DNA from: Acidobacteriota bacterium
GTDB lineage: Bacteria > Acidobacteriota > Polarisedimenticolia > Gp22-AA2
DNA: 64,000 bases
Assembly: GCA_031394595.1 (NCBI GenBank)
Contig: JANNTZ010000191.1
Coordinates: 72-64,071 of the forward strand
Direction: 5' to 3'
Under the pieces are notes generated by a model. The model saw only the letters and a program-made list of their open reading frames with translations, searched no databases and was not told where the DNA came from. A program made the translations under genes and the position numbers. Positions within the stretch are counted from its first letter, which is position 1. Every line of letters begins with the position of its first letter. Shown one piece after another: positions 1 through 64,000 of the stretch.

Positions 1-1472
1 GTCGGTGTGGTCGTCATGATGACGCCGTCGCTGAAGTCGCTCTGGGTCGCCTTCTTAATCTTGTAACCCAGAATGTCGCGCAGGATGGCGTTGCCGCCGA
101 TGGTGTCCGGTTCGTTCGCCAGTGCCGCGGTGTTCGCCTGGACCTCGTCCCACTGGATCAGGACCTGGCTGTCGAGAGGAGTGATCGTCCCGTTGCCGGT
201 GGCGCGGACGTTCAACGGTGTCGCCGGCGTGGTGCTGTTCGACAGCGCCGCGCAGGGCGCGCCCGTCGTGGGGGCCCAGCCGCTGGAGTTGCCGGCGGAA
301 TCCTTGGACTGGACCTGGAAGCACCAGGTGCCGCTCGCCAGGTTGTCATAGAAGGCGTGGGCGTCATAGTCCACGGTGCCGTATTCCTGGTGCGGGTGGG
401 TGAAGCCGCGGGTCGCGAAATTGGTCGGCGACCCGTTCGGCCAGGATTTGACCGACCAGGCGGTGACCCCGGAGGTCGAACCCGGCGGGTCCCATTTCAC
501 CAGGATGCCGCCGCAGTGACCCGGGACCAGGGAGACGTTGGTCGGCGCCGGCGGCGGGGTGATGTCGATGTCCTTGACACCCGATCGGCCGAGGTTCTCG
601 GCGTTGACGTCCGACGACAGGTCGAACTTGCGGAAATGCTGCGCCGCGGCGTCGGCGGTGTCGATGTAGTCCGGGTCTTCGTCCGCCGTCATCCCGACCA
701 GGTTGACCGCGATCCGGCGGACCCGCGCGCGGGTCAGGATCGCCGCGTCGCCACCGCCGATGTCATCGGCGGAACTGGCCGGCGTGTTGGCGTTCAGCAG
801 CACGCCGCTGTCGTCGTAGTACTGGAACGTCATGCTGCGGATGTTCTCGGCCACCGGCTCGAAGACGAACGAGGTGCTGTTCGGCGGGGTCGCCGGGAAG
901 GTCGCCACGTCGGCCAGCGACACGCGGTACAAGGTGTACGGCGGGCTGTCCTGCACCAGGGCGACGTTGGAAATGGTCACGTTCTTCAGGGTCTTGGTCC
1001 GCGGCCGGTCGACATCGGCGCGTAGCGCCATAGTGGCCGGGCCGCTGACACCCGGTTTCGCCAGGACGTACGAGACGATCTCGTCGTTGCCGGTCGAAAC
1101 GATGCTGTAGGCGGTCCCGGGGAGCGACGCCTCCGGGGTGGTGCTGGCGGTCGGATCCTCGAAATCGAAGTCGCCGCGGATGGTGACCGCCGTGTCCCAG
1201 GCCCCCTCGACCTGCTCGTCGATGCGTGTCGTGTCGCCGTCCGGGTTCCAGTTGAACCCGGCCAGACGCAGGTCCGAGAGCATCCGGTCGAAGGCGACCC
1301 GGGTTGACTGCTGCTGGTCGGTGAAGTTCTCGCCCGCCTTGTAGGACTTCTGGGCGGCGGTGTAAAGGATGAACGCCACCGCGGCGGCGATCGCGAAGAT
1401 CGTCGAGGCGACCAACATCTCGATCAAGCTGAACCCACCAACTTCACGCCGGACTTCCTTGGACCTGAGCAC
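1..1472 (-). CDS. Large type IV pilin-like (prepilin N-terminal cleavage/methylation motif) protein, C-terminus runs off window; periplasmic part with Fn3/Ig-like repeats (partial, >490 aa)
   Basis: Manual minus-strand translation in the high-GC3 frame: GTG at 1472 preceded by GGAGGA RBS gives MLRSKEVRREVGG|FSLIEMLVASTIFAIAAAVAFILY, a canonical prepilin leader and hydrophobic helix. The downstream sequence (PPAPTNVSLVPGHCGGILVKWDPPGSTSGVTAWSV..., WCFQVQSKDSAGNSSGWAP) looks like beta-sandwich repeats. The ORF continues past coordinate 1 and is absent from the ORF track because it is truncated. Confidence 0.55.
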   Translation of the reverse strand, partial: MLRSKEVRREVGGFSLIEMLVASTIFAIAAAVAFILYTAAQKSYKAGENFTDQQQSTRVAFDRMLSDLRLAGFNWNPDGDTTRIDEQVEGAWDTAVTIRGDFDFEDPTASTTPEASLPGTAYSIVSTGNDEIVSYVLAKPGVSGPATMALRADVDRPRTKTLKNVTISNVALVQDSPPYTLYRVSLADVATFPATPPNSTSFVFEPVAENIRSMTFQYYDDSGVLLNANTPASSADDIGGGDAAILTRARVRRIAVNLVGMTADEDPDYIDTADAAAQHFRKFDLSSDVNAENLGRSGVKDIDITPPPAPTNVSLVPGHCGGILVKWDPPGSTSGVTAWSVKSWPNGSPTNFATRGFTHPHQEYGTVDYDAHAFYDNLASGTWCFQVQSKDSAGNSSGWAPTTGAPCAALSNSTTPATPLNVRATGNGTITPLDSQVLIQWDEVQANTAALANEPDTIGGNAILRDILGYKIKKATQSDFSDGVIMTTTP

Positions 1473-1516
1473 CGCCGTCCTCCATGCCGCCGCCCGTCAG
1501 GGCGACGGATTCGTTT

Positions 1517-1966
1517 TCAGAACCTGGTGGTCGACAGTCGCACCGTCTGCGGCCGTCCCAGTTCGTTCCACGTCAAGTTGACATTGATCCGGATCCCGGT
1601 CGCGCTGCCGAAGTTCGGCGTCCCGGCTCCCATCGGCGTGATCGCCACTGACGCCACGCCGCCTTCCAGCTTGCGGCTGATCTCGGTCTGCCAGGCTTCG
1701 ATGGCGCTGCCGCTGACATTGCTGAACACCGTGTGCGTGGTCGCGGTCGACGCCGCTCCGAGGTCGACGTAGAGCGCCGTGAACGAGCGGGTGTCGAACG
1801 ACTCCATGATGTCGTGACACAGGGCGGTCGCCTGGGTCATCGTCTTGCCGACCTTCACCTGCCGCCCGCCCAACAGGAACATCGAGGAGATCGACACCAG
1901 GACCCCGGACAGAACACCGATCGCGATGATGACTTCAATCAGGCTGAATCCCTTTTCCTGTTTCAT
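1517..1966 (-). CDS. Minor pilin / pseudopilin (prepilin-type N-terminal domain)
   Basis: N-terminus MKQEKG|FSLIEVIIAIGVLSGVLV is a classic prepilin peptidase motif. GAGGA RBS sits 5 nt upstream of ATG 1966. An alternative ATG at 1978 overlaps the upstream stop as ATGA. The listed ORF 1517..2551 has a spurious upstream extension. Confidence 0.65.
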   Translation of the reverse strand: MKQEKGFSLIEVIIAIGVLSGVLVSISSMFLLGGRQVKVGKTMTQATALCHDIMESFDTRSFTALYVDLGAASTATTHTVFSNVSGSAIEAWQTEISRKLEGGVASVAITPMGAGTPNFGSATGIRINVNLTWNELGRPQTVRLSTTRF

Positions 1967-1974
1967 CGGGTTCC

Positions 1975-2481
1975 TCATGGCGTGTAGGTGGCGTACGTCG
2001 ACGAGACCTGGCCGGTCGGCGTGACGCTGACCGTGTAACGGTCCCCGCGCGACCCGTTGATGTCCATGCTGAAGATGACGTTCAGCGTGGAGGTCACCGT
2101 CGTGCTCCCCCTGTTGGTGAACGCGACGCTGGTGGCGCTGGTATTCTCGATTTCCACGCCGTCGAACTGGACCGTCATCGTCCGGCCGAGCGGATTGAGA
2201 TAGGAATACTGGTTCGGCGCGGTCGAATGGTCGACCCGGTTGATCGTGAGGGTGCGGGTGGCGCGGTTGGTCACCGCCAGGTAACGCTGCGCCCGTATGT
2301 CGGTCGTCAGGTTGTTGGCCGCGGCGCGCACCTTGTACGACTTGTAGGCGTCGGCGAGGGCGGGACCGGCGAATAGGGTGAAGATCCCCAGCAGCGCGAT
2401 CACGACCAGGAGCTCGGACAGCGAGTAGCCGGCCGCCCGCCGATCCCGATCCATCTGCGCTTCCCTGCCTCGAGTTTCCAT
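1975..2481 (-). CDS. Minor pilin / pseudopilin (GspH/FimT-like prepilin-type protein)
   Basis: Contains ...MDRDRRAAG|YSLSELLVVIALLGIFTLFAGPA, a prepilin motif. ATG 2481 has a GGAGGA RBS 4 nt upstream. An alternative start at 2454 would give an 8-aa leader. Confidence 0.6.
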   Translation of the reverse strand: METRGREAQMDRDRRAAGYSLSELLVVIALLGIFTLFAGPALADAYKSYKVRAAANNLTTDIRAQRYLAVTNRATRTLTINRVDHSTAPNQYSYLNPLGRTMTVQFDGVEIENTSATSVAFTNRGSTTVTSTLNVIFSMDINGSRGDRYTVSVTPTGQVSSTYATYTP

Positions 2482-2510
2482 CGAATCCTCCATGCCGCCC
2501 TGTCCGTAGA

Positions 2511-2525
2511 GCAAGGAGGGTGCCA
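2511..2525 (-). promoter_or_regulatory. Sigma-54 (RpoN) promoter, exact TGGCAC-N5-TTGC consensus, upstream of minor-pilin operon
   Basis: Minus strand reads gTGGCACcctccTTGCt (plus 2525..2511). Spacing is exactly -24/-12. It lies ~20-30 nt upstream of the candidate starts at 2493 and 2481, in the gap between the HK stop (2660) and the pilin-like gene. Confidence 0.55.
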
Positions 2526-2659
2526 CGGGGCGCCGGGAGGACCGGACGCACGGAACTCGCGTCCGTTCAGGGAGTTCGAAGGAAGGCCCGGCGCCCCTCC
2601 CCGATCACTGAAGCGTCATCGGGGACGAGGTTGTTACGAGACGTAACACCCCTTGGACT

Positions 2660-4594
2660 TCAGAGAAGCGGGGCGCCGGCCTGATCGCCGGTCCGCCCCG
2701 GGAGGACGATCACCAGCCGTGCGCCGCCACCCGGACGGTTGGCGGCCTCGGCCATGCCGTCGTGCAGGACGGCGATCTTCTGGACGATCGCCAACCCGAG
2801 CCCGGTGCCGCGGTCCTTGGTGGTGAAGAAGGGGGTGAAGACGCGGGGCAGGTCCTCGGGCGGGATCCCGGGGCCGTCATCCTCCACGACGAGACGGAAC
2901 AACCCATCGCCCGGTCCCACCTCCCCGCGAATGACGATGTGGCCGGCACTGGTGGCCGCCCCGTCACGATCGCGGATCGCCTCCGCGGCGTTGCGGACCA
3001 GGTTGTGAATCGCCTGGCGGAGGAGTCGCGGGTCGGCCCACAGACGTGGAAAGGTCCCCTCGACCGTGATCGCGATCCCCCCGACCTGGGGATCGTCGCG
3101 GAGGTCGCGCGCCAGGTCGCGGACGATGGTTGCCGATTCCACCGGCGCGACGTCGAGACGCTCGGGACGGGCGAACTGCAGGAAGTCCTGGACTACCTTC
3201 TCGACGTCGTGGATCTCCCGCAGGATAGTCTCGGCGTTTTCCCGCACCGCCGTGTGCCCGTTGCCGTCCGCCGGCAGACCGCGGACGATCAGCCGGGCCA
3301 GACCCTGGATGGTGGCCAGGGAATTGCGGAATTCGTGCGCGATCCCGGCCGACATCTCCCCCAGCGCCGCGAGGTTGTCCCGGATTCCGACCCGCTCGCG
3401 CAGCGTCTTGATCTCGGTCAGGTCGGCCAGCAGACACAGGACCCCCTCGATCGCCTCCCCGGGGCCGCCGGCCCCGCTCCGGATCGGCGAGACCATGGCG
3501 CCGAGATGGGCGGCGCGCCCACCCGGCCCGGAAAGCGGCACCATCTCCCGTGAAAACGCTTCGCCGTTCCGCAGCGACCTCCCCACCAGGTCGACGAGTC
3601 GATCGGCGCCGCCGATCAAGTCGCCGTATTTCCGGCCGATTGCCGAGGAGCGCTGCAGCCCGAGCAGCGCCTCGGCGGCCGGATTGAGGACGGTGAGCCG
3701 GCCGTCACCATCGAACACCAGCACGGCGCTGCTCATCCCTCCGACCAGGTGGTCGCCCGGCAGGATCCGGGGGTCGGGCGTTCCGCCGGCCGGACGCTTC
3801 AAGCGCTGCAGTTCCCCCTCCTGATCGCGCAGCTTGTCGAGCACCCCCTGGAACGCTCCGACCAGCCAGTCGGGCTCGTCCCGCGGTGCCGCCCCGCCGA
3901 TCCCGGCCAGCGCGCCGGGCGCCTGCCCCGCGGCGCGCATCAGGCGCCGGTAGGGCTGCATCAGCCAGCGGGCAAAACCGACCACCAGCCCCACCAGGAA
4001 CAGCAGACTGACCGCCTGGACCCCCGCGATCAACAGGAGATTGAAATGCACCGCCGCCAGGACCGGCACCTCCGACTGCACCCGGACGATCGCGAGGGTG
4101 GCACGACTGCGGTCCTGGATCGGGCGGTAGGCGGCGAGTCGGGCCCGACGGGACTGTGGTCCCCTCTCCACTTCGGACAGCACGCCGGCGCCGGACAGCA
4201 ACCGGCGACGGTCACCGTCCCGGGACGCCAGGAACGGATCGTCGTGACCGACGCGGGTCGCATCGGACGACGACAGGACATGACCGTCGAGGTTCAGGAT
4301 CTCGACGGCGGTCATTCCCTTGAGACGTGCCAGGCGATCGAGGAAGGTCGGCGGGATGTAGGGAACGGCGCCCGCCGGTTCGCGCAGACCGCGCAGCATC
4401 TGGTCGCGCTCCAGTTCGACCCTGATCAAGTCGGCCTCCAGGAGCAGCCGCCGTCCGGTCTCGTCCTCGATGGCGTCGCGCGCCGTCATCAGGAGCTGCA
4501 CGTTGAGCAGGATGGCGGCCGCCAGGAACAGGACCAGGAGTCCCAGGACGATCTTGATCTGCCCTTCGTACGACCCGAGCGGCGAGATCTTCAC
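2660..4594 (-). CDS. Sensor histidine kinase (2 TM, PAS, HisKA, HATPase_c), PilS2-like orphan kinase
   Basis: HisKA H-box EMSAGIAHEFRNSLATIQGL and HATPase motifs VEDDGPGIPPEDLPRVFTPFFTTKDRGTGLGLAIV. N-terminal TM helix IVLGLLVLFLAAAILL. GTG start at 4594 overlaps the pilD stop as GTGA. The ORF-track N-terminal 107 aa is a spurious extension into pilD. Confidence 0.75.
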   Translation of the reverse strand: MKISPLGSYEGQIKIVLGLLVLFLAAAILLNVQLLMTARDAIEDETGRRLLLEADLIRVELERDQMLRGLREPAGAVPYIPPTFLDRLARLKGMTAVEILNLDGHVLSSSDATRVGHDDPFLASRDGDRRRLLSGAGVLSEVERGPQSRRARLAAYRPIQDRSRATLAIVRVQSEVPVLAAVHFNLLLIAGVQAVSLLFLVGLVVGFARWLMQPYRRLMRAAGQAPGALAGIGGAAPRDEPDWLVGAFQGVLDKLRDQEGELQRLKRPAGGTPDPRILPGDHLVGGMSSAVLVFDGDGRLTVLNPAAEALLGLQRSSAIGRKYGDLIGGADRLVDLVGRSLRNGEAFSREMVPLSGPGGRAAHLGAMVSPIRSGAGGPGEAIEGVLCLLADLTEIKTLRERVGIRDNLAALGEMSAGIAHEFRNSLATIQGLARLIVRGLPADGNGHTAVRENAETILREIHDVEKVVQDFLQFARPERLDVAPVESATIVRDLARDLRDDPQVGGIAITVEGTFPRLWADPRLLRQAIHNLVRNAAEAIRDRDGAATSAGHIVIRGEVGPGDGLFRLVVEDDGPGIPPEDLPRVFTPFFTTKDRGTGLGLAIVQKIAVLHDGMAEAANRPGGGARLVIVLPGRTGDQAGAPLL

Positions 4595-5430
4595 GGCCCG
4601 AACCCGGCGAGACCGAGGTACCAGTCGACCCACGGGCGTCCGACGAGGATGGCCACGATCCCGGCGGCGCCGAGAAAGACCCCGAGCGGCAGGCGCGACT
4701 TCCAGCCGTAACCCCGCAGCCGCATCAGGGCCAGCCCGACGACGGCTCCTGCAATATTGCCGAGGAACAGGACGAACAGCAGGACCGCGGGGCCGAGGAA
4801 GGCGCCGATCATCGCCAGGAGCTTGAAGTCCCCCTGGCCGATCCCGTCCTCGCGTGCGGCCCGCGGCACCCGCCGGATCGCCTGCCAGGCGTGGTACAGG
4901 GCGTTGATCGCCCACGGGATGGCGTAACCGAGAAGGGCGCCGGCGAACGCCTCCCGCACCGGGCCCTCCGGTCCGATCAGGCTCCCGGCGCCGGGGCGCA
5001 GGAGACTGAAGGCCAGACCGACGGCGATCCCGGGGAGCGTCAGGGCGTCGGGCAGGATCTGGTGCCGGTAGTCGATGATCATCAGCGCGATGAGCGATGC
5101 GCCAAGCCAGGCCTGGTCAAGAAACGCCGGGGTCGGGCCGCGCAGCAGGAACAGCACGAGAAACAGCAGCGCCGTCGCCGCCTCCACCGCCGGGTAAGTC
5201 CAGGCGATCGGCGCCCGGCACCGGCGGCAGCGGGCGCCGAGGAGGATCCACGAGAGGACCGGCAGGTTGTCGTACCAGGCGATCGGTGCGGCACAGGCCG
5301 GGCAGGAGGACCGCGGATGGACGATCGACCGCCGTTCCGGCATCCGGTGGATGCAGACGTTCAAGAACGATCCGACACAGGCGCCGAGCGCGGCGGCGAA
5401 GGCGGCGAGCGCGGCTGGTGGCAGGATCAC
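4591..5430 (-). CDS. pilD: Prepilin peptidase (A24 family, PilD/GspO)
   Basis: CPACAAPIAW...CRRCRAPI zinc-binding tetra-Cys region and DGIGQGDFKLLAMIGAFLG catalytic-region motif. Multiple TM segments; 279 aa. Confidence 0.85.
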   Translation of the reverse strand: MILPPAALAAFAAALGACVGSFLNVCIHRMPERRSIVHPRSSCPACAAPIAWYDNLPVLSWILLGARCRRCRAPIAWTYPAVEAATALLFLVLFLLRGPTPAFLDQAWLGASLIALMIIDYRHQILPDALTLPGIAVGLAFSLLRPGAGSLIGPEGPVREAFAGALLGYAIPWAINALYHAWQAIRRVPRAAREDGIGQGDFKLLAMIGAFLGPAVLLFVLFLGNIAGAVVGLALMRLRGYGWKSRLPLGVFLGAAGIVAILVGRPWVDWYLGLAGFGP

Positions 5431-5440
5431 GGCAGCCCCC

Positions 5441-6298
5441 TCAACGTCCCACGACCGGGACGCCGGTATAGTCGACCGCTCCGCGCGCCGGATCGTAACG
5501 GTACGGGCGGTCCTCCGGGTCGGCCGGCATCCGGCCCAGGAAGCCTCCGGCCACCAGCGCCGCGAGACGCCTGGGCGGCGCGCCGTGCCGGGCGCGCCAG
5601 GCCTCGATCGCCAGGCGTAATTCAGCGAGGTCCACCGCGACCTTCAGATCGTGGATGTGGTTCCACGCCACCTGGCGGGTGTACGCGTCGTCGCTCGTGT
5701 CGTGAATCTCGATCCACAGGCGGAGCGCGGCGCGCGGGTCGCCGGATTTATCCACCATCGCCGCACGCAGACGCCGGACCAGCGGATGGACGTCCGGCGC
5801 CGCCAGCGCCTTTTCGAAGTAGACCGCGGCCCGATCGTAGTCGCGCAGGTCCTGGTAGCAGATGAAGCCGGCCTCGAAGGCGAGGACCCAGCGCCCGGGG
5901 TTGTTGGCGATGCCGGTGTCGAGCAGACGCAACGCCATCTCCGGGTCTTTGGCCTCGACGTTCATGATCAGGGCGCCGATCAGATAGGGATCGATGAAAT
6001 GGGGGTCGAGCTCGGCGATGACCCGCCGGTAGATGTGATCGAGGTGGGCGTAGCGGTCCGCGATGTCATAGTGCCCGTAGTACTGGATCGACCAGATATA
6101 GATCAGGTCGGCGAGCAATCCATCGAAACCGATCGCCGCCACGTCGAGATAACGGCCCGACGGCAGATAGAGGAGCGGGCTGGTTTCGGGCCGGGCGGCG
6201 GCCCGCGTCTCGATCGCCCCCTGCACCAGGACCGCCAGCAGCAGCGCCCCTCCGCCCGCGAGCAGGAGAAGACGGCGCGGTCCCTTCCCGCCGCTCAC
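5441..6298 (-). CDS. Membrane-anchored TPR-like protein, ABC-transporter accessory (PilG-like position)
   Basis: GTG 6298 overlaps the permease stop as GTGA. N-terminal TM (RRLLLLAGGGALLLAVLV) followed by a helical repeat-rich domain. Function unknown; placement between the ABC permease and pilD mirrors M. xanthus pilG/H/I. Confidence 0.45.
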   Translation of the reverse strand: MSGGKGPRRLLLLAGGGALLLAVLVQGAIETRAAARPETSPLLYLPSGRYLDVAAIGFDGLLADLIYIWSIQYYGHYDIADRYAHLDHIYRRVIAELDPHFIDPYLIGALIMNVEAKDPEMALRLLDTGIANNPGRWVLAFEAGFICYQDLRDYDRAAVYFEKALAAPDVHPLVRRLRAAMVDKSGDPRAALRLWIEIHDTSDDAYTRQVAWNHIHDLKVAVDLAELRLAIEAWRARHGAPPRRLAALVAGGFLGRMPADPEDRPYRYDPARGAVDYTGVPVVGR

Positions 6299-7062
6299 TG
6301 CAGCTCCTTGCGCTGGAAGGCGGCACAGGCGGCCGCCAGGACCGCCGATCCGTAGAAGATGAGATAGATCGCCGCCCAGACCGGCAGCCAGGGGTCGATC
6401 GGCAGCCCATGGACCACCTCCCCCTTGATATCGAAGTTCCCCAGATTCGGCAGGAGGTAATAGACGACCCGACAGGCGGTCTTTGCGAGGGGCGACGCCA
6501 GCCGCGCCTGGAGCAGATCCAGGCTCCAGAGCAGGTGGCCGACGACGTACAGCGCCAGCGTCATGACACTCGACAGGATCGGCGTGGACAGGCAGGAGAA
6601 CAGCACCGCGAGGGTGGTGACCAGCAGGCACTGGAACAGCAGCAGGAGGACCGCCAGGCCGAGACGCGGGTCGAACATCCCCCTGACCGCCAGCACCACG
6701 GCGAACCACGCGGCCATCACCGCCGTGTTGACCACGATCGTCAGGGCCAGCCCGGCGAACTTCCCGAGAACGAACTCGAAGCGGTGGATCGGCTTGGCGA
6801 GCAGCGTGAACACCGTCCGCCGCTCGATCTCGCGGCTGACCAGCCCGACACCGATGAACACGCCGGTCAGCACCCCGAAGACTTCGATCGCCGCCAGCCC
6901 GAAGTCCTTGATGATCTTCTCCTCGCTGCCGACCGTCAGCAGCGACAGGACCTGCGACACCGAGATCATTCCGACCGCGAACACCAGCAGGAGGTAAAGG
7001 ATGCGATGGCGGATCGCCTCCCGGAACGTGTTCAGGGCGATGGCGGCGATCCGGGCCGTCAT
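6295..7062 (-). CDS. ABC-2 type transporter permease (PilI-like)
   Basis: Six hydrophobic segments. ATG 7062 (MTARIAAIALNTFREAIRHRILYLLL) overlaps the ATPase stop as ATGA. The ORF-track 37-aa N-terminal extension is rejected. Confidence 0.75.
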   Translation of the reverse strand: MTARIAAIALNTFREAIRHRILYLLLVFAVGMISVSQVLSLLTVGSEEKIIKDFGLAAIEVFGVLTGVFIGVGLVSREIERRTVFTLLAKPIHRFEFVLGKFAGLALTIVVNTAVMAAWFAVVLAVRGMFDPRLGLAVLLLLFQCLLVTTLAVLFSCLSTPILSSVMTLALYVVGHLLWSLDLLQARLASPLAKTACRVVYYLLPNLGNFDIKGEVVHGLPIDPWLPVWAAIYLIFYGSAVLAAACAAFQRKELQ

Positions 7063-7997
7063 GGCTTGTTCTCCTGGGGTGCGCCGGCCCGCCGGGTCTC
7101 GCGCAGGAACAGGTCCTCGAGCGACCGGCGGGCGGGGGTCACCGCCACCAGCCCCGGCCCGCGGCCATTGCACAGAGCCAAAAGACGCTTCAGATCGTTT
7201 TCCGATTCGACCCGCACCAGCACCTCGTCACGCCGGCGGGAGACGATCTCCCCGCAGGGCAGGCCGTCGCCCTCGAGCCCCCGCAGGGTGACCTCCCAGA
7301 ACGGGACCTCGCGCCCCACGAGATCGTCGATCGTCCCGAGCGCGGCGAGCGAGCCGCGCACCAGCATGCCGACCCGGTCGCAGATCATCTCGGTGTCCGA
7401 CAGGATGTGCGTCGAGAAGAAGACCGTCCGGCCGCGCGCCTTCAGGTCCAGGATGATGTCCCGCACCTCGCGCCGGCCGATCGGGTCGAGACCGGACATC
7501 GGCTCGTCCAGGATCACCAGCTCCGGGTCGTTGATCAACGCCTGGGCCAGGCCGATGCGCTGCAGCATTCCCTTGGAGTAATGGCGCAGCTGCCGGTCGC
7601 CCCGGTTGCCGAGACCGACCCGCTCCAGCATCGCCGCGACCCGCCGGTGCCTGTCGGCGGCCGGCATGCCGAACAACCGGGCGTGGAAGTCGAGGAACTC
7701 CGAACCCGTCAGGTAGTCGTAGAAGTACGGATTTTCGGGCAGGAAACCGATGCGCCGGCGCAGCGCCGGTTGGCGTGCATCCTCGCCGAACAGACGCACC
7801 CGACCCGCATCGGGAAAGGTCAGCCCGAGCGCGACCTTGATCGTCGTTGTCTTGCCGGCGCCGTTGGTGCCGATGAAGCCGAAGACCTCCCCCTGGTTCA
7901 CCGCCAGGCTGAGGTCGCGCAGGATCCAGTACTTGCGCAGCGACAGGTGGGTCCGGTAGTTCTTGGCGATCCCTTCGAATTCGAGGACGGGCGTCAT
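7059..7997 (-). CDS. ABC transporter ATP-binding protein (PilH-like)
   Basis: Walker A GTNGAGKTTT, ABC signature YSKGMLQRIGLAQAL, Walker B LVILDEPMSGLD. Confidence 0.85.
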   Translation of the reverse strand: MTPVLEFEGIAKNYRTHLSLRKYWILRDLSLAVNQGEVFGFIGTNGAGKTTTIKVALGLTFPDAGRVRLFGEDARQPALRRRIGFLPENPYFYDYLTGSEFLDFHARLFGMPAADRHRRVAAMLERVGLGNRGDRQLRHYSKGMLQRIGLAQALINDPELVILDEPMSGLDPIGRREVRDIILDLKARGRTVFFSTHILSDTEMICDRVGMLVRGSLAALGTIDDLVGREVPFWEVTLRGLEGDGLPCGEIVSRRRDEVLVRVESENDLKRLLALCNGRGPGLVAVTPARRSLEDLFLRETRRAGAPQENKP

Positions 7998-9166
7998 GGT
8001 GTCCCGGGCTCCCGTGCCAGCAACTCAAGATAGAGCCTCTCCTGGGCGCGGACCATCGCGTCGATGTCGAACTCGTCGAGCCGGGCGCGCGCCCGCCGGG
8101 TCATGGCACGACCCGCATCCGGCGCGTTGAGGGTCGCCACGATCCCCCGGGCCATCCCTTCGATGTCGTGCGGCGGCCGCACCACGCCCGTGTCGCCATC
8201 GCGCAGGATGTCGGTGGTGCCGTCCACCCCGGTGGCGACGACCGGCACGCCGGCCGCGATCGCCTCGGGGACGACGCGCGGCAGCCCCTCCCAGAGCGAG
8301 GTCAGAACCATCACGTCGAGGGAGGCGAGGACCCGCGGGATGTCGCGGCGCCAGCCGAGCAGGTGCAGGCGTCCCTCCAGTCCGAGCGCCCGGACCCGGC
8401 CCTCGACGGCCGGCCGGAGTTCGCCGTCCCCCGCCAGGACGAAGTGCGCCTCCGGGACTTGCGCCGCGACCCGGGCCGCGATCTCCACGAACTCGAGCGG
8501 CGCTTTTTGCGGCTTCAGGCAGGCGATCATGCCGACCATCGGTGCTCCGGACGGGATCCCGAGCTCGCCCCGCAGACCGGCACCGTTGCGCAGCGTCGGG
8601 TCGGACGCCGCCGCCTCGAAGTCGCGCCGGTGGATGCCGCTGCGGATCAGGGCCGCCCGATCGCCCCGGACGATCCCGAGCCGGACACCCAGGTCCAGGT
8701 TGGCCTGGGACACCAGCACGAGCCGGGTGGTCAACGGGGTCATGGCGCGCTCCAGCCCGACGAGCAGACCGCGAAGCCAGGCGGGCTGGGTCGGGTTGAA
8801 CCCGAACCCGTGCACCGTGTGGATGACGATCGGGACGCCGGCGATCCGGGCCGCGATCCGTCCGACGATCCCCGCCTTGGAGGAATGCGTGTGGACGATG
8901 GCGGGGCGGTCCCGCCGGAAGATCCGGGCCAGGGCGGCGATCGCCGCCAGGTCCCGGAACGGCCGAATCTCCCGGACCAGCGACGGCACGAAGGTGACCG
9001 GCACACCCGAACGGCGGGCATCGTCGTCGCGCAGGCCACCCGGACCGCAGACCAGGCTGGGTGCGAACGGCGGGCCGAGATGGGTGACGGTGTGCAGGGT
9101 ATTGTCCTGCGCGCCGCCCAGCTCCAGACGGGTGATGACGTGGCAGACGCGGACAGTGCGATCCAT
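7994..9166 (-). CDS. Glycosyltransferase family 4
   Basis: MDRTVRVCHVITRLELGGAQ N-terminus and a C-terminal LWEGLPRVVPEAIAAGVPVV (E-x7-E region). ATG 9166. Upstream ORF-track extension rejected. Confidence 0.75.
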   Translation of the reverse strand: MDRTVRVCHVITRLELGGAQDNTLHTVTHLGPPFAPSLVCGPGGLRDDDARRSGVPVTFVPSLVREIRPFRDLAAIAALARIFRRDRPAIVHTHSSKAGIVGRIAARIAGVPIVIHTVHGFGFNPTQPAWLRGLLVGLERAMTPLTTRLVLVSQANLDLGVRLGIVRGDRAALIRSGIHRRDFEAAASDPTLRNGAGLRGELGIPSGAPMVGMIACLKPQKAPLEFVEIAARVAAQVPEAHFVLAGDGELRPAVEGRVRALGLEGRLHLLGWRRDIPRVLASLDVMVLTSLWEGLPRVVPEAIAAGVPVVATGVDGTTDILRDGDTGVVRPPHDIEGMARGIVATLNAPDAGRAMTRRARARLDEFDIDAMVRAQERLYLELLAREPGTP

Positions 9167-9171
9167 CGGCG

Positions 9172-11082
9172 TCAAGCCGCCGCCCGCGCGCCCGGCGCGC
9201 CGCGCCGGCGGAGCCAGAGCTCGAGCACCAGGAGGGTCCAGATCATCTCGTCGTAGTTGCGCTGGCCCGATCGGTGGATCTTGAGGACCGCCGCCACCGC
9301 ATCGCGATTCAGGTAGTCGCGCGATCGGGCGGCGGGCCCGAGCAGCAGATCGGCAGCCGCGCCATACAGATCGCCACGGAACCAATGGTCCAACGGCAGA
9401 CCGAACCCGGCCTTGCGGCGCCGCAGCACCGCTTCCGGGAGCCGCCCACGATACAGACGGCGCAGGAACAGCTTGCCGGTCCGCAGACCGACCTTGCGGC
9501 GCACCGGCAGTCGCGCCGCGAACTCCACGATCCGGTGATCGAGAAACGGCGACCGCAGTTCGAGACCGGACGCCATCGAGGTGATGTCCGCCTTGAACAG
9601 CAGATCGTCGGGCAGGTAGTGCTCCTGGTCGGCGCGCAGGACGTGCTCCAGGGTTGCGTCGCCGCCGAAATCGTTCGGGATCCGCCCCAGCGCCTGCGTC
9701 GGGTCGATCGCCACGACCCGGGCGGCGAATTCCGGCCGGTAGAGACGCGCGATCCGCCGGGCCCCCGGGTTGGCCATCCACAGGGCGTTGCGCTCGCGGG
9801 CCGGCATCTCCCAGCCCTCCAGGAAGCGTCGCAGCCGCCCCGGCAGATTGCGGCGGTTACGCTCGCTCGACATCGCCTCCAGCAGGGCGTAGAACGGGGT
9901 GCGCGACACGACCCCCGGCAGCCACCCGAATCGATCCGCCAGACGGTGGGCGCGATAGCGATCGTACCCGCCGAACGCCTCGTCGCCGCCGTCGCCGGTC
10001 AGGGCCACCTTGACGTGACGGGCCACGGCGCGCGCCAGGATCCAGCACGACAGCGCCGACGGATCGGCGAACGGGATTCCCATGTGACCGATCAGCGTCT
10101 CGAGATCGTCGAGGCGGCAGGCCGGCAGGACGATCTCCTCCAGGGCAATCCCGAAGCGTCGCGCCACCGCACGGGCCGCCGGCCGCTCGTCGTAGTCGGC
10201 CTCCGCGAACCCGGCGGTGAAGGCGCGGAACCCGGCTGCGTGACCGCGGCGGATGTGCCAGGCGACCGCCGCCGAGTCGAGCCCTCCGGAGAGCAGCAGC
10301 GCCACCGGGACATCGCTGCGCAGCCGAATGCGGACGGCATCGTCCATCAGCGCCACGAACTTGTCGGCGGTCCCGCGGGTCCGTTCGCGGTCCTCGACGT
10401 GGGGGGCCGCGATCGACCAATAGCGATCGAGGCGTGCCCGCCCCTGCTCCCAGATTAACAAGTGCGCCGGTGGCAACTGGCGGATCCCCTCGTACGCGGT
10501 GCCAGGACAGGGCACGTAGCGCAGGGCCAGGAGGTGGTGGATCGCCTCCGGATCGGGCGCCGGCGCGAACCCGGGCTCCGCGAGCAGCGCCGGCACTTCC
10601 GAGGCGAACCGCAGGCCATCCGGCGCGACCCGGTACACCAGCGGCTTGACCCCGAGACGGTCGCGTACCAGGACCATCCGGCCGAAGCGGGCGTCCCACA
10701 AGGCGAAGGCGAACATCCCGATGATCCGACGCACCGCCCCCAGCCCTTCCGCCAGGTACAGCTGCAGCAGGACCTCGGTGTCGGAGCTCGATCGGAAGCG
10801 GATGCCGTGCCGCTTCAGCTCCTCCCGCAGTTCGACGTGGTTGTAGATCTCGCCGTTGAAGACCAGCGCCACCTGCCCGTCCGCGGCCGTCATCGGCATG
10901 CGACCCTGCGGCGACAGGTCGACGATCGCCAGGCGTCGGCTGGCAAGACCGAAGCCGGGGCCGGCGTGCTCGCCGGCGTCGTCCGGCCCACGGTGGGCGA
11001 CGGCATCCCCCATGAGTTTCAGGAGATTCGGATCGGGGACCCGGCCCGGATCGTTGAAGGCGATGCCCGCCAGACCGCACAT
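9172..11082 (-). CDS. asnB: Asparagine synthetase (glutamine-hydrolysing) family amidotransferase, WbpS-like
   Basis: N-terminal MCGLAGIA (Cys2 nucleophile). Class-II glutamine amidotransferase motifs RGPDD and GEIYNH. Synthetase PP-loop SGGLDS. ATG 11082 verified. Confidence 0.85.
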   Translation of the reverse strand: MCGLAGIAFNDPGRVPDPNLLKLMGDAVAHRGPDDAGEHAGPGFGLASRRLAIVDLSPQGRMPMTAADGQVALVFNGEIYNHVELREELKRHGIRFRSSSDTEVLLQLYLAEGLGAVRRIIGMFAFALWDARFGRMVLVRDRLGVKPLVYRVAPDGLRFASEVPALLAEPGFAPAPDPEAIHHLLALRYVPCPGTAYEGIRQLPPAHLLIWEQGRARLDRYWSIAAPHVEDRERTRGTADKFVALMDDAVRIRLRSDVPVALLLSGGLDSAAVAWHIRRGHAAGFRAFTAGFAEADYDERPAARAVARRFGIALEEIVLPACRLDDLETLIGHMGIPFADPSALSCWILARAVARHVKVALTGDGGDEAFGGYDRYRAHRLADRFGWLPGVVSRTPFYALLEAMSSERNRRNLPGRLRRFLEGWEMPARERNALWMANPGARRIARLYRPEFAARVVAIDPTQALGRIPNDFGGDATLEHVLRADQEHYLPDDLLFKADITSMASGLELRSPFLDHRIVEFAARLPVRRKVGLRTGKLFLRRLYRGRLPEAVLRRRKAGFGLPLDHWFRGDLYGAAADLLLGPAARSRDYLNRDAVAAVLKIHRSGQRNYDEMIWTLLVLELWLRRRGAPGARAAA

Positions 11083-11092
11083 GCCCGCCCCC

Positions 11093-12439
11093 TCAGCCGG
11101 CCCGGCGCGCCGCTGGAAGCGGCAGGAACAGGGGCCGGATCCGCTCCGCGACCTGCATCCCGGCCTGGATGGCGGTCTCCATCGACGAGTACTCCCACGA
11201 TCCGAAGCGCCCGGTCGAGTGGATGCCGTGATCGCCAAGCGCCGCGAGGATGCGCGGCACGTGCGCGGCACGGTGACGGTCGTAGATGACGTAGGCGGGG
11301 TCGAGGACCTGGACCCGCCGGTACACGATCCGGTCGCCGCGCCTCAGGATCCCGGCCCGGCGGAGATCTTCCACCGCCCGGTCCACCACCTCCGCCTCGT
11401 CGAACGGCTCGTCGCGCAGGAACGATCGCTCGGCGTAGATCGGCGAGCAGCCGCGGGGCGCCAGGGTGTCGGAGAGGTTCCCGGGAAAGCCGGCGCGGTA
11501 GATCGAGTACCCGGGTTCGGGGAAGTAGATCCAGTGGGCGTCGGACACCGGCGTGCGGTCGACGCCGAGGCTGATGTTGAGCACCCGCACCGCGCGGAGT
11601 CCCCGCCCCGCGGCCGGCAGATCTTCAGGAAGACCCCGGGCGATCGCCAGGAGCCGGTCGAGCGGGATCGTCGAGACCAACGATTCCCACTGCAGGACGC
11701 TGCCGTCGTCGAGCGTGACGGTCCGGGCCCGGACATCGAGACTGATCGCCGACCGGCCGGTCCGGATCTCCGGGCAGTCGGCCGCCAGGGCGTCCGGCAG
11801 GGCGCGGATCCCGCCACGTTTCGGATACAGGAAGGTCGGGTTGTAGCCGAGCCCGCGCACCGTCTTTCCGAAGGCCCCCTCCAGCACCTCGCGGATCTGC
11901 GGCCGTGGCACCGACCAGGAGACCCACCCGCATTCCACCTGGTCCAGGTCCACGCGCCAGAGTTTGGCGTTGTAGGGGAGCATGAAGTGCCGGGCGATCC
12001 CGGATCCGAACGTCAGCCCGGCCCACTCCCGGAAGCTGGTGCGCGACAGATCGGGCTCCCCCTCGGCCGCGCGTCGCACCTGCGACTCGACAAAGCCGGT
12101 GAGACATTCAAGAACCACTTCCTGCGGCAGACCGTGGAGGTTGGCCTGGAAGGGATAGGCGGTGAACACCCCGTGGGAGAAAATCTGCGCCCGCCGTTCG
12201 TGACGCGCCAGGGCGCCGGGCAGCAGGCGTTCCACGAGCGCCTGCACCCGGGCATCCCGCAGGTGGAGCAGGTGGCCGGTGCAGTCGAAGGCGAAGCCGT
12301 TCTCCGCGTGGGTGCGGGTGAGACCGCCAATTTCGTTCTCCCGCTCGACCACCAGGCTCGGCACCGGGCGGAGATGGGACGCCGCCGACAGGCCTGCCAG
12401 GCCGCCGCCGAGGACCACCACCGGATACGTCGCGCTCAT
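11093..12439 (-). CDS. FAD/NAD(P)-binding oxidoreductase (amine-oxidase / UDP-galactopyranose-mutase-like fold)
   Basis: Rossmann motif VVVLGGGLAGLSAA. FMLPYNAKLW resembles the Glf family. Confidence 0.55.
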   Translation of the reverse strand: MSATYPVVVLGGGLAGLSAASHLRPVPSLVVERENEIGGLTRTHAENGFAFDCTGHLLHLRDARVQALVERLLPGALARHERRAQIFSHGVFTAYPFQANLHGLPQEVVLECLTGFVESQVRRAAEGEPDLSRTSFREWAGLTFGSGIARHFMLPYNAKLWRVDLDQVECGWVSWSVPRPQIREVLEGAFGKTVRGLGYNPTFLYPKRGGIRALPDALAADCPEIRTGRSAISLDVRARTVTLDDGSVLQWESLVSTIPLDRLLAIARGLPEDLPAAGRGLRAVRVLNISLGVDRTPVSDAHWIYFPEPGYSIYRAGFPGNLSDTLAPRGCSPIYAERSFLRDEPFDEAEVVDRAVEDLRRAGILRRGDRIVYRRVQVLDPAYVIYDRHRAAHVPRILAALGDHGIHSTGRFGSWEYSSMETAIQAGMQVAERIRPLFLPLPAARRAG

Positions 12440-12452
12440 CGTCCGGTCATCC

Positions 12453-13496
12453 TCATAACGACATGTCGATGCGTTTCAGGAACGCCGCTAGGCCGATCGA
12501 TCCGGCGACGATGCCGGCCAGGATCGCCGCCGCGCCCCGGGTGCCCGACATCATCATGGCGATCGCCAGGAGCCCCAGCAGCAGCGTCGCGCCCCAGGAC
12601 GCCAGGACCGTCTGCCGCGTGGTCAGTCGCCATTTCCGGACCCGCAGCGCGACGTGGTCGGGGCTGCCGAGCATCACCGGCAGCCCGCGCCGGTGGCGGA
12701 TGTACATGACGAACAGCATGTCGAAGACCGGCACCCCGAGGATCACCACCGGCGCCACCGAGGCGACCAGGTTCTCCCGGGTGTAGGAGTTGTTCATCCC
12801 GAGCGCCCCGAGCATCAACCCGATGAACATGCTGCCGGTGTCGCCCATGTAGATCCGGGCCGGCTGGACGTTGAAGCGCAGGAACCCGACCAGCGATCCG
12901 CAAAGGGCGGCAAGCACCAGCGCGTGGGTTTCGCGGCCGTTCATGACCGCCACCACGAACAGCACCAGCGCGGCGCAGGCCGCCACTCCCGCCGCCAGCC
13001 CGTCCATGATGTCGATCAGGTTGAAGGCGTTGGTGATCGCCAGGAGCCACACGAACGACAGGACGATCGCCACCGGCTCGGGCAGGAAGGCCAGCTTGAT
13101 GTAGATGGAGGCGTTCATCAGGGTCAGGACCGCGATCACCTGGCCCGCCAGCTTGACGCCGGGCGCCAGGACACCGAAGTCGTCCACCAGACCGAGGATT
13201 ACGACGATGGCGCCGGCGAGCAGAAGACCGAGGATCTCGGTCGAGTCGAAGCGCAGCGTCGCGGTCAACGCGAGAAGGAACGACAGGTAGATGGCGATCC
13301 CGCCGAGATAGGGCACCGGCTCGGCCTGGGTCTTCAGGCGGCCGTCCGGATGGTCGACGATTCCGAAGCGGATCGCCGCGGCGCGCAGGATCGGCGTGGT
13401 GTACAGGGCGAGGACCAGCGCCACACCGAACGCCAGCAGACAGAGCAGCATCCGGGGCTGGAGAAACGCCGCCATCGACCAGGCGCCGGCCGTCAT
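12453..13496 (-). CDS. Polyprenyl-phosphate N-acetylhexosamine-1-phosphate transferase (WecA/WbpL/MraY family), initiating glycosyltransferase
   Basis: 10-11 TM helices and DDxxD-like VDDFGVL. NAFNLIDIMDGLAAG and YMGDTGSMFIG motifs. ATG 13496 overlaps the upstream stop as ATGA. The alternative frame 12436..13794 is rejected. Confidence 0.8.
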   Translation of the reverse strand: MTAGAWSMAAFLQPRMLLCLLAFGVALVLALYTTPILRAAAIRFGIVDHPDGRLKTQAEPVPYLGGIAIYLSFLLALTATLRFDSTEILGLLLAGAIVVILGLVDDFGVLAPGVKLAGQVIAVLTLMNASIYIKLAFLPEPVAIVLSFVWLLAITNAFNLIDIMDGLAAGVAACAALVLFVVAVMNGRETHALVLAALCGSLVGFLRFNVQPARIYMGDTGSMFIGLMLGALGMNNSYTRENLVASVAPVVILGVPVFDMLFVMYIRHRRGLPVMLGSPDHVALRVRKWRLTTRQTVLASWGATLLLGLLAIAMMMSGTRGAAAILAGIVAGSIGLAAFLKRIDMSL

Positions 13497-14746
13497 CTCC
13501 CCTCCCGCGCCGCCGACAACCGGTCCTGGAGGATCGATCGGTACAGGGCCGCCGTCTCCCCGACCAGCCGATCGATCCCGAATTCCGCCACCACCCGATC
13601 CCGCCCGGCGCATCCCAGACGCGCGGCCCGGTCGCGATCGCGCAGCAGTGCAGCGCAGGCGGATGCGAGGGCCACCGGGTCGCCCGGCGGCACCAGCAGA
13701 CCGGTCTCTCCGTCGCGCACCACCTCGGGCATGCCGCCGACACGGCTGGCGACCACCGGCCGGCCGGCCGCCATCGCCTCGAGCAGGGTGACACCGAACC
13801 CCTCCCACAGCGACGGCTGCACGAACAGATCCAGGGCGGTCATCACCTCGCCGATGTCCCGCCGCGTTCCCGCGAACACCGTGCGGTGGCTGACCCCCTC
13901 ACGCGTGGCGCACGCTTCGATCGCGGCCCGCGCCGGCCCGTCCCCGACCACCGCGAAACGCACCCGCGGCAGATCGCGCGCCAGGATCCGGGCCGCCGCG
14001 AAGAACACCGGCAAACCCTTCTTCGGCTCGTCCAGCCGGCCGACCGTGCCGATCAGCAGATCGGCCGGGCCGGCCCCGAGCTCGTGCCGCACCCGTTCGC
14101 GCGCCGCCGCCCCGCCCGGTTCGGCCGCCAGATCGGTGGCATTCATCAGGGTGCGGACCCGCCCCGGCGACAGGCCGTAAGTGCGCATCGCATAACGCCG
14201 CACCGCCTCCGAACAGGTCAGGACGAGGTCCGACAACGGCGCGGTGGCGCGTTCCGCCAGACGATGATGCGGGCCCATCCAGACGTCGGTGTCGTGATGG
14301 CTCGTCAGGATCACCGGCACCCCCGCGATCCTTCCGATCACCCGCGCCGCGAGGTTGGCGTGGAACAGGTGGGAGTGCAGGATCTGCACCCGCTCGCGGC
14401 GCAGCAGCGCCAGCAGCCGGCCGACGGCCCGCAGGTCGGTGGCGCCGCGCGATCCGAGGGCCACCGCCCGGACGCCGCGCGCCTCCAACTCGTCTCCCAC
14501 CAGGTCCCACCCCTTGAGGCAGGCGACCGTCACCTCGAACCCGAGCTTTTGCAGGCGGGGGGCGGTCATCAGGACCAGTTGCTCGGCTCCGCCGATCGTG
14601 AAGCCCACGGTCAGCACCAGGACGCGCGGCCTGCCGATCCCCGGGACCGGGAGGATCGCCTCCTGCGGCGCGCCGAACGCAACCGCGGATCGGACCGGCG
14701 GCCCGGTCTCCGGGGTGATGTGGCGGATGGCCGGGACGGCGCTCAT
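13493..14746 (-). CDS. Glycosyltransferase family 4
   Basis: C-terminal SLWEGFGVTLLEAMAAGRPVVASRVGGMPEVV. ATGA coupling at both ends. Confidence 0.8.
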   Translation of the reverse strand: MSAVPAIRHITPETGPPVRSAVAFGAPQEAILPVPGIGRPRVLVLTVGFTIGGAEQLVLMTAPRLQKLGFEVTVACLKGWDLVGDELEARGVRAVALGSRGATDLRAVGRLLALLRRERVQILHSHLFHANLAARVIGRIAGVPVILTSHHDTDVWMGPHHRLAERATAPLSDLVLTCSEAVRRYAMRTYGLSPGRVRTLMNATDLAAEPGGAAARERVRHELGAGPADLLIGTVGRLDEPKKGLPVFFAAARILARDLPRVRFAVVGDGPARAAIEACATREGVSHRTVFAGTRRDIGEVMTALDLFVQPSLWEGFGVTLLEAMAAGRPVVASRVGGMPEVVRDGETGLLVPPGDPVALASACAALLRDRDRAARLGCAGRDRVVAEFGIDRLVGETAALYRSILQDRLSAAREGR

Positions 14747-15948
14747 GCCCGCCCTCCGCCCATGCCGGCGGCGGCCTCGCCTGCCGCAAACCTCTCCGGC
14801 GCCGAACCTGTCTCTCCGAGCACCCGTCGATAAACCGCGTCCACCCGCGCCGCGCCGGCGGCAAGCGAGAAGTTTTCGACCACCGACCGCCGGGCGGCCG
14901 CGCCGAGTTGCGCCGCCAGACCGGGGGTGCCGATCAGCCGCTGCATGGCAGCCGCGAGCGCCACCGGGTCGGCGGGTGGAACGATCAGCCCGGTGGCGCC
15001 GTCGGTGACCACGTCCTCGACCCCCACGGCCCGGGCCGCGACCACCGGGATCGACATCGCCATCGCCTCCAGCAGGGCCTGCGGCAGTCCTTCCCAGAGC
15101 GACGGGAGAACGAACAGATCGAGGGACGCGAGGATCGCGGGGACATCGCGGCGGTGGCCGAGGAAGATCACCCGCCCGTCGATCCCGGCCCGCCGCGCTT
15201 CATCCTCGAGGCGCGCGCGCTCCGGACCCTCGCCGGCAATCACCAGGAGGGCGCCGGGATGATCGACGAGCAGCCTCCCGAAGGCGCGCAGGAGATGCAC
15301 TTGCCCTTTCTGCGGCGCCAGGCGCCCGACTGTACCGATCACCGGCGCCTGTCCGTCCGCACCGATCGCGGCCCGCGCCTCGGCGCGGCCCGGGGCCCGA
15401 CCCCCGATGTCGGGGTCGACGCCGTTGCCGACGACCACCATGCGGCGCCGCGGCAGGTGCTCGACGTTCTCCAGGAACCGGGCGAGTCCCTCCGACACCA
15501 CGATGGTCGCGTCGGCTGCCTCGTAGGCCAGCCTTTCGAGGACCAGGAAGGGATAGCGCTTCCAGGTCCGCTGCTGCCGGAAGTCGTCGGCGTTCTGCTT
15601 GGTGGTCACGACCGCCCGCGCCCCTCCCAGCCGCGCCGCACAGGTCCCGTAGTAGTCGGCGAGGTCCATCTGCGTGTGCACCAGATCGATTCGGTCCCGG
15701 CGCACCAGCCGCACCAGGCGCCAGAGCGCCGCGGGGTCGACGGTCCCGCGCGTCCCGATCGCGACCACCGGGAAGCCGGCTGCCTCGAATTCCGGCGCCA
15801 GGACCGGCTCGCCCCTCAGGCAGGCGACGCGCAGGTCGTAGCGCCGCGGATCAAGATGCTGCAGGAGTCGCAGCAGCGCCATCTCCGTGCCACCCGGGAG
15901 CAGGGTCGCAATCACGTGCAGGACACGCACCCGGTCCGGAACGTTCAT
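14743..15948 (-). CDS. Glycosyltransferase family 4
   Basis: SLWEGLPQALLEAMAMSIPVVAARAVGVEDVV. N-terminal VLHVIATLLPGGTE. Confidence 0.8.
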   Translation of the reverse strand: MNVPDRVRVLHVIATLLPGGTEMALLRLLQHLDPRRYDLRVACLRGEPVLAPEFEAAGFPVVAIGTRGTVDPAALWRLVRLVRRDRIDLVHTQMDLADYYGTCAARLGGARAVVTTKQNADDFRQQRTWKRYPFLVLERLAYEAADATIVVSEGLARFLENVEHLPRRRMVVVGNGVDPDIGGRAPGRAEARAAIGADGQAPVIGTVGRLAPQKGQVHLLRAFGRLLVDHPGALLVIAGEGPERARLEDEARRAGIDGRVIFLGHRRDVPAILASLDLFVLPSLWEGLPQALLEAMAMSIPVVAARAVGVEDVVTDGATGLIVPPADPVALAAAMQRLIGTPGLAAQLGAAARRSVVENFSLAAGAARVDAVYRRVLGETGSAPERFAAGEAAAGMGGGRA

Positions 15949-17186
15949 CGACCGGCCCTCGCCTGCAGGGCCACGCCGCCGGGTTCCGGCGCCACCGCGC
16001 GATCCTTCTCCCCGGAGTCGATTCGCGGAAACGTCAGCCCGAGATCGCCGATCGCCCGTCGCACCTGGGCGAACCGATCGTCCCAGGTGTTTCGTCGCGC
16101 GTACTCCTGTCGCCGCGCCCGATTTTCAGGAGCCTCCAGCCGGCTGGCCTCCAGGGCGTCGGCGAACTCCGCCGGCGTACCCGCAGACCGGATCGGAGCC
16201 CGCATCGCGAGGGTTTCCTGGAGCGGCGCCGACACCACCGGGATCCCGGCGGCGCAGTATTCGTAGACCTTGATCGGGTGGATGGCATGCGTCATCGGTC
16301 CGGGGGCGAACGGCATGATCCCGGCGTCGGCATGGGCGGTGTAAGCGGGCAGATCGTCGTACCGCCGTGGCCCCAGCAGGCCGACGTTCGGCAGCGGGGC
16401 CAGGGCGCGGAGATCGGTCCGCACCGGCCCGATCAGGACGAACGACCAGCGCGGCAGCCGCCGCGCCACGGCCGCGATCAAGGCGGCATCGAACCACCAG
16501 TCGAGGCTGCCGATGTAAAGCGCCCGCGGCCGCGGCCAGCGGGCCAGATCGGCCGGCTCCGGCCGACCGCCCTGGAGGAACGGTTCCGGATCGCAGCCGT
16601 TCGGCACGTGCAGGACCCGGGTCGCCCCCAGGGCTCGGGCCCGCTCCGCGAGCGCGCCGGCGGTGACGATCACCAGGTCGGCGCGGCGGCAGGTCTCCGC
16701 CTCGATCGCCGCGAACTTCGAAGGCGTGTCGGGAAAGGACGCGGTATCGTCGCTCATCCGGTAGACGGCGGCACGGCGCGGCAGGTCGTCCATCAATCCC
16801 AGGAGCGGCGCCCCCGGCGACATCCAGAGCAGGTCGAGGTCTGCGAACCCGGCACGCGCCAGCACCCGCGTCAATCGTGGGGTCGTGGCGCGCAGCGTGC
16901 GGCGCTGCACCCACGGCCGGTCCAGGAGCGGATAGGGCCGGTGCGGCAGCCAGGTCATCGGAGCGTAGGCGAACTGACTCGCGCCCTCGCGCCATTCCCC
17001 GCCGCGCCGCCACAGCCGGAGACGGGCATCGGTCTCCGCGTTGCGCCGCAGCAGATTGACCGGCGAGAGCGGTCCGGCGCACCACGCCACGCGGGCCCCG
17101 TGGCGCAGGAAGCGCGCCGCGAAATGATGACCGCCGACCCGGATCGGGCCCCCGGGGGCGAAATGTTCCCACATCAGGATATTCAC
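15945..17186 (-). CDS. Glycosyltransferase (GT1/GT4-like, retaining GT-B)
   Basis: IKVYEYCAAGIPVVSAPL E-x7-E-like motif. GTG 17186 overlaps the upstream stop as GTGA. An alternative ATG is at 17174. Confidence 0.6.
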   Translation of the reverse strand: MNILMWEHFAPGGPIRVGGHHFAARFLRHGARVAWCAGPLSPVNLLRRNAETDARLRLWRRGGEWREGASQFAYAPMTWLPHRPYPLLDRPWVQRRTLRATTPRLTRVLARAGFADLDLLWMSPGAPLLGLMDDLPRRAAVYRMSDDTASFPDTPSKFAAIEAETCRRADLVIVTAGALAERARALGATRVLHVPNGCDPEPFLQGGRPEPADLARWPRPRALYIGSLDWWFDAALIAAVARRLPRWSFVLIGPVRTDLRALAPLPNVGLLGPRRYDDLPAYTAHADAGIMPFAPGPMTHAIHPIKVYEYCAAGIPVVSAPLQETLAMRAPIRSAGTPAEFADALEASRLEAPENRARRQEYARRNTWDDRFAQVRRAIGDLGLTFPRIDSGEKDRAVAPEPGGVALQARAGR

Positions 17187-19372
17187 CGCACTCCCCTCAC
17201 CGCCCGATCGAGGCGGAAGGTGACCCGCATCGCCGCCTCGATTTCCTCGAGGCCGATGAGGGGCGAAGACCCGCCGCGCAACGCCCGGGCCACCGCATCC
17301 CACTGGGCCGCGAACCCCTTGTCCTGGACCGGGAGTTCGATCGAACCGCCGGCGGCGCCGAACACCTCCAGGCACCGGAAATCGTCGATCACCAGCGCCC
17401 TCCCCCGGCGGAACAGCTCCAGACGTTCCTTCGGCAGGCCGCGGTCACCGAGCCCGGTGTAGACGAGGACGGCGCGCGAACCGGAGGCGAACCGGAAGGT
17501 CGCCGCGAACGAGTCGGACGCCACGACACCGACGCCATCGGTCGGCAGCGCCGCCGCTTCCACGCTCTCGACCGGCTCGCCCGCCAGGTGGATCAACAGA
17601 TCGACGAAGTGGCAGCACTCGCCGAGGACCCGGCCGCCGCCTTCCCGTGGATCCTGCAGCCAGTGGTCCGGTGGCAGCGGGCCGGCGTTGACCCGGTAGA
17701 CCGCCAGGAGCGGCCCTTCGACTCCGGCCAGGATCTCGCGGGCCCGCACCACCAGCGGGCTGTAGCGGCGGTTGAAGCCGACCGCGATCAGCCGGCGGGC
17801 CCGGCGGGCCTCGGAAAGCAGGGGCGAGATCTCCGTCTCCTCGAGGCAGAGCGGCTTTTCCACGAACACGTGGCGGCCGGCACGCAGGGCGGTGCGGGCC
17901 TGTTCGGCGTGCAGGTGATGGCGCGTGCCGATCAGCACCAGCGGCGCCTCGGTGCCGGCGATCAGGTCCGCCAGGCCGGCCGCGGCGCGCGGCACGCCGA
18001 AGGAGCGCGCGACTTCCCGGGCGTGGACCGGTGACGACGTCGCCACCGACTGAAGGCTGAACCCGGGCGCGCGGCGCAGGTGCGGCAGGTGGACGGCCCG
18101 CACGAACGCGCCGGCGCCGCAGACCGCGACCCCGATCGGGTCGCCCGCCGGGAGCGTGTCGTACCATCGAAGCCCGGCCTCGGATCCGCCCCGATCCGGC
18201 GCCCGGGTGAGGGAGGAAGGAACCGGGACGGGAGCACGGCCGGGATCCCCGGGGGCGTACCCGAGGACCACGCCGAGCGGTGGGTCACCCGCATCATTAT
18301 TAATGGCCTCGTAGGCCGAGGCGGCCTCCTCCAGGGGGAAGGTCCGGTCGATCAGGGGGCGCACCGCCACCCGCCCGGACCGCACCAGGTCGAGGAAAGC
18401 CGCCATGTTGCGGTTCTCGGTCCAGCGGACATAGGCGATCGGGTAGTCGATCCCCTTCTCCTCGTACTGCGGATCGTAACGACCCGGCCCGTACGAAGTG
18501 CTCATCCTGAGATCGAGCTCCTTCTCGTACATCAGGCCCCGATCCAGGTCCATGCCGACGACGCCGACCGCCACGACGATCCCTTTCTTGCGGCACAGAC
18601 GCATCGCCAGGTTGATCGCCTCGGACGAGGAGGTCGCGGCGCAAACCAGCACCGCGTCGGCGAGGACCCCGCCGGTGGCACGCCCGACTTCCTCGATCGG
18701 ATCGTGCGCTCCCAGCGACTGCGCCTCGATCCCGATGCCCCTCAACCGCGCGGCCCGCGCCGGTTCCAGGTCGTACCCCAGGACCCGCGCCCCTCCCGCC
18801 CTGAGGATCTGCGCCGTCAGGTTGCCGATCAGGCCCAGCCCGAGCACCACCGCGCACTCGCCGATCTGCAGGCCGGCGCGCCGCACACCATGCAGGGCGA
18901 TGGCGCCGAGGGTGGCGAACGCCGCCTCGTCCAACGGCAGACCGGCCGGGACCGGCACCACCAAGTTGCGCGGCACGGCGATCCACTCGGCGTGCGAGGC
19001 ATACCCGACACCGGCACAGGCGACCGACGTCCCCGGGGCCAGATCGAGGACCCCCTGCCCCGCCGCCTCCACGCGGCCCGACGCGGCGTAACCGGGGAAG
19101 GCCTCGGGGACGGCGGCGGCATGCTGACGGACCTTTTCGATCAGCGCGCCCGGACCTTCCGAGCGCAGGATTTCGAAGGCGCGCTGCAACCGCGACGGAT
19201 CGGCGGCGGATTGCAGCAGCCCGGGCCGTTCGCCGGCGCGCAGCACCGCCCGCTCCGTGCCGGCGCTCAGCACCGAACACGAGACGCGCACCAGCACCCG
19301 GCCCGGTCCGGCCTCGGGAACCGGGACTTCGACCAGGAGCGCCTTCCCGTCCTTCAGGGCCACCTGTCTCAT
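17183..19372 (-). CDS. Bi-domain oxidoreductase: N-terminal MDR zinc-type alcohol dehydrogenase fused to C-terminal Gfo/Idh/MocA NAD(P)-dependent oxidoreductase
   Basis: N-terminal half shows the GroES-like plus Rossmann MDR pattern (GLGLIGNLTAQIL). C-terminal half has the Gfo/Idh/MocA N-terminal motif (AVCGAGAFVRAVHLPHL). ATG 19372 verified. Confidence 0.7.
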   Translation of the reverse strand: MRQVALKDGKALLVEVPVPEAGPGRVLVRVSCSVLSAGTERAVLRAGERPGLLQSAADPSRLQRAFEILRSEGPGALIEKVRQHAAAVPEAFPGYAASGRVEAAGQGVLDLAPGTSVACAGVGYASHAEWIAVPRNLVVPVPAGLPLDEAAFATLGAIALHGVRRAGLQIGECAVVLGLGLIGNLTAQILRAGGARVLGYDLEPARAARLRGIGIEAQSLGAHDPIEEVGRATGGVLADAVLVCAATSSSEAINLAMRLCRKKGIVVAVGVVGMDLDRGLMYEKELDLRMSTSYGPGRYDPQYEEKGIDYPIAYVRWTENRNMAAFLDLVRSGRVAVRPLIDRTFPLEEAASAYEAINNDAGDPPLGVVLGYAPGDPGRAPVPVPSSLTRAPDRGGSEAGLRWYDTLPAGDPIGVAVCGAGAFVRAVHLPHLRRAPGFSLQSVATSSPVHAREVARSFGVPRAAAGLADLIAGTEAPLVLIGTRHHLHAEQARTALRAGRHVFVEKPLCLEETEISPLLSEARRARRLIAVGFNRRYSPLVVRAREILAGVEGPLLAVYRVNAGPLPPDHWLQDPREGGGRVLGECCHFVDLLIHLAGEPVESVEAAALPTDGVGVVASDSFAATFRFASGSRAVLVYTGLGDRGLPKERLELFRRGRALVIDDFRCLEVFGAAGGSIELPVQDKGFAAQWDAVARALRGGSSPLIGLEEIEAAMRVTFRLDRAVRGVR

Positions 19373-19376
19373 CGAC

Positions 19377-21434
19377 TCACCCGACGGCCTCCGGCGGCGC
19401 CGCCCCGACACCGACGTCCACCGCGAAACGGAACAGCGTCGGCAGCCGGCCGGACCAGTCGCAGCGCAGGGTGAGCGCCGGTTCCAGCCGGCCATACCCG
19501 GCGGAATAGAGATCCTGCTCGCGCAGCATCAGGGCGCCGTCCGGGCCCGCCAGCCGGCGGATCGCGAAGCGGACCTTCCCGGCGCGGCACAGGGCCGTGA
19601 GGCCGTCCTCCGTCAGGAACGCCTCGGCGCGCGGCGCCAGGTGGAAGAAAATCTCGATCCGGTGCTCACCCCGCCCGTCGAAGAGATCCTCGATCACGAA
19701 CCGGCGGGTGCGCTTGTTCAGGAGCACGATGCGGCGGTGGGTCACCGGATCCGCCAGGCGTCGATAGCCGTGGTGCTCGGCTTCCACCAGATCGAACCCG
19801 GCCCGGGAGACAAAACGGCGCACCACCGGGGCCTCGGTCCCCGGCAGGGCGAACGGCCAGTCGGGCAGGGGGTTGATCTCCTGCCCGTCGACCCGCGCCG
19901 TGCTGTGGGCGGCGGTCGAACGGAACCGCTGTCGCAGCGCCAGGTCGCGGGTGTAGATTCCGGTCCCGGGATCCACCACCAGGTCCTGTCCCTCCGCCTG
20001 GATCTCGAGGCCGAGGGTGTCGTTGTGGCCGTGGGCCCCCTGGCCCCGGAGCCCGGTCGTCCCGGCGTCGAGGAGTGCGTAGAGATCGTCATGGCGGAGG
20101 ACGGCGACCCCGGCCTCCGGGAACAGCCGCCCCGTCACCACGATCCGCCGGGGCGTCCCCTCGGCGCGCAGGCGCTCCGCGAGTTTCGGGCCGAAGAACC
20201 ACCAGGCCTCCTCCCAGCGCGGCCCCGCCAGCCGGAACAGCGCCGGGTCGTCGAAGGCGCAGCCGGCGACCGCCAGCAGATGTCGGTGGTCACGGCGATC
20301 GGCGTCGTAGTCGCCGAGGATCTGCAGACGACCGTCGTCGTTGTCGCCGATCTGGGGCGCCAGGCCGTCCGGCTTGGTGTAGTGGGCCACGTAATCGATC
20401 ATTCCCCGCACCCGCGCCCGCAGTTCCGGCAGACGGTACCCCGACCTCTCGATCAGGAGCAGCGCGGTCAGCGCCATCTCGGTCATCAGGCGGTGGTAGG
20501 AGGTCGAGGCTTCGTAGTCGGCTCCGTCGGCGTGCGTCTGCGCCGCGTTTTCGCGGACGATCTCGGCGATCGCCGTCCCCTTCCACGCATCGGCCTCAGG
20601 AGCGCCGCGGAACAGCACGCCCAGGAACAGCAGCCCCAGCAGGTCGGCGAAGTAGTGGTTGCTGTTGGCATCGCCCGCGCGCTCCAGGTTGGCGGCGATG
20701 AAACGGCCGTGGGCGAAGAGCGCCCGCAGCAGCAGCGAGGCGAAGGGTCGATCCGCCAGCACCTCGGCGCGGAAGAAGGCCCAGCCCCAGGTCCAGTTGA
20801 CGGCGCGGATGGCGACATCCATGGTGCAGACCCAGTTGATCCCGAATCCCGGGCGGTTCGTCTCGATCCAGTCGGTCACCTGGGCGCGGAACTCCTCGTA
20901 ACAGCGCCGATCGCCGGTGATCCAGAAGGCCTGGCCGAGCACCGGCAGGTGCTGGAAGCGCGACAGCTCCCAGGGGACCTTCACGTCCGCCCCCTGCCCG
21001 TAGCCCCGTTCGATCTGCGACCGCAGATCGAGGTAATGCGCCCGGCGGTCCCAGGTCCTTCCCGACACGAAGTCGGCGTGCCACGGCAGGCGGGGCCCGA
21101 GTTCGCAGGGACCCGAACCGAGGAACTCGACGCGATGGGCGCGCACCTGCTCGGCCCGATCCAGGATGCGGGCGCGGCGATCCGGGTGACGGGCAAAAAA
21201 CTCCGCCGTCGCGGTTCGCGACAGGTCGGTGACGAACAGACGCGCGTCGTCCGACAACGCCGCCAGCGCCTCGTCCAGGGTGCCGTAGCGGCCACCCAGG
21301 TCGCGGAGCAGGCCGTGCTCGGAGGGGAGCGCCAGCCGGGTCCGATCCTGTATCCTGCGGACGGCGCGCCCGAAGCGGGTCTTCAGCCCGCGCGCCGCCG
21401 CGATCGGGTCCCGGAGAACCGCGCTCAGTTCCAT
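19377..21434 (-). CDS. Heparinase II/III-like protein (alginate-lyase-like alpha/alpha toroid plus beta-sandwich)
   Basis: 685 aa with the W/H/Y-rich pattern typical of the family (INWVCTMDVAIRAVNW, NHYFADL). Commonly paired with Gfo/Idh/MocA enzymes in surface-glycan loci. Confidence 0.65.
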   Translation of the reverse strand: MELSAVLRDPIAAARGLKTRFGRAVRRIQDRTRLALPSEHGLLRDLGGRYGTLDEALAALSDDARLFVTDLSRTATAEFFARHPDRRARILDRAEQVRAHRVEFLGSGPCELGPRLPWHADFVSGRTWDRRAHYLDLRSQIERGYGQGADVKVPWELSRFQHLPVLGQAFWITGDRRCYEEFRAQVTDWIETNRPGFGINWVCTMDVAIRAVNWTWGWAFFRAEVLADRPFASLLLRALFAHGRFIAANLERAGDANSNHYFADLLGLLFLGVLFRGAPEADAWKGTAIAEIVRENAAQTHADGADYEASTSYHRLMTEMALTALLLIERSGYRLPELRARVRGMIDYVAHYTKPDGLAPQIGDNDDGRLQILGDYDADRRDHRHLLAVAGCAFDDPALFRLAGPRWEEAWWFFGPKLAERLRAEGTPRRIVVTGRLFPEAGVAVLRHDDLYALLDAGTTGLRGQGAHGHNDTLGLEIQAEGQDLVVDPGTGIYTRDLALRQRFRSTAAHSTARVDGQEINPLPDWPFALPGTEAPVVRRFVSRAGFDLVEAEHHGYRRLADPVTHRRIVLLNKRTRRFVIEDLFDGRGEHRIEIFFHLAPRAEAFLTEDGLTALCRAGKVRFAIRRLAGPDGALMLREQDLYSAGYGRLEPALTLRCDWSGRLPTLFRFAVDVGVGAAPPEAVG

Positions 21435-23044
21435 CGCACCAGCCCCCGATCCCGCAATTCCCCGATCAGCCGGATCACCTGCGCATCCCAGGTGTGCCGC
21501 TCGACGGCCCGGCGACGGGCCGCCTCGCCGAGGCGGTGACGCAGCGCCGGATCGTCGATCAGTCGCAGGATCCCGGCCGCCAGGGCAGCCTCGTCCCCCG
21601 GCGGCACGAGGATTGCCGTTCGATCATCCTCCAGGACCTCGCCGATCTGTTCCAGCCGGCTGGCCACGATACCGCGCCCCATCGCCATGTACTCGAACAG
21701 CTTGGTCGGCGATCCGAAGAACCGGCTGCCATCGGTGTTGGGAACGTGGGGCGAGGCCAGGATGTCCATCGCCGCGAGGTGGGCCGGACCGTCGGCCTGC
21801 GGCACCATGCCGGTGAACACGGCGCGCCCGCCGCACGGCGCCAGGATCGTCTCGCAGGCGGCCCGCTGCGGCCCATCCCCGACCAGCAGCGCGTGGGCCT
21901 CCGGCCGCGCCTCGAGGACACGCCGGAGGGCGCGGGCCAGGTTCGGCGCTCCGTGCCAGGCCCCGAAGGTGCCGATGAAACCGATCACCGTCCGCCCTTC
22001 CAGGCGGTGCCGGCGACGCACGACCCGCGCGTCCAGGTCCGGGCGGTAGCGCGCCGCGTCGACACCATTCGGCAGGACGACGATCCGCTCGTCATCGACG
22101 CCGCGCGCCCGCAGGTCGTCGCGCAGCGGCTCCGAGACCGTGACGATCAAATCGGCGTGGCGCAGGTTGACCGCCTCGATCCCGGCAAACAGGCCCCGCC
22201 AGCGGAAGGGGTGGCCCCAGTGATCGGCGACCCAGACCTCCGAACCGTTGTACTCCAGGACGAACGGCACTCCCAGCCGTCGCGACAGCATGACGCCGGC
22301 ATGGTTGCCGGTGTCGAATCGCTGGTAGATCAGGTCGGCGGGACGATCGGCGAGAACCCGTCGCGCCGCCCGCTCGAAGCGGAAGGAGTGCGCGAAGTAC
22401 GGGACTTCCAGGGCCACGTTGTACAGGCGCTTCGGCGGCACCAGGAATAGCGGGTGACGGCGGGTATCGATGAGCCCCGGGGCCACCGTGGCCAGGAAGA
22501 ACAGGTCGGCGCCGGCGGCCGCGAAGCCGCCCGCCACGCCGGCGGTGTGGGCGACCGATCCTCCGGCCTGGACACCGCTCCACAGGTCGGTGCGCAAATA
22601 GGCAACCCGCCGACCGGCGGCGGGGCGGGGGATCCGGCGGGCGGCCCGCCGGAGCCAGGCGACGCGCTGCGCGGTGCGGGCCAGCGCCCCGCCACAGGCC
22701 AACAGTCCGATCCCCCAGGCCGGCAGATCGCGCAGCAGAAAGTGCGGCAGCGACAGGACCTGCCGCCGCCCGTGCAAGTCGAGGAGCAGGCGCCGCGGCG
22801 CCAGCGGCAGGGCGCCCAGCGCCTGCAGCCGGTACAGTTTCGGGTGGACGTCCAGGTCGTCGCTCAGCAGCACCAGTTCGTCGGCGCCCAGGGCCCGCAG
22901 CCACGCCGGGACGCGCCACAGCGGCACCCGATCGAGATCGGCCCGCCGCAGCAACCGCAGTCCGCGATCCGGGAGAAGTTCCGCGAGCAACCCGTCGGCG
23001 CGGCCCAGATCGCGCGCCAGCATCAGCACCGCGGCGTTCGTCAC
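21425..23044 (-). CDS. Glycosyltransferase family 4 with ~150-aa N-terminal extension
   Basis: C-terminal KLFEYMAMGRGIVAS...PPGD motif. GTG 23044 overlaps the upstream stop as GTGA. The N-terminal 189 aa of the ORF track are rejected. Confidence 0.6.
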   Translation of the reverse strand: MTNAAVLMLARDLGRADGLLAELLPDRGLRLLRRADLDRVPLWRVPAWLRALGADELVLLSDDLDVHPKLYRLQALGALPLAPRRLLLDLHGRRQVLSLPHFLLRDLPAWGIGLLACGGALARTAQRVAWLRRAARRIPRPAAGRRVAYLRTDLWSGVQAGGSVAHTAGVAGGFAAAGADLFFLATVAPGLIDTRRHPLFLVPPKRLYNVALEVPYFAHSFRFERAARRVLADRPADLIYQRFDTGNHAGVMLSRRLGVPFVLEYNGSEVWVADHWGHPFRWRGLFAGIEAVNLRHADLIVTVSEPLRDDLRARGVDDERIVVLPNGVDAARYRPDLDARVVRRRHRLEGRTVIGFIGTFGAWHGAPNLARALRRVLEARPEAHALLVGDGPQRAACETILAPCGGRAVFTGMVPQADGPAHLAAMDILASPHVPNTDGSRFFGSPTKLFEYMAMGRGIVASRLEQIGEVLEDDRTAILVPPGDEAALAAGILRLIDDPALRHRLGEAARRRAVERHTWDAQVIRLIGELRDRGLVRWN

Positions 23045-23799
23045 CGCCCCTCCTTGCGCGCCACGCACCCGATCCGCTCCCCGAGGTAAACCAGGGGGAA
23101 GAGCAGGTCCTTGCAGACGCGCGGGATCCAGGACGGCATCACCAGCAGACCATGGTACTCGGAGGAGAACCGGAGGATCTTCAGGCCGCACGCCTCCAGG
23201 TCGCGGCGCAGCTCGCGCGGGCTGTAGAGGTAGGCGTAGCCGTACCCTGGCTGGGTTTTCAGGTTGCGCGCGTGTGCGAAGCGGAAGGTGCTGTAGCGGT
23301 TCGGGACCGTGATCACCACGTGCCCCCCCGGCTTGACGGCCCGGGTCATCTCCCGCATCGCGGTGCGGCGCGCCTCCTGGCCGGGGATGTGCTCGAGGGC
23401 CGAGAACGACACCGCCAGATCGAAGGTCCCGTCGGCGAACGACAGACGGGTGGCATCCTCGACCCGGAAATCGAGACGCGCCCGCAGCGCCGGTGGCAGC
23501 TCGAGGTCCGCGAGACGCGAGGCCATGGCGATGGCGTCCGGGTTGACGTCGACGGCGGTCCAGCGGCCGACACGGTGCGCGAAGTGCATCTCGTCGATCG
23601 GCTCGAAGCACCCGACGTTCAGGATGCTCCGCCCGTCGAGTGGCACGTCCTCCATCAGGTCCCAGTCGACCAGCGCCTTGGTCGCGACGTAGGTCGGGTT
23701 GTCGCGCTGCCCGCGCGCCAGCACCTGCGCCGCCAGCGCGCTGTAGGCCTCGCGGACGTCGCGCGCCGCGGCGGCGGTGTCACGGGCCTCCCAGCTCAT
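23041..23799 (-). CDS. Class I SAM-dependent methyltransferase
   Basis: Motif I ILNVGCFEP and an FDLAVSFSALEHIP region. ATG 23799 overlaps the wzx stop as ATGA. Confidence 0.75.
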   Translation of the reverse strand: MSWEARDTAAAARDVREAYSALAAQVLARGQRDNPTYVATKALVDWDLMEDVPLDGRSILNVGCFEPIDEMHFAHRVGRWTAVDVNPDAIAMASRLADLELPPALRARLDFRVEDATRLSFADGTFDLAVSFSALEHIPGQEARRTAMREMTRAVKPGGHVVITVPNRYSTFRFAHARNLKTQPGYGYAYLYSPRELRRDLEACGLKILRFSSEYHGLLVMPSWIPRVCKDLLFPLVYLGERIGCVARKEGR

Positions 23800-25073
23800 G
23801 GGCGGATCTCCAGGAGGGCCGCCACTTCGCCGGCCACCGGCACCAGCGCCTGGCGCAACGGCAGGCCACCGCGGCGCAGGAACGAGGCCATGGTCAGGGC
23901 GAGCATGAAGAGGGCGGAGGCCGAGGCGGCGAGGGCGGCGCCCGTCAGTCCAAGACCGGGGAGGAGCCATGCGTTCAGGGCCAGGTTGACCGCCAGCGCC
24001 CCGAGCGGCGCGCCGATGACGATCGACGGCAGACCATCCCCGGCGAAATGATTCATCAGGATGCCGCTCAACCCCGTCGCCCAGACCCCCGGCAGGAGCC
24101 ACAGGAACGGGGCGACCGCGCCGGCGAACTCCGGCCCGTACAGAATGTGCATGGCCGGCGCGGCGACCGCGGCAGCCGCCCCGCAGAGGATCGTCATCAC
24201 CAGGACGGCAAGCCGGCTGACGCGGGCGGTGATCGCGGCCCGATCGCCCTGCGATGCCGCCGCGATCCGCGGCATGAGGATCATCCCGATGGTGCCGGGC
24301 ACCAGCAGCATGGTGTCGGCGATCTGCAGGGCGATCGAGTAGACGCCGGTGGCGGCGACCCAGTCGTGGGCATTGATCAGGAACACCTGGACCCGGGCGA
24401 TCAGGAATGTCAGCAGGCAGGCGACCCAGGCCCGCCCTCCGTAACCGAGCATCGATCCCAATAGGGCCCGGTCGGGGCGTCCGATCCCGACGAGCCGCGC
24501 GGTGTAGGCGACCGACGCCAGACCGAATACCGCCGCACCGACGGCGAACAGCACGACGGCGCCCGCGGCCCCCCCGGAAGCCCCGATCAGGTAGACCGCC
24601 AGGAACACGAAGACCCCGCCCCGGTGGACGAGTTCGAAGACATTGAAGGCCCGCACCCGCCCCAGACCGAGCAGGGCATTCTGAAAGAACAGGATCAGGA
24701 ACTGGAATGGCAACGCGACACAGGTGACCAGGAGGAGGGCCAGGGGGACGGCGCCAAGGATCTCCGGCCAACCGTGGAACACCCCCAGGCAGACGACCGC
24801 CCCTGCGATCCCCATCGCCACGCTGGTCCACAGGGCGTTCGCCAGGATGACGCGGGCCCGGCCGGGTTCGCGCGCCATGAAATAGACATTGCTGCTGTGC
24901 AGCCCGAGATTGCCGATCTGGAGGACCAGGCCGGTCAGGGCGGCGAGCGTGGCGAGGATCCCCCGGCCCTCGGCGCCGAGCCAGCGGGCGGTGACGATGC
25001 TGCTGGTCACACCCACCGCCAGCCCCAGACCGCGGGCCACCAGGGTCCCACCCACGCGAGTCGCGAAGCCCAT
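23796..25073 (-). CDS. wzx: Polysaccharide biosynthesis protein / O-unit flippase (Wzx, MOP superfamily)
   Basis: 425 aa, ~12 predicted TM helices, no soluble domains. Confidence 0.7.
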   Translation of the reverse strand: MGFATRVGGTLVARGLGLAVGVTSSIVTARWLGAEGRGILATLAALTGLVLQIGNLGLHSSNVYFMAREPGRARVILANALWTSVAMGIAGAVVCLGVFHGWPEILGAVPLALLLVTCVALPFQFLILFFQNALLGLGRVRAFNVFELVHRGGVFVFLAVYLIGASGGAAGAVVLFAVGAAVFGLASVAYTARLVGIGRPDRALLGSMLGYGGRAWVACLLTFLIARVQVFLINAHDWVAATGVYSIALQIADTMLLVPGTIGMILMPRIAAASQGDRAAITARVSRLAVLVMTILCGAAAAVAAPAMHILYGPEFAGAVAPFLWLLPGVWATGLSGILMNHFAGDGLPSIVIGAPLGALAVNLALNAWLLPGLGLTGAALAASASALFMLALTMASFLRRGGLPLRQALVPVAGEVAALLEIRP

Positions 25074-25080
25074 CCCGACC

Positions 25081-27024
25081 TCAGGCCGCCTGGCCGTCGA
25101 TCCAGTAGTCGTACCACCGACTCAGGTTATAAAGGGTCCACAAGTGCCAGGAGTGATCACGCCGCCCGTCACGGTGCGTTTCGAACATCCTGCCGATCAG
25201 GTCGTAATCGAACAGCGATTCGTCCCGCAGACGCGACTGCAGCACGCCATCGCGGGCCGGCCCGTACAGCTCCCCCATCAGCCACTCGCGCACCGGCGCT
25301 CCGAACCCCTGCTTGGGCCGGTCGATGATGGAGTCGGGGAGGATCCCGCGCATGGCGAGACGCAGCAGGTACTTCCCCCGGCCGTCCTGGATCTTGAGGG
25401 GCGTCGGGATCCGCATGGAGAACTCGACCAGTTTGTGATCGAGGAACGGGACCCGGGCCTCGATGGAGGAGGCCATGGTGATCTTGTCGACCCGCATCAG
25501 GAGCAGCTCGGCGAGGCGGTTCTTCAGTTCGAGGTAGATCATCCGCTGCCCGTAGTCGGCGCCGTTGCGCAGCGCCTGCGCCCGCTTGTCGATCTCGACG
25601 ATCGCGTCGTGCGATGACAGCCCGCCGATCGGCACCAGCGCCTCCGGCAGCAGGAGGCGGCGCTTTTCCTGCTCGCTCCAGGCGATGATCCCGCCCCAGA
25701 AGAACAGCTCGTCGCGCGCCGCCCGGCGCAGCATCTCGAGGCGATCGCCGCCGCGGCCCAGCAGACCGGCCAGCCCCAGGGCGGTGCGATACGCCGCCAC
25801 GCGGATCGGCCGCGGCAGGCGGCGGATGCGCTCGAAGGCCGCGCCGTGCTGGCGGAAGGCGCGCAGGTAATGCTCGTAGCCGAAGAACTGCTCGTCGCTC
25901 CCTTCCCCGACCTGGATGACCGTCGTCCCGGAATCGCGCGCCAGTTTGGAAACGAAGTGCAGCGGCACACAGACCCAGTCGGCGATCGGCTCGTCCTGGT
26001 GGAAGATGAGCCGCGGCATGAAATCGAGGAGGTCCTTCGAGTCGATGACGACTTCGTGGTGGTCGGTACGGAAGCGCCGCGCCACCTCGCGGGCCCAGCC
26101 GAATTCGTTGTAGGACGCCTGGTCCTTGAAACCGACCGAGAACGTGCGGACCGGGCGGTCCATGAGACGCGCCATCAGGGCGACGTTGGCCGACGAGTCG
26201 AGGCCACCCGAGAGGAACACCCCGACCGGGACGTCCGACATCATCCGCTTCGCCACCGCCTCCTCGAGGAGCGTGCGGATGCGGGTGGCGCAGAACCCGG
26301 CGTCGTCGTATCGCGCCTCCGGTTCGGGCGGGACCTCGAACGGGTCCCAGTAGGTCTCGCTGCGCATGTTGCCGTGACGATCCACGATCACCCGGGTGGC
26401 CGGTGGCAGCTTGTGAATCCCCTGGAACAGCGTGCGCGGCGCCGGCGAGGCGACGAAGCTCAGGTAGTGATAGAGGGCCGCCCGATCGATCCCCCGCGTC
26501 ATCCGCGGGTGCTCGAGGATCGCCTTGATCTCGGACCCGAACAGGAGGGTCCCGGGCAGAACGGCGTAATACAGCGGTTTGACCCCGATCCGGTCGCGTG
26601 CCAGGATCAACTCCCGGCGGCGGGAGTCCCAGATCGCGAGGGCGAACATCCCCTCGAGGCGGTTCAGGAAGTCCGGGCCCTCCTCTTCGTAGAGATACAG
26701 CAGGGTCTCGGTGTCGGTGCGGGAGCGGTAGACATGCCCCTTCGCCTCGAGCTCCTTCCGTAGACGCGCATGGTTGTAGACCTCGCCGTTGTAGGTGATC
26801 CAGATCGATCCGTCCTTGTTGCACATCGGCTGGTGGCCGGCGGGCGACAGATCGATGATCGACAGACGGCGGTGGCCAAAGCCGACGCGGCGGTCCTCCG
26901 AAATCCAGAGCCCGCCATCGTCGGGACCGCGGTGGACGAGCGTGTCCCGCATCCGTTCCAGGACTTTCTCGTCCACCGGGCGGTTGGAACCCTCGAATTC
27001 AACCACACCGGTGATGCCGCACAC
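25081..27024 (-). CDS. asnB: Asparagine synthetase (glutamine-hydrolysing) family amidotransferase, second copy
   Basis: GTG start followed by Cys2 (MCGITGVV). RGPDDGG, YNGEVYNH and SGGLDSS motifs. 647 aa. Confidence 0.85.
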   Translation of the reverse strand: MCGITGVVEFEGSNRPVDEKVLERMRDTLVHRGPDDGGLWISEDRRVGFGHRRLSIIDLSPAGHQPMCNKDGSIWITYNGEVYNHARLRKELEAKGHVYRSRTDTETLLYLYEEEGPDFLNRLEGMFALAIWDSRRRELILARDRIGVKPLYYAVLPGTLLFGSEIKAILEHPRMTRGIDRAALYHYLSFVASPAPRTLFQGIHKLPPATRVIVDRHGNMRSETYWDPFEVPPEPEARYDDAGFCATRIRTLLEEAVAKRMMSDVPVGVFLSGGLDSSANVALMARLMDRPVRTFSVGFKDQASYNEFGWAREVARRFRTDHHEVVIDSKDLLDFMPRLIFHQDEPIADWVCVPLHFVSKLARDSGTTVIQVGEGSDEQFFGYEHYLRAFRQHGAAFERIRRLPRPIRVAAYRTALGLAGLLGRGGDRLEMLRRAARDELFFWGGIIAWSEQEKRRLLLPEALVPIGGLSSHDAIVEIDKRAQALRNGADYGQRMIYLELKNRLAELLLMRVDKITMASSIEARVPFLDHKLVEFSMRIPTPLKIQDGRGKYLLRLAMRGILPDSIIDRPKQGFGAPVREWLMGELYGPARDGVLQSRLRDESLFDYDLIGRMFETHRDGRRDHSWHLWTLYNLSRWYDYWIDGQAA

Positions 27025-27067
27025 GTCAGGACTCCATCTGAAGGCCCATCAAAGACTTGCGAACGGC

Positions 27068-27096
27068 AATATAGTCTCCGGGCTGCCCCTTGTCCA
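27068..27096 (-). promoter_or_regulatory. Candidate sigma-70 promoter (TGGACA-17-TATATT) internal to glycan operon, upstream of asnB-2
   Basis: Read on the minus strand within the 111-nt gap between the Wzy-like gene stop (27136) and asnB-2 GTG (27024). A GGAGT RBS sits 6 nt before the GTG. Confidence 0.25.
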
Positions 27097-27135
27097 CATT
27101 TTGACAGGCTGCCCAAGTTCCATGACTTCAGCGAC

Positions 27136-29097
27136 TTAGCCCTTGGATCGCGAGGGCTCCCGGGGCAATTCGGCATCGATCCGGGCCCGCGTCTCCGGCG
27201 CGTCCCGAACGATTTCATCCGCGTAACCGCTTTGCGGCACGAACCCGCGCAGGACGACGAGGGTGGCGTCGAGGAGATCGCGGGCTCCGGCCGCCTCGGA
27301 GTTCCGGTGAAGGCTTAGCAAAGTCGAGGCCTCGACGATGCGGGCCCGTACGAAATGTGGCTCGACCACCAGGGCGGCACGCGCCTGATCGAGCGCCCCG
27401 GCGGGGTCACCATGATCGGCAAGGTGGCGGGCGAGTTCCAGCCGCGGGCGCGGGTCGCAGGGGGAGAGTTCGATCGCTTCGAGATAGAGGGCCGTGGCGC
27501 GTCCGGCGGCGCCCGGGTCAACGAACAGACGGTCGCCCGCGAGCGCCTCCAATCGTCCAAGCAGCAGTGGGAACCGCGGGTCGATCGGCTTGAGCCGCCG
27601 CGCCTCCGCGATCAACCGGTAGGCTTCGGCGTACCGCTCCGGGGAGGGCGGCCCCGAGTTCAGGACCGCCATCGCGAGATCGTGCCGGTATTCGGGATGC
27701 AGGCGATTGAGCCACGCGGCCCGTCGCATCCGTTCGATCCCGGCCGGCCCGGCGCGCCGGGCCGCCTCGGCCTCGTGGTGCGCGATCCAGGGCTGGACGA
27801 TCCCGAGCCCCACACCGTAGACGATCGCCACCCCCGCCAGGGCCCGCGCCGACACCGGCCAGCGGCCCGCACCGGGGACTGCCGTCACCGCGTTCGGCCG
27901 GCGGAGCCGCGATCCGAGCGCCGTGCCGGCCACCAGCGCCGGGATCAGGACGAGTGCCGGCCGTCGTTGGAGGTCCTCGACACACCCATGCAGGACCAGG
28001 GCCACCAGAGCGAGGCCCGCACCGAGTTCGACCGGACCCGGAGGCATGCCGTCGCGACGGCGTACCAGCGCCGTCACGACGCAGGCAACCGCCGCAAATG
28101 CGAGCAGCGCTGCCGGCAGACCGATCTCGGCCGCCAGGGTCAGGGGTGCGGCATGGGCCCCGTCGAAACCCCTCTCGAAGCGGAGTGGACCTTCCTCAAA
28201 CGGGAAGTTCCGCGCCGGTGCGAGGTGCGGGAACATCCCGGGCCCGTGTCCCAACACCGGACGATCGAGGATCATCCCGATGGCGGCGCGCCAGATGGCG
28301 AGTCGGTGGTAGCGGAACGGGTCCTCCGTCGTGGAAAAGCGCTGCGCGATCCGCGCCGCTCCCGCCACCACCACCATGGCCAGCAGCCCCAGCGCAACCA
28401 CCCGGACCGCCCGCGGCCAGCTCCCGAGGCGCAGAACCAGGAACAGCGCGATCATCGCCAGCAGACCGAGGGCGGCCCCGCGCGACCCGATCAGCAGGGA
28501 GGCGGCCAGCAGCGTGACCGCCGCCGCCCCCCAGACGATCGCGACGCGTCGCGACCCGGGCGGGCCGGAACCCGGAGTCCCGTGCCGGCCCCGGACCGCA
28601 TTCTCTGCCGCCGTGACCGCCAGGGCGATGCCGATGTTCAGGAACGCCGCCAGGTGGTTCGGGTTGAGGAACGAAGCGCCGGCGGCCATGACCCCGCCCG
28701 ACCGGTAGCGCGCAAAGACCAGGACCGCCTGGAGAAGCGCCGCGATCACCACGGCGGTCCGCACTCGCTCCGCCCGCAACGGGTGGCCCCCCGACACGAT
28801 CGCCCCGACCAGCACCAGCGCCGCCACGACGAGATCGACGAACCCGAGCCAGGCGGCCAGGGCGTAGTCGGCGCGCAGCGCCGAGATGGACGCCAGCCCG
28901 AGGGCCCCGATCGCCAGCGCGATCGGCGCGCGCGGCAGGTCGCAGAGGGCAGGAAAGCCCGCGCGCCGGCAGGCGGTCACCGCGAATGCGACCGCGAACA
29001 GGTGCAGGAACAGGAGCGCCAGCGGTTCGCGGCCCCCCTCCCGGAACGGCGCGATCAGCACCAGGGCAAGAGCGCAGAGATCCGGCAGCAGGGTCAT
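27136..29097 (-). CDS. O-antigen ligase/polymerase family (Wzy_C) membrane protein with C-terminal TPR domain
   Basis: ~11 TM helices with a large periplasmic loop, then soluble C-terminal TPR-like repeats (AEAYRLIAEARRLKP..., ALYLEAIELSP...). 653 aa. Confidence 0.65.
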   Translation of the reverse strand: MTLLPDLCALALVLIAPFREGGREPLALLFLHLFAVAFAVTACRRAGFPALCDLPRAPIALAIGALGLASISALRADYALAAWLGFVDLVVAALVLVGAIVSGGHPLRAERVRTAVVIAALLQAVLVFARYRSGGVMAAGASFLNPNHLAAFLNIGIALAVTAAENAVRGRHGTPGSGPPGSRRVAIVWGAAAVTLLAASLLIGSRGAALGLLAMIALFLVLRLGSWPRAVRVVALGLLAMVVVAGAARIAQRFSTTEDPFRYHRLAIWRAAIGMILDRPVLGHGPGMFPHLAPARNFPFEEGPLRFERGFDGAHAAPLTLAAEIGLPAALLAFAAVACVVTALVRRRDGMPPGPVELGAGLALVALVLHGCVEDLQRRPALVLIPALVAGTALGSRLRRPNAVTAVPGAGRWPVSARALAGVAIVYGVGLGIVQPWIAHHEAEAARRAGPAGIERMRRAAWLNRLHPEYRHDLAMAVLNSGPPSPERYAEAYRLIAEARRLKPIDPRFPLLLGRLEALAGDRLFVDPGAAGRATALYLEAIELSPCDPRPRLELARHLADHGDPAGALDQARAALVVEPHFVRARIVEASTLLSLHRNSEAAGARDLLDATLVVLRGFVPQSGYADEIVRDAPETRARIDAELPREPSRSKG

Positions 29098-30851
29098 TCC
29101 CCGGGCCCTCCCGGGGGCGGCGGGCCCGCGGACGGTGGATCGTCTTCCGCGGCGCGGTACAGCGCCTTGGTCGGGTTCAGCCGCCTGGCCTCGGACAACT
29201 CGCGGTACGCCGCCGCCGACTCTTCCGCGGCACGGTGGTAGAGCGCCCGGGTGTAGTGCAGGATGGCCGAATCCGGATCGCGCGCCACGGCTTCCGCGGC
29301 AGCCACCGCGCCGGCGGCGGCCGACGCCTTCCCCGGCTTTTCGGCGAGCACCATCTGCGCCAGGAAGGCCCGGGGCGCCGGATCCTCCGGACGCAGTTTC
29401 GCGGCTGCCCCGGCCGCCTGATCCGCAGCAGCCAGATCACCCCGGCGCGCCACGTCGACGGCCCGGTCGAGAAGATGACGCGACCGGGCCGCCGTCACTC
29501 CGTGGAGCGCCAGTGCCACCGCCACGACGATGCCGCCGGCCCGCAGTAGGGAACCCGGCAGAATTCCGGGATGCCCCGCCCGCCGCTCCGGCGCCGGGTC
29601 GGTCGCACCGAAGGCGGCGCCGAGGATCAACGCCGCCGGGATCGCGACCCCCGGGAGAAACATCGTGAAATCGACCAGATTGTGAGTCAGGAACGCGGTG
29701 CCGGCTCCCAGGAATACCGACGCCGTCCCATCCCCGGGATCGAGCCAGGCGGATCGCATCCTCGCGACCCAGGCCGCGATCAGGAGCGCGATCGGCAATA
29801 GGATCCAGGATCCCCACCCGGCCGCCAGCTCCAGGTACGAGTTGTGGGCATGCCGTGACTCGTTCAGTCCCGGGCGCAGGTGACGGGGATAGAAGGAACC
29901 GAACGACCCGGGCCCGCTCCCGAACCAGGGGGCGTCACGCATCATGGCGGCGGCAACACGCCAGTTGCCGGCGCGCAGCCCGAACGGGTCGCCCGCCGGA
30001 TCACGGATCTCGTCGATCCGCGTGGCCGCAAAAACGGCGATGATCGCGATCGCCACGCCACCGGCGACCCACGCGGCCCGCGCCCGTCGCCGGGGTGCCA
30101 ACAGCGGGAGCAGCGGCAGGAGGCCGGCGGCGGCGGCGACAATCGCGCCCATCGACCGTCCCAGGACGAAACCGCAACCGATCAGGATCGTGGCCACGCC
30201 CGCCGCGGCGCGCCAGACACCGCGCCATGCCCGAAGACCTCGGAGCGCGGCGGGAAGCGCAAGGGCGAGGAAACCGCCCAGCGCCGCCGGGAGAAGGAAC
30301 GGGCCGGCCGCGCGACCCGACTCCAGGCGGACCAGGATGCCGCTCGGGTCGGCCGGATCGATCCCCCGGACGGCGGCCGCCATCCGGGGATAGGAAATCA
30401 GCGACTGCCAGAGCGCCTGGATCGCCACCACCGATCCCAGCACGACGAGCAGACGGAGGAGCGACTCGCGGTGGCCGGCCTGGCGCCCCGCCGCCCGCCC
30501 GCATCCGGCGGCGATCAGCAGGGTGATCAGCAGGGCCGTCTCGTCAAGCGCGGTGGCGCGGTTCGCGGCGCCGAGGAAGGCGACGAGGGCGAACGGCGTG
30601 AAGCCGGCGATCCAGGCCGGCAGGCGGGAGACGGCCGGGGACATCGTCGTGAACCAGAGACTGGCCGCCGCGATGAGCCCACAGGCAGCGGCCGCCCCGG
30701 GATGGAGTTCCGGCGGCCGGAGGACGGCGACGACCACCAGCCCCGCTGCCAGGATCAGGGAGGCCCGGCTTGCCGGTAGACGGACCGCTCCCCGGTCCCG
30801 GCCTGATTCAAGCGGCAGCGTCACGGCCCGCTCCCGGGCACGCCGGCACAT
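29094..30851 (-). CDS. O-antigen ligase/polymerase family (Wzy_C) membrane protein with C-terminal TPR domain, second copy
   Basis: Wzy_C loop motif HAHNSYLELAAGWG and a C-terminal TPR-like tail (ALYHRAAEESAAAYRELSEARRLNPTKALY). The true start may be internal (e.g. the M at ~aa 70). Confidence 0.65.
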   Translation of the reverse strand: MCRRARERAVTLPLESGRDRGAVRLPASRASLILAAGLVVVAVLRPPELHPGAAAACGLIAAASLWFTTMSPAVSRLPAWIAGFTPFALVAFLGAANRATALDETALLITLLIAAGCGRAAGRQAGHRESLLRLLVVLGSVVAIQALWQSLISYPRMAAAVRGIDPADPSGILVRLESGRAAGPFLLPAALGGFLALALPAALRGLRAWRGVWRAAAGVATILIGCGFVLGRSMGAIVAAAAGLLPLLPLLAPRRRARAAWVAGGVAIAIIAVFAATRIDEIRDPAGDPFGLRAGNWRVAAAMMRDAPWFGSGPGSFGSFYPRHLRPGLNESRHAHNSYLELAAGWGSWILLPIALLIAAWVARMRSAWLDPGDGTASVFLGAGTAFLTHNLVDFTMFLPGVAIPAALILGAAFGATDPAPERRAGHPGILPGSLLRAGGIVVAVALALHGVTAARSRHLLDRAVDVARRGDLAAADQAAGAAAKLRPEDPAPRAFLAQMVLAEKPGKASAAAGAVAAAEAVARDPDSAILHYTRALYHRAAEESAAAYRELSEARRLNPTKALYRAAEDDPPSAGPPPPGGPGE

Positions 30852-30891
30852 CCCGGTCGCGCCAACGCCTGGTCACGCTCATGCTGGGCAC

Positions 30892-30925
30892 AAAAAAAAG
30901 AGGCGGTGCCCGAAGGCACCGCCTC
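30892..30925 (-). terminator. Rho-independent terminator immediately downstream of pilA
   Basis: Minus strand: GAGGCGGTGCC-uucg-GGCACCGCCUC (11-bp perfect stem, 4-nt loop) followed by an 8-U tract (plus A8 at 30892-30899). It lies 24 nt after the pilin stop. Confidence 0.75.
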
Positions 30926-30948
30926 GTCGTGCAGCCGTGTCAGACGGT

Positions 30949-31440
30949 TTAGGTCTGGGTACCCTGCGGCCACTGGTAGAACTGGCCGTTCACGAACACG
31001 ATGTCGCAGTTGAAATTGCCCGTCTGCACCGCCGCGTCCGCGTTGTCGGTCGCATCCTTCGCCCAGCTCTCGATCGTGTACATAGTGCCGTTCGCGTCCG
31101 AGGCAAACTCCCAAACGGTGTTCCAGCCGTCGTTGGCCGGGACCGTCCGGATGTAGATCGGCGCGATGTTGGCCGTCGGCACCGTGGCCTGGTTCTTCGG
31201 ATAGAAGTTGTTGTCCACGGCGTAGGACTCGACGGCCGTTCCGATGGAGCGCATATCGGCCATCGACCTCTTCTGCTTGCCTCTGTCGATGGCGTTCAGC
31301 AGGTTGGGAATCGCGATGGCCGCGATAATCCCGATGATCGCCACGACGATCAGCAGCTCGATCAACGTGAAGCCCTTCTCTCTCTTCAACAGTCGTGTGG
31401 TCTCCTCTCGGCAGGGTGTGAAGAGCAAGTCCGATGCCAC
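30949..31440 (-). CDS. pilA: Type IV major pilin (PilA-like; GspG-like N-terminal domain)
   Basis: ...KREKG|FTLIELLIVVAIIGIIAAIAIPNLL is a perfect class III signal and N-terminal helix. The product is small (mature ~139 aa), Ser/Thr-rich, and ends PQGTQT. Start is uncertain: GTG 31440 (ORF track), or TTG 31389 giving MKREKG|FTLIE with an AGGAG 13 nt upstream. Confidence 0.8.
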   Translation of the reverse strand: MASDLLFTPCREETTRLLKREKGFTLIELLIVVAIIGIIAAIAIPNLLNAIDRGKQKRSMADMRSIGTAVESYAVDNNFYPKNQATVPTANIAPIYIRTVPANDGWNTVWEFASDANGTMYTIESWAKDATDNADAAVQTGNFNCDIVFVNGQFYQWPQGTQT

Positions 31441-31588
31441 CCTCCCCTGCTGTCCGATGGAGCCCGCAGGCTGTTGGATTCACAGGGTTTGCCGCAGCGA
31501 TTTCATTTCCGCCCCACCGCTCCCCGCCGGATCGAGCCCTGAACTAACAACGCGTGTCAAGCACGGCATCCGCGGCTGACAGTCAGTG

Positions 31589-33406
31589 TCACCCGCCGGC
31601 AGCGGCGCCGCTTGCCGCCGGCCGGGTCCCGGAAGGGTCGGTCAGCGGTCGGAAACGGGCCGCGAGGATCCTGGCGCGTTCGCAGCCTGGATCCTCGCGA
31701 AGCTTCCGCCGCAGTTCCTCCAGGATCGGATGGACATCGACCCGGCCGACGAGGGCCCCGCCGTACAGGTAGAGCCAGTCGTCCGGGTGGATGGCGCGAT
31801 ACTCGCAGCGCTCGATGGTCGCGGCGTGCCCGGCGGTGCGTCTCAGGAAAACCATGGCATCGTCGTCCCAGTAGACCAGCGCCCAGTCGTGGCGCGGAAA
31901 ATAGGCCGCCGAGAAGGCGCGCTCCGCCGCGATCGGCGGCCCGCCCGGCCGGCCCGGGTAGTGGACCCTCTGCAGCGTCGGCGGGTAGCGCAGCAGGGCC
32001 GCGTCGATCCCGTGCCGGTCGAGCATCGTCTTCCAGGAGGAGGCGTCGCGCAGGCCTCCGAAGACCTCCCGCAGCAGATCCGGGTAGACCTCGTTGCGCC
32101 CGTCCATGAACACCGCCCGTTCGGGGAAACGTCGCCAGATCAGGTAGCCGCCGAACTTGACGTCGTTGAAGAGTCGGGCCCCCACCCCTTCGTGCTCCAG
32201 GAAATCGACCGCGGAACGCGGTTCATTGCCCGCCGCGATTCCCCAACCCCAGTTGATTCCCGGCGGCAGCAGGACCAGCGCCGGGATCGATGCGACGATC
32301 AGGACGGCGGCCGCGACGAACCCCGGCCGGACCTTTCCCCCCGCGGTGGCGACCCGCCAGACTCCGGTCGCCTGCGCGGCGTTCACCAGCGCCCTGGCCG
32401 GGCGCGCCAGCCCGAAGGGAAGGAGGACGAAGAACAGGCCGATGTTCCGCAGGTGCAGCACGGCGATGGCCCCCGAGAGAATCAGGGCGGGCGTCGCCAC
32501 CGGATCGATGTGACGCCAACCGAGCGCCACGACCAGCGCGACGACCGGGATGACGATCCAGAAAAGCGGGAACTCCGCAAACCCGGGGCGTGCCCATTCG
32601 AGGTTGGGCGCGGGGAGATCCGCCAGGATCCGATCGATGGTCGGCGGCAACGAATAGATCCGGAATCCGTACGGGTTCACGCCGACGGCGAGGGCCGCCA
32701 AAGCCGCCGCGAGCGCCAGCCGCGCCACCGGCCAGGACCGCGACGCCGGACCGGACGCGGCCGGCGCGATCCACCGATCCCACACCAGGGTCGCAGCCGC
32801 TGCGAGGAGAAGAAAGGCCGGGGCGAGGACGACACCGGGATGGAGATTGGCCCAGAGGCCGACGAGCACCGGCGTCCACAGGAGGGGCGCCGCCCGCCGC
32901 GTGTCACGGACCCGCTGAGCCAGGATCAGGAGGCAGGGCGCCGCCACGAGCGTCGCCAGTTCGGGGCGGACATCGAACCGGAACGCGGCGCCGATCAATG
33001 CCGGCGCCAGCAGGAACGCGGTCCCGGCCGGTCCGTGCCCCTCGCGGCGCACCGCCCCCGCCGCCAGGAACCCGACCCCGGCCACCAGCGCGACCTTGAC
33101 CAGGACCAGGAACTCCGGGCCCCAGGCGGTGTGCGCCAGGTACGCGAGGACCTGGAACAGCCAGGATCCGTCGACCCAGGGAACTCCCGCCGCCGTGAAC
33201 GAGAAGGGATCGTGGCGCGGGATCGCCCCGTGCTCGAGGATCAGTCGCCCGGTGGCGAGATGCCACCAGTAATCGAAATTCCGGATCGGGCTCAGCGCGG
33301 CCGCCACGGCCAGGACCATGAGCAGGCCGTGGATCAGGAACCGATCTCCCTGCGGCTCGGGGCGCGCGTCGGTCTTCCCGGCGGGCCCGGTCGTGGTCCC
33401 GATCAC
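31589..33406 (-). CDS. Large polytopic membrane protein, GT-C-fold glycosyltransferase-like (N-terminal TM bundle plus C-terminal periplasmic domain)
   Basis: 605 aa with >=10 hydrophobic helices in the first ~400 aa. Conserved-looking first loop IRNFDYWWHLATGRLILEHGAIPRHDPFSF. The C-terminal ~180 aa is soluble. Family not recognised with certainty. Confidence 0.45.
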   Translation of the reverse strand: MIGTTTGPAGKTDARPEPQGDRFLIHGLLMVLAVAAALSPIRNFDYWWHLATGRLILEHGAIPRHDPFSFTAAGVPWVDGSWLFQVLAYLAHTAWGPEFLVLVKVALVAGVGFLAAGAVRREGHGPAGTAFLLAPALIGAAFRFDVRPELATLVAAPCLLILAQRVRDTRRAAPLLWTPVLVGLWANLHPGVVLAPAFLLLAAAATLVWDRWIAPAASGPASRSWPVARLALAAALAALAVGVNPYGFRIYSLPPTIDRILADLPAPNLEWARPGFAEFPLFWIVIPVVALVVALGWRHIDPVATPALILSGAIAVLHLRNIGLFFVLLPFGLARPARALVNAAQATGVWRVATAGGKVRPGFVAAAVLIVASIPALVLLPPGINWGWGIAAGNEPRSAVDFLEHEGVGARLFNDVKFGGYLIWRRFPERAVFMDGRNEVYPDLLREVFGGLRDASSWKTMLDRHGIDAALLRYPPTLQRVHYPGRPGGPPIAAERAFSAAYFPRHDWALVYWDDDAMVFLRRTAGHAATIERCEYRAIHPDDWLYLYGGALVGRVDVHPILEELRRKLREDPGCERARILAARFRPLTDPSGTRPAASGAAAGG

Positions 33407-35880
33407 GCGGCTCCCCGGCGCGCCGGGGCGGCCGCCCAGACCGCCGCGATCAGCAGACCGGCGAGACCCGCGCCAAGTCCGGCGCCCGCCGCCGGCGGCC
33501 GGTAGGTCATGACCACCTCGTGGTCGCCGGCCAGGACCGGAACGGCTCGAAACAGACCGTCAGCCTTCAGGATGCGTGCCGGCGCTCCGTCCACGACGGC
33601 GGACCAGCCGGGCGCGTAAGCGTCGGACAGGACGACCCACCCGGCCGTGCCGGCGCGCACCCGCAGGCCGATCGTCTCCGGGCGATCTTCGACGAGGATT
33701 ACTTCCCCGGCCGCTGCCACCACCGGCGACGACGGGCGCGGGGCATCGTCAAGCAGGACCATGCGCCGCGGATCGTACCCCGGATCGATGAGGCTCGCTA
33801 TGAGGTCCCCCGGGACGGCCGGCGGCACGGCATGGGCGCGGAAACGCGCCCGCGGCAGGACGTCACGCAGCCGGTAGAGGCGGAGCGGGGGACGGCTGAA
33901 TCCCTCGAGCACCGGTCCGGCGATGAGCGCCGGGTGATCGATACGGTCGTAGGTCAGCAGCGTGCCGACGCCGCACAGCGACAGGATCTTGATCTGATCC
34001 TCGATCGGGAGGCCGGGAATTGCCCGCCCGAGCCTCGCCTGGATGGCCAGGTCCATACGGTCGGTCGCCGGGTCGAGGACGGTCGGAACGCCGTCGGGAT
34101 GGCCGGTCGCCAGGCTGTAGGAGAAACGATCGAACCGGAACCCCCAGATCAGCTCGTCGCTCTGCCCCCAGACACTCAATCCTGCGGGGCGCGGCGCGTG
34201 GTACACCCGGGGCGCGCCCGGCCCGCGATCGAGGATCGTGGCCAGTGGGGAGGGAGCCGCCAGCCATCCGGAGTCGGCGCTCGACAGGGCGGGGGCGCTC
34301 GCCGTGATCAAGGACAGCCCGACGACCGCCACAAGACCCCAGGATCCCGCCCTCACCTGCGCCGGTCGGGCCGAAAACCATCGCGCGCCCACGACCAACG
34401 CCGCCAGCGCCGCCATCTCGAGGAACACCCACAGCGCCGCGCCGAGGGCGGCGCCGCGCAGGGCAGGCGCCACGGCCACCAGGACAGACCCCGGCACCCC
34501 GGCCGCCGACATCAGGAATCGGTCCACGATGGACGGCGACGCGACGATCAGTGTGGCGCCGGCGAATCCGGCCGCGGCTGCGCCCACGAGCCAGCGGGCC
34601 GGACCAACCCGGGCTCTTTCGAGGACCCGACCCAGCCCGTGGGCCGCCAGAAGCGCCACGGCGAACAGGGTAATCAGGATGAAACGCTCCGGATAGCGGA
34701 TCTGCCCGACGATCGGCAGCGCCTGGTACAGACCGCGGTACACCGCCGCGTGCTGACCGAGCGCCAGGAGCGCACCGACGGCCCCCACGACACCGATGCC
34801 GCGGATCCAGGCGGGCCGTGGTTGCGACACCAGGGCGACGATAGCCAGGATGCATGGGGCGATTCCCAGGTAGAGGACCGGGAGGAAGGGATACCCTCCC
34901 TCGAAGACCCATCGTCCCCACCACGAGCCAGGCGCCAGACGGGTCGGATCGCCGAACAGACCCGGGACAATCAGTTCCAGGAGACGGACCGGCTCCAGCG
35001 ACCACTTCATCGCCTCGGCGGGATCGAACCCTGCCCCGCGGGTGGAGATTCCGAGAAGCGCGCGTGTCGGCAGGATCTGCACCATCGCGATCAGGGCGCC
35101 GAGTCCCGCGACCGCCGCCGTCTTCCACGTCCGCGTCGATCGTGACCCTCGCGGCCCGTCGACCGGGACAGGACCGGGTCTCGCGACGGCCTCCGGTCTT
35201 TCCGGAGTGGCGATCGCGAAGACCGTGGCGAACAGGAGAAACGTCAGCGCCGACGCCGGCTCCCCTGCCATCAGGACAATCGCCAGCACCAGGGCCGCCC
35301 CCGGCAGAAACCGCCGGCCGCCCGGCTCCAGTCCGCGCAGCAGGGCCCAGATTCCGATCGGAACCCAGGCGGCCGCCGACAGCACGTTCTGCAGGCTCGC
35401 CAGGGATGCCGCCGGACCGGAGAACATCAGGATGGCGCTGGCCAGGCCTGCCCCGGCCTGCGAGGCACCCGTGCGGCGGGCCAGAAGCCAGCCGCCGATC
35501 CCGAGAAGGGCGAACTGCAGCAGGATGGAAGCGGTGAACGCCGTCTCGAACGGCAGCCCCAGAAACAGGAGGCTGATCGGGTGGATCACCAGGTGGTTGG
35601 GATCCGCCAGCAACGGGGTCCCCGCGCCGTGATACGGATTCCAGAGAGGCAGGTCCCCCTGCAGCAATCGCCCGGTCACCAGCTGGCGCATCGGACGGTG
35701 GTTCTGGGTGATGTCGCGGAGATAGAAGACGCGCCCGGCGATCGGGCCGCGGAACGCCCATCCGGCCAGGGCCAGCAGGAGCACGGCGGGGACCAGGCGC
35801 GCCGCACTGCCGCGGATCCGTGCCCACGGCGGCGTCGCGGCGGACGGGAGGTCAGCGGTTCCGATCGCGGGCGCGCGCAC
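33403..35880 (-). CDS. YfhO-family-like GT-C membrane glycosyltransferase
   Basis: 825 aa. The N-terminal region YLRDITQNHRPMRQLVTGRLLQGDLPLWNPYHGAGTPLLADPNHLVIHPISLL resembles the YfhO signature (D..Q.yP......G.lPlWnp...G.P..an.q....P). 12+ TM helices plus periplasmic domains. A 9-nt gap separates it from the pilR stop. Confidence 0.5.
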   Translation of the reverse strand: MRAPAIGTADLPSAATPPWARIRGSAARLVPAVLLLALAGWAFRGPIAGRVFYLRDITQNHRPMRQLVTGRLLQGDLPLWNPYHGAGTPLLADPNHLVIHPISLLFLGLPFETAFTASILLQFALLGIGGWLLARRTGASQAGAGLASAILMFSGPAASLASLQNVLSAAAWVPIGIWALLRGLEPGGRRFLPGAALVLAIVLMAGEPASALTFLLFATVFAIATPERPEAVARPGPVPVDGPRGSRSTRTWKTAAVAGLGALIAMVQILPTRALLGISTRGAGFDPAEAMKWSLEPVRLLELIVPGLFGDPTRLAPGSWWGRWVFEGGYPFLPVLYLGIAPCILAIVALVSQPRPAWIRGIGVVGAVGALLALGQHAAVYRGLYQALPIVGQIRYPERFILITLFAVALLAAHGLGRVLERARVGPARWLVGAAAAGFAGATLIVASPSIVDRFLMSAAGVPGSVLVAVAPALRGAALGAALWVFLEMAALAALVVGARWFSARPAQVRAGSWGLVAVVGLSLITASAPALSSADSGWLAAPSPLATILDRGPGAPRVYHAPRPAGLSVWGQSDELIWGFRFDRFSYSLATGHPDGVPTVLDPATDRMDLAIQARLGRAIPGLPIEDQIKILSLCGVGTLLTYDRIDHPALIAGPVLEGFSRPPLRLYRLRDVLPRARFRAHAVPPAVPGDLIASLIDPGYDPRRMVLLDDAPRPSSPVVAAAGEVILVEDRPETIGLRVRAGTAGWVVLSDAYAPGWSAVVDGAPARILKADGLFRAVPVLAGDHEVVMTYRPPAAGAGLGAGLAGLLIAAVWAAAPARRGAA

Positions 35881-35889
35881 AGGTCCCCC

Positions 35890-37274
<1,385 letters not shown>

Positions 37275-37290
<16 letters not shown>

Positions 37291-38948
37291 ACGGCCTCCT
37301 CGACGATTCCGCCGGCACGGCGCGGCAGGTGCAGGGAGATCTCGGTTCCTTCGCCGGGGCGGCTCTTGACCCGGATCCGTCCACCATGCTCCTCGATGAT
37401 GCGGTAGACGATCGACAGACCGAGCCCGGTCCCCTGGGGGAACGACCCGTGGAACGGCTGGAAGTTGGAGGCGACGTCACGGTCGGGCATGCCGATCCCC
37501 GTGTCCACGAAGCTGACGACGGCCTCCCCCTCCGCCCCGCGCAGGCGCACCGACAGGGTCCCGCCCCCGGGCATCGCTTTCAGGGCGTTGCGCGCGAGAT
37601 TCCAGAACACCTGTTTCATCCTGTTGATGTCCACGTCGGCCACCAGTCGATCCGGGCCGGGCGCCACCTCGACCCGGTGATGGGGGCGGCGCTCCTCGCT
37701 GTTTTCCAGCAGGCTGAGGGTCTCCCGCAGCAGGCCCACGAGGTCCGTCGTCTCCGCATGGAACCGGCCGGGCTTCGCAAACATCAGGAAGTCCCTGATG
37801 ATCTGGTCCAGCCGTCTTGATTCCTTGACCACGATGTCCATCAACGTCCCCGCATCCCCCGGCGGGTCCAGGTCGCGCTTGAGGACCTGCACGGAGCCGC
37901 TGATCGACGCCAGCGGATTACGCAGTTCGTGCGCGACCCCGGCCGCCATCTCGCCGAGCGCGGCCATTCGTTTCTTGAGTGCCACTTCCTCTTCCAGGGC
38001 CCGGATCTCGGTGAGGTCCTGGAAGATGAAGATCAACCCCAGCGCTTCGCCGGCGCGACTGAGCAGCGGCGAGACCGTGAACCCGAGGAACAGCGACCGG
38101 CCCCGCCCGTCCTCGTAGTCGATCTCGAAGCGGCAGCGGCTGTCCTTCTCCAGAGCGGCGCGGATCCGACCGATCAACCCCCGCTCCTGGCGCAGGACCG
38201 CCTCGAAGTCGCGTCCCAGCAGGTCCGCCAGCGTACGCCCGGTGATCTCCAGGGCGGCGCGGTTGGCGAAGGTCAACCGCCCTTCCGCGTCGGTGGTGAC
38301 CAGCCCGGTGTTCAGGCTGTCGATGATGTTGGCGTGGTACTCGCGCAGGTCGGCCAGGTCGTCCCGTCGCAGCTGCAGCTCGTGGCCCGCGCGCCGGAGA
38401 TTGTCCGCCAGCGATGACGACAGGTACGCCACGGCGAGGAACGACACCAGGTGCGCCACCAGGCTGTAGAGGACCCGCACCGTCGCGACGTCGCGGTCCC
38501 GGAAGACCTCCTCCGGGTACGACGGCAGCGTGCCCCGGTGCATGAGGATCACCATGACCGCGTACATCGCCCAGGACCCGATCGCCACCGCGAACCCGCC
38601 GTAGCGCGCCGGCAGGATGCTGCCGATGATGATCGACAGGAGATAGAGGAAGGAGAACGGGCTTTCCGTGCCCCCCGTCAGGTAGACGAACCCCGTGACC
38701 ACGGCCAGATCGCCCACCATCTGGACGACGACCTGGGCCCCGGGCCGGGCGGTCCGGGTCAGGACCGCGTAGCCGATGGTCAGAAGATAAGTGACCGCCG
38801 CCAGCATGTAGAACGGTTTGAGGGACAGGAGCGGCCGGTAGAGCAGCTCGATGACGAAGGTGCAGGCCAGCAGGGTCGTGATGATCACGACCCGGAATGT
38901 CATGAGCCAATCGAGCTGGCGCCTGAGCTCGCGCTGCGGCCGGTCCAT
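37275..38948 (-). CDS. pilS: Sensor histidine kinase PilS (multi-TM N-terminus, PAS, HisKA, HATPase_c)
   Basis: Six N-terminal TM helices. H-box ALGEMAAGVAHELRNPLASI. N/G boxes NLARNALKAM..., GTGLGLSIVYRIIEEHGG. Confidence 0.8.
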
Positions 38949-38956
38949 TCATGCGC

Positions 38957-40159
38957 CTAGTTGATCTTGCCGATCAGCGTGAACATCGGCATGTACATGG
39001 AGATGACGATGCCGCCGATCATGAAGCCCAGGAACAGGATCATGACCGGTTCGAGGAGAGCCATCAGGTTTTCGACGGCCTCGTCCACCTCGTCCTCGTA
39101 GAAGTCCGCGATTTTCGAGAGCATCGTGTCGAGGGCCCCGGTCTGCTCGCCGACGCTGATCATCTGGACCACCATCGACGGGAAGACCCTGGTCTCCTCG
39201 AGGGGGCCGGCGATGGTCTTGCCCTGCTCGATGCTCTTGCGGGTCGCCATGATGGCGTCCTCGACGATCGCGTTGCCGGCCGTGCGGGCGGTGATCTCGA
39301 GGCCCTCGAGGATCGGCACACCGGACGTGATCAGCGTCCCGAGCGTGCGGCAGAATCGGGCAACGGCGATCTTCCTCATCAGGTCACCGAACACCGGCAC
39401 CTTGAGGATGATGGCGTCGATCTGCCGCTTCCCCTTGTGGGTCTTGTGATAACGGTTGAGCGCGAAGCCGGACGCGACCCCGAGGATCACGAGGACCGGC
39501 ATGTAGCGGCCGAGGAAATTGCTGGCCGCGATGGTGATCCGGGTCGGCAGCGGGAGGGTCGCGCCGAGCCCTTGGAACAGCATGGCGAACGTCGGGATGA
39601 CCTTCCACAGGATGACGACGACGACGCCGATGGCGATCGTGATGACCGCGACCGGGTAGATCATCGCGGACCGGACGGCGGCGACCAGCTTGACGTTCTT
39701 CTCGATGTAGGCTGCCAGCCGCTGCAGGATGGTGTCGAGAATACCGCCGGACTCGCCGGCGGCGATCATGTTGGCGTAAAGCGAGCTGAAAACCTTCGGA
39801 TGCTTGCGCATCGAGACCGCGAGGGTGGACCCGGACTCGACGTCCTGCCGCACCTGGAACAGGACCCTCTGGAACAGCCGGTTCTTCTGCTGCGACCCGA
39901 GGATCTCGAGGCACTGCACCAGCGGCAGCCCGGCGTCGATCATGACCGAGAACTGACGGGTGAAGATGGCGATCTCCTTCTGCTTGACGCTCCCGCCCAT
40001 CTTCGGGACCGCCAGCTCCTTCCCCTTTTCGGTGACCGCCGACACCATGATCTGCTGACGGCGCAGGAGGGCGATGACCGCGTCCTTGTTCTCGGCGGAG
40101 ACGGACCCCTCCTGCATCTTCCCCATCTTGTTCTTGCCCTTCCAGCTGTAGGTCGGCAT
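38957..40159 (-). CDS. pilC: Type IV pilus inner-membrane platform protein PilC (GspF family)
   Basis: 400 aa with two GspF repeats (IFTRQFSVMIDAGLPLVQCLEIL and RFCRTLGTLITSGVPILEGLEIT) and three TM helices. Confidence 0.9.
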   Translation of the reverse strand: MPTYSWKGKNKMGKMQEGSVSAENKDAVIALLRRQQIMVSAVTEKGKELAVPKMGGSVKQKEIAIFTRQFSVMIDAGLPLVQCLEILGSQQKNRLFQRVLFQVRQDVESGSTLAVSMRKHPKVFSSLYANMIAAGESGGILDTILQRLAAYIEKNVKLVAAVRSAMIYPVAVITIAIGVVVVILWKVIPTFAMLFQGLGATLPLPTRITIAASNFLGRYMPVLVILGVASGFALNRYHKTHKGKRQIDAIILKVPVFGDLMRKIAVARFCRTLGTLITSGVPILEGLEITARTAGNAIVEDAIMATRKSIEQGKTIAGPLEETRVFPSMVVQMISVGEQTGALDTMLSKIADFYEDEVDEAVENLMALLEPVMILFLGFMIGGIVISMYMPMFTLIGKIN

Positions 40160-40177
40160 GTCCGCTCCCTCCCCCGC

Positions 40178-41311
40178 CTACTTGCGCCCGGCGCCGGCGC
40201 GCGCCGCCTGCGTCGCCTGGGCCGTCGGCTGGTTGATGAGCCCGGATCCGCGGTTGATCATCTCCTGCAGCTCGTCGGGGTTGCTGCTGTAGGAGAGAGC
40301 AGTCGCCAGGCTGAGATGTTTCTTGAAGTACTGCGTCGCCAGGGACTGGTTGAAGGTCTGCATGCCGTACTGTGTCTGGCCGGTCTGCATCATCGAGTAA
40401 ATCTGGTGGATCTTGTCCTCGCGGATGAGGTTCCGGATGGCCGAGTTTGGCACCAGGATCTCCATGGTCAGGCAGCGACCCTTGCCCGTCGCCTTGGGCA
40501 GCAGCGCCTGGCAGAGGATCCCCTCGAGCACGAAGGACAGCTGGGCACGGATTTGCGGCTGCTGATGGGCCGGGAACACGTCGATGATCCGGTTGATGGT
40601 CTGGGCCGCCGAGTTGGTGTGCAGGGTCCCGAAGGTCAGGTGGCCCGTTTCGGCGATCCGCAGGGCGGCCTCGATCGTCTCCAGATCGCGCATCTCGCCG
40701 ATCAGGACGAAGTCGGGGTCCTGGCGGAGCACCGACTTCAGGGCGTTGGCGAACGTGTGGGTATCGGCGTGCAGCTCGCGCTGGTTGACGATGCAGCCTT
40801 TGTGGCCGTGAAGGTACTCGACCGGATCCTCGATGGTGACGATGTGGCCGCGTTCCTCGTTGTTGACCTTGTCGAGCATGGCTGCCAAGGTGGTGGATTT
40901 CCCGGACCCCGTCGGCCCGGTGACCAGGATCAGACCGCGCGGCTTCTCGCACAGCTTGGCGACGACCTCGGGCAGCCCGAGGTCCTGGAAGGTCTTGATC
41001 TCCCAGGGGATGGTCCGGAAGGCGGCCGCCACCGCGCCACGCTGGCTGAAGATGTTGGCGCGGAACCGGGCCAGACCCCGGACACCGAACGAGAAGTCCA
41101 GCTCCAGGTTCTCCTCGAAGCGATGCTTCTGGGTATCGGTGAGGACGCTGTAGACCAGCGCCTTGGTCTCCGGCGCCGTCAGTGGCGGCAGCTGCAGGGG
41201 GACCAGCTTGCCGTCGACGCGGATCTGCGGCGGCGAGTTGGTCGTGATATGCAGGTCGGTCCCCCCCTGCTCGACGAGGGTCTTCAACAGCTGGTGCAGC
41301 GTCACCGACAT
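40178..41311 (-). CDS. pilT: Twitching-motility retraction ATPase PilT
   Basis: MSVTLHQLLKTLVEQGGTDLHI. Walker A GPTGSGKSTT. Asp box, Walker B and His box (TLHTNSAAQTINRIID). The AIRNLIRE motif is characteristic of PilT. ATG 41311 has a GAGGAGG RBS. Confidence 0.9.
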   Translation of the reverse strand: MSVTLHQLLKTLVEQGGTDLHITTNSPPQIRVDGKLVPLQLPPLTAPETKALVYSVLTDTQKHRFEENLELDFSFGVRGLARFRANIFSQRGAVAAAFRTIPWEIKTFQDLGLPEVVAKLCEKPRGLILVTGPTGSGKSTTLAAMLDKVNNEERGHIVTIEDPVEYLHGHKGCIVNQRELHADTHTFANALKSVLRQDPDFVLIGEMRDLETIEAALRIAETGHLTFGTLHTNSAAQTINRIIDVFPAHQQPQIRAQLSFVLEGILCQALLPKATGKGRCLTMEILVPNSAIRNLIREDKIHQIYSMMQTGQTQYGMQTFNQSLATQYFKKHLSLATALSYSSNPDELQEMINRGSGLINQPTAQATQAARAGAGRK

Positions 41312-41321
41312 CCAGGCCTCC

Positions 41322-43043
<1,722 letters not shown>

Positions 43044-43112
43044 CCGGACCTCACTGGAAACGCGCCCGGTCTGTCCCGGGCGGTTGGAGAGCCCTATACG
43101 ATCACCCGTGTC

Positions 43113-43141
43113 AAATTATGTACGCCAACAATTTGTGTCAA
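43113..43141 (-). promoter_or_regulatory. Candidate sigma-70 promoter for pilB operon (TTGACA-17-TAATTT) in AT-rich leader
   Basis: Minus strand: cacTTGACAcaaattgttggcgtacaTAATTTgac, ~70 nt upstream of the pilB ATG. It lies in the unusually AT-rich region 43100-43260. Confidence 0.3.
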
Positions 43142-43357
43142 GTGAAATGCGTAAAAATACCTACGGAATTTTGACGCTGTGACAACACGCGTCTAACGGC
43201 AAACGACTAGAACTCACAAGCTATTGAATATAAATAACTTATTTTCTTTCAGCTGCGGGGATGTTGGAACGAGTCTTGCTGGAGAATTCCCAATAATGGC
43301 AGGCCGGAGGCCCGGCTGACTGGCCGGTACCGCCGGAATCGCGGGCAATCAGGACGG

Positions 43358-43594
43358 TCAGTCGGGCTCGAAACGGATGTCGACCGAGGATTTCTGCCCA
43401 AGGGCACGCTTGAGGACGGCCAGCACGCCGGGGTCGACGCCGCGGCCTTCGAGGCTGGCGATGGCGGCCGCGTCGATGCTGTAAGTGAAATCGTCGAGTG
43501 ACTCCTCGACCAGTTCCTCCTGGAGGATCTCCAGGTGAGCGTCGTCGATGGCGCCGACTTCCGCGTCCGTGTCGTTGTCGAGAAGCTTGATCAT
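43358..43594 (-). CDS. Small acidic protein (78 aa), unknown function
   Basis: MIKLLDNDTDAEVGAIDDAHLEILQEELVEESLDDFTYSIDAAAIASLEGRGVDPGVLAVLKRALGQKSSVDIRFEPD. High GC3. GGAGAGG RBS 7 nt upstream. ATGA overlap with the upstream micro-protein. Confidence 0.5.
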   Translation of the reverse strand: MIKLLDNDTDAEVGAIDDAHLEILQEELVEESLDDFTYSIDAAAIASLEGRGVDPGVLAVLKRALGQKSSVDIRFEPD

Positions 43595-43794
43595 GGTGTT
43601 CCTCTCCCGCCCGGCGCGTACAGCCGCCCGATGAACGCGAAGTAGACCGCAAAAGCCACGGCACCGGCCAGCGCCAGCGCCCCGCGCCACGCCGCCCCCG
43701 GCCCGTCGGTCCGCGCAAACTCCCAGCCGCCGTAGTACAGCAGGAGCAGAACGGCGGCAGCGATCAGGACCCGGTGTGCCTGGAACAGGTTCAT
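43591..43794 (-). CDS. Small two-TM membrane protein (67 aa), unknown function
   Basis: MNLFQAHRVLIAAAVLLLLYYGGWEF...ALALAGAVAFAVYFAFIGRLY. High GC3. Lies 4 nt after the phosphoesterase stop. Confidence 0.4.
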   Translation of the reverse strand: MNLFQAHRVLIAAAVLLLLYYGGWEFARTDGPGAAWRGALALAGAVAFAVYFAFIGRLYAPGGRGTP

Positions 43795-43797
43795 GAC

Positions 43798-44538
43798 TCA
43801 CACTCCAAGAAGGAGTCGGTCGCCCAGCCATGGAGGCAACCCCGACTTCTGGATCTTACTCCGGGCCGCCTCGATCGCGTACGGCACACGCAGCACGGTG
43901 ACCGTCCTCGCCGTGTCGTCATAGAGGGCGAACGCCGCCCGCGGATCGCGGTCGCGTGGCTGGCCGACCGACCCGGGGTTGACCAGGAATCGCCGGCCGG
44001 GATCCAGGGTCACCTGCACGCGGTCGCCACGGGCCGCCGACCAGTGGACACGGTCGCCGTGGTGGACGAAGGCACCCGGAAGGTGCGTGTGGCCGAAGAA
44101 ACAGACATCGAAGGAGGCGAACTCGAAGGCGCGCCGCGCCTCGCCCGCGTGGAGCAGGTAGGCATCCTCGTCGGAGGGGCTGCCGTGGCTGAGCATCAAG
44201 CCGGGCGCCACCTCGACCGGGCCCCGCGGAAGGTCCCGGAGCCAGTCGAGGACTTCCGGCTCGAGGGCCCGGCGCGTCCATTCCACGGCGGCACGGGCCT
44301 GATCGTTGAACGCCTCCATCGGTTCGAGATCGGCGACAACCTTGTCGTGGTTGCCACGCACGACGCAGAGCCCGGGGAGCTCACGCACGGCCGCAACCAC
44401 CGGTCCGGGGTCCGCGCCGTAGCCGACCAGGTCGCCGAGGATGATCGCCCGGTCGTATCCGAGACCGCGGGCCGCGGTCAGGACCGCCCCCGTCGATTCG
44501 ATATTGCCATGCAGGTCCGACAGGATCAGGTAGCGCAT
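43798..44538 (-). CDS. Metallophosphoesterase (calcineurin-like, YfcE/MJ0936-type)
   Basis: Motifs LSDLHGN, ILGDLVGYG, GNHD, and GHTH near the C-terminus. 246 aa. Confidence 0.75.
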   Translation of the reverse strand: MRYLILSDLHGNIESTGAVLTAARGLGYDRAIILGDLVGYGADPGPVVAAVRELPGLCVVRGNHDKVVADLEPMEAFNDQARAAVEWTRRALEPEVLDWLRDLPRGPVEVAPGLMLSHGSPSDEDAYLLHAGEARRAFEFASFDVCFFGHTHLPGAFVHHGDRVHWSAARGDRVQVTLDPGRRFLVNPGSVGQPRDRDPRAAFALYDDTARTVTVLRVPYAIEAARSKIQKSGLPPWLGDRLLLGV

Positions 44539-45038
44539 CAGATCAGAGTCGCGATCCGCTCCGCGACCTCCTCAGGTGCCAGACCTGCAGCATCCACCCG
44601 GATCGGGGCCAACCGGTAGGCGGCCAGGCGGGACCGATACAGAGCCTCCGCCTGCGCGCGGTCCTTCAGGAGCGGCCGCGCCGGCGAACCATCGCACCGG
44701 GCCAGCGCCTGTTCGACCGGCACATGGATCCAGACGGCGCGTCCGATCTGGTCGATGAGCACGCGGTTCGACTCCTGGACATAGGTCCCGCCGCCACAGG
44801 CGACGACGATTCGACTGCGGTCACGCAGTTCCGCGATCAGGCGGCCCTCCAGCCGGCGGAAGAACGCCTCACCGTCCGCCTCGAAGATCCGGGGGATGGT
44901 CCGTCCGTCTGCGGCCACCGCCAGTTCGTCGAGGTCCACGAAGTCCCAACCGATCAGACGGGCCAAGGCGCGGCCGACTGTCGTCTTGCCGGCCCCCATG
45001 AAGCCGACCAGGAAGACCGGCTTGCGCGGGTCCCGCAT
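44538..45038 (-). CDS. aroK: Shikimate kinase
   Basis: P-loop VGFMGAGKTTVGRALA. DLD substrate motif. ~166 aa. Confidence 0.85.
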   Translation of the reverse strand: MRDPRKPVFLVGFMGAGKTTVGRALARLIGWDFVDLDELAVAADGRTIPRIFEADGEAFFRRLEGRLIAELRDRSRIVVACGGGTYVQESNRVLIDQIGRAVWIHVPVEQALARCDGSPARPLLKDRAQAEALYRSRLAAYRLAPIRVDAAGLAPEEVAERIATLI

Positions 45039-45055
45039 GCTGGCGTTCGTCGTCG

Positions 45056-46420
<1,365 letters not shown>

Positions 46421-46439
46421 CGCGTCAGGCCAGGGCCCG

Positions 46440-46928
46440 TCAGGCCGGGGCCGCGAGGCGGACCCGGAATAGGGGCTCGCCATACTCGACGGGCTGACCA
46501 TTGGCGACGAGGGCCTCGAGGACCTCCCCGTCGCACTCGGATTCGATCTCGTTCATCAACTTCATCGCCTCGACGACGCACAGGACCTGCCCCTTCTTGA
46601 TCCGGTCCCCCACTTCGACGAACGGGCGCGACGATGGCGAGCTGGAGCGGTAGAACGTGCCGACGATCGGGGACTTGATGGTGTGCGCGTCGGGCGGCCC
46701 CGCTGCGGCCTGGCGGGCATCCGGACCGGCGGCCGCGACAGGCCCGGCCGGTGCGGCGGCCTGGGCCGGCACCAGGGCAGGGGCCATCAGACCGTCCGTC
46801 GGCACCGCGGTCTTCTTGACCAGCTTGATCTTGAACCCCTCGCGCTCGAGCTCGAATTCGACGAAGCTGCTGCTCTCGATGTAGTCCATCAGTTCCTTGA
46901 TGTCGCTGTCCAGGTATCCACCGCCCAT
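46440..46928 (-). CDS. accB: Acetyl-CoA carboxylase biotin carboxyl carrier protein
   Basis: Biotinylation motif [10 protein letters not shown] and an Ala/Pro-rich linker. ATG 46928 has a GGAGGG RBS 5 nt upstream. Confidence 0.85.
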
Positions 46929-47048
46929 GCGGCCCTCCGGATGCACCAAGCCCCCCCGGCCGGCTGTTCCCGACCGGAGCCCCGCCCGGCGGCGTAGTGT
47001 ACTCCAAACGGTCGGAAGGACGGGGGTGCCGGGTGTGGGCCACGGCCT

Positions 47049-47396
47049 TCAGGCGATCGCCTGTCTCAGCGCCAGGCCGGCCCGCCAGGCCTCGTAACGG
47101 GCGCGCCCCGGCAGACAGTCGCGGCCAACGAGAAGACAGAGATAGTAGTCCTGGCCGAGAGCGCGCAGGATCATCAGCCCGGACGCCGTCGTGATGGAGA
47201 TTTCCTCAGGGGTTTCCCGCCCGCCGGCCGGCCCGGTCGTCCGCTTCACCAGGGTGATCCCTTCCGCCGACACGAGATCGATGTTGACCTCGCTGCCGAG
47301 GGTGATCTTCTCGACCGGGATGCCGTCGAGCCCCACGACCGAAACCGCCAGCGCCCCCGGCGTCCTGTCGAGCGTGTCCTGGAGTATGACCTTCAT
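47049..47396 (-). CDS. Roadblock/LC7 domain protein (MglB/MglC-like), 115 aa
   Basis: alpha-beta-beta-alpha-beta pattern (ALAVSVVGLDGIPVEK...DLVSAEGITLVKRT...ISITTASGLMILRALGQDYYLCLLVG). ATG 47396 overlaps the TPR gene stop as ATGA. No mglA-like GTPase follows. Confidence 0.6.
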   Translation of the reverse strand: MKVILQDTLDRTPGALAVSVVGLDGIPVEKITLGSEVNIDLVSAEGITLVKRTTGPAGGRETPEEISITTASGLMILRALGQDYYLCLLVGRDCLPGRARYEAWRAGLALRQAIA

Positions 47397-48574
47397 GGCG
47401 TGCGGGCCTCCCTGTGGGCCGTCTGGATCCGGCCGAGCCACTCTGCAAGGCGGTCGATCCGGGCCTGCGTGCCCGGATGGGCAATCGGCGCCGGCGGGGA
47501 TTCCGATCGCTCGGGATCCCGGGAGGCGGCCATCGCGGTCTCCCGCGCGCCGCCTGTCGCGGTGTCCAACGCGGCGGCCGGCGTGGCAACCGGCCCGGCG
47601 ACCGGCATGGCGCCCGCCGTGCCGGCCGCGACAAGTTCCTGAAGCCGCTGCCGGGCGCGCGTGTTCCCCGGATCGACCCGCAGCATCGCCCTGTAGACCT
47701 CGAGGGCCCGATCGACCAGCCCCTGCCGGAGGTAGAGCTCGGCCAGGGTGTTGGTCTGGAGCGCGTCGGTGGAATCTCCCACATCGCTGCCGATCTCCGG
47801 CCCCTGATCGAAGCCCGGTGCCTTCACCCCGACTCCCGACCCCGATGTGGGGGCTGCCGGTCCCGCCACGGACGGCGGGCCGGCGATCGCCGTCATCACG
47901 CCGGCGGCGGGAACCGCCGGAGGTCGATCCGGAACCACCCATGGCCGCGGGGATCCGCCCGGAGGTTTCCCGAGACCAGCGGCCGCCAGATCGTCGCTGT
48001 GATAGTCGAGCACCGGGTCCACGGGGCGCGGGGCCGACGGCGCGGGCGGCGCCGACGGGCGCGTCACCACGGGGCGCGCCCCCGGGCGCGTTACCGCGGG
48101 TGGCGCCACCGGGGGCCTCACGGCAGGCGCCCCGTCGATCAAATCCTGCAGCAGGGCCTTCACCTCGATGTCCCCGGGATAGTGAGCGAGGATCGCCCGG
48201 TAGGTTTCGGCGGCGGCCGGCGTGTCACCCAGCTTGCGGTGCACTTCGGCGAGCAGCTTGGCCGCCAGATGGTTCTCCGGGGCGATTGCCACCACCTCGC
48301 CCAGGGTGCGTCGCGCCTCCTCGAGGTTGCCGCATTCGAGATAAGTGCGTCCCAGGGCGATGCGGGCGGTGTGGTAGGTGGGATGGCGCTGCAGTCCCTC
48401 GAGGCAGACCTTGACGGCCTCTTCGTACTCCCCCGCGCGGCGGTATTCCTCGGCCAGCTGCAGGAAGGCGCGCGAGAAGGGATCGCGCGCGAACTTCTGC
48501 TTCAGGGCCTCGACGACCGGGTTGCGCTGTGCTGGACGTTTGGCCATGCGTTCGACGGGATCCGCCGCGGGCAT
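47393..48574 (-). CDS. TPR-repeat protein with central Pro-rich linker
   Basis: N-terminal TPRs (AEEYRRAGEYEEAVKVCLEGLQRHP..., LGRTYLECGNLEEARRTL...), a ~150-aa P/A/V-rich linker, and a C-terminal TPR (LAELYLRQGLVDRALEVYRAMLRVDP). Confidence 0.65.
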   Translation of the reverse strand: MPAADPVERMAKRPAQRNPVVEALKQKFARDPFSRAFLQLAEEYRRAGEYEEAVKVCLEGLQRHPTYHTARIALGRTYLECGNLEEARRTLGEVVAIAPENHLAAKLLAEVHRKLGDTPAAAETYRAILAHYPGDIEVKALLQDLIDGAPAVRPPVAPPAVTRPGARPVVTRPSAPPAPSAPRPVDPVLDYHSDDLAAAGLGKPPGGSPRPWVVPDRPPAVPAAGVMTAIAGPPSVAGPAAPTSGSGVGVKAPGFDQGPEIGSDVGDSTDALQTNTLAELYLRQGLVDRALEVYRAMLRVDPGNTRARQRLQELVAAGTAGAMPVAGPVATPAAALDTATGGARETAMAASRDPERSESPPAPIAHPGTQARIDRLAEWLGRIQTAHREARTP

Positions 48575-48604
48575 CGGACCTCACGGGCCGTCCGCCCGGC
48601 CCGG

Positions 48605-48633
48605 ATTATAGGGAGCGCACGGGACCTTGTCAA
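48605..48633 (-). promoter_or_regulatory. Sigma-70 promoter, perfect consensus TTGACA-17-TATAAT, driving TPR-Roadblock operon
   Basis: Minus strand: TTGACAaggtcccgtgcgctcccTATAAT (plus 48633..48605). ~25-nt 5' UTR with a GAGGT RBS before ATG 48574. Confidence 0.55.
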
Positions 48634-48640
48634 AATCGAA

Positions 48641-48664
48641 GGCCCCCGGATGACTCCGGGGGCC
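48641..48664 (-). terminator. Terminator-like hairpin after pilQ-lipoprotein operon
   Basis: GGCCCCCGGA-ugac-UCCGGGGGCC, a 10-bp GC stem followed on the minus strand by uucgauuuug. It sits 20 nt after the lipoprotein stop and abuts the -35 of the next promoter. Confidence 0.4.
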
Positions 48665-48683
48665 AGTTCGGTCCGGCCGGACT

Positions 48684-49160
48684 TCAGGGGATGAAAGTGA
48701 CGCCGACCGGGTGACTGAAGTTGACCGGCCGGCCGTTCACGTCGCGCCCCTCGACATTGACCGTCCCCACGACCGTGGACCCGGCGGCCTCGGAACCCGA
48801 CGCCACGATGTCGAGCGTCAACGTGGCGGTGCCGCCGATCGAGACGTAGCCGCTGTTGACCATGCCGGACACGTCCGGAACGATGGCGGTCGGTGAGAAG
48901 ACCACGGAGTAGGTCAGGAACACGACATCATTGAAGAACGAACCCGCGCTTCCCGTCCGGTCCTCCACCGTCAGGCTGAGCGTGACGCTGGTGTTGAGCC
49001 CGTCCCCGACCCCCTCGCCCGCGACGCCCACGGCGGTCACCAGCACGACCGCTTCGGCGCGGTCGCCCTCGTTGCCGATATCGTTGCACGCCACCCCGGC
49101 CGCCACGAGGACGAGCCCCAAAGCGACGGCGCGCAGCGCCCTGCCCGTCACGCTCTTCAT
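48684..49160 (-). CDS. Small beta-rich lipoprotein (158 aa) translationally coupled to pilQ
   Basis: Signal peptide with a lipobox-like LVAAGVAC. Mature part is rich in V/G/T/S (beta-sandwich-like). ATG 49160 overlaps the pilQ stop as ATGA. Confidence 0.6.
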   Translation of the reverse strand: MKSVTGRALRAVALGLVLVAAGVACNDIGNEGDRAEAVVLVTAVGVAGEGVGDGLNTSVTLSLTVEDRTGSAGSFFNDVVFLTYSVVFSPTAIVPDVSGMVNSGYVSIGGTATLTLDIVASGSEAAGSTVVGTVNVEGRDVNGRPVNFSHPVGVTFIP

Positions 49161-51820
49161 GACCGTCCCTCCTGCGTCTCAGCCTTCTTCGAAATCCGCG
49201 GCGTGATGAAGATCAGCAGCTCGGTGTTCTTCCGGTTGATCGACTTGCTCTTGAACAGCCAGCCAATCCCGGGGATCTTCGACAGACCCGGCACTCCGGC
49301 CGTGCTCACCGACTCGTTCAGCTTGAAGATGCCGCCGATGACGGCGGTCCCGCCGTCCGCCACCAGGATCTGGGTCTGGGCGCGCTCCGTGATGATGGGC
49401 GGAACGTCGCCGACGCGGTTGACGAAATCCGGGGACGAGTTGTCGACCCGGATGTCCATGATCACCGTCCCTTCGTTGGTGATCTGGGGCGTCACCTCGA
49501 GTTTCAGCGAGGCGGAGATGAACTCGACGTTGATCTGGGTCGCCGTCGTGCTGACGACCGGGATCTGCGTGCCCTGCTCGATCGTCGCCTTGATGTTGTT
49601 CTGCGTGGCGATGCGCGGCGAGGAGAGGACCTTGACATCGCCGTTGAGTTCGAACGCCTGCAGCGTCATGTCGAGCGTGACCGAGTCGAGGACGTTGCCG
49701 AAACTCAACCCGAGCATCCCGGCAGTCGCCGGCGCCGGCAGCGAGACGTCGTAGTCCAGGCTCGCCCGGTGCGGGAACGTCAGGTTGGTCTGGGTCCCCC
49801 GGGCGGGCGAGGCCTCGCCGTGGACACCCCAGATGATGCCGAGGTCACGCTCGAACTCGCGGTCGGTTTCGACGATGCGCGCCTCGATGACGACCTGGGG
49901 CGTCTGCTCGTCGAGGGTGTCGATGAGCCGGTTGATCGAGTCCTGGCGATCCACGATATCGGTGATGATCAGGGTGTTGGTCCGGTCGTCCATGACCACG
50001 TCGCCGCGCTTGGACATCATCTTCTTGAGGATCGGAGTCACGTCCTTCGCCTTGGCGTAGGAGAGTGCCCGCGTGAAGGTGATCGGCTCCTGCTCCAATA
50101 CCTGGGCTTCGAGCAGGGCCTTCCGGGCGGCCGACTCGGAGGCCAGTTTCTGCGTCGTCGCGATCCGGATGACGTTGTTCTCGAAGACCTTGTCCAGACC
50201 GTTGTTCTTGAGAATGATGTCGAGCGCCTGATCCTCGGGGACGTTCTCGAGGACGATCGTCAGCGACCCCGCGACCGCCGGATCGAGGACGATGTTGTAG
50301 CCGGTGATCTCGTGGAACAGGCGGAACACGTCCTTGAGATCGGCGTCCTTGAAGTTCAGGGAGATCCGCTTGCCGGTGTACTTTGGCCCGGTGTCCGAGA
50401 TCGCCCGGGATCGGAACCGGCCCCCGGAGATCAGCCGGCCGGTCTCCTGGCTCGCGGGGCGGGGCCGCGGGCGGGGCGCGCCGGAGGCCTCGACTCGGGC
50501 GTCCCCCGATGCGAGGAGCGGGTTCTGGGCCGGCTCGACGACCGGCACCGCCATGGCATCGCTCCCGGAGGCACCGTCGGCTCCCTCTGCCTGCGGGGCC
50601 GCCTCGGTCGGCGGGACCTCTATGATCGATGCGACCGGCACGACATCGCCGGAATCGGCCGGTGGCACCTCGGCCGTGAGCGGCTCCGGGGCCGTTGCCG
50701 CATCCGGAGCCGGTGCGCTCCTGGCCAGCCGCACCGCCTCCTCGGAGAAGTCAACGACCAATCCATTTTCGGTCGCGACCACCGCGTAAGGCCGCGGGGC
50801 GCTCAGATCCAGCACCACACGGACAATGGGTCGGGGCCGGGTCGCGAACTGGGCCACGCGCACACGGGTCAGGATCTGCGAGTCCACCGGCACGAGCTTG
50901 GTTCCGGTCCGATCGAGAACACCGGGGAGATCGAGGACCAGCCGCGGCGGGTTCTGAAGCTCGAAATGCTCGTGGGGCAGGCTCCCGTCGGCCGTCAGGA
51001 CAACCGCCCGCTCGGGATCCGTGCCACGCGACTGCACGGACAGCAACGTCCGGGCCACCGCGCCGGCGGGGACGGCTCCGCGCGTCACATGGACCGGTCC
51101 GGTCGCCGGCGGAGGCGTGGCGGTATCAGTGGCCGTGGATCCGGCGGCCGGTGCCGCTTCTGGCTCCACTGAAGGCAGCGTTTCGGGCGCGGGTTCTGGT
51201 GCGGCCGCCGTCTGTGTGGCCTGTCGTTCGGCCGACTGCGCTGCCGGGTCCATCGGCATCTCGAGCGGCTCGAGGGCGGCGTCTTCCTCCGGTCCGGCCG
51301 AGGCCGCGGCGGTGTCCGCCGGTGTTTCGCCCGGCATGCCGGTCCCCTGGTCCGCCATCACGGACGGGGTGGGGGCGTTGGTGCCGTCGCCAAGCGACGG
51401 GAAATCGATGACCAGGTCGTTGCCATCCAGACGAATGGCGTGCTGCGATGCCAGGATGTTGTGGAATTCGAACTTGGCGATCCGTCCGCCATCCACGCTC
51501 TCGACACTCGAGACCTGCACCCTTTCGACCTGCGGCGTGCCGATGGCGACATCGGGTGCGAGGCTCTCCACCTGGACGTCCAGGGCTTCGAGCACGAGTG
51601 TGTTGGGATCGGGCTGGTAGGAGGTGTAGCTGAACGGGTAATTCCCGTGCAGGACCACTTCCGTTCCCGCCGGTGTCGACGCATGGTCGATCCCGTTGAT
51701 GACCACCGCGGACGGCGCGGACAACGCCGTCTGACCCGGCTCGCTGACGGGCGGATTCCCCGAGCAGCGCAGGGCGGCCGCGGCGATCGTGAGCAGAAGC
51801 GCGACCTTCCCGAACCTCAT
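49157..51820 (-). CDS. pilQ: Type IV pilus secretin PilQ (AMIN domains, N0/N1, secretin C-domain)
   Basis: 887 aa with a signal peptide. The C-terminal secretin domain carries motifs ...VLSSPRIATQNNIKATIEQGTQIPV... and GGTAVIGGIF...VPGLSKIPGIGWLFKSKS...LLIFITPRI. A long acidic P/A/T/E low-complexity linker spans aa ~140-330. Confidence 0.9.
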   Translation of the reverse strand: MRFGKVALLLTIAAAALRCSGNPPVSEPGQTALSAPSAVVINGIDHASTPAGTEVVLHGNYPFSYTSYQPDPNTLVLEALDVQVESLAPDVAIGTPQVERVQVSSVESVDGGRIAKFEFHNILASQHAIRLDGNDLVIDFPSLGDGTNAPTPSVMADQGTGMPGETPADTAAASAGPEEDAALEPLEMPMDPAAQSAERQATQTAAAPEPAPETLPSVEPEAAPAAGSTATDTATPPPATGPVHVTRGAVPAGAVARTLLSVQSRGTDPERAVVLTADGSLPHEHFELQNPPRLVLDLPGVLDRTGTKLVPVDSQILTRVRVAQFATRPRPIVRVVLDLSAPRPYAVVATENGLVVDFSEEAVRLARSAPAPDAATAPEPLTAEVPPADSGDVVPVASIIEVPPTEAAPQAEGADGASGSDAMAVPVVEPAQNPLLASGDARVEASGAPRPRPRPASQETGRLISGGRFRSRAISDTGPKYTGKRISLNFKDADLKDVFRLFHEITGYNIVLDPAVAGSLTIVLENVPEDQALDIILKNNGLDKVFENNVIRIATTQKLASESAARKALLEAQVLEQEPITFTRALSYAKAKDVTPILKKMMSKRGDVVMDDRTNTLIITDIVDRQDSINRLIDTLDEQTPQVVIEARIVETDREFERDLGIIWGVHGEASPARGTQTNLTFPHRASLDYDVSLPAPATAGMLGLSFGNVLDSVTLDMTLQAFELNGDVKVLSSPRIATQNNIKATIEQGTQIPVVSTTATQINVEFISASLKLEVTPQITNEGTVIMDIRVDNSSPDFVNRVGDVPPIITERAQTQILVADGGTAVIGGIFKLNESVSTAGVPGLSKIPGIGWLFKSKSINRKNTELLIFITPRISKKAETQEGRS

Positions 51821-52398
51821 AAGCGACCCTCCTCCGCTGTCGTCAGCCTCTTGGTCACGTCCCTGTACGGCTTGATGCTGCGGGGATCGTTGACGTCCTG
51901 GCGGAACGCCACCGTCCCCGTATTCCGTTCGATGCGGACGATTTTGCCGTCGTACAGGGTATCCCCCACCCGCATGAAGTACCCCTTGTTGTCGCTCCCG
52001 TTGAAGAAGGCGATCGCTTCACGCCCCTTCTGGACGATACCCACGAGATCGACTTCCGAGATCAGCATGCCCGCAATACCGCGGGGGCGCGGGCCCTTGC
52101 CGATGGCGTTCAGGGTGTCGACGAGCGAACGGAAGGGATCGCGTCGTCCGGCCGGGTCGTAGGTAAACCCGCGGCCGGAAAGCATCGCCTCGTTGTCCTG
52201 CATGATCTGGTTGATCGTCGCGGCGTCCGCAGGGGACACCGCCGATCCACCTGCAGCCGGGGCTTCCGTCTCGCCCTGGGTTGGGGGAACCTCGGCCGGG
52301 GCGGCCTCCTCGGCAGTCACGAAGGACGGGGCGGCCAGGACCAGAAGGACCGCCAGCCCGAGAAGGCCGGCGATGCCGATCCACGCGATGCGCGTCAT
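51817..52398 (-). CDS. pilP: Type IV pilus assembly protein PilP
   Basis: N-terminal TM/signal anchor, an Ala/Pro/Glu linker, and a C-terminal beta domain (GIVQKGREAIAFFNGSDNKGYFMRVGDTLYDGKIVRIERNTGTVAF). ATGA coupling with pilO and pilQ. Confidence 0.75.
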   Translation of the reverse strand: MTRIAWIGIAGLLGLAVLLVLAAPSFVTAEEAAPAEVPPTQGETEAPAAGGSAVSPADAATINQIMQDNEAMLSGRGFTYDPAGRRDPFRSLVDTLNAIGKGPRPRGIAGMLISEVDLVGIVQKGREAIAFFNGSDNKGYFMRVGDTLYDGKIVRIERNTGTVAFRQDVNDPRSIKPYRDVTKRLTTAEEGRL

Positions 52399-52973
52399 TG
52401 CGTCGCCTCCTGTGCCGGTGTCGAGTCGTCGTAGACGAATGTGGTCGCGGTAAAGGTGGAACCGATCGACCCGCGCCCCGTCTGGGCGTTGCTGATATTG
52501 ACCCCGCTGACATTGATGATGCGGGAGTACTTGCTGATCCGGTCAAAGAACACGCCGAGGTCGTGGTAGTCCCCGTTCACCTCCATGGTGATGGGGAATT
52601 CCTTGTAGAACTCGACGGCACGCAGGCTGCCGGGGCTGAAGCGCTTCAGATCCAGGTTCGACTGATCGGCGAGGTTCTTGACCCATTTCAGGAGCTCGCC
52701 GGTTTCCGGCTCCGTCGGCAGGATGGCCAGCAGGTCGCTCAACTTGGCTTGAAGGTTTTCGATCTCGCGCTCGAATTCCGGCAGCTTGGCCTCGATCGCC
52801 TGGCCCTTGCGGATCTCCTCCTGGAGCCCGCGGAGCTGGGTGGTCAGGGAGGCGTTCCGATCCTTCATCTGCCCGAAGTTTGGATAGGCCATCCAGGCCA
52901 CCGCGACGAGCGCGACGGCCATGGCGGCCACGACCGCGAATTGTCCCCAGAACGGCAGCTTCTTGAAGTCCAT
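52395..52973 (-). CDS. pilO: Type IV pilus assembly protein PilO
   Basis: N-terminal TM, a coiled-coil, and a C-terminal ferredoxin-like domain. 192 aa. Confidence 0.8.
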   Translation of the reverse strand: MDFKKLPFWGQFAVVAAMAVALVAVAWMAYPNFGQMKDRNASLTTQLRGLQEEIRKGQAIEAKLPEFEREIENLQAKLSDLLAILPTEPETGELLKWVKNLADQSNLDLKRFSPGSLRAVEFYKEFPITMEVNGDYHDLGVFFDRISKYSRIINVSGVNISNAQTGRGSIGSTFTATTFVYDDSTPAQEATQ

Positions 52974-52988
52974 CGCGATGCCCCCCGG

Positions 52989-53594
52989 CTATCCGCCCGA
53001 CGCGGGGCGGTTCTCCACACTTTCCTGTCCCTGCGGGTTTGGCAGGAACTGGCAGGTGAGTGAGAACTGCACGCCGACCGGAATCGAGGAAATGGAACCC
53101 ATGACGACGTTTTCGAAGTAGCGTGAACCCGTCAGGTTGTTGTAGAAATTCGAAACCGCGTTGTAGGTGGTCGCCTTGCCGTTGATCTGGACGTTGAACC
53201 CCGCCTCGGTCAGAGAATCGAGCCACAGGAAATCCGGCAGCTGGCGGCTCACCTCGTCGAGCAGGTGGACCGGGCCGCTCTGGTTGTGCTTGAGCTGTGT
53301 GATGAGCGTGATCTTCCGCTGCAGCAGCTCCTTCTTGGCCTTGTACTCCTCGCCCTTCTTGATGATGGCCTGCAGGCGTTCCTTCTCCTTCTCGGCCTTG
53401 GCGATCTCGGCGACCAGCGTGTGCTGTTCTACGGCCAGGTCATACCATTGCCAGCCCACGTAGGCGACGGCCAAGAGCACCACCCCGGCCATCAGGACGT
53501 TCTGACCCAGGGTGCCGACGCCGTTGAACCTCGGCTCCCGGATGGTGCGGGCCTTGCCCTGCTGCGCGGTCGTGAGAAGGTTGATCTTGATCAT
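52989..53594 (-). CDS. pilN: Type IV pilus assembly protein PilN
   Basis: MIKINLL start and a TM helix AGVVLLAVAYVGWQWY. ATG 53594 overlaps the pilM stop as ATGA. The ORF-track N-terminal extension is rejected. Confidence 0.8.
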   Translation of the reverse strand: MIKINLLTTAQQGKARTIREPRFNGVGTLGQNVLMAGVVLLAVAYVGWQWYDLAVEQHTLVAEIAKAEKEKERLQAIIKKGEEYKAKKELLQRKITLITQLKHNQSGPVHLLDEVSRQLPDFLWLDSLTEAGFNVQINGKATTYNAVSNFYNNLTGSRYFENVVMGSISSIPVGVQFSLTCQFLPNPQGQESVENRPASGG

Positions 53595-54658
53595 CGGTTG
53601 GTGTCCCCCGCCCGGCGGGCTGCCAGGCCGACGGCGATCGACACGCTGGCGCTCATCTCCTCGATCGTCTCGGGTGAGAAACCCTTCCCGATCTGCACGC
53701 GCTGGAAGGGGTTCAGCGGCTCCACGGTGATCCCGAAGCGCTCGGCGAGCGCCTCGCGCAGGTGCGGTACGCGCGAGGATCCGCCGGCGATCACCATCTT
53801 CTCGATGTTCTCGCCCGGCGTCGTGTTCTTGAAGAAGTCCACGGTCTTCTGGATCTCGCCCCCGACGAAATCGTTCACCGAGGCCAGGATCGGGGTCACG
53901 TTCTCCACCGGGATCCCCTCGACCTCCTCGCCACGCTTCAGGCTTTCCGCCTGCTCGAAGCTGAGGTTCAGCTCCTTGCGGATGGCGTCGTTGTATTGGT
54001 TGCCGCCGACCGAGATGTCGCGCCAGAAGATCGACTGCGTGCCCTTGAGGATGGCGACGTTGGTGGTGGAGGCGCCGATATTGATCAGCGCCTGGCACAC
54101 GGTGCCGTCGGTCTCGTAGTTCATCTCAAAGCAGTTCTGCAGCGCGAACACGTCCACATCGACGAGCATCGGGTTGCGTCCCGCCTGGCTCACGACCGAG
54201 GTGTAGTCGTTGATCTTGTCCTTCTTGGCGGCAACCAGGAGGACATCCATGTTCGCCTCGCCACCGCCCGCACCCTTCAGGACCTGGTAGGCCAGGTTCA
54301 CGTCCTGGACGTCGAACGGGATGTACTGCTCCGCCTCCCAGGGGATGACCTCGGCCAGTTCCTCCTCGGACGTGGCCGGAAGCGAGATCTTCTTGATGAT
54401 GACGCTGTGACCCGAGAGCGCGATGGCGACTTCGCCACCCTTGATCTTGCGGGCCGCGAAGGCCCGCTGGATCGAATCGATCACCGAGCCGGCATCCATG
54501 ATGGCCCCGTCGACGATCGCTTCGGGCGCCAGGCGCTCCAGCGCCATATTCAGCAGCTGGTAGCCCTTCCCCTTGCCCAGTTCCTTGAGTTCGACGATCT
54601 TCACCGCGCTCGATCCGATGTCAAGACCGATGAAGTTTCTGCCTTTCGAGAAGAACAC
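53591..54658 (-). CDS. pilM: Type IV pilus assembly ATPase-like protein PilM (actin/FtsA fold)
   Basis: GLDIGSSAVKIVEL N-terminus. Actin-like motifs and a C-terminal MVIAGGSSRVPHL. 355 aa. GTG start with a GGGGGA RBS 7 nt upstream. Confidence 0.9.
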   Translation of the reverse strand: MFFSKGRNFIGLDIGSSAVKIVELKELGKGKGYQLLNMALERLAPEAIVDGAIMDAGSVIDSIQRAFAARKIKGGEVAIALSGHSVIIKKISLPATSEEELAEVIPWEAEQYIPFDVQDVNLAYQVLKGAGGGEANMDVLLVAAKKDKINDYTSVVSQAGRNPMLVDVDVFALQNCFEMNYETDGTVCQALINIGASTTNVAILKGTQSIFWRDISVGGNQYNDAIRKELNLSFEQAESLKRGEEVEGIPVENVTPILASVNDFVGGEIQKTVDFFKNTTPGENIEKMVIAGGSSRVPHLREALAERFGITVEPLNPFQRVQIGKGFSPETIEEMSASVSIAVGLAARRAGDTNR

Positions 54659-54734
54659 CGTCGGATCCCCCTTAAGTCCCGGGCGTCACGGCAGTTGCAA
54701 CCCACATCAGCGTGATCCCCTTTTCACGGAATTC

Positions 54735-54763
54735 CAATATATTCCGCGACCTCACTTTTGCAA
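54735..54763 (-). promoter_or_regulatory. Candidate sigma-70 promoter for pilMNOPQ (TTGCAA-17-TATATT)
   Basis: Minus strand, inside the AT-rich divergent region and overlapping the 9-bp inverted repeat TCACTTTTG...CAAAAGTGA. ~95 nt upstream of the pilM GTG. Confidence 0.25.
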
Positions 54764-54990
54764 GGCGTCATGTCAAAAGTGAGCTTGTGACTCATGCTTT
54801 TCATAACTTCGTTATATTCACCATGCATATACATACATAAACGATATACATCACTACACTTATCAGCTTCAATAAGGATCAAGTATCGGTCTCGGATGGC
54901 AGTTCCGGCCAGGGGGACCCGACGGTGGCCCCGAGCCATGGGAATCCGGGCCCTGTCCCGGACAGGATCCCAGGCAAGGGCGCCGGACTC

Positions 54991-55019
54991 TTGATCGTCC
55001 GTCGCCGATGTGCTAGAGT
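54991..55019 (+). promoter_or_regulatory. Candidate sigma-70 promoter for rpmB (TTGATC-17-TAGAGT)
   Basis: Plus strand, ~27 nt upstream of the rpmB GTG. The 15-bp palindrome CCTGTCCCGGACAGG (54952-54966) lies just upstream. Confidence 0.3.
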
Positions 55020-55045
55020 TCGCGCCTCTTTCTGGAGAAATCCCG

Positions 55046-55240
55046 GTGGCGCGTTCGTGCCAGGTGTGCGGTAAGCGTCCGGTCTACGGCAACCAGATCA
55101 GCCACGCTCACAACGTGTCATCGCGGATCTGGTACCCGAACGTGCAGAGTCTGCGCGTCGTTGTCGGCAAGACTGTCAAGCGGATGAAGGTCTGCACGCG
55201 CTGTCTGCGTTCCGGGTCGGTCGCCCGGGCAGTGTCCTGA
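55046..55240 (+). CDS. rpmB: 50S ribosomal protein L28
   Basis: [34 protein letters not shown]...VCTRCLRSG matches the L28 signature (CxxxGK...GN.VSH). GTG 55046 with a GGAGA RBS; 64 aa. Confidence 0.85.
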
Positions 55241-55277
55241 TCACCGGTCCGACGGCCGGATTCCCCCCAGCCCCGAC

Positions 55278-55661
55278 TCAGCGCAGCCGTGCGATGGCGT
55301 CGATCTCGACCCGGGCGCCGCGCGGTAGCCCCGAGACCTGCACGGTCGATCGCGCCGGCCGGTTCGTCCCGAAACAGCGCGCGTAGACCTCGTTCATCGC
55401 CTCGAAGTCTTTCAGGTCGGTGAGGTACACCGTCGTCCGGACGACGCGGTCGAACCCCGCCCCGGCCGCCTCCAGGACCGCCTTGAGATTATCGAGGACG
55501 CGGGCCACTTCCTCCTGGACGGTGCCGCGGACCATGGTCCCGGTCCCGGGGTCGAGGGGGACCTGGCCGGACAGGAACAGCAGATCGCCGCAGGCGATTG
55601 CCTGGGAGTAAGGGCCGATGGCCTTCGGGGCGAGATCGGTAGCGATGGGGCGCGGTTCCAT
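55278..55661 (-). CDS. ridA: RidA/YjgF family reactive-enamine deaminase
   Basis: PKAIGPYSQAI...GDLLFLSGQVPLDP...ARSTVQV...ARVEIDAIA. 127 aa. ATG 55661 with a GGAGGACC RBS. The ORF-track upstream extension is rejected. Confidence 0.8.
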   Translation of the reverse strand: MEPRPIATDLAPKAIGPYSQAIACGDLLFLSGQVPLDPGTGTMVRGTVQEEVARVLDNLKAVLEAAGAGFDRVVRTTVYLTDLKDFEAMNEVYARCFGTNRPARSTVQVSGLPRGARVEIDAIARLR

Positions 55662-55669
55662 GGGTCCTC

Positions 55670-57814
55670 CTAGGCGACCTGACGCTCGACACGGTACACG
55701 CCTTCGATGGCCTTGACCTTGTCGAGGATGACCTGGAGGTGCGCGAGGTCCTGGATGTCCAGGCTCAGGGTGATCTCGCCCCGATGGTCCTCGAAGGTGC
55801 GCGCCTCCACATTTTTGATGTTGGACTTCGCGTCGGCGATGACCGAAGTGATCTTCGCGAGCATCCCCGGCCGGTCCTCTGACATGACGGTGATCCGCAC
55901 TTCGAAACGGGATCGGTCGGCGCCTTCCCAGTCGACCTCGATGCGTCGCTCGGGGTCGTAGAGAAGTTTCTCGAGATTGGGACAGCGCTCCGAGTGGACG
56001 GTGACGCCCCGACCGCGGGTGATGTACCCGATGATCGGCTCGCCCCGGATCGGGTTGCAGCAGCGCGCCAGTGCGATGAGGGCATCGTCGAGACCGCGTA
56101 CCGTGACCTTCTTCTCGCCCATCCCCAGCGCCTTCTTGACCGCCTGGGTGATCGCCCCGGCGGCGTCGTGCGGACGGGCCTGGGGATCGAGCTTCTCGAC
56201 GAGGGCTCGTGGGGCCACCTTGCCGTAACCGACCGACGCGTAGAAGTCCTCGAGACTCGGGCAACCGATCCCCTGGAGCGCCGCGCCCAGCCCCCCGCTC
56301 TCCCCGTGATGCTTCTTCAGGCTGAACTTGAAGCGCTTGAACTCGCGGTCCGCGACGGTTTTCCCAAGCTCGATGGCCCGGTTGCGCCGGTCCACGTTGA
56401 GCCACTGCCGGATTTTGGCGCGGGCGCGGGGGGTGCGGACGACCGTCAGCCAGTCCTGGCTGGGCTGATGGTTGGGAGAGGTCAGGATCTCGACGATATC
56501 GCCGCTCTTCAGCTCGGTGCGCAGCGGCTGGAGCTTGCCGTTGATCCGCGAACCGACGCAGCGGTGGCCGACCTCGGTATGCACGGCGTAGGCGAAATCG
56601 ATCGACGTGGCGCCACGGGGGAACGACTTGACCTGCCCCTGGGGCGTGAAGCAGTAGACCTCCTCGGGATACAGGTCGACCTTGACCATGGTCAGGAACT
56701 CGCGCGGGTCCTTGAGCTCTTGCTGCCACTCCATGATCTGCCGCAGCCACTCGACGTTCTGGTCCTTCTCGCCGCCCCCCTTCCCCTCCTTGTACCTCCA
56801 GTGGGCCGCGATCCCGTCCTCTGCGATCCGATGCATCTCCTGCGTCCGGATCTGGATCTCGAACGCCTGCCCGCGGTCGCTCATGACCGAGGTGTGGAGC
56901 GACTGGTACATGTTCGGCTTCGGCATGGCGATGAAGTCCTTGATCCGTCCCGGCACCGGTCGCCACAATCCGTGCACGACCCCGAGGGCACCGTAGCAGT
57001 CCTTGACGCTGGCGGTGAGAATCCGGAACGCGATGTAGTCGTAAACCTCCGCCACGTCGATCTGCTGCCGCCGGATTTTCCGGTAGATGCTGTAGAGGTG
57101 CTTGCGGCGTCCGTGGATGACGCAGCTGACCCCGGCCCGCGTCAGCTCGTCACGCAGGATCTGCTCGATCTCGAGCACAAACCCCTCGTTGATCTTGCGC
57201 TTGTCCTCCATGGCGCGAAGCAGCGACTGGTACCCCTGGGGGTCGAGGTAGCACAGCGACAGGTCCTCGAGCTCGTTCTTGACCTTGGCCATCCCCAGCC
57301 GGTGCGCGATCGGGGCGTAGATCTCCAGGGTTTCACGGGCGATCCTCTCCTGCTGCCGCGACGACAGGTGTTCGAGCGTCCGCATGTTGTGGAGCCGATC
57401 GGCGAGCTTGACCAGGATGACGCGGATGTCGTCCACCATCGCCAGCATCATCTTGCGGAAGCTTTCCGCCTGCTGCTGCTCGCGCGAGTTGAACGTGATC
57501 CGGGAGATCTTGGTCAGCCCCTCGACAACGTGGGCGATGTCCTTGCCGAAATGGGCCTCGACGTTTTCGCGGGTCGTGAGGGTGTCCTCGAGCACGTCGT
57601 GGAGGAGGCCCGCCACGATGCAGGTCAGGTCGAGCTTCAGGTCTGCCAGGATCCCGGCGACCGCAAGCGGGTGCGTCAGGTACGGCTCTCCCGACGACCG
57701 GGTCTGCCCTTTGTGCTCCTTGGCCGAGAAGATGTAGGCACGCCGCAGGAGGTCAAGGTCCGCCCCCGGCATGTACGACTCGACCTTGTCCTGGATGTCC
57801 TCGAACCGAACCAT
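55670..57814 (-). CDS. rel: Bifunctional (p)ppGpp synthetase/hydrolase RelA/SpoT (Rel)
   Basis: HD hydrolase domain (HPLAVAGILADLKLD...HDVLEDT), synthetase domain (RxKxxxSIxxK-like RRKHLYSIYRKI), and TGS and ACT regions. ATG 57814. Confidence 0.9.
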   Translation of the reverse strand: MVRFEDIQDKVESYMPGADLDLLRRAYIFSAKEHKGQTRSSGEPYLTHPLAVAGILADLKLDLTCIVAGLLHDVLEDTLTTRENVEAHFGKDIAHVVEGLTKISRITFNSREQQQAESFRKMMLAMVDDIRVILVKLADRLHNMRTLEHLSSRQQERIARETLEIYAPIAHRLGMAKVKNELEDLSLCYLDPQGYQSLLRAMEDKRKINEGFVLEIEQILRDELTRAGVSCVIHGRRKHLYSIYRKIRRQQIDVAEVYDYIAFRILTASVKDCYGALGVVHGLWRPVPGRIKDFIAMPKPNMYQSLHTSVMSDRGQAFEIQIRTQEMHRIAEDGIAAHWRYKEGKGGGEKDQNVEWLRQIMEWQQELKDPREFLTMVKVDLYPEEVYCFTPQGQVKSFPRGATSIDFAYAVHTEVGHRCVGSRINGKLQPLRTELKSGDIVEILTSPNHQPSQDWLTVVRTPRARAKIRQWLNVDRRNRAIELGKTVADREFKRFKFSLKKHHGESGGLGAALQGIGCPSLEDFYASVGYGKVAPRALVEKLDPQARPHDAAGAITQAVKKALGMGEKKVTVRGLDDALIALARCCNPIRGEPIIGYITRGRGVTVHSERCPNLEKLLYDPERRIEVDWEGADRSRFEVRITVMSEDRPGMLAKITSVIADAKSNIKNVEARTFEDHRGEITLSLDIQDLAHLQVILDKVKAIEGVYRVERQVA

Positions 57815-57954
57815 GGCCGCCGACGCGTGCAATGCCTCTTCGGCCCGGGTGGCAGTCAGAACTTCAGGACCAGCGGGGATTCCCGGGGATGAGGCGCGCG
57901 GCACGAGCGCGACCGCAGTCTAACACAGGCCTTTCGACCCGCGCCAACGTGCCT

Positions 57955-59118
57955 TCAGGCCTTGACATAACGGGCGCCGAACCGGCGGTAGACCAGGACC
58001 AGGAGGGCGGCGGCCACGAAGATGGTCGAGTAGCTGCCGGCGACGACACCGACCAGGAGGCAGAACGACAGCGGGTTGAGTTTTTCGCCGCCATACATGA
58101 GCAGGGCGGTGACCGCGATCCAGACCGTGAACGAGGTGAGGACACTCCGGCTGAGGGTCTGGTTCACGGAGGCGTTGACGATCTCCTCGAATTCACGGTC
58201 CCGGTAAAGGCGGAGGTTTTCCCGGATGCGGTCGAAGATCACGATGGTGTCATTGATCGAGTAGCCGAGGATGGTCAGGAGCGCCGCCACCACCGGCAGC
58301 GACATCTCCTTGCCGGTGAGCGCCATGGCGCCGGCGGAGATCATCACATCGTGCACCACGGCCAGGACGGCCGCCACGCCCCACACCCACTTGTGGAACC
58401 GGAAGTAGACATAGATCAGGATGCCGATCACCGAGCCGAAGATGGCGAAACCGGTGTTGCGGAGCAATTCCCGCCCGGCCGTCGGCCCCACGAATTCCAC
58501 GCTCTGTAGCGCGAAGCGGCCCAGGAAGCCCTGGGTGAAAAGGATCGTCGCCGCTTCCGGGTCGATCCCGGCGATCCCGGTGACTTCGTTCATCTCCCGG
58601 AACAGCCCGCCCTGACGCGTGCGGGTGCTGACCACCAGCCCCGCCGCCGTGCCCGCGGCCGCGGTGGAGGACGCCGGCAGACGGCCCGCCAGCCACGCCG
58701 CCAGCGCCGCCTCCGACTCCATGTTGAGGTCCGCCTTGCCGGTCTGCTTGGCCGACTTCTCCTCGGGTGTCCGCAGGGCCTCCAGGATCACGGTGCTGAC
58801 CCCGCCCCCCTCCCCCTCGCCACCCGTCTGTTGCTCGACGCGGATCAGGAACTCCTGGTCCTCTGCCGCGCCGATGCTCTGGATGCTGAGATCGCCGAGG
58901 TCGCGGGCCTCGAGCGCCGACCGCAGCGCCTGGGCGGTCGTCGATTCCCGGAACTTCACCTGGACCGAAGTACCCCCCGCGAAGTCGATCCCGTAGTTGA
59001 ATCCGCGGATCCCGATCACCCCGGCGGCAACGGCGAGGGCCAGGCAGGAGACGAACATGAAGACATACTTGGTCCGTCCCATCAGCTGGAAGTTGGCGTC
59101 GGCAAAGACCTGCACCAT
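57955..59118 (-). CDS. secF: Protein-export membrane protein SecF (with ~70-aa Gly/Glu/Ala-rich periplasmic insertion)
   Basis: MVQVFADANFQLMGRTKYVF..., a C-terminal 6-TM core, and the YSINDTIVIFDRIRE motif. 387 aa. Confidence 0.85.
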   Translation of the reverse strand: MVQVFADANFQLMGRTKYVFMFVSCLALAVAAGVIGIRGFNYGIDFAGGTSVQVKFRESTTAQALRSALEARDLGDLSIQSIGAAEDQEFLIRVEQQTGGEGEGGGVSTVILEALRTPEEKSAKQTGKADLNMESEAALAAWLAGRLPASSTAAAGTAAGLVVSTRTRQGGLFREMNEVTGIAGIDPEAATILFTQGFLGRFALQSVEFVGPTAGRELLRNTGFAIFGSVIGILIYVYFRFHKWVWGVAAVLAVVHDVMISAGAMALTGKEMSLPVVAALLTILGYSINDTIVIFDRIRENLRLYRDREFEEIVNASVNQTLSRSVLTSFTVWIAVTALLMYGGEKLNPLSFCLLVGVVAGSYSTIFVAAALLVLVYRRFGARYVKA

Positions 59119-59126
59119 GGCGGGTC

Positions 59127-60725
59127 CTAGATGCTCAGCCGCGCGAGCCGCGGCCGGATCGACAGTAGCGCATCGAAAATTGTCCGTGACATGAAGACGG
59201 CGGTGAACAGGTTCGCGAGGATCCCGACGTTCAGCGTCACGGCAAAACCGCGCACGGGCCCCGTGCCGTAGGCGTACAGGAAGAGGCCGGCGATGAGTGT
59301 CGTCAGGTTGCTGTCGACGATGGTGGTAATCGCCTTGTCGAAGCCGGCGTGGATCGCCGCTTTTGCCGTCCGGCCGACCCGCAGCTCCTCCCGGATGCGT
59401 TCGAAAACGAGGACATTGGCGTCGACACCCATCCCGACCGTCAGCGCGATCCCGGCGATGCCCGGAAGGGTCAGCGTCGAACCCAGGTAGGCCATGGCCC
59501 CGAGCAGTATCAGGACGTTGGTCAGCAGCGCGATGACGGCGTTCACCCCCGACATCCGGTAGTAGAAGAGCATGAAGAGGATGACGATGACCGAGCCGAT
59601 CCCCGACGCCACGAGCCCCTTGCGGATCGAATCGGCGCCAAGCGACGGCCCGACCGTGCGTTCCTCGAGGATATCCATGCCGGCCGGGAGGGCGCCGGAA
59701 CGGAGCTTGAGGGCCAGATCCTCGGCGGTCTCCAGGGTGAAGTTCCCCCCCTCGATGATGCCCGAGTCGGCGATGATCGCGTTGATCCGGGGCGCGGAGA
59801 TGACTTTGCGATCGAGGACGATTGCCAAGAGCTGCCCCTGGCTCCGGCGCGTCAGGTCCTGGAAGCGGCGCCCGGCCTCGCCGGTGAGCTGGAAATGCAC
59901 CGCCGCACCCCCGAACCGGTCCTGGTCGCGGCGGGCGTTCTTCAGGTCGTTGCCGGTGATCGGCGACGACCGGGTGACCGGCCAATAGAGACGCACGATC
60001 CGGCCTTCGGCGGCGGCCATTTCCTGCGGCAGCACTTCGACGTCCTCCGGCAGCCGACCGCCGAAGAGCTGGGCGAGCATGTCCTGGTTATCGGGCGGTC
60101 GGAACGCCTCGGCGGTGACTCCGGGCGGAATCTTCACCAGCTTCCACTCGAGGAAGGCGGGCGATCCGATCAGGTCCTTCACACGCGCGGGGTCCGCGAC
60201 CCCCGGCAGCTGGATCAGGATCCGGTCGGCGCGCGGTCCGACCCCCTGCCGCTGGATGGTCGGCTCGGCCACGCCAAAACGATCGACCCGCGTGCGGATC
60301 GTCTCCAGCGCCTGGCGGACCGCGGAATCCCGGATCGCCGACTCCTGGTCGGCGTGCAGATGAAGGACCAGCCGGCCGGGACCGTCCGTCCGGACCGCGA
60401 ACTGGGGGAACTGGGCCCGGATCAGATCCTGCGTTTCCTTGACGCGCGCCTCGTCAAGCCCGGAGAGCGTCATCGCGGCGTGGCCCGCGGCAATCTCCTT
60501 CGGAGCCAGCCCTTTTTCCCCGAGGGCCGCGCGAACGCGGTCCTGGGTCAGGTCGATCTCGGCCCGGATGGCGTCGTCGGTCCTGACCCGCATGACGAGG
60601 TGCATGCCGCCGCGGAGATCGAGCCCCAGCCGCATCGTCTGGTCGAGCGGGTACACGAGGACGAGGCAGATCGCGACCACTGCCAGAACGATGCCGACCC
60701 GCCACTTGATGTCGAGCCAGTCCAT
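59127..60725 (-). CDS. secD: Protein-export membrane protein SecD
   Basis: N-terminal TM, a large periplasmic domain, and a C-terminal RND-like 6-TM (GIALTVGMGVDANVLVFERIREE). 532 aa. Confidence 0.9.
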   Translation of the reverse strand: MDWLDIKWRVGIVLAVVAICLVLVYPLDQTMRLGLDLRGGMHLVMRVRTDDAIRAEIDLTQDRVRAALGEKGLAPKEIAAGHAAMTLSGLDEARVKETQDLIRAQFPQFAVRTDGPGRLVLHLHADQESAIRDSAVRQALETIRTRVDRFGVAEPTIQRQGVGPRADRILIQLPGVADPARVKDLIGSPAFLEWKLVKIPPGVTAEAFRPPDNQDMLAQLFGGRLPEDVEVLPQEMAAAEGRIVRLYWPVTRSSPITGNDLKNARRDQDRFGGAAVHFQLTGEAGRRFQDLTRRSQGQLLAIVLDRKVISAPRINAIIADSGIIEGGNFTLETAEDLALKLRSGALPAGMDILEERTVGPSLGADSIRKGLVASGIGSVIVILFMLFYYRMSGVNAVIALLTNVLILLGAMAYLGSTLTLPGIAGIALTVGMGVDANVLVFERIREELRVGRTAKAAIHAGFDKAITTIVDSNLTTLIAGLFLYAYGTGPVRGFAVTLNVGILANLFTAVFMSRTIFDALLSIRPRLARLSI

Positions 60726-60737
60726 GAGAGGGTTGGG

Positions 60738-61070
60738 TCAGGATTCCGTAGTGGAGGGAGCGCCGGCTTCCTGGAGGCCGACCACCGCGCTCTTGGTGAT
60801 CTTGACCTTGACGTTGTCGGCGATCCGCACCTGGACCGTGGCACGGTCCACATCGACCACCGTGCCGAGCAAACCGCCCGAAGTCACGACCCGGTCGCCC
60901 GACTTCAGATCGTCCAGCATCCGCTGGACCTGCTTCTGTCGCTTCCGTGCCGGCCGGATCAATAGAAAATAGAAAATTCCGAAGATCAGGACGAGCGGCA
61001 GGAACTGCATCCATGCATTCGCCTGCCCCTGCCCCGGCGGCGGCGCCATGAGGCCGATCGGGATCACCAT
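60738..61070 (-). CDS. yajC: Preprotein translocase subunit YajC
   Basis: QFLPLVLIFGIFYFLLIRPARKRQKQ. ~103-110 aa. The start is ambiguous (61070, or 61049 MAPPPG). Confidence 0.75.
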   Translation of the reverse strand: MVIPIGLMAPPPGQGQANAWMQFLPLVLIFGIFYFLLIRPARKRQKQVQRMLDDLKSGDRVVTSGGLLGTVVDVDRATVQVRIADNVKVKITKSAVVGLQEAGAPSTTES

Positions 61071-61175
61071 TCCTCCAATGAGACGCGCAAGATTGCCCGA
61101 AGCGCCCTCCCTTGTCAAGGCAGCACTCGACGGATAGACTGCCGCGGAGCCCGTCGAGGCAGGAGCGCTGCACCG

Positions 61176-61886
61176 ATGACCGAGATGAAGGGATCGGGAT
61201 CCGAGCGCCGTTTGGAGATGCCGATCCTGTCGGCCGTGCCCGAACTGGCGCACGGCTTCACTGTCCGGGGAAGCGACGCCCGCGCGGCAGTCCGGGCCGC
61301 GAGCGGGGAGGCGCCACTGGTCAGCCTGCGCCAGGTCCACGGCTCGATCGTCCATGTCGTCCCCCCCGCCCCCCGCGACGGAGATCGGCCGGAGGGAGAC
61401 GCGCTGGCGACCTCTTCCGCGGGAATGGCCCTGGGCGTCTGGGTCGCCGACTGCGTGCCAATCCTGTTGTGCGACCCACGAACGCGGGCGGTGGCGGCGG
61501 TGCATGCCGGCTGGCGCGGGACGGTGGCCGGGATCCTCGGGGAAGCGATCGCCACACTGCGTGATCGGTTCGGGTCCCGTCCGGCCGATCTGCGGGTGGC
61601 CCTTGGGCCTGCCATCGGGGCCTGCTGCTTCGAAGTGGGCGACGAAGTTGTCGAAGCGCTGCTGCGGACCGACGCCGGAGCGGCGGCCTGCGTCCGCCGG
61701 GGGCCGCGCCCGCACCTCGATCTCCACGACGCCAATCGGAGACAGGCCCTCGCAGCCGGGGTCCCCGCCGGCCAGATCCAGGCCGCCGACCTGTGCACCG
61801 CCTGCCGCGCCGATCTGCTGGAATCCTATCGCCGCGACCGGGAATCGGCCGGGCGCATGGCCGCCTTCATCGGGTGGCGATCGTGA
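61176..61886 (+). CDS. pgeF: YfiH/PgeF family (DUF152) purine-nucleoside phosphorylase / peptidoglycan editing factor
   Basis: HGFTVRG...LRQVHG...ADCVPILLCD...HAGWRGT...CCFEVG. 236 aa. Confidence 0.8.
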   Translation: MTEMKGSGSERRLEMPILSAVPELAHGFTVRGSDARAAVRAASGEAPLVSLRQVHGSIVHVVPPAPRDGDRPEGDALATSSAGMALGVWVADCVPILLCDPRTRAVAAVHAGWRGTVAGILGEAIATLRDRFGSRPADLRVALGPAIGACCFEVGDEVVEALLRTDAGAAACVRRGPRPHLDLHDANRRQALAAGVPAGQIQAADLCTACRADLLESYRRDRESAGRMAAFIGWRS

Positions 61887-61987
61887 CGTCCCGCGGCCGT
61901 GGCGGCCGGCCCATTCGCCGGCGGGCCGACCATCGTCAGGGGGGGGGCGACACCCGCATCCGCGGGCTGCACCGTGATCATGCGGAG

Positions 61988-62527
61988 GTGGCGGAAGCCT
62001 TCTTCGCCCGGTCGACGCCTGACGTCGAGGCGGTGGCCGACGCCTTCATCTCCGCGCTGCGTGCGGGTCGGGTCCTCTACTTTTTCGGAAATGGCGGCAG
62101 CGCCGCCGACGCCCAGCACCTCGCTGCCGAGTTCGTCAACCGCTTCGCCATCGATCGCCGGGCCTTCCCGTCGCTGGCCCTGACCACCGACAGCTCGGTG
62201 CTGACGAGCATCGCCAATGACGCCCACTTCGATCGGATCTTCTCCCGTCAGATCGAGGCTCTGGGCCGCCCGGGCGACGTGGCGGTCGGCCTGTCGACCT
62301 CGGGACGATCGCCCAACGTGCTGGAGGGTCTCCGGGCGGCGCGCGCACGGCGCATGGTCACGGTGGGATGGACCGGGGAGGACGGTGGGCCGATGCGACG
62401 ATTGTGCCGGCTCCTGATCCGGGTTCCATCACGGACGACGGCGCGGATCCAGGAGATTCACATCCTCGTCGGCCACATCCTCTGTCAGCTGGTGGACGAC
62501 GCCTTCACCCGGCGCCGCGGGCGCTGA
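61988..62527 (+). CDS. gmhA: D-sedoheptulose-7-phosphate isomerase (SIS domain, GmhA/DiaA family)
   Basis: VLYFFGNGGSAADAQHLAAEF...GLSTSGRSPNV...VTVGWTG...RIQEIHILVGHILCQL is close to E. coli GmhA. Start is uncertain: GTG 61988 chosen, and the ORF-track start at 61793 overlaps pgeF. Confidence 0.7.
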   Translation: MAEAFFARSTPDVEAVADAFISALRAGRVLYFFGNGGSAADAQHLAAEFVNRFAIDRRAFPSLALTTDSSVLTSIANDAHFDRIFSRQIEALGRPGDVAVGLSTSGRSPNVLEGLRAARARRMVTVGWTGEDGGPMRRLCRLLIRVPSRTTARIQEIHILVGHILCQLVDDAFTRRRGR

Positions 62528-62538
62528 CGGGGCCGTCC

Positions 62539-63897
62539 TCACTTCTTCAGCAGTGCGATGTTGTCCTGAATCTCCCTGGCATCGGGGGCCTTGGGGCTGA
62601 TCCTCAGGTACTCCTGGAAGTGCTTCAGGGCACCCGCGAAGTCTTGGCCGCTCATCAAGGCACGGGCCAGCTCCCGGTGGGCCACGGCGTACTGGGGATC
62701 GAGTTCGACAGCCTTGCGGTAGTACTGGACCGCATCCTTGGCGCGGTTCTCATTCCAGGCGATCACGCCGATGTTGTACAAGGAGACCGCCGCGTTCGCC
62801 GGATCGGCGGCGCTGAATTTCTGGTACATCTCCTGCGCCCTCGCGTGGTCCTTCCGCTTCTCGTAGATCGTGGCCATCTTGAGGTACGCCTCGCCCTTCG
62901 TGGGGTTGAGGGTCGCCGCCCGCTCGAGCGCCGTGAGGGCCTGGTCGTCCTGTCCCGCCTTGATGCAGGCGAGCCCCAGGTTGTAGGCCACCGAATCATT
63001 GTCGGGCGACAACTTGACTTCCTGCTCGTACTCGGCGACCGCCCGGGTGGCCGCCGCTTCTGCCTCGATCGGATCCTCGGCCTGCCGTAGATAGAGGTTG
63101 CCCAGGAAGAAGTGCGCTCCCTTCATGTCGGGTTTGATCTCGAGGCCCTTCCGGAAGGCGGCCTCGGCGCCGGAGTCGTCGCGCATCTCGTAAAGGCTCT
63201 TCCCGAGGTAGTAGTAAACGGCCGGGTTCCCGGTCGGATCCTTGGCGAGGAAGGCCCGATAGGTCCCGACCGCTTCGGGGTGGCGCCCGGCATCGGCGAG
63301 CTGCTTCGCCTGGCGGAGCGATTCCGCCCCGGCACTCCCCGCCGGCGCAGCCGGCGTCGCGGCCGCCACAGGCTGTGCCGGCTGCTGGCCCGCCGCGGCA
63401 GTCCCGCCGTCGCGTTTCTGGCGCTCGGCCTGGACCGCGGCGAGAAAGTCCGCCTCCTTGGCGACCACAAAATCGATCTGGTTCCGTCCCACGTCACCGA
63501 CGAGGACCAGCTGGAAATCCCGGAACTCCTGCTTCGATCCGGGGATGTGGTCTCCCTTTTCGACTTCGAGCCCTTTCGAGTCGAAGATCTCGAACACCAG
63601 CTTGACGACCTTGTATCCCGGGATGTCCGGGTACACCTTCCACTTCTTCGCGATGGACTTGTCCAGGGTGGCGATGACGTACCGGCCGTCCTTGTTGGTC
63701 TTGACCGGGCCGACCTTCTTCTTGATGTCCGAAGCCTCGAAGTAGACCGAGACCTTGGGCATCGGCTTCCCCTGGTTGTCGGTCACGGTGCCCCGGACCT
63801 TGGTGATAGCCTCGAAAGCGACCGAGGGTGGCGTTAACAGTCCCGCACCGGCTGCCAGCATGACCCCCACGACGAACCCGCGTGTCGATGTCTTCAT
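62539..63897 (-). CDS. Secreted protein with N-terminal beta-sandwich (CarboxypepD_reg-like) domain and C-terminal TPR repeats
   Basis: Signal peptide MKTSTRGFVVGVMLAAGAGLL. VRGTVTDNQGKPMPKVSVYF is Ig/CarboxypepD_reg-like. Several TPRs (YYYLGKSLYEM..., AYNLGLACIKAGQ..., LYNIGVIAW...). ATG 63897 with a GGAGG RBS. Confidence 0.6.
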   Translation of the reverse strand: MKTSTRGFVVGVMLAAGAGLLTPPSVAFEAITKVRGTVTDNQGKPMPKVSVYFEASDIKKKVGPVKTNKDGRYVIATLDKSIAKKWKVYPDIPGYKVVKLVFEIFDSKGLEVEKGDHIPGSKQEFRDFQLVLVGDVGRNQIDFVVAKEADFLAAVQAERQKRDGGTAAAGQQPAQPVAAATPAAPAGSAGAESLRQAKQLADAGRHPEAVGTYRAFLAKDPTGNPAVYYYLGKSLYEMRDDSGAEAAFRKGLEIKPDMKGAHFFLGNLYLRQAEDPIEAEAAATRAVAEYEQEVKLSPDNDSVAYNLGLACIKAGQDDQALTALERAATLNPTKGEAYLKMATIYEKRKDHARAQEMYQKFSAADPANAAVSLYNIGVIAWNENRAKDAVQYYRKAVELDPQYAVAHRELARALMSGQDFAGALKHFQEYLRISPKAPDAREIQDNIALLKK

Positions 63898-64000
63898 CTC
63901 GGCCTCCACTCCCAGGCGACCGCCCGATCTCGGGACAGCCGGCGCAGATTCCATAGTATACCCACGCGCCCCGGCCAACGACCCCCGGAACGGATCAAGG

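What the first reader, a model, noticed from the sequence alone, without database searches (positions are those of the whole stretch)
48684..49160. Small beta-rich lipoprotein translationally coupled (ATGA) to the PilQ secretin: candidate pilotin or secretin accessory
A 158-aa protein with a signal peptide and lipobox-like Cys. Its composition is V/G/T/S-rich, with no TPRs.

Its start codon overlaps the pilQ stop, and a terminator-like hairpin follows it. It is therefore the last gene of pilMNOPQ.

Known T4P pilotins are TPR lipoproteins (PilF/PilW/Tgl). Small beta-rich pilotins (AspS/OutS class) are known only for T2SS/T3SS secretins.

A non-TPR lipoprotein coupled to pilQ is not standard.
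Basis: partly seen in the sequence, partly recalled or inferred. Interest (0 to 1): 0.55.

Follow-up and report, generated by a model that had tools for sequence, protein, structure and literature searches.

The report
Ig-like lipoprotein gene coupled to pilQ
A small, unannotated all-beta lipoprotein gene is fused by an ATGA overlap to the end of the type IV pilus secretin gene pilQ in an uncultured acidobacterial lineage, and is most likely a secretin accessory (pilotin or belt) of a different fold from the classical TPR pilotins, although no function has been shown.

Summary
Window 48684-49160 (-) encodes a 158-aa protein. Its ATG overlaps the pilQ stop (ATGA), AGGAGG lies 7 nt upstream, and a terminator hairpin followed by a perfect sigma-70 promoter lies downstream.

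It meets the PROSITE lipoprotein rule. Cys25 is the only Cys and is invariant in the family. No Pfam or NCBIfam model matches it.

AlphaFold gives a confident seven-strand Ig-like sandwich on an ~11-residue tether. An exhaustive search finds only 31 clusters, all about 160 aa, in Acidobacteriota (Ca. Polarisedimenticolia).

In 16 distinct loci the gene directly follows pilQ, with the ATGA overlap in 14. Sister lineages carry remote homologues or positional analogues in the same slot.

Two related MAGs have deleted the gene. Their PilQ also lacks part of the beta-lip region.

Verdict: a probable PilQ-associated outer-membrane lipoprotein, a new variant of a known kind, inferred from context and fold only. 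Moderate interest.

The parts
48684..49160 (-). Gene for the 158-aa lipoprotein (stop codon included). It is the last gene of the pilMNOPQ transcription unit.
   Evidence: ORF listing. Family of 31 clusters, all about 160 aa. Always found directly after pilQ.
49089..49160 (-). Signal peptide, residues 1-24: n-region with K2 and R7, then a hydrophobic h-region ending in G-V-A.
   Evidence: PS51257 rule met. Predicted as a helix, residues 3-26, in the AF2 model.
49086..49088 (-). Cys25, the predicted lipidated first residue of the mature protein. It is followed by the nearly invariant Asn26.
   Evidence: Translation gives CNDIGNEGDRAE. C25 is invariant and N26 is at least 90% conserved. It is the only Cys in the protein.
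49053..49085 (-). Acidic, flexible tether of about 11 residues (26-36) between the lipid anchor and the folded domain.
   Evidence: No secondary structure for residues 27-36 in the AF2 model. The 10-residue blocks covering 21-30 and 31-40 average pLDDT 56 and 72, against about 79-97 in the blocks covering the folded domain.
48687..49052 (-). Seven-strand Ig-like beta-sandwich domain, residues 37-158. Conserved motifs: R68, FFNDV (75-79) and G138-x-D140-x-x-G143-R-P-V.
49168..49173 (-). Shine-Dalgarno AGGAGG, 7 nt before the ATG and embedded in the last codons of pilQ.
   Evidence: Sequence. CAGGAGG or GGAGG is conserved at the same place in relatives.
49157..49160 (-). ATGA junction where the pilQ stop TGA overlaps the lipoprotein ATG (translational coupling).
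   Evidence: The same 4-nt overlap occurs in 22 of 25 loci, or 14 of 16 distinct sequences.
49157..51820 (-). pilQ, the type IVa pilus secretin (887 aa), with AMIN, N0, N3 and Secretin domains and no S domain.
   Evidence: Pfam and NCBIfam TIGR02515. The best solved relative is M. xanthus PilQ, 3JC8.
49736..49831 (-). PilQ beta-lip segment, residues 664-695 (WGVHGEASPARGTQTNLTFPHRASLDYDVSLP), with the invariant F682-P683. This is a candidate contact site and is inference only.
   Evidence: Translation. F and P are invariant in 40 PilQs down to 46% identity. Nine residues here are deleted only in the two PilQs whose lipoprotein gene is lost. The region lies between N3 and the Secretin domain, which is the beta-lip (PMC10653833).
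48641..48664 (-). Intrinsic-terminator-like hairpin (10 bp, 9 G-C) followed by a T-rich tail. It marks the end of the pilMNOPQ-lipoprotein unit.
   Evidence: Positionally conserved in L001 and L014. A similar hairpin-like repeat is visible in the L022 and L026 intergenic sequences.
48605..48633 (-). Perfect sigma-70 promoter, TTGACA-17-TATAAT, for the downstream TPR and Roadblock genes. It is a separate transcription unit and not part of the feature.
   Evidence: Conserved in L001 and L014. The hexamers are also visible in the L022 and L026 intergenic sequences.

Best explanation
The gene encodes a lipoprotein that is made in fixed proportion to PilQ through translational coupling.

**Proposed steps, all inferred**
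1. The protein is exported and lipidated on Cys25. The +2 residue is Asn, not Asp, so by the E. coli sorting rule it would go to the inner leaflet of the outer membrane.
2. It hangs on an ~11-residue tether as a single Ig-like beta-sandwich.
3. There it binds PilQ close to the membrane.

**Two modes the data cannot separate**
- It may act as a transient pilotin that holds the PilQ beta-lip until the multimer inserts.
- It may act as a permanent 1:1 belt around the barrel base, as DR_1364 does on the Deinococcus PilQ-type secretin.

**What is shown**
- Gene structure, the lipobox, the fold model, conserved coupling and synteny, and the family's distribution.

**What is inferred**
- Lipidation, outer-membrane location, binding to PilQ, and any role in assembly or stability.
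For: - **Coupling and synteny.** The gene follows pilQ directly in 25 loci (16 distinct sequences). It has the ATGA overlap in 22 of them, a 15-19 nt gap in the other three, and a conserved SD. This holds down to about 25% protein identity.
- **Operon end.** A terminator and then a strong promoter follow the gene, in the window and in relatives, so it ends the pilMNOPQ unit.
- **Lipoprotein signature.** The PS51257 rule is met. The single Cys is invariant, the residue before it is always small, and Asn is nearly invariant at +2.
- **Fold.** The AF2 model is confident: a short tether plus a seven-strand sandwich.
- **Same slot in sister lineages.** Lineages with PilQ at 46-60% identity carry a 185-209-aa lipobox ORF 12-23 nt after pilQ. 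Two are remote homologues by hhalign: probability 97%, E 6e-11, and probability 90%, E 1.7e-6.
- **Co-loss.** The two MAGs that deleted the gene leave an ATGA-started 19-codon remnant in L022. Their PilQ alone lacks 9 residues of the beta-lip, including the otherwise invariant FP motif. T4aP pilotins are proposed to bind the beta-lip (PMC10653833).
Against: - There is no direct evidence of interaction, localisation or phenotype.
- Profile searches of PDB sequences find no sequence similarity to DR_1364, even at E up to 10.
- The gene is absent after pilQ in L022, L026 and L037, so it is not universally required.
- L037 PilQ keeps the FP motif without an adjacent lipoprotein gene, so the co-loss is a single event with one counter-example.
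- The lipobox lacks the classical Leu at -3.
- Lol sorting rules are untested in Acidobacteriota.
- I could not check whether these genomes also encode a Tgl/PilF-type TPR pilotin.
Confidence: 0.55

Rival explanations
1. It is an inner-membrane-anchored periplasmic component of the alignment complex. It would be a second PilP-like beta-sandwich lipoprotein that links PilQ N0 or AMIN domains to PilNO, compensating for a PilP that has lost its lipid anchor.
For: - The PilP homologue here (51817-52398) contains no Cys at all and has only a hydrophobic N-terminus, whereas classical PilP is a lipoprotein (PilP Pfam hit is weak, E 0.0028).
- The PilP and GspC HR domains are beta-sandwiches (general knowledge).
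- Co-transcription with pilMNOPQ fits this role as well.
Against: - The +2 residue is a nearly invariant Asn, not the Asp that retains lipoproteins in the inner membrane in E. coli.
- There is no PilP Pfam hit in any of 32 members.
- The gene sits after pilQ and is coupled to it, not to pilNOP.
Confidence: 0.1
2. It is a surface-exposed lipoprotein that sits on the extracellular lip of the secretin as a cap, or acts as a pilus-associated adhesin, rather than being a periplasmic accessory.
For: - The PilQ segment lost together with the gene is in the beta-lip, the part that reaches the outer leaflet.
- In D. radiodurans a separate lipoprotein, DR_0940, forms the secretin cap.
- Sister lineages add PKD- or TIG-domain lipoproteins next to the gene, and such domains are typical of surface proteins.
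- One family member carries C-terminal thrombospondin type 3 repeats.
Against: - No surface-export signal is known or detectable.
- An ~11-residue tether suits a position just under the membrane.
Confidence: 0.1
3. It is an envelope lipoprotein with no specific role in secretin biogenesis, kept after pilQ by operon inertia in one lineage.
For: - The gene is lost without visible disruption of the rest of the pil cluster in L022 and L026, and is absent in L037.
- The fold is generic.
- The family is small and lineage-restricted.
Against: - The 4-nt overlap and the SD are preserved over sequence divergence to about 25% identity.
- The same slot is occupied by lipoproteins in lineages whose PilQ is only 46-60% identical.
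- The motifs R68, FFNDV and GxDxxGxPV indicate purifying selection on a specific surface.
Confidence: 0.15
4. It is a gate-keeper that plugs or seals the idle secretin to preserve the outer-membrane barrier, functionally like SlkA/SlkB of P. aeruginosa.
For: Secretin-interacting plug proteins exist for PilQ (PMC13392014). Production in step with PilQ would suit a plug.
Against: - Slk proteins are soluble periplasmic proteins encoded away from pilQ, not lipoproteins.
- A short outer-membrane tether would hold the domain outside the barrel rather than in its lumen.
Confidence: 0.05

Closest known systems
DR_1364 ('GspP') belt lipoprotein of the Deinococcus radiodurans secretin complex (PDB 8CO1; PMC10828601)
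   Same: - Both are small lipoproteins (155 versus 158 aa) with an N-terminal Cys and a ~10-residue flexible tether, followed by one Ig-like beta-sandwich.
- The partner is a PilQ-type secretin without an S domain.
   Different: - No sequence-level homology was detected with HMM profiles.
- DR_1364 is not encoded next to its secretin gene (locus tags DR_1364 versus DR_0774).
- The window protein has a larger domain (about 122 versus about 95 residues).
- The belt arrangement is solved for DR_1364 and only hypothesised here.
T4aP pilotins PilF, PilW and Tgl
   Same: - They are outer-membrane lipoproteins dedicated to PilQ.
- They are proposed to act on the PilQ beta-lip (PMC10653833). That is the PilQ region that changed when the window family's gene was lost.
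   Different: - They are six-TPR alpha-helical superhelices of about 250 aa, usually encoded away from pilQ.
- The window protein is all-beta, has no TPR hit and is translationally coupled to pilQ.
T2SS and T3SS pilotins (PulS/OutS/GspS, AspS, MxiM, ExsB/YscW)
   Same: They are small outer-membrane lipoproteins that bind their secretin 1:1. Some are beta-type (MxiM is a cracked barrel).
   Different: - They bind the C-terminal S domain, which PilQ here lacks.
- OutS is a helical bundle.
PilP (T4aP alignment-complex lipoprotein)
   Same: It is a lipoprotein with a beta-sandwich domain that contacts PilQ and is encoded in the pilMNOPQ operon.
   Different: A separate PilP homologue is already present between pilO and pilQ. 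There is no PilP Pfam match, and the +2 residue does not suggest inner-membrane retention.

Membership tests
Bacterial lipoproteins (Lgt/LspA substrates) | Signal peptide with a positive n-region, a hydrophobic h-region and a lipobox ending in [AGS]-Cys within residues 15-35 (PROSITE PS51257). | tested here: met
   The pattern and its side rules are met in the window protein and four close homologues. Cys is invariant and the -1 residue is always A, G or S in 32 members. One member, P0026, has Pro at -4 and fails the strict pattern.
Bacterial lipoproteins (Lgt/LspA substrates) | Actual lipidation and outer- versus inner-membrane sorting. | not testable with these tools
   SignalP and LipoP were not available. 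Asn at +2 rather than Asp suggests the outer membrane by the E. coli rule only.
T4aP TPR pilotins (PilF/PilW/Tgl; TIGR02521, NF033762) | Six TPR motifs forming an alpha-helical superhelix. | tested here: not met
   No TPR or pilotin family hit in Pfam or NCBIfam. The AF2 model is all-beta.
T4aP TPR pilotins (PilF/PilW/Tgl; TIGR02521, NF033762) | Required for PilQ multimerisation and outer-membrane localisation. | not testable with these tools
   Needs genetics or biochemistry.
T2SS pilotins PulS/OutS/GspS and AspS | Binds the C-terminal S domain of the secretin. | tested here: not met
   The PilQ Secretin domain ends at residue 876 of 887, so there is no S domain.
T2SS pilotins PulS/OutS/GspS and AspS | Helical-bundle (PulS/OutS) or AspS fold and family signature. 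| tested here: not met
   No Pfam hit. The model is an all-beta sandwich. OutS is a helical bundle.
T3SS pilotins (MxiM, ExsB/YscW) | Family signature or fold match. | tested here: not met
DR_1364 / GspP secretin belt lipoprotein | Lipoprotein with a short tether and a single Ig-like beta-sandwich. | tested here: met
DR_1364 / GspP secretin belt lipoprotein | Detectable sequence homology to DR_1364. | tested here: not met
   Profile HMMs of A2 and A5 against all PDB sequences did not report 8CO1 chain Q3 at E up to 10. The DR_1364 sequence could not be obtained for HH-type comparison.
DR_1364 / GspP secretin belt lipoprotein | Forms a ring with the secretin's symmetry around the barrel base. 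| not testable with these tools
   The structure tool returns no coordinates or PAE, so a co-fold could not be evaluated.
PilP (PF04351) | PilP family signature, with the gene between pilO and pilQ. | tested here: not met
   No PF04351 hit in 32 members. A separate weak PilP homologue occupies that slot.
TsaP | LysM peptidoglycan-binding domain. | tested here: not met
   No LysM hit.

The most novel reading that the evidence does not exclude
Acidobacteriota and neighbouring lineages use an unrecognised class of T4aP secretin partner. It would be an Ig-like outer-membrane lipoprotein, co-translated 1:1 with PilQ, that engages the PilQ beta-lip around the conserved FP motif. It would replace the TPR pilotins (Tgl/PilF/PilW) as the assembly factor or remain as a permanent belt. 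It would be distantly related to the Deinococcus DR_1364 belt, making Ig-like secretin lipoproteins an old and widespread alternative to TPR pilotins.
Probability: 0.25. Interest if true: 0.65.

Novelty: new variant of a known kind. Interest (0 to 1): 0.45.

Why it matters
Secretins need helper lipoproteins. For type IVa pili the only accepted helpers are TPR proteins, studied in Proteobacteria and Myxococcus.

This family is tightly pilQ-coupled, non-TPR and unannotated, with look-alikes in the same slot in sister lineages. It suggests that a second solution, an Ig-like lipoprotein, is used in a large and poorly studied part of the bacterial tree.

It links to the single structural precedent from Deinococcus. 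It also gives a concrete, testable candidate contact: the PilQ beta-lip FP motif against the conserved R68 / FFNDV / GxDxxGxPV elements.

Practically, it gives a name and a hypothesis to a set of 'hypothetical proteins', and it is a candidate for a new Pfam or NCBIfam family.

Tried and rejected
- **Family libraries.** Pfam and NCBIfam scans of the protein and of all 32 family members found nothing above threshold. The only hit was Ig_VWA7 at E 0.047.\n- **Plasmids.** tblastn against the plasmid collection found no match.\n- **Genome scan with A1.** It returned no relative, because the patterns were too specific. The location was taken instead from the published domain order.\n- **Fused co-fold of lipoprotein and PilQ.** Considered and dropped, because the tool returns no coordinates or PAE, so an interface could not be judged.\n- **FP-motif/lipoprotein co-loss as a rule.** Rejected as a rule, because L037 PilQ keeps FPNH without an adjacent lipoprotein gene.\n- **Downstream TPR protein as a Tgl-type pilotin.** Rejected. 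It has no signal peptide or lipobox and is far below the PilW and Tgl cut-offs.\n- **Other lipobox-pattern ORFs in the window.** They are an O-antigen-ligase-like protein and a glycosyltransferase.\n- **L036 post-pilQ lipoprotein.** It has no significant profile similarity (probability 3.8%) and is treated only as a positional analogue.

Full report
**1. The observation**

The ORF at 48684..49160 (minus strand) encodes 158 aa. Its ATG at 49160-49158 shares two bases with the TGA of the upstream gene, giving ATGA. A canonical AGGAGG lies at 49173-49168, 7 nt before the ATG and inside the last codons of the upstream gene.

The upstream gene (49157..51820) is a bona fide type IVa pilus secretin. 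NCBIfam TIGR02515 scores 362 bits against a cut-off of 284, and Pfam finds AMIN, N0, Secretin_N (585-642) and Secretin (724-876). PilO and a weak PilP lie further upstream. Relatives show the full pilM-N-O-P-Q order.

Downstream of the ORF there is a 10-bp, 9-GC hairpin with a T-rich tail at 48664-48641. A 12/12 TTGACA-17-TATAAT promoter follows at 48633-48605. The hairpin folds at -32.3 kcal/mol, z = -2.66.

The terminator-then-promoter arrangement recurs with different stem sequences in L001 and L014. Similar hairpin-like repeats and the same promoter hexamers are visible in the L022 and L026 intergenic sequences.

**2. Lipoprotein signal and composition**

SignalP and LipoP were not available, so I applied the PROSITE PS51257 rule. 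It requires K/R in the first seven residues, six uncharged residues, the lipobox pattern, and the Cys between positions 15 and 35. The window protein and four close homologues all pass, with Cys25.

Cys25 is the only cysteine. It is invariant in 32 family sequences, always preceded by A, G or S, and nearly always followed by Asn. The classical Leu at -3 is missing.

The mature part is rich in V, G, T and S and has net charge -10. No Pfam or NCBIfam family, TPR or otherwise, matches this protein or any of the 32 members.

**3. The family and its distribution**

A full HMMER pass over 1.84 billion cluster representatives found 31 clusters. All are 157-171 aa apart from a few truncated or extended ones.

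The alignment shows invariant M1, C25 and R68, and the motifs FFNDV and G-x-D-x-x-G-x-P-V.

A scan of species-representative genomes with PilQ placed the lineage in Acidobacteriota, Candidatus Polarisedimenticolia (formerly subdivision gp22). The protein is lineage-restricted but is not an orphan.

**4. Conservation of the pairing**

An HMM of the family, searched against six-frame ORFs of every fetched locus, found the gene in 25 loci, always on the pilQ strand.

Mapping starts and stops shows the following:
- The upstream ORF always ends with the PilQ C-terminus (...IFITPRISKK...).
- The junction is the same ATGA overlap in 22 loci, or 14 of 16 distinct sequences.
- In the other three loci (L011, L012, L013) the gap is 15-19 nt.

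The SD-like CAGGAGG is also conserved. This holds for members only 24-30% identical to the window protein.

The wider synteny is also conserved: pilQ, lipoprotein, TPR, Roadblock, accB, accC, aroK, and further on pilB-pilT-pilC.

**5. Losses**

Of 11 genome loci that extend past the pilQ 3' end, nine have the gene and two (L022, L026) do not. In those two, pilQ is followed after about 200 nt by the TPR gene.

L022 keeps the ATGA junction and a 19-codon remnant, MTMGGGTSCSRPRNVSIVP*. Its end resembles family C-termini such as ...GVSIVP. This points to a secondary internal deletion.

The PilQ proteins of these two MAGs, and only these among 16 aligned, lack 8+1 residues. The deletion removes the motif FPH from the segment WG...GTQTxLxFPHxxxxxYDV.

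F682 and P683 are invariant in 40 PilQs down to 46% identity. M. xanthus PilQ has LIFPNN at the equivalent place.

This segment lies between N3 and the Pfam Secretin domain. According to Herfurth et al. 2023 that interval is the beta-lip region. It inserts into the outer membrane, and Tgl, PilF and PilW are proposed to bind it in its unfolded state (PMC10653833).

The co-loss is suggestive, but it is one event. L037 is a more distant locus whose PilQ keeps FPNH with no lipoprotein gene after pilQ, so it is a counter-example.

**6. Sister lineages**

I sampled five loci whose PilQ is 46-60% identical.

| Locus | ORF after pilQ | Gap after pilQ | Lipobox | hhalign vs family profile A2 |
|---|---|---|---|---|
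| L033 | 185 aa, unannotated | 23 nt | LAGGC | probability 97%, E 6e-11 |
| L034 | 194 aa, unannotated | 14 nt | LAAAC | probability 41% |
| L035 | 209 aa, unannotated | 20 nt | GTSC | probability 90%, E 1.7e-6 |
| L036 | 186 aa, unannotated | 12 nt | VWSC | probability 3.8%, not significant |
| L037 | none | - | - | - |

None of these ORFs has a Pfam hit.

L035 and L036 add PKD- or TIG-domain proteins next to the small lipoprotein.

The slot immediately after pilQ is therefore commonly filled by a small lipoprotein well beyond the HMMER-detectable family.

**7. Structure**

AlphaFold2 with the 32-sequence alignment gives mean pLDDT 87 and pTM 0.71. The model has a signal helix (3-26), a linker without secondary structure (27-36), and seven strands forming a sandwich (37-155).

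From the paper, this chain is DR_1364 ('GspP'), a 155-aa lipoprotein. Residues 61-155 are modelled and the ~10 residues after the lipidated Cys are disordered. It forms a 15-mer belt around the base of the barrel of DR_0774.

DR_0774 is a PilQ-type secretin that lacks an S domain. The cap subunit DR_0940 has 172 modelled residues, which does not fit a chain listed at 142 residues.

Two results argue against a specific relationship:
- Foldseek does not rank 8CO1 in its top 50.
- Profile searches of PDB sequences do not detect DR_1364.

The relation is therefore a good structural and architectural analogy, possibly remote homology, but membership is not established.

**8. Mechanism proposed**

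*Shown*
- A conserved lipobox protein with an Ig-like domain on a short tether.
- Translational coupling to pilQ over large divergence.
- The operon ends right after the gene.

*Inferred*
- The protein is lipidated and sorted to the inner leaflet of the outer membrane. This rests on Asn at +2 and the E. coli rule.
- It is made roughly 1:1 with PilQ.
- It binds PilQ close to the membrane.
- It acts either as a transient pilotin on the beta-lip or as a permanent belt as in Deinococcus.

By strand parity in the model, the conserved elements R68, FFNDV and GxDxxGxPV would fall in loops at the tether-proximal end of the sandwich. This is my inference from topology. No coordinates were available.

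I put 0.55 on this family of explanations.

**9. Rivals**

| Rival | Main argument against | Confidence |
|---|---|---|
| Inner-membrane PilP-like component | Asn at +2, no PilP signature, coupling to pilQ rather than pilNOP | 0.10 |
| Surface-exposed cap or adhesin | The match is to the belt subunit, not the cap subunit | 0.10 |
| Unrelated passenger lipoprotein | Conserved coupling, and analogues in the same slot in sister lineages | 0.15 |
| Slk-like plug | Slk proteins are soluble and unlinked to pilQ | 0.05 |

In favour of the PilP-like rival, the local PilP has no Cys at all. In favour of the cap or adhesin rival are the beta-lip co-loss, the DR_0940 precedent, and the PKD and TIG neighbours.

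**10. Comparison with known systems and novelty**

- It is not a TPR pilotin: the defining TPR fold was tested and not met.
- It cannot be an S-domain-binding T2SS or T3SS pilotin, because PilQ has no S domain.
- The closest known thing is the DR_1364 belt.
- No paper in the searchable library links Acidobacteria pilQ to such a lipoprotein.

I rate it a new variant of a known kind, a secretin accessory lipoprotein, with moderate interest. It is a clean, conserved and unannotated family with a testable contact hypothesis, but in uncultured organisms and without any functional evidence.

Noticed in passing
window 47393-48574 (-) and 47049-47396 (-): A 393-aa TPR protein with no signal peptide and a ~115-aa Roadblock/LC7-like protein (Pfam E 0.015 here; Robl_LC7 on record for the L011 homologue) form their own unit behind a perfect sigma-70 promoter. 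By my coordinate calculation the two genes overlap by 4 nt; this junction was not read from the sequence. The pair is syntenic with pilQ and accBC across the lineage. It may be a cytoplasmic MglB-like polarity or regulatory module linked to the pilus genes.
   Followed up: partly
window 51817-52398 (-): The PilP homologue (weak PF04351 hit, E 0.0028) contains no cysteine at all and has only a hydrophobic N-terminus. Unlike classical PilP, it cannot be a lipoprotein.
   Followed up: partly
window 51764-51820 (-), PilQ residues 1-19: The PilQ N-terminus MRFGKVALLLTIAAAALRCSGNPP carries a Cys19 that is invariant in four PilQs. Arg at -1 does not fit a lipobox. The role of this conserved Cys near the mature N-terminus is unexplained.
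   Followed up: no
L022 8650-8860; L026 2650-2860: Two related MAGs have lost the lipoprotein gene. L022 retains the ATGA junction and a 19-codon remnant whose end resembles family C-termini. Both loci still show a hairpin-like repeat and the TTGACA/TATAAT hexamers. Their PilQ carries a 9-residue beta-lip deletion that removes the otherwise invariant FP motif.
   Followed up: yes
L035 7241-7978; L036 6009-7535: In sister lineages the small post-pilQ lipoprotein is followed by larger Ig-domain proteins. One is a PKD-domain lipoprotein (lipobox LVSAC) and the other a 508-aa TIG-domain protein. A TPR protein comes next. DR_1364 was itself annotated as IPT/TIG-like.
   Followed up: partly
P0017 (L011 1735-2370) and P0016: Two family members carry C-terminal extensions. 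P0017 has thrombospondin type 3 (calcium-binding) repeats, Pfam TSP_3 E 1.8e-4. P0016 has a Cys-rich tail.
   Followed up: no
window ~38950-54700 (-): The pilus genes are split by housekeeping genes in a conserved order: pilMNOPQ, lipoprotein, TPR, Robl, accB, accC, aroK, metallophosphoesterase, and then pilB-pilT-pilC. aroK lies near pilQ, as in Pseudomonas and Neisseria (the latter from general knowledge).
   Followed up: no
L023; P0045, P0072, P0080: Some near-identical PilQ contigs are labelled Verrucomicrobiia, Binatia or Saccharimonadales in their MAG records. Given 56-79% identity to Polarisedimenticolia PilQ, these are probably binning errors.
   Followed up: no
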